DNA of 46,803 nucleotides, taken from positions 1 through 46,803 of the forward strand of contig CAYSJV010000003.1 in NCBI GenBank assembly GCA_964431435.1. The letters run 5' to 3'. Shown here in pieces: positions 1 to 46,803 of this stretch. The notes beneath the pieces are model-generated. The model saw only the letters and a program-made list of their open reading frames with translations. It ran no database searches and had not been told where the DNA came from. Each line of letters opens with the position of its first letter. Position 1 is the stretch's first letter. The position numbers and the translations under genes were made by a program. Source of the stretch: an uncultured Candidatus Poseidoniales archaeon (GTDB taxonomy: Archaea; Thermoplasmatota; Poseidoniia; Poseidoniales; Poseidoniaceae).

Positions 1-636
1 GGAGATATCGCTCCCCTTGACAAAATAACATCTCTTGCTGAAGAATATGGAGCAATGGTGTACGTGGATGATTGTCACGGAGAAGGAGTTCTAGGTGATG
101 GAGGGAGAGGTATTGTAGATCACTTTAAATTACAAGGGAAAGTAGACTTTGAAGTTGGTTCTTTTTCTAAAGCACTTGGAGTTCAAGGTGGAATCTTAGC
201 AGGTAGTAACGAGACAAGAACTCATGCTTTGAATCACAGTAGATCGTGGTTGCTTTCGGGCAGTCAACCACCTGGTGTGGCCGCTGCTCAAAAAGCTGCC
301 ATAGATGTACTAATAGAAGAGCCAGAACACCATGCAAATTTGTGGAATAATACTAAAAGATTCAGGGATGAGATGAATTCTTTAGGCTTTGACACAGGAG
401 TTTCAGAGACTCCAATTGTACCAGTTATGTGTGGTGAGTCTCATGTTGCAAAATCTCTTTCATCTGAATTAGCAAAAAGAGGAGTGATGGCATTACCGAT
501 TGTATTCCCAATGGTAGCGAGAGATAAAGCTAGAATCAGGTGCATGATTTCAGCTGGACTTACTGATGAAGATTTGGATGAAGTAATTCTTGCATTTGCA
601 GAATCTGGCCGTAAATTGGGTCTGATAAAAGGATAA
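1..636 (+). CDS. Alpha-oxoamine synthase family PLP enzyme (glycine C-acetyltransferase Kbl / 8-amino-7-oxononanoate synthase BioF-like), C-terminal part, 5' end cut by window edge
   Basis: The frame is open from base 1 (GDIAPLDKITSLAEEYGAMVYVDDCHGEG...). It carries the PLP-lysine motif GSFSKALGVQGG and the C-terminal PIVPVMCGE...ARIRCMISAGLTDEDLD pattern typical of Kbl/BioF. Confidence 0.85.
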   Translation, partial: GDIAPLDKITSLAEEYGAMVYVDDCHGEGVLGDGGRGIVDHFKLQGKVDFEVGSFSKALGVQGGILAGSNETRTHALNHSRSWLLSGSQPPGVAAAQKAAIDVLIEEPEHHANLWNNTKRFRDEMNSLGFDTGVSETPIVPVMCGESHVAKSLSSELAKRGVMALPIVFPMVARDKARIRCMISAGLTDEDLDEVILAFAESGRKLGLIKG

Positions 637-1254
637 CTAGAATTCAGATTCTAGTTCTTCCACTGCTTGTTCTAAATCAGCGTCATCGTATCCGCTTTCA
701 TTTCTTGTAGATTCTAATTGTTGTTCAGTAAATGGTTCAATACCTTCTTCCAACATGACCAACATCCTCCACCTTGGTGCCCAAGATAAATGCACATATA
801 TTGGACCAGGTACTACCAGAAAAATGAAGCCTATGTTTAATATCCATTCATAATTATCAAAAAAGGACATAGATAATTGTGCACTTATCAGTATCAATCC
901 GAGAAATGGTAATCTATACAAGAATTTGCGTGGCGATTGAATAGGTAATCTTTTTGTTATTTTTATTATAAATAATGATAGTTGTCCTAAGAGAGAAAGT
1001 AATAGCATTAGTATTGCCAAGAAAATACCCCATATACTTAACCAATCAGAGAAAATCCATTTTGCCTCGTAACCAATTGGCAAAAATAATCCTAATGAGA
1101 TTAAAAATGCATAAAATGCAGAAATAATTGCTGGATGAGATAACGAAGATGGTAGTTTTGAAAACCTCTGTGACAAACTACCTCCATAAAGTAATTCACG
1201 TTGCTCTATTGTCAACTCACTTAGACGGTTTTGGTACATATCAGCACCTTTCAT
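637..1254 (-). CDS. Hypothetical multi-pass membrane protein with acidic C-terminus
   Basis: 205-aa ORF with several long hydrophobic segments and an acidic tail (...DDADLEQAVEELESEF). I recognise no family. Confidence 0.55.
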   Translation of the reverse strand: MKGADMYQNRLSELTIEQRELLYGGSLSQRFSKLPSSLSHPAIISAFYAFLISLGLFLPIGYEAKWIFSDWLSIWGIFLAILMLLLSLLGQLSLFIIKITKRLPIQSPRKFLYRLPFLGLILISAQLSMSFFDNYEWILNIGFIFLVVPGPIYVHLSWAPRWRMLVMLEEGIEPFTEQQLESTRNESGYDDADLEQAVEELESEF

Positions 1255-1332
1255 GAATAAGGGGGTATATCGGTCACGGTTATGTGTTACTATGAAATTT
1301 TATCAATAAATAGAATATTTATACCAATCTAC

Positions 1333-2019
1333 TTATTCCAACTCATCATCCCCATCTGAGTCTAATCTTCCAGTTATTTTCCTTGCAAGAGCACCCAATT
1401 GTACATCGAATTGACCAGGTTCAACTGATCCCCACTCTCGATCAAGTAATTGTGATTCTTCATATTCTCTTTCTCTTGACTTTTCAAAAGGATCTGTAGT
1501 ACCGGGGCCTCTATTTTGCGCATCCCTCAATGCTAAAGCCATATTTATCAATTCAATTAATTCAGAACTATTGGTATTACTAACATCACTTTCATTCCAA
1601 TACCCTATTTTTTCTTCATCATTTGTATTTAACATCAAAGAGATACGAGGAGAATCATCGCTAGAAAGTTTCCACAGCCTACCTTCAAGAGGAAGTATAA
1701 TCCAAGTTTTATCCGACAAAAAAATAGCAACGCCACATTCTCCATGAGATTCTGTACCTTCAAACCATGGATGTGCAGTACCAACAGCAATCCACTGCTG
1801 TAACCCCCAAAATCTAAGTTTCATAGAATATACCATCATTAAAGATAATGAAAGTGTAAAACATATTGCAAACAGATAATGATATTTCATAACAAATAGA
1901 ACCGTCACTCCTGTTGCTACAAAAGTTAAAGCCAAATTCCCCCACAACTGCTTGATTTTTTGTTGACCCACAGTAAGTTTTGAAAAAGGAATGTAACCAT
2001 CGGGAGGGGGCACTGCCAT
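1333..2019 (-). CDS. Hypothetical membrane protein (2 TM helices plus soluble acidic C-terminal domain)
   Basis: The ORF is open to 2256. Upstream of Met80 (ATG at 2019) the translation is Cys-rich and odd-looking, and it overlaps the divergent gene starting at 2138. From MAVPPPDGYIPF... onward the composition looks normal. Alternative starts are at 2133 and 2109. Confidence 0.5.
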   Translation of the reverse strand: MAVPPPDGYIPFSKLTVGQQKIKQLWGNLALTFVATGVTVLFVMKYHYLFAICFTLSLSLMMVYSMKLRFWGLQQWIAVGTAHPWFEGTESHGECGVAIFLSDKTWIILPLEGRLWKLSSDDSPRISLMLNTNDEEKIGYWNESDVSNTNSSELIELINMALALRDAQNRGPGTTDPFEKSREREYEESQLLDREWGSVEPGQFDVQLGALARKITGRLDSDGDDELE

Positions 2020-2137
2020 GCTGTGGGATAAGGTGCATGCGTAGATATATTCTACTCTGGAAAAACAATTATTTCTCCAAAGTTGAAGGAATGAACAATA
2101 AATATCCATTGAATTCAATAGTGTAAACAGCATTTGA

Positions 2138-3493
2138 ATGTATAAGGTGAGTGACTTGGAGGATGGAGAGTCTAGCAAGTGGTGGGAGAATAATAGAAAA
2201 TGGGTCTCCTCTTCAAAAGATGTAGAACCACTTCCTGAAATGAGAACTCGCGTCAAAGCACCATCACAAGTCAGAGCACGTGCAACAGCGGCTCAGAATC
2301 GTTTTTCACAGGGTGAAAAGTTTGTACTAAATGCTAGAAGTGCGATATTGTTTGATTTACCGCAAACATCGGAATTATACAAATTAGCATCAAAACTTTA
2401 CGAAATGGGCCACCCACTTTTGGTTGTAAGTAGAATTCCTTCAACCCATCTAGAAGAACTTCACAATATACCTCAGGAAAATTGTAAATGGCTTACAGAA
2501 TCAGTTGAAAACAAAAATAGCCTTGGTTCTGCATTGGAACCACTAGTCAGATTGGTTGAGGATTTCATTAATACAAATGAACGAGCTGTGATTATGTTAG
2601 ATGGATTAGAATTTCTAGCAAGTGTAAATGGGTTTGTAAGAACATTAGATTTTGTAAGAGATATTGTTGATTATATAACTGAAGATGATGATCTATTGAT
2701 AATACCTACTGACATGCTAGCGTGGACTCAACAAGAAAGAACAAATATACTTCGGGAATTAGAATTAATTGACGTAAATACACTGAAACATTGGTTGGAG
2801 AATCCACAGGAAATTGAAGAACACCCATTCCATGCTCCTGACATAATAAAGGAAGAAATAATTAACAAAAAAATAAACAAGATTCTTTCTAAAGCCACAG
2901 AAAGTCTGAATGCGCAGAAGATTAATCTAGAGGTGGAAGGTTCTAGTGGAAACCTAAATATTGATTCTACAAATCAACTACATCTCGGTCAAATTGCAGA
3001 AGAATGGGCTGATGAAGTACGTATTGAAAATGAGCACATTGAAATTCAGCAAAATGAGATTGTGGATAAAATTGAAGATACTGATAAAGATTGGTCACCT
3101 ACCTTTGTCACTCCAGTACAAGAGAGTGAAATTACAGTTACAGAAGATATTTTAGTTCAGAAGAAAGTTTACGAAAAAGGTGGACCAAGAAGGCCGAATA
3201 TCATTAAATCAAAAAAGAAAGTTTTGCCTAAGCCTGCAATGGAAAAAGAGGCGCTCCCCAGAAAGAAACAATGGGAAGAGGCTGCAAATAAATCCACAGA
3301 AATATCTGGTGAAATAATCTCTGATAAAGAAAGTAAAAGGTTGATTAGACAAACAGGGTTAGCAAACATGTCAAAAAATAATACAGTAAAGACAATTGAG
3401 GAAGATTCTGATCCAATAAACCTTGTAATCAAAAAAATGTCATGGGATGCCGCTGCGGAACATGCAAAAAAAAGAGGGAAGAATGTCAGATAA
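2138..3493 (+). CDS. DUF835-domain protein with long Glu/Lys-rich C-terminal extension
   Basis: The core ...GHPLLVVSRIPSTHLEE...KWLTES...ERAVIMLDGLEFLASVNGFVRTLDFVRDIVDYI...LLIIPTD matches the archaeal DUF835 pattern (LDGLEYL...). The C-terminal ~200 aa are charged low complexity. The start could instead be the ATG at 2240. Confidence 0.7.
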   Translation: MYKVSDLEDGESSKWWENNRKWVSSSKDVEPLPEMRTRVKAPSQVRARATAAQNRFSQGEKFVLNARSAILFDLPQTSELYKLASKLYEMGHPLLVVSRIPSTHLEELHNIPQENCKWLTESVENKNSLGSALEPLVRLVEDFINTNERAVIMLDGLEFLASVNGFVRTLDFVRDIVDYITEDDDLLIIPTDMLAWTQQERTNILRELELIDVNTLKHWLENPQEIEEHPFHAPDIIKEEIINKKINKILSKATESLNAQKINLEVEGSSGNLNIDSTNQLHLGQIAEEWADEVRIENEHIEIQQNEIVDKIEDTDKDWSPTFVTPVQESEITVTEDILVQKKVYEKGGPRRPNIIKSKKKVLPKPAMEKEALPRKKQWEEAANKSTEISGEIISDKESKRLIRQTGLANMSKNNTVKTIEEDSDPINLVIKKMSWDAAAEHAKKRGKNVR

Positions 3494-3532
3494 CCCAGAA
3501 TTCACTCTAAAAAAACTCCATCATGAATCAAC

Positions 3533-5446
3533 TTGATTATTACCCTCGCCGATAATGGCACAGTCAAGCAAGGTGAGAATTTGAGTGAACGACGTCCATC
3601 AAAATTGACTGATGCCGTTACTAAAAGTCGAATTCTATTAGGCAGTTCTGCTCCCGAAGAAAAGGTTCAAAAAAAGAGTTTTGAATTTAGAAAAAAGAAA
3701 TCGATAGTGGAATTAACTAAAACTGAAAGAAGGCCCGTCTTCGAAAGAATTATCGAACCAATCTTAGACGATAATAAACCAAAAATTGAACGGGTCACAT
3801 TGAATGAAACTAGATTAAAGGACGAAAAATCAAATCGTTTTTTATTTAATGTATTAGGGGATAATCCGATTGAAGAAAGAGTTATTCTTAGCGATAAACC
3901 GATTTGGAGAGAGGTACTAGACGAGCATAGAAGTCAACTATCAAAAAGAACTGTTAGTGAACGTATACAACAAGAACAAATTTCGGATTATAGGTTAAGA
4001 GGAGAAAAAAATTGGCCAAATGAATTACCTTCAAACAAAAATTATACTTATTTGAATTGGATTATTTGTTCTGAAAATATCCAGGCAACCAAATTAACAG
4101 AGGAAATAATAGAACATGCAGGATACCGGTTTAATCCTGTACTAATTATGGGTCAACAATCAACGGGGAAAAGCCATCTTTCTTGGGCAATTGGACAAGC
4201 AATTCAACGTATACATGGAAAATCGTCAGTACGGCTAATTTCATGTTCAACATTCAATATAAGTGATACATCAAATAATGAATGGAGTGATACATTAACA
4301 CTTTCAAAAGCCCTAATCATCGAGAATCTAGATATGATTTTTGAAAATGATGAAGCGTGCTTAGAGTTATCAAAAATAGTAGAATGGGCATTGAATATTG
4401 GGGTTCAAGTCATACTAACATGTGAAGATATTTCTATTGATGATTTTCCAAAAGGCAAACTTCTGGATGTGCTTTCATCTGCAGTCAGATGCCAACTTAA
4501 TCAGTATTCAAAATTCAGTTTAATTACAATGCTACGATCTCTAGCTACAAAAAGAAATGTTTTGATAAGTGACAATGCAATAGAAGGTATTGTAGATACA
4601 AGTGATGGGAAATGGCCTTCCTGTTCTTCAATATTTGAATCAGTATGTATGGCACTTGAATCAGGTGCAAGTGTTGAATCGAAAAATGATGTCGAATCTA
4701 TAATAGAGGGAAGGCCTCATTCTCTTTATATTTCGTCTGATGAAGATAAGATAGCAAGTTATGATGATGATTTAGCACGTCAAATAGGTAAAGCAGCGAT
4801 TCAAAAAATAATAAGCAGTAAAGAACATTCTGAAGGGTATATCGAAGAGATGTTTGATGATATTGCCGAAGATGAATTATTCAAACGCCCCTTAGTCACT
4901 AACTCTGGAGAAGCTTGGTTTGGTGGAGAACTACCCTCAAAAATATCTTCAAAAGTTAAAGGGGATCTAGAATCATTATCTCAAGATGCCTTGGATACAA
5001 TGGTTGACATTGGTGTAAATTTTGAAGACCGAGCGTCAAAATTAAAAGAAATTGAAAATGAAATGATTGAAATTTCATATCTAATTGAAAATTCTGATAC
5101 AACAGAATTACTAGCCCTAGCAGATCGACTAATTCAATTAGATTCAGAATTATCACAACTAAAATTCAATTCAAGTTTTCCAGAGGAAAATGAGTTAGAT
5201 GAGTATATTCCTGATGGGGAATGGAATATTGATGAAGATGATGTGAGCGTTGAGGAACTACTTGACCTGAAAGAAGATGAACCTAAATTAAAACGTAAGG
5301 CAAAAAGAAGAAAGGCAAAAAGAAAGGCGAAAAAAGATTCTAAAAAAACAAAAAGAAACATACTGATACCTGTTGAAAATTCTGACTTACTTAAATCGGA
5401 AATAAAAGTTATGAAAACATTAGTTCCTACAGCAGAAGAGGAGTAG
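3533..5446 (+). CDS. DnaA/Hda-like AAA+ domain protein (degenerate), acidic coiled-coil region and poly-basic patch
   Basis: Walker A reads NPVLIMGQQSTGKSHL (nt 4151-4174). The Walker B-like stretch ALIIENLD (nt 4310-4333) is followed by ...LELSKIVEWALNIGVQVILTCE, resembling DnaA domain III. The first 205 codons contain no ATG, so the start must be TTG at 3533 or another non-ATG codon. Confidence 0.65.
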   Translation: MIITLADNGTVKQGENLSERRPSKLTDAVTKSRILLGSSAPEEKVQKKSFEFRKKKSIVELTKTERRPVFERIIEPILDDNKPKIERVTLNETRLKDEKSNRFLFNVLGDNPIEERVILSDKPIWREVLDEHRSQLSKRTVSERIQQEQISDYRLRGEKNWPNELPSNKNYTYLNWIICSENIQATKLTEEIIEHAGYRFNPVLIMGQQSTGKSHLSWAIGQAIQRIHGKSSVRLISCSTFNISDTSNNEWSDTLTLSKALIIENLDMIFENDEACLELSKIVEWALNIGVQVILTCEDISIDDFPKGKLLDVLSSAVRCQLNQYSKFSLITMLRSLATKRNVLISDNAIEGIVDTSDGKWPSCSSIFESVCMALESGASVESKNDVESIIEGRPHSLYISSDEDKIASYDDDLARQIGKAAIQKIISSKEHSEGYIEEMFDDIAEDELFKRPLVTNSGEAWFGGELPSKISSKVKGDLESLSQDALDTMVDIGVNFEDRASKLKEIENEMIEISYLIENSDTTELLALADRLIQLDSELSQLKFNSSFPEENELDEYIPDGEWNIDEDDVSVEELLDLKEDEPKLKRKAKRRKAKRKAKKDSKKTKRNILIPVENSDLLKSEIKVMKTLVPTAEEE

Positions 5447-5452
5447 TTGCTG

Positions 5453-5956
5453 ATGAAAAATAATCTCAAAAAAGAGATACAAGACAATCAGTTAGAAGAA
5501 TGGTGGTCTGACGGCTTAAATTTCACATGTATTCCTAGTTGTGGGAGATGTTGTAATGAACCAGATGGACTGGTATTTCTCTCCATAAAAGATGCAGAAA
5601 ATCTATCTAAATTTCACAACATGGAAGTAAATGAGTGGATTGAAAGGGATTGTAAGAGGTATAGAGATGGTAGAATTGTGTTGAAGAGTAATCATTCGGA
5701 TGGAATATGCATTTACCTGTCGAATGACATGAGTTGTAATGTTTATGAATCTAAACCCACTCAATGTTCTGCATTCCCGTGGTGGAAAGAGAATTTAAAA
5801 AACGAATATACTTGGGAAAAAACAAAGAAAATGTGCCCAGGAATAGATTTCGAAAACGCACCAATTGTCACCTCTGAGAATATTGCGAAATGGGTAAATG
5901 CAGATATCAAATCAACAAAAGGATTTAGAAAATATATTGAAAAAAAAGATAGATAA
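5453..5956 (+). CDS. YkgJ / CxxCxxCC-family putative Fe-S or Zn cluster protein
   Basis: The motifs CIPSCGRCCNEPDG...CIYL...CNVYESKPTQCSAFPWW fit the UPF0153/YkgJ cysteine pattern. The ATG at 5453 is preceded by GAGGAG at 5438-5443. Confidence 0.7.
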   Translation: MKNNLKKEIQDNQLEEWWSDGLNFTCIPSCGRCCNEPDGLVFLSIKDAENLSKFHNMEVNEWIERDCKRYRDGRIVLKSNHSDGICIYLSNDMSCNVYESKPTQCSAFPWWKENLKNEYTWEKTKKMCPGIDFENAPIVTSENIAKWVNADIKSTKGFRKYIEKKDR

Positions 5957-6014
5957 ATAAGGTCGTTGCACTTATACCATTAATGTATCTGGGGCAATAG
6001 TAGGTGGACTTCAT

Positions 6015-7181
6015 ATGGACGAATCTGATGAAGAATTATTCAAAATTCATCGCTCACATTTGAACACGGGATTACGTGGAATTCCTGTGGGAACATGTAG
6101 AACAAGTTTTGTTGATCCTATGAAGGGAGTGCATTACGTAGGCTACCCTGTATCTGATTTGGCCAATTTAGATCCTGAAGATATAGTATATCTTTTATTT
6201 GAAAAAAGGCTGCCTAATCTACAAGAGTCTCGGGATTTCAGAAAAGATTTAGCACACCGTGCCACTCTTCCTGGTGGTGCTCTTAGAGTTCTAGAATCGT
6301 TGACTGCCGGAACCGGACATCCGATGGATTGGCTATCGATTGGAATACAGGCTCTAGGGATTGCAGAAACTACAGGTTCACCTCGAGATGATGGGTTAAA
6401 CTTGATTGCAAGAATGCCTGAATTAATGGCTACAATCTTTAGATTAAGAGGCGGAAGAAGTTTACCAAAAGCCAGTAATCCCGAATTAGGTATGGTAGAG
6501 AATTTTGTGCAAATGCTAGGAATGGAGGATACTGATGTTCTGAATATGACCAAAGTATTGAGAGTCTTTTTGATATTACATATGGACCATGGGGGTGGTA
6601 ATTTGTCTACATTTGCGGGTAAAGCTGTTGCAAGTGGTAGAGCCAGTATTTATTCATCTATTTCATCTGCAATGAATGCATTATCTGGACCATTACATGG
6701 ACGAGCAAATCAATCCTGTCTAGAATTTGTACAAAGAATTGAAAATTCGGACCAGGAGTCAATTGAAAAGTTTGTCAGAGCAGAATTAGATGCAGGTAGA
6801 CCAATCTATGGATTTGGGCATGCAGTTCTCCGTGCTGAAGATCCAAGAGCAACCATTCAATTTGGTCTAGGAGAAACGGTTTGTCCTAATGATTCAAATT
6901 ATAAAGTTATCAAAACATTAAGAAAAGTTGTTCCTAGTATATTGAAAGAAAATCCCAAAATAAGCAATCCTAATGCAAATGTGGATATTGCTTCAGGAAC
7001 ACTACTTCATGCAGTAGGGTTTAGAAAACCAGAATATTATACAACATTTTTTGGATGGGCGAGAGTAGTAGGTATATGTGCTCAGATTATAGATGAACGA
7101 AACGCTCGAGGAGGTCGTGGAACACCAATATATCGTCCGAAATTTATCGCAGATAATCCTGAAGTTAGAAGATTAGAATAA
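6015..7181 (+). CDS. gltA: Citrate synthase (or 2-methylcitrate synthase)
   Basis: Signature motifs LILHMDHGGGNLST, SGPLHGRANQ and GFGHAVLRAEDPRA, with a length typical of the small type of citrate synthase. Confidence 0.9.
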   Translation: MDESDEELFKIHRSHLNTGLRGIPVGTCRTSFVDPMKGVHYVGYPVSDLANLDPEDIVYLLFEKRLPNLQESRDFRKDLAHRATLPGGALRVLESLTAGTGHPMDWLSIGIQALGIAETTGSPRDDGLNLIARMPELMATIFRLRGGRSLPKASNPELGMVENFVQMLGMEDTDVLNMTKVLRVFLILHMDHGGGNLSTFAGKAVASGRASIYSSISSAMNALSGPLHGRANQSCLEFVQRIENSDQESIEKFVRAELDAGRPIYGFGHAVLRAEDPRATIQFGLGETVCPNDSNYKVIKTLRKVVPSILKENPKISNPNANVDIASGTLLHAVGFRKPEYYTTFFGWARVVGICAQIIDERNARGGRGTPIYRPKFIADNPEVRRLE

Positions 7182-7187
7182 TTATTG

Positions 7188-8345
7188 TCAATGCCTTCTA
7201 CTGATTCCTGCACCTCGATGTGCGATCATTCTTACAACCTCCCAAGGAATTATATTTTCATTAGATTTATCAAGCATCAAATTGGAGTCTTTGCTCCAAT
7301 AGCCATCCTTTTTCCATAATTCTAGTTGGGCGATTTTCTCAGATCGTGACAATTCCTGCCAAGATGGCAAATTCGTTTCAGCTTCTTTAATGATAGATGC
7401 ATGATTTGTTTTCTCTGCATCTTTGAAAATCATTTGATACTCTTCATTTATGGGTTGAGTAGCCGGTCTTTGCCACCTTAATTCACCAGTTGGTAATGTA
7501 CTAATTTCATCACCAACATTGTCTGAGATACAAGTGATTCCAGCATTGAGCATTGAATGTTCTAACTCTAGTGGGCTAGACCAAACAAATATTGGATAAC
7601 CGCTACGATATCGAGTTAGACGTTCTAAACCAGTTCCATGTAATGCTACTGATCTACCGAATCTAACTTTATTTGTTGGAAATGTGAAATATTCAATTCC
7701 ACATCCAATAATTGGTGATTCTCTTCGATGTGCGCTTCTTGCCAAAGATGACAAAGTACTTGATGCGAATCCAGGTAAAGCAACTAATCTTTGGATATTG
7801 CTCGTCCCCCACTGCCTGACATGTGGCTCTAGTTTTGCAGTTAGAATTTTAGTTCCGGATGATTTTGCTGCTTGGGATATCTTTGGATAAAATGAAAAAA
7901 TGATTGAATTTGAAGCAGTCAAATCCTTTTCCTCAATTTGAATACTCAATTTATTACACATTTTTTTTACATAATTAAATGCGGATTTACCTCTCCTCCA
8001 ACCACCTGCTAATCCTGAACGAGGATGTGGTAATTTGATCTCAAAACAAACTAACTTCGAAGAATCCGTCCACAGGTTCGAAAAATCACTATCCGAAAGC
8101 AAATCATCCAATTTGAAAAAACCGGCTTTCTTCAAATCATCACTGCTGTTATTTTCAGTCCATTTTTTGTATCCATTTTGCACCGGGTTGTCTATCATCA
8201 AGGTTGTATCGTGGTGTAGTACAAGTTCACCATCTGTGCACATTCTCAAATCTAATTCTATACCATCCATATTTGAAATACCAAATTTAAGTGCTTCAAC
8301 ACTATTTTCTAGTAATGATGTAGTAGTAGACTTATTTGTTGGCAT
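7188..8345 (-). CDS. Glycerophosphodiester phosphodiesterase (GDPD) family protein, apparently circularly permuted
   Basis: The N-terminus has ENSVEALKFGISNMDGIELDLRMCTDGELVLHHD and then LVCFEIKLP (GDPD motifs). The canonical first-strand motif IAHRGAG lies at the extreme C-terminus (nt about 7191-7235). Confidence 0.7.
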   Translation of the reverse strand: MPTNKSTTTSLLENSVEALKFGISNMDGIELDLRMCTDGELVLHHDTTLMIDNPVQNGYKKWTENNSSDDLKKAGFFKLDDLLSDSDFSNLWTDSSKLVCFEIKLPHPRSGLAGGWRRGKSAFNYVKKMCNKLSIQIEEKDLTASNSIIFSFYPKISQAAKSSGTKILTAKLEPHVRQWGTSNIQRLVALPGFASSTLSSLARSAHRRESPIIGCGIEYFTFPTNKVRFGRSVALHGTGLERLTRYRSGYPIFVWSSPLELEHSMLNAGITCISDNVGDEISTLPTGELRWQRPATQPINEEYQMIFKDAEKTNHASIIKEAETNLPSWQELSRSEKIAQLELWKKDGYWSKDSNLMLDKSNENIIPWEVVRMIAHRGAGISRRH

Positions 8346-8470
8346 ATACTTCTCCGACCTAACTACGGCTCACATTTATTGTTTTTCAAAACAACCTTAT
8401 CTCAAGGAGATATATATGGGTTAATACTCTTAACCCGTCATCGCACGTGAGTCGCTAGTGAGAAGGTAAC

Positions 8471-10246
8471 ATGAGTGGCATAGAAAATAAGAATGAGCAA
8501 ATTAAAGGGTATTACTTCTATGATTGGGGGAAATCAGCTTTTGAAACAAGTGTTACTGTGGCAATATTACCCGTTTGGTTTAGTACTCTATTTCTTGCTG
8601 CAAATGGAATATATATTGATTTTGGAGAGATGAGTTTAACATCCGATACAATTTGGTCATTTGCTGTATTTAGTTCAGCACTAATTGTGGCTTTAACCAG
8701 TCCAATAATGGGTGCCATTGCGGATAGAACCAGAATCAAAATGATGATGATGAAGATTTTCACATATGTTGGTGCTGGTGCAACTCTATTGATGGGAGGT
8801 GCACTAATATTTGGACTAGGTTTGAAATGGATATGGCTGCTTGCAATGTTCATATTAGCCAATGTGGGATTAAATGGAGCAGGGGTATTTTACAACGCAA
8901 TCTTACCTCATTTAGGTGATGAAGATGAAATGGATGAGATTTCCAATACTGCCTATGCGTATGGTTATCTCGGAGGAGGTATTCTATTAGTAATTCATCT
9001 CGCATTATTATTGGCAACAAGTTATGCTGATTGGGCGATAGCATTCTCACTCTCAACGTCTGGAATATGGTGGTATGGCTTTGCTCTAATAACATTCAAA
9101 CATCTCAAAGAGCCTGAAATTAAAAACCCTGCAGATAATTTGACATTTGGTTCTGCACTGACGCTTGCTGGAAATGAATTAGGTTCAACAATCAAAGAGA
9201 TAAGATCTAGATTCAAAGTACTCTTCTTGTACATGTTAGCTTATTTCTTTTTCATTGATGGGATTAACAGTGTCACATCATTGGCTGGAGTATTTGGGCC
9301 ATCAGTATTAGGAATTGGGTTAATTGCAAATATGATTGTGATTATCATGGTACAATTTGTTGCCGCACCTGCTGCAATAGGTTTTACAAAATTATCAGAA
9401 AAGACTGGTACAAAAAAAGCATTGACAATTGCTTGTGTTGGTTGGTGTGTGGTGATAGTAGGGGCTCTTGGATTTGCACCACTTGAACTCGAAAATCATG
9501 ATGAATATGATATTCAATACACATGGGTAGATGCTGGAAATCAAAGTGGATACTATACTGCAGCTATCAATGGAGATACGATAAATGTTGCAATTACTGG
9601 TAATGAACAAGATTGGGTAAAAGAATGGGAAGAGGTTCTTCCAACAAAAGTAAGTACAGAGGATACGAGTATACTCAAATTTGATTATGATAATCCAAAT
9701 GAAGGTAAATATAACAACTTATCAAAATTACAACTTCTTATTAAGAGTCTAGATAATACAAGATTTAGCGTAAGTGTATCTGATGGTCCACTTGATGGAA
9801 AGACGAATGTAGGAATTAAACATCCTACAAATCTAGGTGATGAAACTTTAGATACAATACCCACTCTCACAAGAGAATATATTTGGTCAAACCTCGGAAT
9901 TGGTGTATTCTATCAATGGATGATACTTGGATTGCTAGCAGGTTGTTTACTTGGAGGAAGTCAGGGTCTTTCACGAAGTTTGTTTGGTCAAATGGTTCCA
10001 GAAACAAAGAGTGCTGAATTCTTTGGTTTCTTTGGATTCTTTGGCAAGGTAGCAGCATTGCTTGGACCATTGTTATATGGTGTTGTAGGGACCATGTTTG
10101 GAAGTAGTCGTGCTGGACTAGCTAGTATAGGATTATTGATTGTAATTGGAACATTCTTACTAACATTCGTTGATGTAGAGGAAGGTATTCGAGTTGCAAA
10201 TGAAGTTGATGCTGAGTATAATTTAGCATTATCTGAAGAAGAATAG
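8471..10246 (+). CDS. MFS transporter, UMF1/Atg22-like family, with ~130-aa hydrophilic insertion
   Basis: N-terminal YFYDWGKSAFETSV is typical of the UMF1 family. There are about 12 hydrophobic helices and a hydrophilic insert at aa 338-470. Confidence 0.75.
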   Translation: MSGIENKNEQIKGYYFYDWGKSAFETSVTVAILPVWFSTLFLAANGIYIDFGEMSLTSDTIWSFAVFSSALIVALTSPIMGAIADRTRIKMMMMKIFTYVGAGATLLMGGALIFGLGLKWIWLLAMFILANVGLNGAGVFYNAILPHLGDEDEMDEISNTAYAYGYLGGGILLVIHLALLLATSYADWAIAFSLSTSGIWWYGFALITFKHLKEPEIKNPADNLTFGSALTLAGNELGSTIKEIRSRFKVLFLYMLAYFFFIDGINSVTSLAGVFGPSVLGIGLIANMIVIIMVQFVAAPAAIGFTKLSEKTGTKKALTIACVGWCVVIVGALGFAPLELENHDEYDIQYTWVDAGNQSGYYTAAINGDTINVAITGNEQDWVKEWEEVLPTKVSTEDTSILKFDYDNPNEGKYNNLSKLQLLIKSLDNTRFSVSVSDGPLDGKTNVGIKHPTNLGDETLDTIPTLTREYIWSNLGIGVFYQWMILGLLAGCLLGGSQGLSRSLFGQMVPETKSAEFFGFFGFFGKVAALLGPLLYGVVGTMFGSSRAGLASIGLLIVIGTFLLTFVDVEEGIRVANEVDAEYNLALSEEE

Positions 10247-11056
10247 TTATACGACTCTATCGAGTAACAATGACAATTCAAAGAGTACAATCATTGGTGC
10301 TGAAACTAATCCGAGTGAAAGTGGATCTGGTGGAGATAATAACGCACCCAAAACTACAGCAGAAAACCAGATATGTCGGCGATAACTGACAATTATATCT
10401 CTTTCAACTACACCATTCCGCAACATCAATGTAACTATTAGAGGGACTTGAAATCCTAATCCGCTAGCAACCATCAAGTTTGATATGAATCCTACAAACG
10501 CTGACAATCTCCATTGTGATTCTAAACCAGATGATGCTGCGTCAGAGGCAAGATAATCTAACAATAAAGGAACTAACAAACCAAATGAATAGTAGAATCC
10601 ACAGATAAGTAATATGATAGATGAAATTAATGTTAAAAACATCGTAAGTCCTGGTTTAGGTATACTTAGTTCAGCTTCCTCCATCCTAGAGATTACTGCT
10701 TCAGAGGATGAAAGATGGTAACTAGCATCAACAATAAACACAATTGCGGCTAGTGTCATCCCCACATATGTTGCAATTCTAACCTTAAGCATAATTAATT
10801 CCACTGGGCTAAGTACGATGATTTCTGTTGATGCGTTAGAAGGAACTAAATTTGCATCTGTGACTAACCAAGAAATAATTTCACCTGAAAAGGGATAACC
10901 TATGAAAATTCCAATAAACATTACGAGTAGGAGAATTCTTATTCTTGAACGTAGATGTAATCTCAATTGATCTACAATTAATCCACCGGGGGAATTCATA
11001 AATTCTTCAGTTGCACGTTCTAATTCAGATTTATCTGAAATATTTGCAGAGTTCAT
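10247..11056 (-). CDS. tatC: Sec-independent protein translocase TatC
   Basis: Six-TM profile and the LLSPPDPLSL motif characteristic of TatC. The ATG at 11056 lies one codon inside the TTG listed in the ORF track. Confidence 0.85.
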   Translation of the reverse strand: MNSANISDKSELERATEEFMNSPGGLIVDQLRLHLRSRIRILLLVMFIGIFIGYPFSGEIISWLVTDANLVPSNASTEIIVLSPVELIMLKVRIATYVGMTLAAIVFIVDASYHLSSSEAVISRMEEAELSIPKPGLTMFLTLISSIILLICGFYYSFGLLVPLLLDYLASDAASSGLESQWRLSAFVGFISNLMVASGLGFQVPLIVTLMLRNGVVERDIIVSYRRHIWFSAVVLGALLSPPDPLSLGLVSAPMIVLFELSLLLDRVV

Positions 11057-11077
11057 CAAATCACCATAAACCCAATT

Positions 11078-11617
11078 TCAGTCATCATCTAATGGAGGTA
11101 AATCGATCATGGAAGGCAATTCAATCATAGGAGGAATTACTAATTCTTCGACTATTTTTTCAGATTTTGATTGACTAATCTCTGACACTGGTTCAACAGT
11201 TGTTGGTATCAATTTTGAAATTGCTTCATTAGTACTTGATATGATATTTGGAGTACCCAATACATCATCAATAATTGCGGAAGTGCGACGACTTTGTTCA
11301 TCACTTGTTTGTGTGAGTTGTACAACACTAATTGGAATTTCGTCTAGCATCTCTATTTGCTTTTCAACGTTACTTATCTTTGGCCCTAAAACCTCTGCAC
11401 GCCTTCGATTTAAGATAAAATATGAAACAAGTAATAATAATGAAAACAGTAATACTCCTGTGGCAGGATGGCCTCTTAATACCTGAGTTGGACTTGGATT
11501 AAAGAATCTAACAATAATCCATAATACAATTCCGAAGATACTCGTTATTACACAAATCAAAGCCAAAAGTGGATGCATTCGTTCATCTTTTAAATTGTAA
11601 ACAGGCACTGAATCCAT
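11078..11617 (-). CDS. Hypothetical 2-TM membrane protein with Pro/acidic C-terminal tail
   Basis: Two hydrophobic helices, then NRRRAE and a Ser/Thr/Glu-rich tail ending ...EELVIPPMIELPSMIDLPPLDDD. It sits immediately downstream of folD. Start is ATG 11617 or GTG 11626. Confidence 0.55.
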   Translation of the reverse strand: MDSVPVYNLKDERMHPLLALICVITSIFGIVLWIIVRFFNPSPTQVLRGHPATGVLLFSLLLLVSYFILNRRRAEVLGPKISNVEKQIEMLDEIPISVVQLTQTSDEQSRRTSAIIDDVLGTPNIISSTNEAISKLIPTTVEPVSEISQSKSEKIVEELVIPPMIELPSMIDLPPLDDD

Positions 11618-11629
11618 CTTTCGCACACC

Positions 11630-12502
11630 TCATCCTACTTGTTGCTCAGTTGCTGAAATAGTGTTCTGCATTAAAATAGCAATGGTCATAGGTCCCACTC
11701 CCCCCGGAACTAGGGAAATTGCTGAAGCAATATCCAATACACTGGGGTGAAAGTCACCTCTAAGCGAATACCCTTTCTCAGAATCGTCATCGACTCTACT
11801 AATACCTACGTCTACACACACTGCGCCCTCTTTTAGCCAATCAGAGGTTATTAGATGTGGTGAACCCATTGCTGCTATCACAATATCCGCATTTTTACAA
11901 TGATTCTCAATATCTTTAGTTTTGCTATGTGTAATTGTAACTGTTGAGTCTACTCCTCTTTTAGCCATCATTAATGACATGGGCATTCCAACAATTCTAC
12001 TGCGTCCAAGTACAACCACTCTTTTCCCTTTGGTTTCAACATCATTATAATTTAGTAATTCCATAACACCAGAAGGAGTACATGGTAACATTCCTGAGTC
12101 AAGTCCTTGAACTAATTTACCAAGATTAAATGGATGAAAACCATCTACATCTTTAGATGGTGAAATTAATTCTGTAATTTCAATCTCATTCAAATGTGAT
12201 GGAAGTGGTGATTGTACCAATATACCATTAACGGACTTATCATTATTCAGTTCTGATACACGTTTCACAAGAGTTGCCATATCAATATCATCAGGTAAAT
12301 CAATTCTAGTCGATTTAACTCCTAATCGCTCACATGCCCTTTGTTTAGCCGACACATATACATGGCTTGCAGGATCATTTCCAACAATAATTACAACAAG
12401 ATGAGGAGTTACTCCTCGTTCATTTAAAGACATGATTCTTGGAAGCAATTGATCTTCAATGCTTTTGGCACAGGAACGTCCATCAAGAGTATAGGCTGGC
12501 AT
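11630..12502 (-). CDS. folD: Bifunctional methylenetetrahydrofolate dehydrogenase / methenyl-THF cyclohydrolase
   Basis: ...LDGRSCAKSIEDQL..., VVIIVGNDPASHVYV, GILVQSPLP, VVVLGRSRIVGMPM and PGGVGPMTIA are all classic FolD motifs. The start is taken at MPAYTLDG (12502). Confidence 0.92.
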   Translation of the reverse strand: MPAYTLDGRSCAKSIEDQLLPRIMSLNERGVTPHLVVIIVGNDPASHVYVSAKQRACERLGVKSTRIDLPDDIDMATLVKRVSELNNDKSVNGILVQSPLPSHLNEIEITELISPSKDVDGFHPFNLGKLVQGLDSGMLPCTPSGVMELLNYNDVETKGKRVVVLGRSRIVGMPMSLMMAKRGVDSTVTITHSKTKDIENHCKNADIVIAAMGSPHLITSDWLKEGAVCVDVGISRVDDDSEKGYSLRGDFHPSVLDIASAISLVPGGVGPMTIAILMQNTISATEQQVG

Positions 12503-12586
12503 ACTGACAACAACTCCTAGATGCATCCACTCTTTGAGAATTACCTTTTATGAAATAATTTGTTTCAAGCGAAAAGAACATGACTA

Positions 12587-13705
12587 ATGTATGCAGGCGC
12601 TATCACAATGGACACTATTATCACAATGCTAGAAGGCTGGGGAAATACATCATTTGGATTTAATCATGGAACTATTGTTGCTATTACTATCACCTTATTG
12701 CTAGCTATTTTCACGACATTCATTACAAAAAATATGATTCCTCGGTTATTTTCTGGGGTTTGTGAAAAAAGCGAATTAGCCAAAGAGGCACTTATAAGAT
12801 CTTCATTAGCATTAGGAATTGCATTTGGAGCTGCGCTTGCTTGGTACATGAGCATTGAAATAATAGCATCAGGAAATTCTAAAATGCCAGATTATGCTGA
12901 ATTTTGGCTTCCAGCATTGGCAAAGTTATCAATTGTAATTGCTGGAATTGTATGGGCAATGAGATTAACTGGGATAATTCATGCTGTGGTAGATTGGTGG
13001 GATGACGATGATGTCCTAGACGGTACTGAAAAAACACTAATCACAGCTTTAGAAAGCGTGATGAGGTTTATCATTGTAATTTTTGGATCAATATTTATTG
13101 CAAGTTCACTGGACTTTGATTTGACTACACTAATCGCTGGATTGGGTATTACGGGATTAGCACTAGCTCTTGCTGCAAAAGATACAATCTCTAACATTTT
13201 TGGTGCTATTAGTGTATTATTAGATAGACCATTCAAAGTTGGAGATTGGGTAATAGTTACTGGAAATGAGGGGGAAGTAATTGAAATCGGATTGAGGACC
13301 ACATTGATAAGAACATCATTAGATACTGTAATTACAGTTCCAAATGCTTCACTTGTCAATAAATCAATTGAAAATTATGGCAAACGTAGATGGAGACGTT
13401 ACCAACCAACACTATACATTGATCTAGATAGTGAACCCGAAGCAATTGAAGCATTTTGTGAAGGAATTGAAAAGTTGATCGGGGAATGTGAAAAGGCCAC
13501 AAAAAAGGAAAGTTCTTGGGCCAGTGTTTCCACGATATCGAAAGATTCGATAGAAATAGGATGCAATTTGTATTGGGATGTATCGGGGAGTTTAGAAGAA
13601 CGTAAGGTAAGACAAGAATGGTTAATTGGTGTTACAAGAGTAGCTAAAAGTACTGGAATTAAATTCTTTGAACCAAGAGTGCGTAACCAAATCCACAAAG
13701 ATTGA
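12587..13705 (+). CDS. Small-conductance mechanosensitive channel (MscS family)
   Basis: TM helices followed by NIFGAISVLLDRPFKVGDWVIV...GEVIEIGLRTTLIRT, the MscS beta-domain signature. Confidence 0.85.
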   Translation: MYAGAITMDTIITMLEGWGNTSFGFNHGTIVAITITLLLAIFTTFITKNMIPRLFSGVCEKSELAKEALIRSSLALGIAFGAALAWYMSIEIIASGNSKMPDYAEFWLPALAKLSIVIAGIVWAMRLTGIIHAVVDWWDDDDVLDGTEKTLITALESVMRFIIVIFGSIFIASSLDFDLTTLIAGLGITGLALALAAKDTISNIFGAISVLLDRPFKVGDWVIVTGNEGEVIEIGLRTTLIRTSLDTVITVPNASLVNKSIENYGKRRWRRYQPTLYIDLDSEPEAIEAFCEGIEKLIGECEKATKKESSWASVSTISKDSIEIGCNLYWDVSGSLEERKVRQEWLIGVTRVAKSTGIKFFEPRVRNQIHKD

Positions 13706-13820
13706 TTTTTCTATAATTACTACTAATTATTGGACAAAATAATTGCTGATAATGTTGAAAGGAATCCATTATCAAATAATTTCAAGTATCTTGAAAACGA
13801 TGTACTGAGAGTAAGGTAAG

Positions 13821-13897
13821 TGGAGCCAATGGAGAGATTCGAACTCTCGGCCTGCTGATTACAAATCAGCCGCTCTACCAGGCTAAGCTACATTGGC
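13821..13897 (-). tRNA. tRNA-Thr (anticodon UGU), CCA encoded
   Basis: The reverse complement folds as GCCAATG-TA-GCTT...GAGC-G-GCTGA-TTTGTAA-TCAGC-AGGCC-GAGAG-TTCGAAT-CTCTC-CATTGGC-T-CCA. Acceptor, anticodon and T stems are Watson-Crick paired; the D stem has one G:U pair. The anticodon is TGT. Confidence 0.9.
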
Positions 13898-13969
13898 GAT
13901 AGACCGGCCGAAACATAACTGAAATTTTAACCCAATGGTCTTTTGAAATATAACGAGTATGGAGATTAC

Positions 13970-15301
13970 ATGCGGCTCCAATCAGGGGTAAGCCAAAAAT
14001 TGTTTGGCGACCCAAATGAGTTAGAAAAAATGCTAATGAATTCATTAGCGCTAACCAAGAGTGGTGATGATTCTATATTCGCATGGCACCATGCATGTGA
14101 AACTGCTAGAAAAGAAGGTAAAGATGTAATCAATGCCACATTAGGAAGCATGTTAGATGACGATGGAATACTATCTGTAAACAAAGTAGTTAAAGAGATT
14201 TTAAAAGAACAAGATGGACATGATTATAGCGCATATGCACCACTAAAAGGTATTGATGAATTTCGAAATATTGCAATTGAACAAGTACTTGGTCCGTCAA
14301 TGCTAAATTTATCACTTGAAGGCATGCACATATGTTCAGTTGCCACACCAGGGGGTTGTGGAGCTCTTTATGCAAGTGCTAACATATTTGCCACACCCAA
14401 TAGTAAAGTGTTATTGAGAGATCAACATTGGATGCCATATGAAACTATACTAACTGAAAATAATTTAAAATGGAAAAATTGGAATTCATACGGTACATAT
14501 GGTAAAAATGGTGAAGGATTGATGATTGACTCATTTAATTTTGAATTGAAAATATTATCTAAAGAACAAGAACGTACATTGATTTGGTTGAATGATCCCG
14601 CCCATAATCCAACTGGAAGAACATTCACCCCAAAAGCCAGAATGGATTTATTAGAATCAATAGTAAATAACGCATCTGAAAACCCAAATAAAGGATACAC
14701 ATTTCTAGTAGATTCTGCCTATTCATCTTACTCTAACGAAAGATATGGTTGGTCCGAAACAATTTCTACTTGGATTAAGAAAAATAAAATTGATTATTGG
14801 CCGGATAATTTACTAATTTGCTTTGCCTATTCAGCATCAAAATCCCACACAATATATGGACTAAGGTTAGGTGCATTAGTAGTCATACATCCAAACAAAA
14901 TTCTAATGGAAAGAATGGAAGAAGTATTGCTACACACTGGAAGAGGAACATGGTCTGCAGCACCAAGGTTACCTCAAATAGCCTTAACAAAAATACATAC
15001 CAACTCAAGCATTGAAAAGAAGTGGGATATAGAAAGAATCAGAATGAAAAGTTTGCTTGATGACAGAAGAGAGACCTTTGTGAAGATGGCTGAAGAATCT
15101 AATCTCCCAATTTACCAAACTGATGAGGGATACTTTGCATTTGTTCAATGTGACAAACCCCAGGTCATAGCAGAAAAATGTGCTGAAATGGGTGTTTTTG
15201 TGGTACCATTATCTGGTGGTATAAGAATAGGAATTTGTGCTGTTCCCGAGAGCAAAATGCATAAAATCGTAGATGTTCTTTCACAAGTAATTGTGAGGTG
15301 A
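13970..15301 (+). CDS. Class I/II aminotransferase (aspartate/aromatic aminotransferase-like)
   Basis: ...INATLGSMLDDDG..., YAPLKGIDEFR, and the NDPAHNPTG and YSASKSHTIYGLRLG motifs (PLP-Lys) fit the AspC/TyrB-like fold type I. The ATG at 13970 is preceded by GGAG. The ORF track starts at TTG 13943. Confidence 0.8.
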   Translation: MRLQSGVSQKLFGDPNELEKMLMNSLALTKSGDDSIFAWHHACETARKEGKDVINATLGSMLDDDGILSVNKVVKEILKEQDGHDYSAYAPLKGIDEFRNIAIEQVLGPSMLNLSLEGMHICSVATPGGCGALYASANIFATPNSKVLLRDQHWMPYETILTENNLKWKNWNSYGTYGKNGEGLMIDSFNFELKILSKEQERTLIWLNDPAHNPTGRTFTPKARMDLLESIVNNASENPNKGYTFLVDSAYSSYSNERYGWSETISTWIKKNKIDYWPDNLLICFAYSASKSHTIYGLRLGALVVIHPNKILMERMEEVLLHTGRGTWSAAPRLPQIALTKIHTNSSIEKKWDIERIRMKSLLDDRRETFVKMAEESNLPIYQTDEGYFAFVQCDKPQVIAEKCAEMGVFVVPLSGGIRIGICAVPESKMHKIVDVLSQVIVR

Positions 15302-15326
15302 TATTATCCAACACCTACGCACGAAT

Positions 15327-15704
15327 TTGTTTATTGCCTCACTAGTTTGTTTGGTTGCAGGTGCTGCTATAATCACAAGTTCAAAATCAGGTGAGGTATT
15401 TCCTATTGCAGTTGGTGGGCCTATTTCTCTTTCAGGAATTATTATGTTTGTATTGGCAATGATTGCAAAACCTGAAGAAAAAATACTTTCTGAAAGTGAA
15501 ATTAGAGAATGGAAGCCAACTGTCGACAAATTACCTGAAGCTGGTAAAGTAATGTATAGAGTCGATGTGACATTAGATGACCCAATTACCACATCTGTAC
15601 TGTGCGGTGCATGCGGCAAATTAAGTACAATGGAAGGACACAGGCCTCCAGAGTTTATATGTGAGCATTGTGAAACTTTATTGTGGCTAGATGAAGAAGA
15701 GTAA
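15327..15704 (+). CDS. Small 2-TM membrane protein with C-terminal Zn-ribbon
   Basis: Two hydrophobic helices, then a soluble tail with CGACGK-x13-CEHC (nt 15603-15671), ending ...LWLDEEE. The start is TTG, with no in-frame ATG near the 5' end. Confidence 0.5.
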   Translation: MFIASLVCLVAGAAIITSSKSGEVFPIAVGGPISLSGIIMFVLAMIAKPEEKILSESEIREWKPTVDKLPEAGKVMYRVDVTLDDPITTSVLCGACGKLSTMEGHRPPEFICEHCETLLWLDEEE

Positions 15705-17159
15705 CTATATCAGAAACTCTCCACTTAATTTACCAAGCATTTCATCCAATTCCATTCGATCTGATTTACTAATCTTCCCAATAGAAAGTATGCGCTTTAG
15801 ATTGTGCATTTCATCATCAGACAAACCGGATAATTTAGCATTCACTGCAATATGTGGCCACTCATCTTCAGACAATTTATTATCCATCATTGCTACATTA
15901 ATCGCGGCTTTTGTGGCAATTTTTGCAGCTTCCTCGTCAGTGAGTTCTAATTCAGCATTAAGAAGTTTCAAATTTTCTAATTCGTCTTCATCAATCTCCC
16001 AATTACTGTATGCTCTTTCATAAAGAACCAACAAAGAAGGTGCCCTCTCCGACATCAAAATCGCAATTGGTTTGGTTGTTTCTACATTTTCAAATATTAT
16101 TCTAATAATAACTGTTAATGGGACTGCAATTATCATGCCAACAATGCCCCATAACCAAAACCAAAATGCAACTACAATTAGCAAAAGTACTGGTGAGATA
16201 TCTAAATGCTCTCCAGTCCATTTTGTTTCAATAATGTTCCCCCATAGTTGTTGATTGCTAATTAACAAAATCCCCAATGTCAAAGCCCACATAGGATTTA
16301 ATGATAATACCCCCAATAACAAAGGAGGTATTGTCGCAATCAGTGAACCAATATATGGTACATAATTTAAGAAAAATGTCAACACAGCCCAAACAAACCA
16401 TAATTCAATGCCAAACAAAATCAAAATAACCGCAGTACAAATTGCAGTGCCAACTCCTAGAGCAGTTTTCACAACAATATACTTGTTGATGCTTTTCTCA
16501 ATTTGTATAGCAACTTCTTTTATTTTTTTCTTAGAAGGACCAGGCCAAGCCTTTGCTATCCTACCAGGTAACAAGGTTGCCTCTGCGATGATGAAAACTA
16601 AAAAGAACAACACAGTTAATGAATTTGCTAATACCGCTGCAGTGCTAGCCAACAAACTTGACACAAGACCTTCGATGTCATACTCTCTAACTGCTTTATT
16701 TATTTCATCAATCGAAATACTTTGGCCAAAAATAGTCGTGTTTTCAAGTGAAGTAATTATCTCATCAATTCTAGTTTCATATACACTTGTATTACCTGCT
16801 AGGGACGAAACCTGTTCATATATCAGCCAACCAGTTAATACTGCCACACCAATAAACAATACAGTAGTCATCAAATAAGCAAAAGCAAGATTGAATTTGA
16901 TTAATCGATTCTTACCTGAATCTTTATCATACCATGTTAATGGCAAAAAAGAAAGTGAGTTGTGAATAGGTGCGCCCCTACGAAACATTTCAGCTACAGG
17001 GCGCATCAAGAAAAATATCATCAGGGCAATTACAAAAGGTTGGAGTACACTTGCCAAATATTTTAGTGCAAGAATAATTAGTGTGCCTAATATTGCAAAA
17101 TTTGTAAATATTTGTAACCTCTCACGAAAATTCTTAGAGATTCTATTATCTGACTCCAT
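15705..17159 (-). CDS. AI-2E family transporter (PerM/UPF0118) with C-terminal soluble extension (TerB-like?)
   Basis: LNYVPYIGSLIATIPPLLLG and the multi-TM profile are typical of AI-2E/PerM. The ~100-aa acidic helical C-terminal extension is unusual. The start is taken at MESDNRI (17159). Confidence 0.8.
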   Translation of the reverse strand: MESDNRISKNFRERLQIFTNFAILGTLIILALKYLASVLQPFVIALMIFFLMRPVAEMFRRGAPIHNSLSFLPLTWYDKDSGKNRLIKFNLAFAYLMTTVLFIGVAVLTGWLIYEQVSSLAGNTSVYETRIDEIITSLENTTIFGQSISIDEINKAVREYDIEGLVSSLLASTAAVLANSLTVLFFLVFIIAEATLLPGRIAKAWPGPSKKKIKEVAIQIEKSINKYIVVKTALGVGTAICTAVILILFGIELWFVWAVLTFFLNYVPYIGSLIATIPPLLLGVLSLNPMWALTLGILLISNQQLWGNIIETKWTGEHLDISPVLLLIVVAFWFWLWGIVGMIIAVPLTVIIRIIFENVETTKPIAILMSERAPSLLVLYERAYSNWEIDEDELENLKLLNAELELTDEEAAKIATKAAINVAMMDNKLSEDEWPHIAVNAKLSGLSDDEMHNLKRILSIGKISKSDRMELDEMLGKLSGEFLI

Positions 17160-17336
17160 CAACAACCCTACCCTGCTCGAGTTGATAGAGGTTGACCTGA
17201 AAAAGATATGTAATCTAAACGTTATCATCTAGGTCTCCCATCCAATTACCTCAGTTCAATTCCCTAATTGTGCACGTTATTCTGGATAAAAGTCAAGGGT
17301 GGCACTGTACTGGAGTGTACCGTGACAACGAGAGAA

Positions 17337-18830
17337 ATGACAAATCCAGAGCGTAAAATGCTACGCGCAATGCTCACCGATTTTAACAAAGAATGGTCAC
17401 TACTTGAATTACTAGATATATGTAACTGGAACGATCAAATTTATGTTGTTGGTTCTGGAAATGGATTAAATGAATTAGGTTATGCAAGTATCCAAGAAAA
17501 CACAACCACCACATTAACCCTTGGCCCTGAAGGTATTAGTGCAAATAAAAATGGCCTATTAGAATCAAGACTAATTGAAGCGATAAGAAGTTCTGGAGGA
17601 AAAATGTCTGTTTCTGAACTTGGCAAGGGTGCAGATATCGAGAAACACGAAGTTGGAATTGGGATTGGATTATTGAAAGATCTTGGAGTTAGCATTCTTG
17701 GTGGAAATTTAGAAATTACAGGTGACACCAGTAGTTTAGATTTGCAGATTTCAGAACGAACATTATTCATTAAGGATATTGGGGAAAGTAATGGTATCGA
17801 TGTAACAACTCTAAATCAAGAGATGGTAGTCCATTTCAAAAATAGGAAGGGTTTGATAGAGCAAAATGAAAGTACATCTAGAACTTGGAAATTAACAGAA
17901 AGTGCCAGTAATGTATCTGAAGAGATGTTAAAAGAATCTGAAGAGATAGTAGAAATTACTCCTGAAATGCTACAATCAGATGAGTGGAGGGATGCGAAAT
18001 TCAAATCTTATGATGTGACACTCGAAGCATCTATGGCGCAGGGTGGAAGACCCCATCCGATGCAATCCCTTATTGAACGAATTAGATCAATTTTTCTTGA
18101 AATGGGATTTGAAGAAATATCTGGTAATTATGTCCAATCTGCAGGATGGAACATGGATGCACTTTTCATACCCCAAGATCACCCTGCTAGGGAAATGCAA
18201 GATACATTCTACTTGACCAATCCTGATAAAATCAAAATAGATTCCGAACGTATAGATCAATGGAAGAATGTGCATGAACATGGAGGAGATACGGGTAGTC
18301 GTGGTTGGGGGGGAAATTTTTCAGATGAGGTGGCACAATCAGCACTACTTAGGACACACACTACTGTTAATACAATCAAATATTTAGAAGAAAAGCCAAA
18401 AGATGCATGCAGAGTTTTTGCAATTGGTCGTGTATTCAGAAAAGAAAGTATCGATAGAACACACCTACCTGAATTTCATCAAATTGAGGGTATCATTATG
18501 GAAGAAGGAGCAAACCTTCCAATGTTGGTAACTACATTGACAACGTTTTATGAAAAAATGGGTTACCCGGAAGTAAGAGTTAGACCTGCCTATTTCCCCT
18601 ATACGGAACCATCTCTCGAAATTGAAGTGAAATGGAAAGGTGAGTGGTTGGAGTTAGGAGGGGCTGGTATATTCAGACCAGAAGTAACTGAGCCATTGGG
18701 TTGTACAGCACCTGTATTAGCATGGGGTATGGGATTAGAACGCTTAGCGATGTTAGTTCTCAATCTTGATGATATCAGACAATTGTACATTTCCGATTTA
18801 GAATGGCTTAGAAAACAACCAATCTTGTGA
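17337..18830 (+). CDS. pheS: Phenylalanine--tRNA ligase alpha subunit, archaeal type
   Basis: The class II core HPMQSLIERIRSIFLEMGF, FIPQDHPAREMQDTFY, LLRTHTT, FRKESIDRTHLPEFHQIEG and GAGIFRPEV is preceded by a long archaeal/eukaryal-type N-terminal domain. Confidence 0.92.
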   Translation: MTNPERKMLRAMLTDFNKEWSLLELLDICNWNDQIYVVGSGNGLNELGYASIQENTTTTLTLGPEGISANKNGLLESRLIEAIRSSGGKMSVSELGKGADIEKHEVGIGIGLLKDLGVSILGGNLEITGDTSSLDLQISERTLFIKDIGESNGIDVTTLNQEMVVHFKNRKGLIEQNESTSRTWKLTESASNVSEEMLKESEEIVEITPEMLQSDEWRDAKFKSYDVTLEASMAQGGRPHPMQSLIERIRSIFLEMGFEEISGNYVQSAGWNMDALFIPQDHPAREMQDTFYLTNPDKIKIDSERIDQWKNVHEHGGDTGSRGWGGNFSDEVAQSALLRTHTTVNTIKYLEEKPKDACRVFAIGRVFRKESIDRTHLPEFHQIEGIIMEEGANLPMLVTTLTTFYEKMGYPEVRVRPAYFPYTEPSLEIEVKWKGEWLELGGAGIFRPEVTEPLGCTAPVLAWGMGLERLAMLVLNLDDIRQLYISDLEWLRKQPIL

Positions 18831-18835
18831 TAATT

Positions 18836-19501
18836 ATGAATTCATCATGGAATAATCCTCAAGCCTTAGGAATCCCTGTAAATAATGGAGAGCCATCGAA
18901 ATGGTGGTCTTGGGGTTTAGCCATAGCCATAGGGGTGATGACAATATTCAGCGTATTAGGTTCTATTGTAACCTTTTTAATTCCTTATGATCTACTATTA
19001 TCAGATTGGAATCCAGAAGAACCGGGGGAATTCCCACAAAATGGTACAAACGAAGAACAGGGTGAATGGAACGAAACAAATGAGGAATGGCGAATCTATG
19101 AAAATGTCACTCATATGTTTGATGAAATGCAAGGAGGGTTAGGGCAAGGTGCTTGTTTACTAAGTTTTGTAAGTGGAATAATTGGCATGGTGGCATGTAC
19201 AATGCTAATCCAACGCAATCAAAACGGGTTTACTATGGCTGGGATTTGGTTACTAGTAAGTACAATAGGGCAGCTTATACTAACTATACAATATACTAAT
19301 ATGACAAGTGGACTTTATCCTGAAGAGCAAGCGTGGATTCCGGCAGTCACATTGGCTTCTAATTTAGGAGGAACTATAGTGTGTAATTTGTCATTACTTG
19401 CTGTGATTTTGATTTGTGCTACAAAACATAAAGGAAGGATGGAGTTACCTGAAAGTGGATTCCACATAAACACATCAGTTAAAAAGCCAGAAGAGGAATG
19501 A
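18836..19501 (+). CDS. Hypothetical 4-TM membrane protein
   Basis: Hydrophobic helices, an acidic Asn/Glu-rich loop with NxT/S sequons, and a tail ending ...KKPEEE. The listed GTG start overlaps the pheS stop; the first ATG is at 18836. Confidence 0.55.
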   Translation: MNSSWNNPQALGIPVNNGEPSKWWSWGLAIAIGVMTIFSVLGSIVTFLIPYDLLLSDWNPEEPGEFPQNGTNEEQGEWNETNEEWRIYENVTHMFDEMQGGLGQGACLLSFVSGIIGMVACTMLIQRNQNGFTMAGIWLLVSTIGQLILTIQYTNMTSGLYPEEQAWIPAVTLASNLGGTIVCNLSLLAVILICATKHKGRMELPESGFHINTSVKKPEEE

Positions 19502-19530
19502 CTTAGAACCACACACTCCAACGATTTGAT

Positions 19531-19866
19531 ATGACCGAACACCCAATGCAATTGCTTGTATCTAACACAGAAACAATACCTGGACGAAATATAGTTAACT
19601 CACTGGGGCTTGTCTCAGGCTCAACAGTAAGAGCAAAACATATCGGAAAAGATATACTTGCAGGATTTAAAAATATAGTTGGTGGTGAATTAAAAGCATA
19701 TACTGAGTTACTCAGTGAAGCAAGAAATGAGGCACTTGCCAGAATGATGATGGATGCGGCTGGGAGGGGGGCAAATGCCATTGTAAATGTCAGATTTGCA
19801 ACATCTGCAGTAGCAGGTGGTGCTGCTGAATTATTTTCATATGGCACTGCAGTAGTAGTTGAATGA
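19531..19866 (+). CDS. YbjQ/UPF0145 family protein (putative heavy-metal-binding domain)
   Basis: ...TTETIPGRNIVNSLGLVSGSTVRAKHIGKDILAGFKNIVGGELKAYTELLSEARNEAL.RMM..A...GANAIVNVRF...YGTAVVV is a near-canonical YbjQ sequence. Confidence 0.85.
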   Translation: MTEHPMQLLVSNTETIPGRNIVNSLGLVSGSTVRAKHIGKDILAGFKNIVGGELKAYTELLSEARNEALARMMMDAAGRGANAIVNVRFATSAVAGGAAELFSYGTAVVVE

Positions 19867-19875
19867 GTGATTTAA

Positions 19876-20358
19876 GTGTGGATAGATAAAGAAACATTTG
19901 AATATATTTTTTGGATAACACTCACACTATCATTGACTTTAGGTCCATGGATAGCGAGTTTATTAGGAGGTCACTTTTATCAAAAATCGAAGAAAAAGAA
20001 GTTGCTCGAAAGAGAAATTAATTCACCTCGAGATCCCATTACAAATCTACGAAAACCAAGTAGGGATGATGCCATTACTTCAAGCAAACTAGTATGGGCT
20101 AATGTAGTCATGTCACCTAGTTGGTGGCAAATCTTGGTCGGGAAAATAAGTAGTATGTTTGGAGGGAGAATAGACGTTCTAACCAATACTTTTGATTGGG
20201 CTAGAAGAGAGGTTTTACAACGTCTAAGAGAAAAAGCATGGGATGAAGGTTATGATGATGTGATTAATCTACGGATTGATACCTCAATGATAAGTGCCAA
20301 CACAGAAAAACAAGCCGCAATGGAAATAATAGCGTATGGAACTGGTATACGTTATTAA
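19876..20358 (+). CDS. Membrane-anchored YbjQ/UPF0145-like protein
   Basis: An N-terminal TM helix and basic linker are followed by SMFGGRIDVLTNTFDWARREVLQRLREKAWDEGYDDVINLRIDTS...IIAYGTGI, a diverged YbjQ domain. The start codon is GTG. Confidence 0.65.
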   Translation: MWIDKETFEYIFWITLTLSLTLGPWIASLLGGHFYQKSKKKKLLEREINSPRDPITNLRKPSRDDAITSSKLVWANVVMSPSWWQILVGKISSMFGGRIDVLTNTFDWARREVLQRLREKAWDEGYDDVINLRIDTSMISANTEKQAAMEIIAYGTGIRY

Positions 20359-20404
20359 TAATTTAGATTATGAAACATTATTAGAGTAAGCAGTATAGCG
20401 AGTA

Positions 20405-20770
20405 TTGGAGATGACAATGCAACCAGAAATGCAGCAACCACAAACAGACCAATTTGGACAACCTGTAGCGCAACAACCAATGATGATGCAACAACCAGGA
20501 ATGATGGCGCAGCCAGTAATGATGATGAATCCAAACGCCAAAAGTAAACTTGTAGCGGCCCTTTTAGCTATTTTCATAGGTGTCCTAGGAATACATAATT
20601 TCTATTTAGGAAACAATGGAAAGGGGATTGCTCAATTACTGATTACAGTGTTAACTTTTGGCATTGGTTCTCTAATAACTTGGCCTTGGTCATTGATTGA
20701 AGGTATACTTCTTTTGACAGGTTCAATCTCAGTAGATGGAAATGGAATGCCTCTCAAAGAGGGATTCTGA
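20405..20770 (+). CDS. TM2-domain membrane protein with Met/Gln/Pro-rich N-terminus
   Basis: LLAIFIGVLGIHNFYLGNNGKGIAQLL matches the TM2 domain signature. The N-terminal 45 aa are M/Q/P low complexity. Confidence 0.75.
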   Translation: MEMTMQPEMQQPQTDQFGQPVAQQPMMMQQPGMMAQPVMMMNPNAKSKLVAALLAIFIGVLGIHNFYLGNNGKGIAQLLITVLTFGIGSLITWPWSLIEGILLLTGSISVDGNGMPLKEGF

Positions 20771-21172
20771 ATGCAGCCAATGAATGATCCTACTGCGAAT
20801 TGGGGTGCCGCTCCAGCACAACCAGGAATGATGGGCGGACAGCAGCCAATGATGATGGGAACGACTCAGCCCGCAGTATTTCCAATCGGTCAGCAACCAA
20901 TGATGGGGGGTATGATGGGCTATGCAGCCACATCTGCAACAACTGCATTAATACTATCCTTAGTTGGTCTTTTATGTTGTCAACCAATAGCGATTATATC
21001 GCTCATTATGGCTCATCAAGCATTATCCATTACTGGAGTAAGTCCTGGGCACCCTGATCATGGTTCAGCAAGAGCCGCTCAAGTAATTTCATGGATTGGA
21101 ATAGTATTTTTGATGTTAGCCGTAGTATATTATGCATGGTTATTCATGATGTTCTCTGAGAGTGGGTACTAG
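20771..21172 (+). CDS. DUF4190/CD225-like small membrane protein with Met/Gln/Pro/Gly-rich N-terminus
   Basis: The two-helix hairpin LILSLVGLLCCQPIAIISLIMAHQAL...AAQVISWIGIVFL resembles DUF4190. The start abuts the stop of the previous gene (TGAATG). Confidence 0.55.
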   Translation: MQPMNDPTANWGAAPAQPGMMGGQQPMMMGTTQPAVFPIGQQPMMGGMMGYAATSATTALILSLVGLLCCQPIAIISLIMAHQALSITGVSPGHPDHGSARAAQVISWIGIVFLMLAVVYYAWLFMMFSESGY

Positions 21173-21215
21173 TGGGAGAAGGCAAATACAACCACTTAAT
21201 GGTCCTGCAAAAAAG

Positions 21216-21289
21216 TGGAGGCTGCGAGATTTGAACTCGCGGCCGCTTGGTTGCAAACCAAGCGCTCTTCCAAGCTGAGCTAAGCCCCC
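21216..21289 (-). tRNA. tRNA-Ala (anticodon UGC)
   Basis: The reverse complement reads GGGGGCT-TA-GCTC...GAGC-G-CTTGG-TTTGCAA-CCAAG-CGGCC-GCGAG-TTCAAAT-CTCGC-AGCCTCC-A. The G3:U70 Ala identity pair is present. CCA is not encoded. Confidence 0.9.
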
Positions 21290-21397
21290 TTACGCCACTC
21301 CCTAAACAACTTACCTTTTGTTATTTCTCATAATTTCATTATATTTTTTAATCATTAATTGGGAATATATTCATTTGTAAGATGTTCTCGCATCAAC

Positions 21398-22744
21398 ATG
21401 GCCACAATTGATTTTGCTGCAATGATGGATTTTTTGGATAGTCTTGAGTGGTGGGGGAAGTTAATTTTCGGAGTTTTTGGTTCTTTAGTAGTCGCATTCA
21501 TGACCAGAGCATTGGTATGGGGCCCTGTTATGAAGTTAGTAAAGAAAACTGAAGCAAAATGGGATGATGATTTAATTAAATTAGCTACTCCATTGGTTAA
21601 TTATGCAGTATTTTTATCTGGGCTATATGTTACAATATTATGGTCGCTTGATTCACAGTTAACCCCTATTTTAAGGTCTACAATTGCAACATTGCTTGTA
21701 ATAATGTTACTATTTCTAATAGGTGGATTCCTCACAAGATCTGTAAACAAATTTTTGCCGCCCACGCTTGAAACATTGGATAAAAAAGGCAACCTTGGTT
21801 TGTCAGGTGGAACCACCATATTTTCTGGTTTAATAAAAGTCATAATTTGGGCAACGGCTGCACTAGTAATTATGGCACAATTAGATATTGATATAACAGG
21901 TGCATTAGCATCTTTAACAATATTTTCTTTGGTAATAGGCATGGCTATGCAAGAATCTGCATCCAATATGATTATATCTGCACAATTAATGATTGATAAG
22001 CCATTCCAAGTTGGTGATAAAATTGAGGTCTTAGCGATAATTGGTGTTGTTGTAGACATTGGATTTATGTCCACCAAAATTAGAACACCTTCAGAACACA
22101 TGGTAATATTGCCTAATAAGGTAATTGCCAGTGAAAAGATTACAAATTATGCAAAAGGAGGGCCATCTGAATTCCCAAGAAGAGTTAATTTGAGGATGGA
22201 TTTCACAGTTAGTTATGATGAGTCTCCAGCACACGTAAAGCAAGTTCTGCAAGACATTGCAAATAGTTGTGATTATTTGAGCAAAAACCCAGAACCAAGA
22301 GTTCTTTTTACCTCAATGCTTGATTCCAGTTTAGTGTTTAGATTGAACTGCTGGGTCACAGATTATTCAGATGAATACATGGCAAGAGATTACCTTCTAA
22401 GCACTGTGTTAGAAAAATTCAGAGAAGAGAGTATCGACATACCTTATCCGCATATGCAAATCAAATATGAAGCGCCCACGAGTATTAATGAAGCGCAAGC
22501 GCGTAAAAAAGCAAAAGAGGTTGAATCACTTCAACGCGAAAAAGAAGAACGCCAAAAAGAAGCTGAAAAACTTGAAACTAAAGCAGCTGCCAAAACATAC
22601 GAAAAACGTCAAATTTTACGTGAACGTGTTAACGAGATTAGAGAACTTATGGATTCAGAAGATATAAATGAAGATGAACGAATCAAATTAGCAGATGAAT
22701 TGATTGAAATTGAAGAACAACTAACTCTTTCTGATGATGATTGA
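21398..22744 (+). CDS. MscS-family mechanosensitive channel with Lys/Glu coiled-coil C-terminus
   Basis: NMIISAQLMIDKPFQVGDKIEV...GVVVDIGFMSTKIRT is the MscS signature. The C-terminal ~90 aa are KE-rich and end ...LSDDD. The start is taken at the ATG at 21398 (MATIDF...). Confidence 0.85.
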   Translation: MATIDFAAMMDFLDSLEWWGKLIFGVFGSLVVAFMTRALVWGPVMKLVKKTEAKWDDDLIKLATPLVNYAVFLSGLYVTILWSLDSQLTPILRSTIATLLVIMLLFLIGGFLTRSVNKFLPPTLETLDKKGNLGLSGGTTIFSGLIKVIIWATAALVIMAQLDIDITGALASLTIFSLVIGMAMQESASNMIISAQLMIDKPFQVGDKIEVLAIIGVVVDIGFMSTKIRTPSEHMVILPNKVIASEKITNYAKGGPSEFPRRVNLRMDFTVSYDESPAHVKQVLQDIANSCDYLSKNPEPRVLFTSMLDSSLVFRLNCWVTDYSDEYMARDYLLSTVLEKFREESIDIPYPHMQIKYEAPTSINEAQARKKAKEVESLQREKEERQKEAEKLETKAAAKTYEKRQILRERVNEIRELMDSEDINEDERIKLADELIEIEEQLTLSDDD

Positions 22745-22746
22745 TC

Positions 22747-23763
22747 TTAGTGGGTTGTACCTTCACCTACACTATTCATCGCACTTTCAAGAAGTCTAAG
22801 AAGTCCCCTTAGCGTAACTTCACTCACACCCACCACCTTACAAACTTCGGCTTGAGTACGGGGGTGTCCTCTCAGTTGAGATGATTTGTACAAAATCACA
22901 CCTGCAACTCCTGATGGTTTTTTCCCTTGCCAAACATCCAAGTGTTTTACGGAATCCCATAATTCATGGGTTTGCATTAATACAGCCGGAGGCAATTGCA
23001 ATTTATTATGGAACAAATCAAAATATTCAACAGGTGAGGTAACGTGATGTGCACCTAACACCCTAGACACGATTCTGATTGTTCTTTTCAATTCCTTTTC
23101 TCCAACAGCAAATGATTTGGCGAGATCAATTATTGATCTTGGTAAACCTGCTTCTCTAGCAGCCAAATAAGTACATGCTGCAGAAACTCCTGCGATACTC
23201 CTTCCTGTAACAACCCCTTTATCAACTGCTTTTCGATAATAAAATGCGGCTTCCTCTTGAAGATTTTTTGGAAGGTCTGAACAATTTCTGATAAATTGCA
23301 TAGCCTTTGTCAGATTCCGTGATCTACTACTCCGATTTTTTGATCGTGAATCAATTACAGCTCTTCTATTCCAATCTCTTCGTCCTCTGGCATTCATGCC
23401 TAATCGACTTGCCCTACTACCTCTGAGGTCCTTTCTATCAATAACTGTATTAAGTCCTTTATCAGATAATGCAAAAGTAGGTGGTGCACCTACTCTAGAT
23501 TTATCAGTACCATCTCCGTGATTTGACCATTCAGCACCGGGATCAATTACATCTTGTTCTACTACCAACCCACATGATGCGCAATGAACCTCGCCACGCG
23601 TTTCATCAGTTGACCAATTTATTTCACCACAATCGGCACATGGATCTTCTTGTCCAGTTGTTTTCCTCGTTGGTCTTGAATCGGGTACAAACCCTGAATC
23701 TCTACCTTTATCAATGTCAAATTCTATTTCTTTTTTCACTTTATTTTTACTATCGCCCGGCAC
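22747..23763 (-). CDS. tfb: Transcription initiation factor IIB (TFB)
   Basis: A Zn-ribbon (CADCGE...CASCGLV), B-linker (DKGLNTVI) and two cyclin-like repeats (AGVSAACTYLAAREAGLPRS..., GVAGVILYKSSQL...RTQAEV). The start codon is GTG, with no ATG upstream of the Zn-ribbon. Confidence 0.92.
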   Translation of the reverse strand: MPGDSKNKVKKEIEFDIDKGRDSGFVPDSRPTRKTTGQEDPCADCGEINWSTDETRGEVHCASCGLVVEQDVIDPGAEWSNHGDGTDKSRVGAPPTFALSDKGLNTVIDRKDLRGSRASRLGMNARGRRDWNRRAVIDSRSKNRSSRSRNLTKAMQFIRNCSDLPKNLQEEAAFYYRKAVDKGVVTGRSIAGVSAACTYLAAREAGLPRSIIDLAKSFAVGEKELKRTIRIVSRVLGAHHVTSPVEYFDLFHNKLQLPPAVLMQTHELWDSVKHLDVWQGKKPSGVAGVILYKSSQLRGHPRTQAEVCKVVGVSEVTLRGLLRLLESAMNSVGEGTTH

Positions 23764-23922
23764 CTACACTCACCCCTATATTACTAGTTAACTCCAAGTT
23801 ACATAGTGTGGGTTTCCCACTTATAAACCTTACGTATACTTGTTCGAAGTAATTACGACCAAACTTCTCGGTGTTGAGGAAGATTGTTTATTTGGTGAAT
23901 TTGGTAAGAGGTACTGAAGAGG

Positions 23923-25227
23923 ATGCCAGCCACAGTAGTTCTTGGGGCCCAGTGGGGAGATGAAGGTAAAGGAAAACTTGTAGACATACTTGCAGGTAAT
24001 GCATCCCTTGTAGCTAGATTTCAAGGAGGTAATAATGCAGGACATACAGTTGTACTGGGGGAAAATATACTCAAATTCCACCTATTACCAAGCGGGATTA
24101 CTAGAAAAGACTGTGAATTAATATTGGGAGATGGGATGGTTATTGATCCTTGGGTATTAGATAAAGAACTAACAGATTGGAGTGAAAAATCTAATGAAAA
24201 ACCTGCGGGAAATAGATTGTTTATTTCAGAAAGAGCACATGTGATTTTACCATTTCACCGCGCATTAGATGGGCTTGACAAAAAAATAGGTACAACTGGG
24301 AGAGGTATTGGGCCAACCTATAGTGATAAAATATCAAGAACCGGAATAAGATTTGGGGATATCGGATCAATTCTTGAAGATAAAGCATCACTTGAAGAAA
24401 TTGTTTCAAAACAAAATTTACTTTTACAAGTTAGTGGTTCAGATACTGTGATTTCTGCAGATGAATTGTGTGAACAGTTAATGTGGATAATGACCCGGTT
24501 TGGAAACGCAATAGATAATACTGCCATCAGAATAGAAAATACACTAAAGATGGAGCAAAGGGTAGTATTAGAAGGTGCACAAGGTTGCTTGCTTGATATA
24601 GATCAGGGGACTTATCCGTACGTAACCTCATCTGTTACTAGCAGAGGTAATGCAACACACGGCGTAGGTATACATCCGGGACATGTTGATCGTGTAATCG
24701 GAATTGTCAAAGCATATACTACGAGAGTAGGTCATGGGCCATTTACAACTGAATTAGATGATGACATAGGGGTTCATTTGACAGAAGTAGGCCATGAATA
24801 TGGTACCACCACAGGACGAAGACGGAGGTGTGGGTGGCTTGACACGGTGGTATTGAAACACTCACATCGAGTAAATGGATTCAGCGAATTTGCGATGACA
24901 AAATTGGATGTATTAGGTGGATTAGATAAATTAAAAATATGTATAGGTTATGATTATCGTGGAGAGAAAATCGTAAATCTACCAACTAGTTCGATAATAT
25001 TGGAGGAATGTAAGCCTGTTTATCTTGAAATGCCAGGGTTCGAAGCATACACCTTGGAACAATGGCTAGATATTGCAAAAGATGCAAACAAAAATAGTAA
25101 AGGATTTGCGGCACTTCCTGAAAATGCACAAAAATATATTCAACAAGTAGAGAATTTGTTGGGTGTAAAGATATCATCGGTGGGGGTAGGGCCTGACAGA
25201 GATGCAACAATATTAGCAAATCATTAA
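23923..25227 (+). CDS. purA: Adenylosuccinate synthetase
   Basis: VVLGAQWGDEGKGKLVD, GGNNAGHTV, GTTGRGIGPTY, GAQGCLLDIDQGTYPYVTSS and YGTTTGRRRRCGW are all canonical PurA motifs. Confidence 0.95.
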   Translation: MPATVVLGAQWGDEGKGKLVDILAGNASLVARFQGGNNAGHTVVLGENILKFHLLPSGITRKDCELILGDGMVIDPWVLDKELTDWSEKSNEKPAGNRLFISERAHVILPFHRALDGLDKKIGTTGRGIGPTYSDKISRTGIRFGDIGSILEDKASLEEIVSKQNLLLQVSGSDTVISADELCEQLMWIMTRFGNAIDNTAIRIENTLKMEQRVVLEGAQGCLLDIDQGTYPYVTSSVTSRGNATHGVGIHPGHVDRVIGIVKAYTTRVGHGPFTTELDDDIGVHLTEVGHEYGTTTGRRRRCGWLDTVVLKHSHRVNGFSEFAMTKLDVLGGLDKLKICIGYDYRGEKIVNLPTSSIILEECKPVYLEMPGFEAYTLEQWLDIAKDANKNSKGFAALPENAQKYIQQVENLLGVKISSVGVGPDRDATILANH

Positions 25228-25240
25228 TGAGTGTGGAATA

Positions 25241-25558
25241 ATGGATCCAAGAAGAAATGCAAGAAGAGAAAAGGCCAGACAGGCTGCAAAGAAAGCACTA
25301 GAACAACGTAGGAAAAAAGTTGAAAAAAGTGAAGCATCAAACGATTCAAAAGAAAAAACTCCTGAAACAACCTGTGGAATTAAAAAATGTGATAATTGGG
25401 CAGATAAATCAAATGGTGGAAGAAGTTTAGGTGCAAGCAAAGCGGACATGGTTTGGTCAAAAGGACAATATGAGACTCAAAAAGGCAGAGTGAAAATTTG
25501 TAAATCTTGTTATAGAATTTGGAAGAAAGAAACTAAGGATGAAAAAGAGTACTATTGA
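25241..25558 (+). CDS. Small basic protein with putative C4 zinc site
   Basis: 105 aa. It has a Lys/Arg-rich N-terminal helix, then CGIKKC ... CKSC. It lies 13 nt downstream of purA. I recognise no family. Confidence 0.45.
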   Translation: MDPRRNARREKARQAAKKALEQRRKKVEKSEASNDSKEKTPETTCGIKKCDNWADKSNGGRSLGASKADMVWSKGQYETQKGRVKICKSCYRIWKKETKDEKEYY

Positions 25559-26302
25559 TTAATCCCAAGATTCCGAGGGGGTAAGATATGTGCAAGTGAT
25601 GGCTGGTTTAGCCCAATCAGAAGGAGGGTATCCCTCCCTATCTACACATTCGGAAAAGAAATCAAAATGACGCCGTACTACATTTTCAACTTCATCTGAA
25701 CCCCTAATAGTAGAACCAAATCCAGGAATTATTGAATCTAATTCCAACTGGCTTATTTTTTCATAACTAGAAATTAAATCAATTAAATTTCCAGTAGGTA
25801 AATCCCACCTAGCTGGAAACTGTGCATCAGGAAGTGTACCGCCTGCAACAAGTGTTTTCTTTTCTTGAATATAATATCCAACTGAATCCACACAATATCC
25901 TGGCAATTCGATTGCTTCAACAGTAAGGTCTCCCAATTCCCATTGATCTCCATTTGTAATTGGGTTTGCTAAAGTAGGAGGCATGTCGGAATCAAATCGT
26001 GAAGCCCAAGTTGTGAAAAAGTCACCCGCCCCCAAAGGACCTACTCCTTTTGAATGGATATAAACAGGAATTCCATTGAATTCTTTAGAAATAAAATCCG
26101 CTGCCCCTGAATTATTATACCTTCTACTTGTTAGTAGAATACCATTAATCGCGTTTAGAGACTTTAACTGACTTTTAATTCGTTCCAATTGCAGCAACTG
26201 ATACCAACTTGTGCCTGTATCTACCACCATCGCAGATTTAGTTCCCTCGAGCAAAATGGAATTGCTATCATGGTGTATTCCAGGCATTCTTACAACTCTC
26301 AT
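25559..26302 (-). CDS. Metallo-beta-lactamase-fold protein with degenerate metal-binding motifs
   Basis: ...NSILLEGTKSAMVVDTGTS... and GILLTSRRYNNSGAADF occupy the position of the THxHxDHxGG motif, and ELPGYCVDSVGYY the position of PGHTxG. The fold pattern is kept but the His ligands are replaced. Confidence 0.55.
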   Translation of the reverse strand: MRVVRMPGIHHDSNSILLEGTKSAMVVDTGTSWYQLLQLERIKSQLKSLNAINGILLTSRRYNNSGAADFISKEFNGIPVYIHSKGVGPLGAGDFFTTWASRFDSDMPPTLANPITNGDQWELGDLTVEAIELPGYCVDSVGYYIQEKKTLVAGGTLPDAQFPARWDLPTGNLIDLISSYEKISQLELDSIIPGFGSTIRGSDEVENVVRRHFDFFSECVDREGYPPSDWAKPAITCTYLTPSESWD

Positions 26303-26391
26303 TGCACACACATCTACTCATTCCAAAGCGTCACATCATTTTTCTTTACCGGTTAAATGGGCTCAAACTGAAATCAATACTAAGGTTGTGG

Positions 26392-26399
26392 TTAAATAT
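26392..26399 (+). promoter_or_regulatory. Candidate TATA box for the L40e gene (leaderless or near-leaderless transcript)
   Basis: TTAAATAT is centred about 25 nt upstream of ATG 26420. This is the normal archaeal TATA-to-TSS spacing. No Shine-Dalgarno-like sequence lies in between. Confidence 0.35.
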
Positions 26400-26419
26400 C
26401 GGAAGTGGGTCGCCCGCTC

Positions 26420-26584
26420 ATGGAACGATTTCCTGAAGCTGAAGCTAGGCTAATCGATGTAAAGATTTGCATGAAGTGTAATGCAAGAAATTCTAAGCGT
26501 GCTGCTAAGTGCAGAAAATGTGGTAATAAAGGATTAAGGGCAAAGAACTCTTATGACAAATATAGGCGTGCTGGAGCAGTTTAA
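26420..26584 (+). CDS. rpl40e: 50S ribosomal protein L40e
   Basis: This 54-aa ORF is not in the supplied track: [54 protein letters not shown]. It has the conserved RFPEAEAR start and the C-x2-C-x11-C-x2-C zinc knuckle of archaeal L40e. Confidence 0.88.
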
Positions 26585-26589
26585 TTAAT

Positions 26590-26856
26590 CTAAATTTGAG
26601 TTAATAATCTCTCAAGTTCAGTAGTTATCATTAGAATTAATGGACAAAATTCAGGTGGTATATTTGGATCTTCAAAAAGTTCCTCAAGTTTATTTTGTGT
26701 CATTGCAATTCTAACATCCATCGATTTACCCTTATTCAGCAACCACTCATCGATAGAGTCCTTAGCACCTTTACGTATATTCCGAGGTACCTTTGGATCA
26801 TCCAATTGTGTGATTACTGTCGCGACTTGCTGCAATCTTAACTCGACATCCGCCAT
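26590..26856 (-). CDS. UPF0147 family protein
   Basis: MADVELRLQQVATVITQLDDPKVPRNIRKGAKDSI...EDPNIPPE... matches the archaeal UPF0147 pattern (D.sVPRNIRraA ... eDPNmP). The start is at ATG 26856, not the longer listed ORF. Confidence 0.8.
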   Translation of the reverse strand: MADVELRLQQVATVITQLDDPKVPRNIRKGAKDSIDEWLLNKGKSMDVRIAMTQNKLEELFEDPNIPPEFCPLILMITTELERLLTQI

Positions 26857-26938
26857 ACAAATTACCTCCAAACACCATCTGCGACATGCCCTGATGTGGT
26901 GTCTCATTTAATACAATTGCCGGTATAGGGGCACCACG

Positions 26939-27943
26939 ATGATAGAAACACTAGCGATTGTTGGCTGGCTAAGATATGCAGTACTAGTTGCATGCCTTTC
27001 TGGTGCGGCTTGGTTTGATTATAAGTCAAGAAGAGTTGCAAATGATTACTGGATTTCATGGTCAAAGCCAGCCATATTTCTATGGTTTGTTGAATTATTA
27101 GTTCAAGGGGCAGATTGGATTATTTTGCTTTCTGCAATTGCAATGATTGCATATGCAAGTCAGTCAGTAATAGGTAGACCGGCCATTAAAGATTTGAAAC
27201 AAGGTAAATACGCAGATTGGATTGTGAGTATATTCTATCTGTTAGGTGTACTGGGAATAGGATATGGGGCATACACATATGGGGAGATATTACTAATTGA
27301 TATTGGGATTATTGATTCAAACTATCTAATTCTATCAAATGAAAGCGAAGTTGCAAAGTTGTGGGGTACTACGATTGTAGTGGGATTAATGATATTCATA
27401 TTCGACATGGCATGGAGGTTCAGATTAATCCACGGTGGAGCGGATGCTAAAGCACTTATGCTAATTGCGATATTAATTCCCAACTGGTCTACTTTTTCTT
27501 CGATATACGGAATCAATTTCACACCACCTGCACTATCTTTGTTACTATGGGGTGGAGTAATATTTTTGTTACTGCCACTCATTCTAATTTTCAAAAACAT
27601 AAAACATGGAAATATTGAGTCAATTAATGACTTAAAGATGATATGGCATGCTGAAAGAATGCAATTACAAAATATTGAAAATTCACATGTATGGATACTG
27701 GATACTATAGTGGAAAACCCTGATGGGGTAAATAGCATAAAAACCAGTACCAGACCTCCTCGAAAATCAAGAGACAAAAATGAACAACAACAATTGATAA
27801 AAGAATTGGAAGAAATGGGAAGAGAATGGGCGTGGGTTACTCACAAGTACCCACTGCTTACATTCTTATTGCCTGCAGTGTTACCATTAGCTATTTTTGG
27901 AGATCCAGTCTATTGGATCATGAATTTATTCGGTCTCATCTAA
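26939..27943 (+). CDS. A24-family aspartic peptidase (archaeal prepilin/preflagellin peptidase-like)
   Basis: A multi-TM protein with the first catalytic Asp context AAWFDYKSRRV and the second in IHGGADAKALMLIAIL (GxxDxK motif). It has a charged C-terminal loop domain. Confidence 0.75.
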   Translation: MIETLAIVGWLRYAVLVACLSGAAWFDYKSRRVANDYWISWSKPAIFLWFVELLVQGADWIILLSAIAMIAYASQSVIGRPAIKDLKQGKYADWIVSIFYLLGVLGIGYGAYTYGEILLIDIGIIDSNYLILSNESEVAKLWGTTIVVGLMIFIFDMAWRFRLIHGGADAKALMLIAILIPNWSTFSSIYGINFTPPALSLLLWGGVIFLLLPLILIFKNIKHGNIESINDLKMIWHAERMQLQNIENSHVWILDTIVENPDGVNSIKTSTRPPRKSRDKNEQQQLIKELEEMGREWAWVTHKYPLLTFLLPAVLPLAIFGDPVYWIMNLFGLI

Positions 27944-29260
27944 TTCAGTATGCCACGCTTTGCTGAATCTAAATATACAGAATCCGATCAAAGCAAATAT
28001 TCCGCACAACCTAAATGCTGTATGGTAATCAAAAATATCCGTTCTATCTACTGTAAGGTCCCAAACTATTCCACCTAGTAAAACACCTACGATACTAGAC
28101 ATTGCCCTCAAACTCTCTGCTACGCCCATCACCATTCCCAATTCACCTCTTCCTGAATAACGTGCTAAGAGTGTTGCTCTACTAGGTGCGGCAATACCAT
28201 TTCCAAACGCTACAAACCCAGTAACTGTAATTAATCCAACCCAAGCAACATCTGCTGTAACATAAGGGATACTAGATAGACCTAAACCCGCCAAGATAAT
28301 GCCCACACCAAGTAAATTTGTACTTCCGAATTTTTTAGTCAAAGGTCCAATTAGTCCCCCTTGAGTAATTGCACCAATTAATCCAATGCTGACAAAAATT
28401 GTTCCATTTTGAGCTGCATTAAACCCCAAACCCCCATCTGAGCTAGGCATCATTGTAAACAAAATAAAGGTGGCATGCATAATAGTAAACCCTACCCAAA
28501 AGAATGTGAAAGACCACAATAATGGTGAAACTATTGGTCTTTTCAACATAACTAATACATCTTTGAAATTATTATTTAGTGTTTGAATTAAACCAATTCT
28601 ATCTTTCTTTTTATCGGAAATTTGTGCGCTTTCTTCCAATATTCGCCATGCAAGAATAAATGAAAATAAGGAGAGTGAAGATGCTACTACGCATGGTAGC
28701 AGGTAAGGGTGTGAATCAAAAATTGTATCTTCAAAAATCGAAGTCCATTTCCATTCTGCGGGTTCTGAAAGCCATCCACCAATAGCCGGCCCTATTGTGA
28801 AACCCAAACCGAAGGCGGCACCAAGTATCCCCATCCTACTTGGAATTTCTTCGGGGGTAGATATGTCGGCTACATACGCCCTAGTTACTGCAACATTGGC
28901 ATTGAAAAGACCTGTTAAAAATCTAGCAATTAGGGCAAACCAGAGCGTGTTCGCAATTCCAAACAAAACAAAAAAAGCAGTATTCCCTGCTAATCCTATC
29001 ATAAGAACTGGCCTTCTTCCAATTCGATCAGATAATCCACCCCACATTGGTGAAAATAGAAACTGTGCAATTGCATATGCTGCCATTATTACTGCAACCC
29101 AAATACCCAAACTTTGTTCTGGGTTCGCTAAATCCTTTACCTGAAATGTCAAAAAAGGTATTATCATTGTAAACCCAATCATGTCAACAACCAAGACAAG
29201 AAACAATACCACCATCGGGTTTACTGAGTTTCCTTTAACGGAGGTACTATCCTGATTCAT
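27926..29260 (-). CDS. MFS transporter (DHA1/tetracycline-resistance-like)
   Basis: It has 12 predicted helices and the MFS motif A GGLSDRIGRRPVLMIGL between TM2 and TM3. Its 3' end overlaps the convergent A24 peptidase gene by 18 nt. Confidence 0.85.
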   Translation of the reverse strand: MNQDSTSVKGNSVNPMVVLFLVLVVDMIGFTMIIPFLTFQVKDLANPEQSLGIWVAVIMAAYAIAQFLFSPMWGGLSDRIGRRPVLMIGLAGNTAFFVLFGIANTLWFALIARFLTGLFNANVAVTRAYVADISTPEEIPSRMGILGAAFGLGFTIGPAIGGWLSEPAEWKWTSIFEDTIFDSHPYLLPCVVASSLSLFSFILAWRILEESAQISDKKKDRIGLIQTLNNNFKDVLVMLKRPIVSPLLWSFTFFWVGFTIMHATFILFTMMPSSDGGLGFNAAQNGTIFVSIGLIGAITQGGLIGPLTKKFGSTNLLGVGIILAGLGLSSIPYVTADVAWVGLITVTGFVAFGNGIAAPSRATLLARYSGRGELGMVMGVAESLRAMSSIVGVLLGGIVWDLTVDRTDIFDYHTAFRLCGIFALIGFCIFRFSKAWHTELDETE

Positions 29261-29292
29261 AATCAGTCCCTCTCAAAACACATTTAAAATGC

Positions 29293-31260
29293 TTAACTTG
29301 AGGGTTGAGTACTTTTACTAGTTTCCGGGGTTAATACATCGATTACACTACCAAGTCGTTCTACCAAGCTAACCTTATTTTCAGAAGTAATTAATGCTGA
29401 ATCTATTACTTCATCGAGAGTACTTACTGGTATAACTTCAACTTGGTCCTTCCACAAATCATCAATTAAGACATCCTTTGCATTTGCCTTTGGTATAATG
29501 ACTCTTTTCACTCCACTCTTTGCAGCAGCCTCAATCTTTGCAGTAACTCCGCCTATCGGTAACACTTCACCCCTTACTGAAAGACTACCTGTCATAGCCA
29601 AATTTTGATCAATAGGTATGTTTTCTAAAGCACTTATTACTGCGGTTGCTATTGTAATGCTAGCACTATCTCCGTCTACTCCATGTGTGTCTACAAATTG
29701 AATATGAATGTCATAATCTGAAACGTCCTTTCCAGTTAATTTCTTAATTACTGCTGATACATTTGTAACCGATTCTTTTGCTAAATCTGAGAGGCCGCCT
29801 GTAGCATAAACTTTACCTCCTGAACTCTGAGATGGTGTGACTAGAGCTTCTACAGGTAACATCAAACCACTATAATCAGACAAACCTGAATCTGCACCTA
29901 ATACCGCCAATCCATTTACCCTACCAACTCGATTACCTCTATTTACTAATAACGAATATTCCTGTCTCCGTTCTATCATCCGATCTGCCACTTGTTGCTC
30001 TAGTGGCTTAGCGATATTTCTTGCAGAAAGGACATGTTTAGATGTTGTAAGTTCAGCATCTTCTTCATGTGCTAAATCTCCTGATATCCTAACCAAACCG
30101 CCTAATTCTCTTAATCGCAATGAAAGTCTTCCACGTCTACCTGCTCTTCTTTGAGCTTCCCTAAGTACTGACGAAATAGCAGAACGATCAAAATGTGGTA
30201 TTGAGCGATTAAGTTCCGATTCCCGATTGATTTCTTGAGCGACGAATCGGATTAATCGCCTACGATTTTTTGCAGTATCTTTCATATCTGTGTTGACATA
30301 CACCTCATAGCCATATCCACGAATTCTACTTCTTAGTGCAGGATGCATTCCTTGTATTGCATCCAAATTACCTGCTGCAATCAAAACAAAATCACATGGT
30401 ACTGCTTCGGTCTTTGTTAGAGCACCTGAAGAACGTTCACTACGTCCACTTATTGGGAAGGCTCTTTCTTGCATTGCTGTAAGAAGTGCTTGTTGTTCTT
30501 CAAGACGTAATAAATTTATTTCATCTATGAAAAGAACACCTCCGTGCGCCTTGTGAATTGCTCCAGCTTCTACACGTTCATGTGCAGGTGTCTCCATTCC
30601 TCCTGATTGAAAGGGATCATGGCGAACATCACCCAATAAACTTCCCGCAAGTGTTGCTGTTGCATCTACAAAAGGGGGCTTAGAATCATAATCTCTCTTA
30701 ACCAATATTTTGGGTATTTTATTTTCATCACTTGATGTCAATCTACTTCGAATAAACATATAACCAAATCCTAGAAGTAACATTCCAAAAATTAAAGTTA
30801 TTATTTGTCCACTTTGTATTGCTGCTACAGCCAAAACAAAACCAATAAGAACTACTGCTATCAATAGAGTTCTATTTGTTTTGTCTCTTTGAACCTTTAC
30901 TTGTTCTCTTAGTTGTTTTACAATCCTATCTCCTCTGCCAGCAGGTACTGCCCGAACACGTGGTTCGTTTTCATCATCCTCATTGGGATAACATAACACA
31001 TCTTCTAACTCATCAGGAGGTAATAATTCAGTCATCGCCCTGGCTAACATTGATTTGCCAGTACCTGGATCTCCAATCATCATAACGTGTCTTCTCTGTT
31101 CTGCTGCTTTTTTTACTACGATTGATGCTTCTTCTTGACCGATAACCTGGTCTACAATATTTTCTGGAACTGGAACATCCATTGTACTGGTAAATTCTAC
31201 AGAATCTAACCACTCATCGACAGGGGTATCGATTATTGGGTCATCATCAGAATCTGCCAT
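29293..31260 (-). CDS. lonB: Archaeal membrane-bound ATP-dependent Lon protease (LonB)
   Basis: Walker A reads MMIGDPGTGKSM. Two TM helices are inserted in the AAA+ domain (LLIAVVLIGFVLAVAAI...LIFGMLLLGFGYMFI). Walker B is VLFIDEIN. The protease domain has GVDGDSASITIA (catalytic Ser) and GGVTAKIEAA (Lys). Confidence 0.93.
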   Translation of the reverse strand: MADSDDDPIIDTPVDEWLDSVEFTSTMDVPVPENIVDQVIGQEEASIVVKKAAEQRRHVMMIGDPGTGKSMLARAMTELLPPDELEDVLCYPNEDDENEPRVRAVPAGRGDRIVKQLREQVKVQRDKTNRTLLIAVVLIGFVLAVAAIQSGQIITLIFGMLLLGFGYMFIRSRLTSSDENKIPKILVKRDYDSKPPFVDATATLAGSLLGDVRHDPFQSGGMETPAHERVEAGAIHKAHGGVLFIDEINLLRLEEQQALLTAMQERAFPISGRSERSSGALTKTEAVPCDFVLIAAGNLDAIQGMHPALRSRIRGYGYEVYVNTDMKDTAKNRRRLIRFVAQEINRESELNRSIPHFDRSAISSVLREAQRRAGRRGRLSLRLRELGGLVRISGDLAHEEDAELTTSKHVLSARNIAKPLEQQVADRMIERRQEYSLLVNRGNRVGRVNGLAVLGADSGLSDYSGLMLPVEALVTPSQSSGGKVYATGGLSDLAKESVTNVSAVIKKLTGKDVSDYDIHIQFVDTHGVDGDSASITIATAVISALENIPIDQNLAMTGSLSVRGEVLPIGGVTAKIEAAAKSGVKRVIIPKANAKDVLIDDLWKDQVEVIPVSTLDEVIDSALITSENKVSLVERLGSVIDVLTPETSKSTQPSS

Positions 31261-31307
31261 GACTTTCCCCCCTTGCGTGAGTCGCAGATAGTATTAAATT
31301 CACCACT

Positions 31308-34300
31308 TTAATTCAGGCCTTTCTCAGTTAGATATTGTTGTCCGTAAACCTGCCATTGCTCCATTGTCCATCCTGGAGGAATGCCTCCTGGTGGGATTGG
31401 TGGGGCGCCGCCTGGTACTGCAGCAGGTGCCACAGGAGCAGCTGTGGGTTGTATAGGTGCCTGGAATATATCCGAAGCGCCACCATACATTGAATTGGCA
31501 ACTGGGTCCATGGCAGGTACCTGCGCACCCCAGTCTACTAGACCGTCATTTCTCCCACTTCTTCTGCTAGTGACAAAAGCCACTACAATTACTAACACTA
31601 AGATTCCGCCTAATGCTGCAAGAACTAGCAACAGAGTATTATCTGAAAACATACCATCTGAAGAGCCACTAACATCTGCACCTGGGCATGTTTTCTCGTC
31701 CATTGCACAGTTAACTTCCTCTATGTTCTTAGAAACCAAATCAATTTCTGATTGTTTTTCTGCTTTTGCATCACTACCGGCTTCGAGAGCATTTAATTCG
31801 GATTCCAATAGAATCAAACTTGCTGCTAATTCAGTCATCTTTTGTTGTAACTGCTCATCAGTCATCTCATCAAGTGGAATATCCTGTGGTGGGTATTCTG
31901 TAATCTCCCATTTGTAATATGAATCCATCTTCCTATCTGTTCCATCTGAATCTATTCCATCCAATGACACCTTCAACTCATAATTGTATAGTAGAATCGG
32001 AGCATCAGCAAATACAACCGTAATTGACCAAGGTCCTTGACCGTCTGCGAGTGTGCTTGGCATGTTATACAAACAAATTCCAGTAGTCATATCACACATT
32101 TGCCAATCTGCAGCGAGATCTTGCAAACCAATATCGCTATGCAATGTAAAAGTCACGGTAGGTGCAAGACCTGCATACATATCTTCCCATTCCATTAGAA
32201 CATCACCTGTTTCTGAAGCTGATGTTACCAATACAAGTGGTAACTCTGAAAATACACTAACTGTAAATGAAAATACATCTGTAGCATCATGCCGATCTCT
32301 AGTAGTTACACTAACAATGTGATCTCCTGCTGTCTCAAAGTCAAGTGTTAGTTCTCCTGTCACTGGGTTCCAATCCACAGCACTTGGCTCATCAGCCATA
32401 ACTGAACTGTAAAACCTAGCCTCAGAATCATCATCATCTACATCTGTTATTCTTGAACCGAATTCAAAATCACATAAATCTGCATTCGAACAAAATTGTA
32501 TAGGCTCACCTAACATTGTTTCCAAATTCTCAATTCCTGTTAAATCAAGTCTTGGCGCATCGTTGACATTATTCACACTAACTGTAAGTATAGTATCACT
32601 CTCTTGTATACCATCACTTGCCCTCAAAGTAATCATTGCCAAACCCACATCATCATCATTAACCGGTTCAATATTGAGAGTAAAGCCACTCAATGTTGCC
32701 GCAACAATTGGGCTCTCATCTGATGTTCCAACACCAGGTATAGTTTCTATACCAACTACTTCTAAAGTTAATCCTGAAATATCATCTACCACATTTCCTT
32801 GCTGGTCGGTATCACTAAGATATTGCATTAATGGAAGTGAAAGCCCCATTCCGCCTTCATTGAGAGATTGAGTAGGTATTGCATCCCAACGTGGCATTCC
32901 ATTCTCAATAACCCAGAAGTAAAGTGTATCAGTAGTTATTTTGTCACCATCTGAAACTGAAATTGATACCGATTTTGCAATGGGTATACCATTAGAACCC
33001 AAAGGAATCTGTGTAAATCTGACTTCCACATTTTGAGTATCAGGATGCCATGAGAAACAAGCATCTTCAGAATTTGCAGCGCATTCGGGCATATTTGATG
33101 TTACATCTAATTGCGAGAGGGGGGTTTCAGGATCGGAAATATGATCGACCATACTAACCATCTCATTTGTATCAACCCTTACAGACTCATATGGATCTGC
33201 AGTAACTACTGGTGCAGCATTTAGAAGATTAAATGCACTTTCTTCGATTTGCCAATCACTGATTTGTCCTCTTGAATCAGCAAATGATAATGCAATATCA
33301 TAGGTACCTGCTGATGCATCAATAGGTGGAGTTACAGAGAACTCATATCTTTCATTACTGGTTCCTTCCCCGAAAAGTACGTCTCCATCAGTTACCCAAT
33401 CCTCTGACCAAGCATTTTCTCCGTGCTTTGAAATTTTCAGAGTAGGTGTAACTGTTGACATAGTATCAATTCCATCATTAGGCTGTATCTTTGCCTCAAC
33501 CATGCGGCTTGAACCACGTTCTACATCAGGGCTACCTACGACAAATGGGCTCTTTGATTCAGGTACCATATCATGTAATATCTGCACCATTTGGTTACTA
33601 TTCATTGAAGGTGGTCCTTCAACTCTGACAACAAACTGTACATCCCATGCATCTGATGGAAGTGAAGTTGTATCAAAAGATGCCTGAGCAGATTTGCTTG
33701 CACCAACTACCAAGTTAGTGATTGCAGCAGATCCAAACTCAACTTCAGATAATCCTTGAATACGGTAGAATTTAAGATATCCTCCGTCCGAGTAATCCTC
33801 AATACCATTGTTTGTAATCGATGCATCAATAGTGATTACATCTCCATTCACATATCCTGGCAAACCTGCACTGTTGCTATTGCTAACACTTACTGGTCCG
33901 TCTAAACTTACATCTAACAATGAACCCATAGAGGAATCGGTTGCTGTCAATGTATGCTCATTACTTGCACCCGTACTTGGTGCACCAACCATCAATGCTG
34001 CTACTGCCAATGCATTAGCTGCGCCACCACTAACCAAACTTGCTGGAACTGACCAAGAATAACTTGTCCAACTTGATGAACTTAAACTCACAGATTCGAA
34101 TGAGTTACCAGTACCTCCTGTTGCGGATTTGTATGTTCCACTGCTTGTTAACCATGATTTCCAGCAGTGGTGTCCTTTAGAACCATCAGCATAAACGTAT
34201 GAATTACAAGTATCTTCAGTTAAAGCTGCATATAGGTAAACGTTTGACGGAGGAGTTCCTGAACCAATATATTTGGCTGCAACAGAAATATCGATATAAT

Positions 34301-34814
34301 TTCCATTTGCATTAACTTGTGATATCAAACCGTATTTTCCAACTGTAGATGCGCTCATTCCGCCACCACTGTTGAACATTGAATCATAGCAAGTGTTACT
34401 TCCACATCCACCGGCATTCTTGTCTAAACGATCTCCCCAATTGCTATCTGGTGCGCCACTAGAGCTCCATGGCCAATTGTAAACATTCACATTACCAGCC
34501 CTAGCAGTGTCGGTATCACCATAAGATACTGACTGATATGCAATATACACCATTCTATCTGGCCAATCTGTTTTTAATTTGGAAAGTGCTGGTGAACCAT
34601 ATTGGTAGCAAAATCCACAGTTATCTGAAGTGATATACTGTGCAAAAACCACGTGACCGGGGTCACTTGCACCCATTGTTTGTGGAATCTCTTCAAGTTC
34701 CACTTTGTCTTCTTCAGGAGATTCCTGAATTGCGCTCATGATTGAGCCAAATGCTGAAACAGACATCAAAAACACAATCATTACCGAAACATACGCTCTG
34801 CTGTTCATATTCAT
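31308..34814 (-). CDS. Giant type-I membrane surface protein: signal peptide, CGFC thioredoxin-like module, cadherin/Ig-like repeats, coiled coil, C-terminal TM anchor, Pro-rich cytoplasmic tail
   Basis: An N-terminal signal peptide (VMIVFLMSVSAFGS) is followed by CGFC at nt 34608-34619. VSVNNVNDAPRLD is typical of cadherin-like domains. The TM helix LLLVLAALGGILVLVIVVAFV is followed by RRSGRN and a PxxP-rich tail. Confidence 0.7.
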   Translation of the reverse strand: MNMNSRAYVSVMIVFLMSVSAFGSIMSAIQESPEEDKVELEEIPQTMGASDPGHVVFAQYITSDNCGFCYQYGSPALSKLKTDWPDRMVYIAYQSVSYGDTDTARAGNVNVYNWPWSSSGAPDSNWGDRLDKNAGGCGSNTCYDSMFNSGGGMSASTVGKYGLISQVNANGNYIDISVAAKYIGSGTPPSNVYLYAALTEDTCNSYVYADGSKGHHCWKSWLTSSGTYKSATGGTGNSFESVSLSSSSWTSYSWSVPASLVSGGAANALAVAALMVGAPSTGASNEHTLTATDSSMGSLLDVSLDGPVSVSNSNSAGLPGYVNGDVITIDASITNNGIEDYSDGGYLKFYRIQGLSEVEFGSAAITNLVVGASKSAQASFDTTSLPSDAWDVQFVVRVEGPPSMNSNQMVQILHDMVPESKSPFVVGSPDVERGSSRMVEAKIQPNDGIDTMSTVTPTLKISKHGENAWSEDWVTDGDVLFGEGTSNERYEFSVTPPIDASAGTYDIALSFADSRGQISDWQIEESAFNLLNAAPVVTADPYESVRVDTNEMVSMVDHISDPETPLSQLDVTSNMPECAANSEDACFSWHPDTQNVEVRFTQIPLGSNGIPIAKSVSISVSDGDKITTDTLYFWVIENGMPRWDAIPTQSLNEGGMGLSLPLMQYLSDTDQQGNVVDDISGLTLEVVGIETIPGVGTSDESPIVAATLSGFTLNIEPVNDDDVGLAMITLRASDGIQESDTILTVSVNNVNDAPRLDLTGIENLETMLGEPIQFCSNADLCDFEFGSRITDVDDDDSEARFYSSVMADEPSAVDWNPVTGELTLDFETAGDHIVSVTTRDRHDATDVFSFTVSVFSELPLVLVTSASETGDVLMEWEDMYAGLAPTVTFTLHSDIGLQDLAADWQMCDMTTGICLYNMPSTLADGQGPWSITVVFADAPILLYNYELKVSLDGIDSDGTDRKMDSYYKWEITEYPPQDIPLDEMTDEQLQQKMTELAASLILLESELNALEAGSDAKAEKQSEIDLVSKNIEEVNCAMDEKTCPGADVSGSSDGMFSDNTLLLVLAALGGILVLVIVVAFVTSRRSGRNDGLVDWGAQVPAMDPVANSMYGGASDIFQAPIQPTAAPVAPAAVPGGAPPIPPGGIPPGWTMEQWQVYGQQYLTEKGLN

Positions 34815-34944
34815 CCCTCACACTGATAAGTGATAACCATTGTGTATAGATGTCAGACTACGTCTGAGTAGTATTCGTTCAAATATACATCAATATTGTC
34901 AATAAACCCAACACTGAATTAGGACAAACGATTCGCATAGTTTA

Positions 34945-35748
34945 ATGGACAAACCAAGTGAGAATATGCTTGTATCCTTGAGGGAAGAAAATGGAAACAT
35001 ATACTTGGTAAAAATTGTTGACACTAGCATCAAAGTCAAAGGACTTGGTGTTTTTAATCCAAAACGAATTTTGGAGAATGTTGCATTTGGAGAAGAAGTA
35101 ATGATTGGAAGCAAATGTATCACTGCTCTACCTTGTAGAACTCCCGAATTAGCCAAAGGCATGGAAAGAAGAGCACAAATCATTCAACCAAAAGATGCAG
35201 GTACTTTGATTGCGAAGATGGGAATTGGATCATCTTCCAAAGTACTTGAGGCGGGGTTGGGTTCCGCAGCCCTAGCCATGCAAATTTCGAGTGTTTTAAG
35301 TGAAAGGGGAATACATGTAACTGTGGAAGAAAAGGAGGTGCATTCAGAAGTTGGGTTAAGAAATATGGCTAAACAAAGAAGCGTAGCGACCAATCCTCCA
35401 CAACACCACCATATAACTGGAAAAATAGAAGATTCGGTAAAGGAAATCACAAATATTTCTAATGTTTTTGATGCAATTATTCTTGACATACCAGACCATC
35501 CAATTGCGATTAAGGCTGTTGCTAAATTACTTGAAATTGGAGGTAGATTAGCCTGTTATTGCCCGGTTTCTAGCCAAGTAGAACTAGCATGGGATGCTTG
35601 TGAAGAAGAAGGACTAGAAATTGAATGGGCTGGAGAATTAATTGAACGCACTTGGGGTAGAGCCTCAAAAGGTGGTATTCGCCCAGTGAATGGACCATTT
35701 GGACATACTGCGTTTCTTCTTATAGCTACAAAATTTAAATCAGATTAA
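34945..35748 (+). CDS. trmI: tRNA (adenine-N1)-methyltransferase TrmI (Gcd14 family)
   Basis: RRAQIIQPKDAGTLIAKMGIGSSSKVLEAGLGSAALAMQIS (SAM motif I) and DAIILDIPDH...GGRLACYCP fit the m1A57/58 methyltransferase architecture. Confidence 0.85.
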   Translation: MDKPSENMLVSLREENGNIYLVKIVDTSIKVKGLGVFNPKRILENVAFGEEVMIGSKCITALPCRTPELAKGMERRAQIIQPKDAGTLIAKMGIGSSSKVLEAGLGSAALAMQISSVLSERGIHVTVEEKEVHSEVGLRNMAKQRSVATNPPQHHHITGKIEDSVKEITNISNVFDAIILDIPDHPIAIKAVAKLLEIGGRLACYCPVSSQVELAWDACEEEGLEIEWAGELIERTWGRASKGGIRPVNGPFGHTAFLLIATKFKSD

Positions 35749-38700
35749 TCGTAATCGACAACTCTGACTGTTGTGTCACATTTTGGACACTTAAATTTGA
35801 AGGGTGGAACTCTACCTGAAGGTACCCTTAATTTTGCATCACAACTTGGGCAATTAACTGAACCATCTTCCAGTAACTGTGCTTCATTTGAAATATCAGG
35901 TATAACTAATTCAGGGAAAGAAGGTAATTCTGCTTCATCTAAGGGGGGTAAATCAACAGCAGTATCTGACTCAACATCTATCCTTTTACGATTCTTTCTA
36001 GATTTCACAATCCAAACAACAAGCAGTAAACTAAGAGCCCAACCTCCAATTAAAGCAAGTTGACTATTTTGATTGTTAACTTGGAACAAAAAGAAATCCA
36101 CCCCATGGATTGGAGCAGGTTTGCCATCTATCGTAACTTTAAAAGTTGAAGATGAATCTGTAGTTGATGCTGCACCCACGTTTGAATTTGCTTTGATATT
36201 CAAAGTTGCAATACCATGATTATCAGATCTTGGTATTAATTCTAGTGTATATTCTTGAACACCTCCCACTTCTAAAGAATAGTGATTTGGATGTGTTGAA
36301 TTATCGATTCTAATCCAATCATAATCCATGATTCCAAATTCGTCGCCGACCACGTATATGGTTCCTGAAACAGGTTGATTCAGTAGGTTTGTTACAGTAA
36401 CCGAAACTTTGCTTGTACCTGAATAACTCAGATTCACACTGCCATAATCCATTTCAATCAAAACCGCATCTTCACCTGCCGAAAATGTAGGTTCTACGAC
36501 ATAACTTGATGTTTTGCTAAATGAGGTCTCAATTTGACTTTGGGATCTAATTACAAAAGTCAGATTATAATTTCCAAATGCAGTATCTTCAGATACATCA
36601 CATGAGTATGGAATTCCTTGACTACTGCTTGATGCTGATAAGATTATTTCTGATTGCATTTCGCACGTTAGTTCACTCGCAGTCAGCAAGAATACATCCA
36701 CTGCATTCCCATCATTACTAAGGTATAATGTACCAGATATATTTCCTCCGGGCAAGGTAGAATTAACATTTGGATCAACAAGTAAAGATGCTGAAATAAC
36801 TTGAGATGCTGCTGTAAATTCATACGATGATGAAACATCTGGGTTTATGACACTCCTCGCAGTAATAGTTATGCTAGTATCCAAATTATTGGAAGACACT
36901 CTTCTAAGTGACACTGTTACGTCACCTTGTTCTCCAGCAGCCAAAGTCAGGATAGATGGATTCACAGATGATTCAAAACCATCTGCTCCCTGTAGAGTAA
37001 ATTGGAATGAGTCATACCTATTCCCCATGTTTGAAACAGAAATTACGATTTCTGCAGATTGTGAATTTCCAACTACCAACCAATCAATGCCACTTGTCAC
37101 TGCAACACTTGTCCGTTCCATTATTTGTAAATCGATAGAAAGATTTGTTTTCACACTAGAATCATTGCCACTAGTCGCAATAATCTCAATCGGATAAGTG
37201 TCTGCAATACAAGCAAGACTTGTTGATAACACCACAGAAAAATTTACTTCTTGCTGTACTGAAACGTTAGTCAATAATTGTGTCTCGTCATCCAATAATG
37301 CTGACACACAGGCAGGGATATTGTCAAATCCAATAGTAAATCCTTGATTCACAGTACCAAGGTTGACTAAACTCAAATTAAGTTGACCAAAATCTCCAGC
37401 ATCTATCTGAATCCTTTGATCATCAGGTCCGTTTAATCCCATCTCATATCTTTCGTTAACAACTAATATGAAAGTAGTATTTGCACCAGCACCTGCAGAA
37501 TTCTTACTGACCACATTCACAGTCACATTATGAGGTCCCACCAAATCAGTCATTGAAGCAACAGCAAAAGTGATTGAAAAACTATCTGCCGAGTTCCTGT
37601 CGATTGTCAACCATCCAGGTGGTGCGGATATGCTAACACCACTAGGGGCATCAACAAAGAATTGTAACTCATCAGATTCGCTTCCATTATTTCTAACGGT
37701 AAATAATACAGACACATCAGAACCTGGTGTCACATATATCTCCTCAGATGGTGCGACAATACTCAACTGCCATGAAACACCTACCACAATAGTAAACGAA
37801 GAAGTCAACTCTATTCCTGCATCTAGATTCAATGCTACCAATTCAAAAGTACAAGAATCATTGAGGTGAGCGCCTGGAAACGGTGTTGCTTCCATTAATA
37901 TTGTTTCATTACCTCCAACCTCTAACTCTGATCCAAATAATGTCAAAAGATTATGAGTGCATGGCCCTGAACTTGAGCCAACTGAATAACTGTACGTATC
38001 AGATATGGTGCCTATATTTGTGACACTTATATTGAGAATCCCTGTTTTACTTGGTAGCCAAACATAATCAGATGGAGTGACATCATCAAAAGCCAAAATA
38101 TGTTCTGCTGTAACATTCACCACTAGAATAGATGAAATTGAAAAATTACCATTAGTCGAGGCCACAAATAGGCGAACTCCTTGATAAGATGGTGTCTCAT
38201 TAGCAGGAACTGTGATTCTAAGCGTACGTATAACTGTAGAACTGCTCGTAATGTTGGAAATGACATCATTCACCCAATATATATTCCATCCAAGGGGGAT
38301 TGATTTGCCCATTGAAGGAGATGTACTATTGTTTCCACCACTAGAATTCCCCCCTCCAGATTGATTTGATGTCCAATTCAACCACCATTGTGAGAGGTTT
38401 GGTTCATCCTCAACATCCAGTAAGTACGTATCATCTACATTACCTAAATTCGTAATTGGTAAATCCACATCCACAGTTGTTCCTGGTGCAACATCAACCA
38501 ATCCCAAATTGCCTGCACCTGAAACATTAATGGAAGGTAAATGTAGTGGTGCTACTGATAAGAATAAGGTAATATTAGTACTAACATTACTGCCTACCCA
38601 AGATACAGTAATTGTCGCCTCACTATTATGGGAAAGAAGTCCCGAACTATCCAACCTTACTACAAGTGTAGTGTCTCTGGTAAAAGTAGGTAATACACTG

Positions 38701-39041
38701 TTCAAACGAGTATCTGATCTCGTGATATTCCAAGTACTTGCAACTCCAGCCATATTTACCTCTACATCAAAGTCATGAGTCATGGATGAATCATTATTGT
38801 GAACTGAAAGTGTAACGTTTGTAGATACTCCCGGTGATAAAATTAAATGCTGAGGTGTGAGAGTCAATCCGATTGAGTCAGACGCCGTTGCAGTCCCACT
38901 AATAAGAGGTAATGTGGAGGCAAATAACAAAATAGTAACCAAAGTGATACAACGCTTACGCTTGTTGCTGAATTTAGATTCCATATGTTGCAATGGCTCT
39001 TTCCACTCAGTCAAAATAGTTCGTTCCACGGCTCCCGCCAT
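35745..39041 (-). CDS. Giant sequon-rich surface protein with ~8 CARDB/NEW3-like beta-sandwich repeats, C-terminal TM anchor and cytoplasmic Zn-ribbon
   Basis: A signal peptide (KRKRCITLVTILLFASTLPLISGTATA) is followed by a repeated motif (V/I)xNxGxxxDx(F/Y): ITNLGNVDDTYLL, VTNIGTISDTYSY, VRNNGSESDELQF, VNLGTVNQGFTI, VSNMGNRYDSFQF, LSNDGNAVDVFLL and others. There are many NxS/T sequons. The TM helix is followed by KSRKNRKR and a tail with CPSC-x17-CPKC. The start may be Met20 (38984). Confidence 0.7.
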   Translation of the reverse strand: MAGAVERTILTEWKEPLQHMESKFSNKRKRCITLVTILLFASTLPLISGTATASDSIGLTLTPQHLILSPGVSTNVTLSVHNNDSSMTHDFDVEVNMAGVASTWNITRSDTRLNSVLPTFTRDTTLVVRLDSSGLLSHNSEATITVSWVGSNVSTNITLFLSVAPLHLPSINVSGAGNLGLVDVAPGTTVDVDLPITNLGNVDDTYLLDVEDEPNLSQWWLNWTSNQSGGGNSSGGNNSTSPSMGKSIPLGWNIYWVNDVISNITSSSTVIRTLRITVPANETPSYQGVRLFVASTNGNFSISSILVVNVTAEHILAFDDVTPSDYVWLPSKTGILNISVTNIGTISDTYSYSVGSSSGPCTHNLLTLFGSELEVGGNETILMEATPFPGAHLNDSCTFELVALNLDAGIELTSSFTIVVGVSWQLSIVAPSEEIYVTPGSDVSVLFTVRNNGSESDELQFFVDAPSGVSISAPPGWLTIDRNSADSFSITFAVASMTDLVGPHNVTVNVVSKNSAGAGANTTFILVVNERYEMGLNGPDDQRIQIDAGDFGQLNLSLVNLGTVNQGFTIGFDNIPACVSALLDDETQLLTNVSVQQEVNFSVVLSTSLACIADTYPIEIIATSGNDSSVKTNLSIDLQIMERTSVAVTSGIDWLVVGNSQSAEIVISVSNMGNRYDSFQFTLQGADGFESSVNPSILTLAAGEQGDVTVSLRRVSSNNLDTSITITARSVINPDVSSSYEFTAASQVISASLLVDPNVNSTLPGGNISGTLYLSNDGNAVDVFLLTASELTCEMQSEIILSASSSSQGIPYSCDVSEDTAFGNYNLTFVIRSQSQIETSFSKTSSYVVEPTFSAGEDAVLIEMDYGSVNLSYSGTSKVSVTVTNLLNQPVSGTIYVVGDEFGIMDYDWIRIDNSTHPNHYSLEVGGVQEYTLELIPRSDNHGIATLNIKANSNVGAASTTDSSSTFKVTIDGKPAPIHGVDFFLFQVNNQNSQLALIGGWALSLLLVVWIVKSRKNRKRIDVESDTAVDLPPLDEAELPSFPELVIPDISNEAQLLEDGSVNCPSCDAKLRVPSGRVPPFKFKCPKCDTTVRVVDYD

Positions 39042-39156
39042 ATTATGACCCTATGCTACGAGATTAATCAACTACACGGAACGTCATTCTAGATTCTTGT
39101 TTTACAAGAATGGGTCTCTCAGATACACCACATTGAAAGAGTAGAGACATCACCTA

Positions 39157-40578
39157 ATGTATATGGGACAAGATAAGGGTGCTTCATGGATACCGACTTC
39201 TTACAGAAGTCATACGCTTGGAGATCTTGAAATCAATGGAAGTTCATTGATAGGAGAAGAGGTTACAATTTGTGGGTTTGCTGAAACCATAAGGGGAAAG
39301 GGGGCAATTTGTTTTCTAATGCTTAGAGATGGTACTGGCTGCATCCAAATATTTATCAAAAAAGATAATGTTACCGAAGAAGAATTAGAATTAGCACAAA
39401 ACTCAAGCAGAGAATCTACATTTCAGATTAAGGGAAAGGTTGCACAAAAACGCCCTCCTAAAGTTGCAGAAGGAGAACCAGAACCACCAGCAGAATACGA
39501 AGTGGTTGCGGATAAAATAACACTTCTATCATTAGCTGAAACACCACTTCCATTAGGTGTTACTGATCAAGTAGAAGTAGGAATGGATGTCCGACTTGAT
39601 AATCGGTTTTTGGATTTACGTAGAAAACATGTAAATGCAATGTTCCGGTTAAGAAGCAAGGTTTTGCAATACGGAAGAGAGCACTTAATTACGGAAGGAT
39701 TTGGGGAAATGAACAGTCCAAAAATAATAGCTGCTGCTGCAGAGGGTGGGACAAATTTGTTCCCCATTAAATATTTTGAGAAAGAAGCATACCTTTCACA
39801 AAGCCCACAATTGTACAAGCAATTATCCGTATTAGGAAACCTAGAACGGGTGTTTGAAGTTGGTCCCGCATTTAGGGCAGAAAAACATGACACATACCGC
39901 CATTTGAACGAATTTATTTCATTTGATATTGAAATGGCATGGTCAAACGATGAAGATGTGATGGGTGTGCTTGAGCGAATGATCCACCACATCTGGAAAA
40001 AAATAAAACAAGATGACAATGAATTAATAGACATTGTAAATGAATATCGAAAATCTGAAGGAAAAGAACCTATCGAAATAGAGGTTCCAGTAATACCATT
40101 CCCTAGAGTAGATTACTGTGAAGCAGTCCAAATCATCAAAAACGGTGGCGGTGAAATCGAGTGGGGTGGCGACATTGAAGCGCATCATGCTGACCTCATC
40201 GCTGAAAAATATCCTGGTTTTTATTTCCTACCAAAATGGCCAATGTCAATGAAACCATTCTACATATACCATGACAAAAATGAAGTTTCAGAAACAGGAG
40301 GTCAACTTTCCAGGGGCTTTGATTTAAACTATGGTAGAGATGAAATGACAAGTGGTGGGCAACGTGAGCATCGTTCTGATGTATTAATTCAAAACCTAAT
40401 AAATATGGAATTAAATCCAACAGATTTCGGATTCTATATTGACGGATTTAGATACGGTGCACCGCCGCATGCAGGATGGGGATTGGGTATAGCAAGACTA
40501 TTGATGGTATTAACTGGTTCAGGAAATGTTAGAGAAACTGTTCTATTCCCAAGAGACCGAAAGAGATGTACACCCTGA
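39157..40578 (+). CDS. aspS: Aspartate--tRNA ligase, archaeal type
   Basis: An OB-fold N-terminus (VTICGFAETIRGKGAICFLMLRDGTG) is followed by the class II motifs FLDLRR, SPQLYKQ, FEVGPAFRAE and GAPPHAGWGLGIARL. Confidence 0.93.
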   Translation: MYMGQDKGASWIPTSYRSHTLGDLEINGSSLIGEEVTICGFAETIRGKGAICFLMLRDGTGCIQIFIKKDNVTEEELELAQNSSRESTFQIKGKVAQKRPPKVAEGEPEPPAEYEVVADKITLLSLAETPLPLGVTDQVEVGMDVRLDNRFLDLRRKHVNAMFRLRSKVLQYGREHLITEGFGEMNSPKIIAAAAEGGTNLFPIKYFEKEAYLSQSPQLYKQLSVLGNLERVFEVGPAFRAEKHDTYRHLNEFISFDIEMAWSNDEDVMGVLERMIHHIWKKIKQDDNELIDIVNEYRKSEGKEPIEIEVPVIPFPRVDYCEAVQIIKNGGGEIEWGGDIEAHHADLIAEKYPGFYFLPKWPMSMKPFYIYHDKNEVSETGGQLSRGFDLNYGRDEMTSGGQREHRSDVLIQNLINMELNPTDFGFYIDGFRYGAPPHAGWGLGIARLLMVLTGSGNVRETVLFPRDRKRCTP

Positions 40579-40615
40579 TAGAAGGGTTTGAAGACAAATA
40601 CATGAGTGGCATAGC

Positions 40616-41350
40616 ATGGCGAAACCCATATTTGCATTTTTGTTGCTAAAAGAGCATCCCTATGGAAGAGAAATGCTGAAACAAATATTGTCAAAAGGAT
40701 TTGTTCCCGCCATAATAATTGAAGAAAATTCTGACATTGCAGATGAAGAAAGAGAAAAATTTCTCAAACGAATTGCTGGAAATCCAGTGGCAGATACTAT
40801 CCAAGAACAAATTTCTGAATTAAAAGAAAAAGACATATCTGTAATACACAAAGATGTACCAATACACAATTCCGAAGAAGTGATGCCACTACTAACAGAT
40901 TTGGATCTTGATTTAATTGTATTTGGAGGGACGAGAATTATCAGAGGAGAAATTCTTGATTACCCTAAAGATGGTGTCATCAATTCCCACCCAGGCCTAC
41001 TTCCAGAATGTAGGGGGTCTGCAAGTCCCGCGTGGTCAGTATACCACGACATACCTATCGGATCATCTACACATTTTTGCGACAATGGAATTGATACGGG
41101 AGATTTACTGCTGCGTAGAAAATTAAATGTTAAGCGGGGAATGACCTATGAGGATTTATGTTTTGAAACACTAGTATTAGCTGGAGTATTGATGAAAGAA
41201 GCATTGATGGCATATGAAAATCAAATGTGGGATGAGATTCGACACCCGCAAGGAGAGAGTGATTTTCCAACATTTCGTAATGCCCCACCTGAGATTTTAG
41301 AAGTTGTATATGATAAATTAAAAAAGCAAACTTACCAACATTACTCGTGA
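40616..41350 (+). CDS. Stand-alone formyltransferase-domain protein (Fmt/PurN N-terminal domain family)
   Basis: DLDLIVFGGTRIIRGEIL...GVINSHPGLLPECRGSASPAW...IDTGDLL retains the Asn/His/Asp catalytic triad context of folate-dependent formyltransferases. There is no Fmt C-terminal tRNA-binding domain. Confidence 0.7.
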   Translation: MAKPIFAFLLLKEHPYGREMLKQILSKGFVPAIIIEENSDIADEEREKFLKRIAGNPVADTIQEQISELKEKDISVIHKDVPIHNSEEVMPLLTDLDLDLIVFGGTRIIRGEILDYPKDGVINSHPGLLPECRGSASPAWSVYHDIPIGSSTHFCDNGIDTGDLLLRRKLNVKRGMTYEDLCFETLVLAGVLMKEALMAYENQMWDEIRHPQGESDFPTFRNAPPEILEVVYDKLKKQTYQHYS

Positions 41351-41351
41351 A

Positions 41352-41400
41352 AAATTTCAATTGAATAATTGATTTTTCAATTGAAAAATTTAATTGAAAA
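41352..41400. promoter_or_regulatory. Repeated palindromic TTCAATTGAA boxes / AATTGA repeats in the intergenic region upstream of the SDR-LLM-asparaginase-ALDH operon
   Basis: The perfect 10-bp palindrome TTCAATTGAA occurs at 41356-41365 and 41376-41385, 20 bp apart. The AATTGA core occurs four times, starting at 41360, 41367, 41380 and 41392. Confidence 0.4.
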
Positions 41401-41432
41401 AGATAAAAGCGAATAAGTATTGGGTGTGTCTG

Positions 41433-42251
41433 ATGACAGTTCATGAATACAATGATACTGTACTAAGTGCAGATGCATTGAAGGAAATTCGTTGTTTAGT
41501 TTGCGGTGCAAGTAAAGGGATAGGACGGGCTACAGCAATATCCTTGGCTAAGGCTGGAGCATCCGTGATTGCAATTGCAAGGTCGGAAGAAAAATTAGAG
41601 TCACTTCTAGGACAATTAAACCTGATAAACAATGGTATCCATGCCACTTATGTCGTAGATTTGGAAAATTCTGAAAGCATTGACGTGGCACTAGAAGATA
41701 TTGAAAATAATCATGGCCACGTTCATGTTCTAATCAACAATTCAGGGGGGCCCCCATCGGGTGCATTGTTGGATGTTGAATCTGAAGAATTCATACAATA
41801 CCTAAGAAGGCATCTTTTAGCATCACATCACCTAGTGAAGAAGTTGGTTCCTGGCATGGAAGAAGACGGATATGGTAGAATCATCAATGTAATCTCTACA
41901 TCAGTCAGAGAGCCAATACCTAATATTGGGCTTTCAAACACTGTGCGAGGTGCAATGGCTTCGTGGGCAAAGTCACTTTCAATGGAATTACCAACCTGTA
42001 TAACAATCAACAACATATTGCCTGGATTTACCGACACTGGTCGATTAGATAATCTTGCCAAATCTATTTCTGAAAAGAAAGGAGTTACTCCCGAGGAAGT
42101 TAGAGAACAATGGATCTCACAAGTTCCCGCAGGCAGGTTAGCAAGACCAGAAGAAACCGCTGCTGCTATCTCATTTCTGGCAAGCCCAGCTGCAGGATAT
42201 ATTCGGGGAATTAGCCTTGCTGTTGACGGCGGTAGGATGAAATCGATTTAG
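41433..42251 (+). CDS. Short-chain dehydrogenase/reductase (FabG-like SDR), atypical active-site motif
   Basis: The Rossmann motif VCGASKGIGRATAISLAKAGASV and NNSGG are present. At the expected YxxxK position the sequence reads GLSNTVRGAMASWAKSLS (by-eye alignment), so the catalytic Tyr/Lys may be replaced. Confidence 0.8.
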   Translation: MTVHEYNDTVLSADALKEIRCLVCGASKGIGRATAISLAKAGASVIAIARSEEKLESLLGQLNLINNGIHATYVVDLENSESIDVALEDIENNHGHVHVLINNSGGPPSGALLDVESEEFIQYLRRHLLASHHLVKKLVPGMEEDGYGRIINVISTSVREPIPNIGLSNTVRGAMASWAKSLSMELPTCITINNILPGFTDTGRLDNLAKSISEKKGVTPEEVREQWISQVPAGRLARPEETAAAISFLASPAAGYIRGISLAVDGGRMKSI

Positions 42252-42319
42252 TGGATTACGATTTGTTTCATTCTCAAACATCATTATGTTGTCAGTGTTC
42301 GGCCCCTATGGGGCCGACT

Positions 42320-43552
42320 ATGGAGTTCGATGTATTTTTTTCAATTTGTCATACTCCGGATGCAGCTGGCAATACACCCAAAGAAGATGTAATGTTCACA
42401 AATTTCTTCACACAATTAGATGTTGCTGATACCCTAGGATTCAAGGTTGCCTGGGTAGCACAAGCCCACCTCTCGACTAAAATTCAAAAACAAAATTCAA
42501 AACCAGTAGTTCCACATTGGAATGGGGAAATAGGTTTGTGTACTGATTTTTTCCAATTGGCACACCACATGTTTGCAAGAACAAAAAACATAGAGGTAGG
42601 TAGTGCAGTAATGAGTATATTGTGTAATGGGGGGCCCATAGGAGTTGCAGAAAGAATTGGATCATTTTGTACATTACATGCATTGAAAGATGAAAAAAGA
42701 AAATTGCATGTAGGGTTTAGTGCTGGTCGATTTGAATTCATGGCTAGGCCTTATGGAATTGTACCACGTGATTCAGTAGAAGAAGTAAGTTGGAAGGTTT
42801 TGCGCGGACAAGTCTTTCGTGAAGCATCTGAAATATTTCTCAGATTGATCAACGGCGAGGTGATTTGTAGCGAAGACATAACTGAAACAGTATTAACTCG
42901 AGATCTGTTTAGAACTGAAGAAGAGTGGGTTAATACACAAAATGCGGCAATGGACAGAGATTCTTTGGACATGTTGCCAAATCGAATTGAAATTAGCAAT
43001 CGATATGAATTTGAAGAAATTAAAACAATCCCTCAAAATTGGAATCGTAACTTACTAAATTTAGTACTAGGTAGCCATGACCCTAAATTACAAACAGATG
43101 TCAATAGATGGCGACCTGTGCAAGTGTTTAATTTATCTATAACCCAACCAAAAATCATCGAAGAAACACATCAACGTATGAGAGAACATTATCACAAAGA
43201 CGGTGGAGAATGGCAAAGAAATATGATGCCTAGAACAGTAATGGTATTCATCAACGAAGAAGAGGGGTTGACTGATTCTGAGAAAAGTGAAGCCGCTATG
43301 CAGGAAGCAAAGTTAGCGCTTGGTAGTTACTGGGATGCACTGGAAGGCACTGTTGACCCAGATAAAGTTACTAATGCTGCAAATAATGCTGTAATTGGTA
43401 ATGCGGATGAAATTGCTCAGCAGTTGAAAGAACGATTTCATGAAGATGACAAAATCATGTGCTGGTTTGATTTCTTCAATCATGACTCGGAAAGAGTATG
43501 TAGAAATATGACCGCATTTATGGAAAAAGTTGTATCTCAAATGGAGAAATAA
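42320..43552 (+). CDS. Luciferase-like (LLM class) flavin-dependent oxidoreductase
   Basis: MEFDVFFSICH...FFTQLDVADTLGFKVAWVAQAHLS is the typical LLM N-terminal beta1/alpha1 pattern. The start is taken at ATG 42320. The listed GTG at 42251 would overlap the SDR stop by 1 nt. Confidence 0.7.
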   Translation: MEFDVFFSICHTPDAAGNTPKEDVMFTNFFTQLDVADTLGFKVAWVAQAHLSTKIQKQNSKPVVPHWNGEIGLCTDFFQLAHHMFARTKNIEVGSAVMSILCNGGPIGVAERIGSFCTLHALKDEKRKLHVGFSAGRFEFMARPYGIVPRDSVEEVSWKVLRGQVFREASEIFLRLINGEVICSEDITETVLTRDLFRTEEEWVNTQNAAMDRDSLDMLPNRIEISNRYEFEEIKTIPQNWNRNLLNLVLGSHDPKLQTDVNRWRPVQVFNLSITQPKIIEETHQRMREHYHKDGGEWQRNMMPRTVMVFINEEEGLTDSEKSEAAMQEAKLALGSYWDALEGTVDPDKVTNAANNAVIGNADEIAQQLKERFHEDDKIMCWFDFFNHDSERVCRNMTAFMEKVVSQMEK

Positions 43553-43554
43553 AT

Positions 43555-44709
43555 ATGTCAACCAACAACACACATTCTGGTGTTTCACCTGGCAAACCTG
43601 GCTCTTCAGTATACCCCTCATCTCCGTTAGGAATAAATGAGGAAGGAATTGCAACAGGAAGAGATGTCGAATGGGAGCCGCTAATCGATTATCGTAGAAA
43701 TGGAGTATCTGAAACCACCATACACGGAGCAATTGCTTGGGCACATGGTGACAAAGTAATACATTCATTTGGTGGAAATGTATTGTGCTATGGAAGAAGT
43801 ATGATGAAACCGCTATTGATGAAAGTTTTTGCAGATTGTTTAGATGGTGAATTAAGTTCGGAACAAAAGTCTATTGCTTGCTCCAGTCACAACGGAGATA
43901 CCGAACATGTTTCTGCGGCACAATCAATACTTGAAGAATCAGAATGGGGGTTGATGCAGACACCACTAGACGTTCCACTTGTACAATTTGGAAGACAGGT
44001 TAGACGACCAAGAAGATGGTATCACACCTGCTCAGGGGAACATGCTGCAATCCTGAGAGGAATGAGATTAATGGGGATAAATAGGGCAGGTTATACCCTA
44101 CCACAATCTGAATGGTTTCCAAAATACATTGATGTGTTAAGAGGTATTTTAGGAAAAGAATGGACCCCTAAAAGAATAAGTAAAGATGGTTGTGGGCTGC
44201 CAACAATAAGTAACACTGTCAATGAATTGGCAGTATTATTCAGTTCATTAGCAAGAACAAAAGATGAAGATTGGATATGGGAAGCCATGTGCAAAAATCC
44301 AGATTTGATTGGTGGATTCAACAGACTTGATTCAACAATCATCAAAGCAGGAAAGGGGGATGTACTCGCCAAAGAAGGTGCAGATGGACTATTAGGGCTG
44401 TCATTAATTCACAAAGATTATCCGGATGGGCTGGGAATCACTATTAAAATTGCACATGGATGGAATCCACAAGCAACATGGTATATTGCAAGATCGATCC
44501 TTGGTTCACTAGGAATTAATTTGAGAAATCCATACCCACTAGACAGACAAAAGGCATTCATTGTACCTGGAATTGTCCCTGAAGATAAATTGAATGAAAT
44601 CTCTGAAGTAGTAACATGGGATGAATGGGATCCAGATTCTGACAGATGGTATTACAACTGGAAAAAATATTCCAATATATTGCCAAGTGAAAATTACGAG
44701 GATAGATAG
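43555..44709 (+). CDS. Asparaginase-II family (Rhizobium AnsA-like) amidohydrolase
   Basis: The motif series ETTIHGAIAW, RSMMKPLLMK, ACSSHNGDTEHV, CSGEHAAIL, DGCGLPT, AKEGADGLLGL and GITIKIAHG parallels the Asparaginase_II family order. Confidence 0.8.
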   Translation: MSTNNTHSGVSPGKPGSSVYPSSPLGINEEGIATGRDVEWEPLIDYRRNGVSETTIHGAIAWAHGDKVIHSFGGNVLCYGRSMMKPLLMKVFADCLDGELSSEQKSIACSSHNGDTEHVSAAQSILEESEWGLMQTPLDVPLVQFGRQVRRPRRWYHTCSGEHAAILRGMRLMGINRAGYTLPQSEWFPKYIDVLRGILGKEWTPKRISKDGCGLPTISNTVNELAVLFSSLARTKDEDWIWEAMCKNPDLIGGFNRLDSTIIKAGKGDVLAKEGADGLLGLSLIHKDYPDGLGITIKIAHGWNPQATWYIARSILGSLGINLRNPYPLDRQKAFIVPGIVPEDKLNEISEVVTWDEWDPDSDRWYYNWKKYSNILPSENYEDR

Positions 44710-44710
44710 T

Positions 44711-46153
44711 ATGAGTATAGATTTACAGAATTATATAGGTGGTAGTTTCACTGGAACTAAAGATTCTAAAGCAATGCAAAACATAAATCCAGCTACGGGC
44801 GAAATAATTTCAACCATACCACTATCAAGCAAAGAGGATGTAGATTCTGCAATAATTGCGGCAAAGAATGCTCAAAGTTCGTGGGCCAAATTATCAGTAA
44901 AAGAGCGAGCACAATATTTAGATAAAATAGCAGATGAGTTGGAAGAAAACATTGAAACAATAGCCAAATTAGAATCTATGGACACTGGGAAACCAATTAA
45001 ATTAGCTCGGAATGTTGATGCAACAAGATCTGTGGCTAATTTCCGTTTCTTCGCTGAGGCTGTAAGAGCGCAACCATCAGAATCTCATGAAATGGCAGAT
45101 GCAATGAATTATACGCTTAGAAAGCCAATAGGAACGGTAGGCCTAATCACACCTTGGAATCTGCCACTTTATTTGCTATCTTGGAAAGTTGCTCCTGCAT
45201 TAGCCATGGGAAATACAATCGTGGCAAAACCAAGCGAGTTGACGCCACTTACCGCTGATTATCTTGCAAAAGTCATTGACAAAGTTGGATTACCAAAAGG
45301 GGTATTTAATTTGGTACATGGATCTGGTATAGATGCTGGGCAAGCACTAGTTGAACATCCATCAGTAGGAGCAATTTCATTCACAGGAGGGACTGCAACT
45401 GGAAAAGAAGTTGCCAAAATTGCAGCCCCTCTATTCAAAAAATTAAGTCTAGAACTAGGCGGAAAAAACTCCAGTATTATTTTTTCAGATTGTGATCTTG
45501 AAAGTACAGTCACTGGAGTCGCCAGAGCTGCATTCCTAAATAATGGACAAGTTTGTCTTGCAGGATCTAGAATATTGGTAGAGAATTCCATAATGGAATC
45601 ATTTGTTCCAAAGTTTTGTTCAGAAGTTTCAAAGATGACCATAGGAGATCCTTTAGATGAAGAAACAGATTTGGGTTCTTTAGTCAGCAAACAACATTTA
45701 GAAAAGGTACAGAAATACATAGAATTAGGTGTAACAGAAGGTGGAACTATATTGCATGGAGGAGAAATTCCAGAAACAAATCAAAAATTAAAGAATGGAG
45801 CATATATTGAACCGACAATAATTAGTGACGTAGGAATTAATTCACGAATTTCGACAGAAGAAATTTTTGGACCTGTAGTTACTATACACCCCTTTGAAAG
45901 AGAAGATGAGGTAATCAAAATTGCAAATGGAGTTAGTTATGGATTGGCTGCATCTGTGTGGACCCAAGATATTGAAAAAGCAGAACGGGTAAGTGCAGCA
46001 CTAGATACTGGGATGGTTTGGATTAATACGTGGCTACATCGGGATTTACGCGTTCCATTTGGAGGAGTTAAAGCATCAGGTGTGGGAAGAGAAGGCGGTA
46101 GGTATTCACTAGAGTTTTTTAGTGAAACACAAAATATTTGCATAAAATATTGA
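44711..46153 (+). CDS. NAD(P)-dependent aldehyde dehydrogenase
   Basis: ITPWNLPL, KPSELTP, FTGGTATG, LELGGKNS (catalytic Glu), NNGQVCLAGSR (catalytic Cys) and EEIFGPV are present. ATG 44711 lies 1 nt after the stop of the upstream gene. Confidence 0.92.
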   Translation: MSIDLQNYIGGSFTGTKDSKAMQNINPATGEIISTIPLSSKEDVDSAIIAAKNAQSSWAKLSVKERAQYLDKIADELEENIETIAKLESMDTGKPIKLARNVDATRSVANFRFFAEAVRAQPSESHEMADAMNYTLRKPIGTVGLITPWNLPLYLLSWKVAPALAMGNTIVAKPSELTPLTADYLAKVIDKVGLPKGVFNLVHGSGIDAGQALVEHPSVGAISFTGGTATGKEVAKIAAPLFKKLSLELGGKNSSIIFSDCDLESTVTGVARAAFLNNGQVCLAGSRILVENSIMESFVPKFCSEVSKMTIGDPLDEETDLGSLVSKQHLEKVQKYIELGVTEGGTILHGGEIPETNQKLKNGAYIEPTIISDVGINSRISTEEIFGPVVTIHPFEREDEVIKIANGVSYGLAASVWTQDIEKAERVSAALDTGMVWINTWLHRDLRVPFGGVKASGVGREGGRYSLEFFSETQNICIKY

Positions 46154-46162
46154 ATGCGAATA

Positions 46163-46633
46163 TCAATACCAATACATCATCAAATTGCCTAACATTGCAG
46201 AAGAACAAATACCCATTGAATACCAAAGACCCAATCTGAAGGCTGGTAGTTCATACCTCCACCAATACATAGATGCCCAAAACCAAAGTAGTATGATAAA
46301 TAGAAATCCGCACCCCATTGCAAATGACATCATACAGCCGAAAATTATGAAAACAATCATGCCAGAAAACATTTCTATTGTATTTAGGTTGTATCTCCTA
46401 GACTGAATATAACTAACGATGCATCCAGTTGGAATTGTAAAGAGTAATATTGCTTGTAGATTAAATACGCCTGCCATATAGCTACCGTCAATCCATGAAA
46501 TAAGTCCAGGTAATTCCTCCAAGGTAATTGCAGTAATAATTCCAGTCAACAAGCCAACAACTGCCGGCATCACAACTGGTTCCAATGCTGCTGTCTGAGG
46601 GCTTACAACTGTGGCCTCTCTCTCGTGGCTCAT
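46163..46633 (-). CDS. Hypothetical multi-pass membrane protein
   Basis: Hydrophobic helices with an aromatic-rich C-terminus (…WFWASMYWWRY…MMYWY). The ORF is open to 46795, but the composition upstream of MSHEREATVV does not look protein-like, so the start is uncertain. Confidence 0.45.
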   Translation of the reverse strand: MSHEREATVVSPQTAALEPVVMPAVVGLLTGIITAITLEELPGLISWIDGSYMAGVFNLQAILLFTIPTGCIVSYIQSRRYNLNTIEMFSGMIVFIIFGCMMSFAMGCGFLFIILLWFWASMYWWRYELPAFRLGLWYSMGICSSAMLGNLMMYWY

Positions 46634-46803
46634 GTTGAGGCGATACGAGGACGCATGATGAACCCTACGAAAGTTAATTCTAGAGTAATTTGCAGGATTT
46701 GTAAGCGTAACCCTCATGACATTGGAATATGTCGCAAAGTTGGTGAGGGTTTGACGAAGAAAGGTGAAATCGTTGCCGGGATACTTGCTCCACATCCACC
46801 ACA

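Follow-up and report, generated by a model that had tools for sequence, protein, structure and literature searches.

A conserved pair of degenerate P-loop proteins in Poseidoniales, a candidate binding switch or scaffold

RESULTS

Overview of the locus

Three genes in the window (the whole 46,803-nt stretch of Poseidoniales DNA that was analysed) encode an inactivated KaiC-like protein (g1), a AAA+ protein of the DnaA domain III type (g2) and a cysteine-cluster protein (g3). In the reading that we favor, to which we give roughly an even chance, g1 and g2 form a single functional unit: a degenerate P-loop pair, made together, that serves as a binding switch or scaffold and not as an enzyme. The three reading frames, the intergenic gaps of 39 and 6 nt and the placement of a GAGGAG element are as given in the original prediction, and a Pfam search confirms its domain assignments: DUF835 (PF05763, 73.8 bits; cut-off 33.1) for g1, Bac_DnaA (PF00308, 46.5 bits at residues 168–298; cut-off 23) for g2 and CxxCxxCC (PF03692, 34.4 bits; cut-off 23) for g3. 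That prediction knew of no system combining the three genes, and our literature searches likewise found no published description of such a combination, nor of a DUF835 domain paired with a DnaA-type AAA+ protein. Coordinates are collected in Table 1.

Table 1. Positions of genes, domains and motifs in the window
Feature	Position	Strand	Description
Divergent 228-aa protein	1333–2019	-	Possible fourth component; two predicted transmembrane helices, acidic tail
g1	2138–3493	+	451 aa, ATG start; DUF835/inactivated KaiC-like protein with charged tails
g1 DUF835 domain	2369–2761	+	Residues 78–208
g1 Walker-B-like VIMLDGLEFL	2585–2617	+	Sequence read directly
g1 E-(E/G/D)-H-P-(F/L) motif	2816–2830	+	Shortly 3' of DUF835 domain; conserved
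g1 basic motif GPRxPxxIKxKKK	3179–3235	+	Conserved; in disordered C-terminal part
g1–g2 spacer	3494–3532	+	39 nt; peculiar to the window's clade
g2	3533–5446	+	637 aa; AAA+ protein of the DnaA domain III type; both terminal regions novel, DNA-binding domain absent
g2 signature PIWREVLDxxR	3899–3931	+	Precedes AAA+ module; W125 in 41/41 representatives
g2 AAA+ base plus lid	4007–4711	+	Residues 159–393, aligned to DnaA domain III
g2 Walker A GQQSTGKS	4151–4174	+	Intact in window
g2 Walker B LIIEN	4313–4327	+	E-N where family and DnaA have D-D
g2 box VII equivalent KGKLLDVLS	4451–4477	+	V313 in DnaA arginine-finger column
g2 sensor-II region GKWPS	4607–4621	+	W361 conserved; P362 in place of sensor-II Arg
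g2 helical hairpin/coiled coil	4982–5167	+	Residues 484–545, conserved; AF2 pLDDT about 80
g2 linear motif PxGEWNIDxxxVxxxELL	5210–5263	+	Short; in many divergent family members
g2 Lys/Arg tract KLKRKAKRRKAKRKAKKDSKKTKR	5285–5356	+	Comparable basic patches in other lineages
g2 C-terminal tail TLVPTAEEE	5417–5443	+	Final E-E = GAGGAG
GAGGAG	5438–5443	+	Codes final two Glu of g2; ends 9 nt before g3 ATG at 5453
g3	5453–5956	+	167 aa, ATG start; YkgJ-family CxxCxxCC protein

g1 is an inactivated KaiC-like protein

The core of g1 (residues 68–225) has an AF2 pLDDT of about 85, and its Foldseek matches include KaiC, FlaH (4yds), PH0284 (2dr3) and AAA proteins. When the sequence is read directly, GxxxxGK[ST] is absent from the strand–loop segment where a RecA-type P-loop would be expected (residues 68–84, SAILFDLPQTSELYKLA, nt 2339–2389). 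In the literature (PMC5847659), DUF835 is an inactivated KaiC-like (iKaiC) domain that sensor and response-regulator proteins of archaea carry as an output or adaptor part of a signalling network centred on KaiC, in agreement with the earlier view of g1 as a degenerate KaiC-like module of the type found in sensor proteins. g1 shares the RecA/KaiC-like fold of these domains and of ArlH (FlaH), without a P-loop, but differs from other iKaiC/DUF835 proteins in that it has no fused REC, PAS or membrane sensor domain, carries long charged tails instead and is paired with a DnaA-type AAA+ protein.

Conservation extends beyond the DUF835 domain. In the motif that follows it, A2 shows no variation at H229, P230 and F231, and the consensus of 24 representatives is '.dHP.c'; in the basic motif, the P and one R are conserved at a level of at least 80 % among the same 24, and this motif is the site of the densest K/R window in most lineages. 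In most lineages g1 also has an N-terminal domain with weak similarity to DUF2226 (E=0.005) that the window clade lacks. The long charged tails noted originally are real, with computed net charges of -13 (residues 231–345) and +11 (346–451) in g1, and of -31 (394–575) in g2, where a 35-residue stretch (576–610) is 51 % K+R.

g2 is built on DnaA domain III

Residues 159–393 of g2 align to DnaA 110–350 with a probability of 99.9 % (E=1.4e-32; hhalign, 41 family representatives versus 12 DnaA sequences), and the top Foldseek matches are 2z4r, 8bv3 and 8btg (DnaA) and 3bos (Hda). The top NCBIfam match is DnaA TIGR00362, although its 56 bits lie far under the equivalog cut-off of 343.9; the scores for Hda (18.7 versus a cut-off of 194.8), DnaC (13.1 versus 357) and IstB (15.1 versus 200) are lower, and no Orc1/Cdc6 model of NCBIfam matched at E<=1. 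We therefore reject an Orc1/Cdc6 identity, since by profile and fold the AAA+ core is DnaA domain III; Pfam, NCBIfam, Foldseek and hhalign concur on the DnaA/Hda-like character first proposed.

Features common to g2 and DnaA domain III (PDB 2z4r, 8bv3, 1l8q/2hcb) are the AAA+ base plus lid, an NP(L/I)xIxG strand ahead of Walker A, the GxGK(S/T)HL sequence, a Walker B of the form hhhhDD and a sensor-I strand reading QhhhTS. In contrast to DnaA, g2 lacks domains I, II and IV (no Pfam match to DnaA_N or Bac_DnaA_C), has a 6-residue deletion in the region of the initiator-specific motif (ISM; hhalign) and has new motifs on its N-terminal side, charged tails and a coiled coil in its C-terminal part. 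Its host is archaeal, and the gene adjoins neither an origin nor dnaN. The module is of the bacterial type and was probably acquired horizontally by the Poseidoniales ancestor.

Fifteen of the 41 family representatives have R, C or T in place of the Walker A lysine, as do the abundant Poseidoniaceae-type lineages, and the E-N form of Walker B is restricted to the window's clade. The arginine-finger column is hydrophobic in 41/41 representatives, with an Arg at +2 in 17; the sensor-II Arg is kept in 24 and absent in 17. From the E-N Walker B and the lack of both the arginine finger and the sensor-II Arg, g2 is probably hydrolysis-impaired in the window's lineage, as had been supposed. Residual or non-canonical ATPase activity is conceivable, because some lineages keep GKS, DD and the sensor-II Arg (the first two are intact in Thalassarchaeaceae-type and L024–L030-type g2) and because of the +2 Arg.

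Because AF2 models g2 poorly on the whole (mean pLDDT 49), motif assignments rest on profile alignment. In the helical hairpin, L504, L526, D531 and L540 are conserved; PDB and Pfam comparisons of this segment gave generic coiled-coil matches and nothing more specific. Also conserved are the family motifs PIWxxVLD, DDYxPPE and GEWNID...LL, the acidic C-terminus and family-specific Trp, Pro and Asn positions that surround the nucleotide pocket. The family is small and distinct: a search of 1.84 billion proteins gave 33 representatives at E<=1e-30. Its members are 580–840 aa long, and the tier below it consists of ordinary DnaA and tandem-DnaA proteins.

Gene order, coupling and rates across Poseidoniales

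In 26 Poseidoniales genome loci and 80 metagenome loci, g1, g2 and g3 are present in every locus retrieved (~110), wherever the contig reaches far enough, and all loci of sufficient length have a g1 orthologue upstream of g2. The original prediction had staked itself on this synteny, on the assignment of g1 to DUF835 and on g2 not being Orc1/Cdc6; all three hold. Adjacency of the three genes is by itself weak, non-specific evidence, however, because a whole ~12 kb housekeeping block is also syntenic order-wide, with the order of the aminotransferase, two membrane proteins, citrate synthase, GDPD, MFS and TatC genes kept in almost all loci.

The gene junctions are more informative about coupling. 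Of 91 related loci, 61 have a 4-nt ATGA overlap between g1 and g2; in the others the spacing is -11 to +2 nt, except in the window clade, where a gap of 39–41 nt and a TTG start for g2 (in the window, the earliest possible in-frame start codon) take the place of the overlap. g2 and g3 share an ATGA 4-nt overlap in 76 loci; in the window, an in-frame TTG at 5447 precedes the g3 ATG. These overlaps in relatives are better indicators of probable g1–g2 and g2–g3 coupling than the Shine–Dalgarno argument put forward earlier for g2–g3 co-translation, which is weak. GAGGAG is accounted for by coding alone, because Shine–Dalgarno-like matches precede just 6 of the 37 window genes (versus ~8 % of random 25-mers) and an acidic g2 C-terminus (...PEE, ...GEEE) is widespread in the family, including some relatives with g3 on the other strand.

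g1 and g2 evolve fast: their mean pairwise identities are 0.36 and 0.41, whereas citrate synthase reaches 0.74 and the aminotransferase 0.85. With three neighbouring genes controlled, g1 and g2 distances co-vary (partial r = 0.60, permutation p=0.001, in a partial Mantel test that is liberal where sequences share a phylogeny); the corresponding values are 0.37 for g2–g3 and 0.04 for g1–g3.

Eight cysteines of g3 (C26, C30, C33, C34, C86, C95, C105 and C128) are invariant in 87 orthologues, one of which carries the NCBI name 'YkgJ family cysteine cluster protein'. g3 departs from the YkgJ family in its first cluster, Cx3Cx2CC instead of Cx2Cx2CC, and in its setting within a g1–g2–g3 operon. Its membership of the set is looser than that of g1 and g2, because it is inverted (convergent) in one large Thalassarchaeaceae group (L002, L005–L007, L009–L016, L018–L020, L022, L023 and L025) and evolves much more slowly, at about half their rate. 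The three-gene module first proposed thus stands in part: its synteny is conserved, but is shared with the whole block, and g3 is best regarded as a looser accessory.

DISCUSSION

DnaA-clade modules without domain IV can serve as regulators or loaders, as in Hda and DnaC. Hda, DnaC, DnaI and IstB lack the DnaA-box-binding domain and offer a precedent for a protein-binding role, and Hda structures 3bos and 3sc3 are among the best fold matches of g2. It is possible, though unlikely, that g2 is a replication or cell-cycle regulator of this type, acting on Orc1/Cdc6, MCM, PCNA or bacterial-type gyrase and itself regulated by g1. Such a role would suit the proximity of its AAA+ module to DnaA and Hda, the basic tracts in both g1 and g2 and the gene content of the Poseidoniales, or Marine Group II (MGII), which took up gyrase among other DNA-handling genes from bacteria and encodes Orc1/Cdc6 (PMC3914693). 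However, the known proteins are about 230–250 aa, have other partners and need an arginine finger and/or ISM (both in the case of Hda and DnaC), which in the much longer g2 are absent or shortened; the Walker A lysine is missing in many lineages, no clamp-binding or PIP-like motif was noticed in alignments read by eye, and the window shows neither replication genes nor repeats or origin-like features. The association with nucleic acid that had been suggested finds no support: domain IV is missing, the ISM is shortened, and the surroundings hold neither repeats nor origin-like features. That g2 is a true bacterial-type DnaA initiator working in an archaeon has a negligible probability, since the missing DNA-binding domain already all but refutes it: Bac_DnaA and TIGR00362 are its top matches, but the latter scores 56 bits where the cut-off is 344, and g2 is without what DnaA needs for origin opening, namely domain IV, domain I, a full-length ISM and the box VII arginine finger. 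DnaA-box-like repeats were not found nearby, and MGII has Orc1/Cdc6 (PMC3914693).

Two further accounts concern catalysis and chance. g2 could be a working ATP-driven machine that hydrolyses ATP via non-canonical residues (the +2 Arg, or a trans residue supplied by g1) to remodel a substrate, while g1 would form a regulatory ring of the KaiC kind, as ArlH does on ArlI. The FlaH/ArlH match of g1, the intact GKS and DD of some lineages and the partial retention of +2 and sensor-II arginines are in its favor, but no catalytic residue set is common to the whole family, the lysine is replaced in abundant lineages, the window clade has E-N at Walker B, and catalysis is evidently not under purifying selection; we consider this account improbable. 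We are slightly more doubtful that the three genes are unrelated and are neighbours merely through a block frozen since the Poseidoniales ancestor. The constant order from aminotransferase to TatC, the strand flip and slower evolution of g3 and the lack of g1–g3 co-variation all speak for it. Against it stand the ATGA overlaps that most loci have at the g1–g2 and the g2–g3 junction, a g1–g2 rate co-variation that exceeds that of the neighbours, the presence of both genes wherever a contig covers both positions, and the shared character of g1 and g2 as order-restricted, fast-evolving, degenerate P-loop proteins.

In the binding switch or scaffold that we favor, co-translated g1 and g2 would assemble into a complex via their P-loop-fold cores and/or oppositely charged tails, with g1 contributing its inactivated KaiC-like (DUF835) domain and conserved basic motif. 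Where the g2 pocket is intact, nucleotide could be bound as a conformational cue, without oligomer-dependent hydrolysis cycling. The linear motifs and coiled coil of g2 may then bring in other proteins. One candidate is g3, translationally coupled in most lineages, which could supply metal or redox input; another is the two-helix membrane protein encoded at 1333–2019. The latter matches no known family in Pfam or the PDB, adjoins g1 in all loci and keeps pace with g1 and g2 in its rate of evolution (mean identity 0.35), with partial correlations of 0.27–0.30 to both.

Gene content of the locus

The original prediction placed a DUF835 gene (gene 1), a DnaA-like AAA+ gene (gene 2) and a CxxCxxCC (YkgJ) cysteine-cluster gene (gene 3) on the same strand with spacings of 39 and 6 nt, and the re-derived positions of the three ORFs agree with this arrangement. 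The domain assignments also hold in profile HMM searches, where Pfam gives DUF835, Bac_DnaA and CxxCxxCC for the three proteins, each over its gathering score. The window is an ordinary archaeal chromosome with ~37% G+C that encodes TFB, PheRS-alpha, AspRS, LonB, PurA, citrate synthase, TatC and two tRNAs. It also contains two very large ORFs with few or no recognizable domains, which are included in the table.

Features of the window discussed in the text
Feature	Position	Strand	Length	Description
Two-helix membrane protein	1333-2019	-	228 aa	Two predicted transmembrane helices, invariant H-P-(W/F) motif, acidic tail
Gene 1	2138-3493	+	451 aa	DUF835 ORF
Gene 2	3533-5446	+	637 aa	DnaA-like AAA+ ORF; first in-frame start is TTG
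Gene 3	5453-5956	+	167 aa	CxxCxxCC (YkgJ) ORF; ATG at 5453
Very large ORF	31308-34814	-	1168 aa	Zero Pfam matches
Very large ORF	35745-39041	-	1098 aa	Weak fn3-like matches only

Gene 2 contains a decayed DnaA-type AAA+ module

The AAA+ region of gene 2 is related to domain III of DnaA. Pfam Bac_DnaA matches residues 168-298 with 46.5 bits, and an hhalign comparison of 41 representatives of the family with 12 DnaA proteins gives 99.9% probability (E=1.4e-32), aligning gene 2 residues 159-393 with DnaA 110-350, i.e. the base plus lid of domain III. Structure prediction points in the same direction: the AF2 model is of low quality as a whole (pLDDT 49) and acceptable in the AAA+ core (60-82), and its best Foldseek matches in the PDB are DnaA domain III (2z4r, 8bv3 and 8btg) and Hda (3bos).

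By their defining features, however, gene 2 lies outside the DnaA, Hda, DnaC and Orc1/Cdc6 families. DnaA (TIGR00362) is the first-ranked NCBIfam model, but its score of 56.4 bits is far below the equivalog cut-off of 343.9, and Hda (TIGR03420) scores 18.7 bits against a cut-off of 194.8. Hda consists of domain III alone (~230 aa), carrying an Arg finger and, at its N-terminus, a motif for clamp binding; gene 2 has 637 aa and no Arg finger. Domain I of DnaA is absent from gene 2 in the Pfam search, and domain IV, the helix-turn-helix that binds DnaA boxes, gives no Bac_DnaA_C match at E≤1, the profile alignment ending at DnaA 350. Models for Orc1/Cdc6 (AAA+ plus C-terminal winged helix) are likewise missing from the Pfam and NCBIfam results for gene 2 at E≤1 and its PDB sequence matches are all to DnaA, in agreement with the original assignment as a DnaA/Hda-like protein.

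The Box VII Arg-finger column (R285 in Escherichia coli, R230 in Aquifex, V313 in the window protein) is occupied by V, L, I, A, M or F in all 41 representatives, 17 of which have an Arg two residues further on. The ‘ETR’ position kept in proteins of the L024 type, a related locus, was considered as the DnaA finger and rejected: according to the Aquifex sequence and hhalign, the finger is the Arg of ‘SRF’, which is absent family-wide. The region of the initiator-specific motif, which in full is a two-helix insertion between β2 and Walker B, is 6 residues shorter in gene 2 than in DnaA in the profile alignment, and is modeled by AF2 as two short helices (243-246 and 250-257) with 10-residue block means of ~62-77 pLDDT.

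The positions that are conserved in the family include W125, W161-P162, W176, E181-N182, N201-P202, G212, H215-L216, W251, R335, W361, G378 and D386. Beyond the AAA+ module there is a conserved helical hairpin (residues 484-545, pLDDT ~80), together with DDYxPPE and PxGEWNID...LL motifs and an acidic C-terminus. The C-terminal half matches no Pfam or PDB family and retrieves generic coiled-coil matches only. Long charged tails were part of the architecture originally described for the module; in the window protein, a K/R tract of 24 residues separates the acidic tail from an acidic region with a net charge of -31.

Two further groups of proteins were noted. Bacterial proteins at loci L031-L036 (Hydrogenedentes, Nitrospirales) have a DnaA-like AAA+ base (GEKGTGKSHLLWA, LLVDE) and, as we read the alignment, no recognizable lid, the base apparently leading into a long stretch that resembles a coiled coil and then an acidic tail, in a layout that loosely parallels that of gene 2. 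The second group comprises six proteins (P0049, P0050, P0052, P0053, P0054 and P0057; ~585-690 aa), each with two tandem Bac_DnaA ATPase domains.

Gene 1, gene 3 and the divergent membrane protein

Residues 78-208 of gene 1 match DUF835 (PF05763) over profile positions 6-136 of 136 with 73.8 bits, relative to a gathering score of 33.1; orthologues score 54-55 bits. The core is modeled as a RecA/KaiC-like α/β domain (pLDDT ~85), and Foldseek retrieves KaiC (rmsd 3.5-4.5 Å), FlaH/ArlH (4yds) and PH0284 (2dr3) together with AAA proteins, Vps4 among them; the E-values are modest throughout (1e-3 to 1e-2). No Walker A motif (GxxxxGK[ST]) is present in gene 1 or in the consensus of 24 representatives, and the absence of this motif from a RecA/KaiC-like modeled fold is in keeping with the inactive RecA-like module originally proposed. 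DUF835 has been described as an inactivated KaiC domain (iKaiC) with which archaeal response regulators produce their output in a proposed KaiC-centred signalling network (Galperin et al. 2018, PMC5847659). Most lineages have an additional N-terminal domain of ~120 aa, weakly similar to DUF2226 (E=0.005), that is missing in the window clade, i.e. the close relatives of the window. Gene 1 also has a conserved (D/E)HP(F/L) motif after DUF835 and a basic GPRxxxRIKRxKK motif in its disordered tail.

Gene 3 matches CxxCxxCC (PF03692) with 34.4 bits (gathering score 23). Eight Cys are invariant in 87 orthologues, the first cluster being spaced Cx3Cx2CC, and one orthologue is named YkgJ family cysteine cluster protein by NCBI. 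The two-helix membrane protein, encoded divergently from gene 1, has no Pfam or PDB family match and may be a fourth component of the set.

Occurrence and synteny

Word-indexed searches returned 9 clusters for gene 2, 6 for gene 1 and 14 for gene 3. They greatly understate the diversity of the families, and an exhaustive profile search was therefore required; the 9 clusters for gene 2 amount to one clade with 63-100% identity and one with ~28% identity. Searching 1.84 billion representatives with the gene 2 profile yields 33 proteins at E≤1e-30, below which ordinary DnaA and tandem-DnaA proteins form a continuum. Scanning a single genome for each GTDB species gives 26 archaeal loci, 24 of which are labeled Poseidoniales, Thalassarchaeaceae, MGII (Poseidoniales) or generic Euryarchaeota/Methanobacteriota, and six weak bacterial matches besides. 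A metagenome scan seeded with a 7-sequence alignment of a divergent subgroup adds 80 further loci. The other two archaeal loci of the species scan, L026 and L028, are filed under ‘Deltaproteobacteria bacterium AH-558-G13’ and ‘Yoonia sp.’ and contain the Poseidoniales gene block in full; probably these contigs were mis-binned or contaminate the public assemblies.

The window clade of gene 2 (63-100% identity) is known only from metagenome contigs. No GTDB r232 species representative has a relative >30% identical to the window gene 2, though both search patterns occur in that gene, and the clade thus seems to be unrepresented among them. Synteny in related genomes had been set beforehand as a test of the module. 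In every locus with a long enough contig the order is aminotransferase, membrane protein, two-helix membrane protein, gene 1, gene 2, gene 3, citrate synthase and GDPD, so the module passes.

Gene junctions

Genes 1 and 2 share a 4-nt ATGA overlap in 61 of 91 loci and are otherwise spaced by -11 to +2 nt; the corresponding overlap between genes 2 and 3 is present in 76 loci. Overlaps of this kind speak for a linkage that goes further than shared gene order. The exception is the window clade, which has a 39-41 nt spacer between genes 1 and 2, a TTG start for gene 2 and 5-6 nt before gene 3. In a further set of loci (L002, L005-L007, L009-L016, L018-L020, L022, L023 and L025) gene 3 is convergent, and its stop codon is usually 1-18 nt from that of gene 2.

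Coupling of gene 3 to gene 2 had been suggested from a Shine-Dalgarno-like element, GAGGAG, which is indeed located at 5438-5443, 9 nt upstream of the gene 3 ATG. This interpretation is unsupported. Upstream Shine-Dalgarno-like matches of at least 5 nt occur at 6 of 37 window genes, relative to ~8% of random sites, suggesting that translation initiation in the source organism is mostly independent of such elements. An acidic gene 2 C-terminus is common across the family, including some relatives that have gene 3 on the other strand. Given this and the scarcity of matches, no Shine-Dalgarno function need be invoked for GAGGAG.

Functional interpretation

We propose, with about an even chance of being right, that genes 1 and 2 encode a co-translated pair of degenerate P-loop proteins that acts as a binding switch or scaffold. 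Such a pair would work in the manner of KaiC-like adaptors, e.g. ArlH, or of subunits that have no catalytic role in AAA+ assemblies, with the two-helix membrane protein as a possible anchor and gene 3 as an accessory whose involvement would depend on lineage.

One alternative, that gene 2 is a replication regulator, would fit its DnaA-type ATPase module and is in our estimation unlikely. A role as replication initiator is rejected because MGII encodes Orc1/Cdc6 (PMC3914693) and no origin-like repeats were found. An origin at the locus is also rejected, as the search of positions 1200-6100 for repeat families and inverted repeats gave nothing more than short matches of the kind that chance produces; the neighbours of the module are aminotransferase, membrane protein and citrate synthase genes rather than dnaN or a DnaA-box origin, and no replication genes were found in the window. 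Equally improbable is an active, non-canonical ATPase. Of the 41 representatives, 26 have kept the Walker A lysine, which is replaced by R in nine, by C in five and by T in one; Walker B reads D-D in ~90% and E-N in the window clade; and 24 have the sensor-II Arg, where the window protein has P362. No catalytic set is conserved family-wide, from which it follows that selection does not preserve catalysis. Anti-phage defence or a viral origin is unsupported: PADLOC models give a marginal AAA match for gene 2 (E=0.0045) and nothing for genes 1 or 3, and no homologue was found in viral contigs.

It is also conceivable, though we think it slightly less probable than either a replication regulator or an active ATPase, that the three genes are functionally unrelated neighbours. 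Because the whole block has kept its gene order throughout the Poseidoniales, adjacency by itself carries little information. Rates of evolution hint at linkage. Gene 1, gene 2 and the two-helix membrane protein gene evolve fastest in the block (mean pairwise identity 0.36, 0.41 and 0.35); gene 3 stands at 0.62, citrate synthase at 0.74 and the aminotransferase at 0.85. With three neighbouring genes regressed out, the partial correlation of distances is 0.60 for genes 1 and 2, 0.37 for genes 2 and 3, 0.04 for genes 1 and 3, and 0.27-0.30 for the membrane protein with genes 1 and 2, with a permutation p of 0.001 for every r of at least 0.27. Because such tests are liberal under shared phylogeny, we treat the co-variation as suggestive.

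A more ambitious version of the paired switch or scaffold is speculative and has a similarly small likelihood to that of unrelated neighbours. A Poseidoniales ancestor would have acquired a DnaA ATPase module from bacteria and connected it to archaeal KaiC-type signalling, giving a lineage-specific, membrane-tethered machine in which the two-helix membrane protein, the iKaiC protein, the pseudo-DnaA and a Cys-cluster redox sensor relay an environmental or redox cue to the replication of the chromosome or to cell division in the planktonic archaea that are most abundant in the surface ocean. If true, this four-part machine would control the cell cycle in a novel way, lacking a counterpart in bacteria or other archaea.

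Novelty and significance

DnaA-type AAA+ modules are regarded as bacterial, and archaeal replication initiation uses Orc1/Cdc6. The component domains described here are known; what is new is that they are paired and that archaea across a whole order have retained a DnaA module whose catalytic residues have decayed. Our literature searches found no description of the gene 2 family or of the three-gene combination, in line with the original prediction that no described system joins these domains, and a survey of archaeal protein families that reports 199 Poseidoniales-associated families does not discuss them (PMC9258230). The DnaA-derived module appears to be kept in every member of the order, whose two families diverged about a billion years ago (PMC10877094). 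The module has persisted despite losing the residues and domains by which DnaA function is defined, and thus illustrates cleanly, in nature, how an AAA+ ATPase becomes a pseudo-enzyme scaffold, here alongside a second pseudo-NTPase (iKaiC). Poseidoniales rank with the most abundant archaea of surface seawater and are uncultured, so that what is peculiar about their cell biology has to be approached mainly through core genes specific to the lineage. In practical terms, the gain for now is a family that is well defined, the motifs that diagnose it and an interaction hypothesis that can be tested.

Variation among related loci

The window citrate synthase is 69-77% identical to those of Thalassarchaeaceae-type loci (75-77% over full-length alignments) and 64-67% identical to those of L024-L030, yet gene 3 of the window is co-directional as in L024-L030. 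In L002 (5121-7056) the gene 1 orthologue is broken into two overlapping frames, probably by an assembly frameshift, since an identical gene 2 follows an intact 670-aa gene 1 in L003. At L037, a CorA gene (4288-5340, minus strand) lies between pseudouridine synthase and riboflavin kinase genes, upstream of the window start. It is situated near the conserved cluster in which a corA inversion has been proposed as the basis of brackish adaptation in Poseidoniales (PMC10877094).
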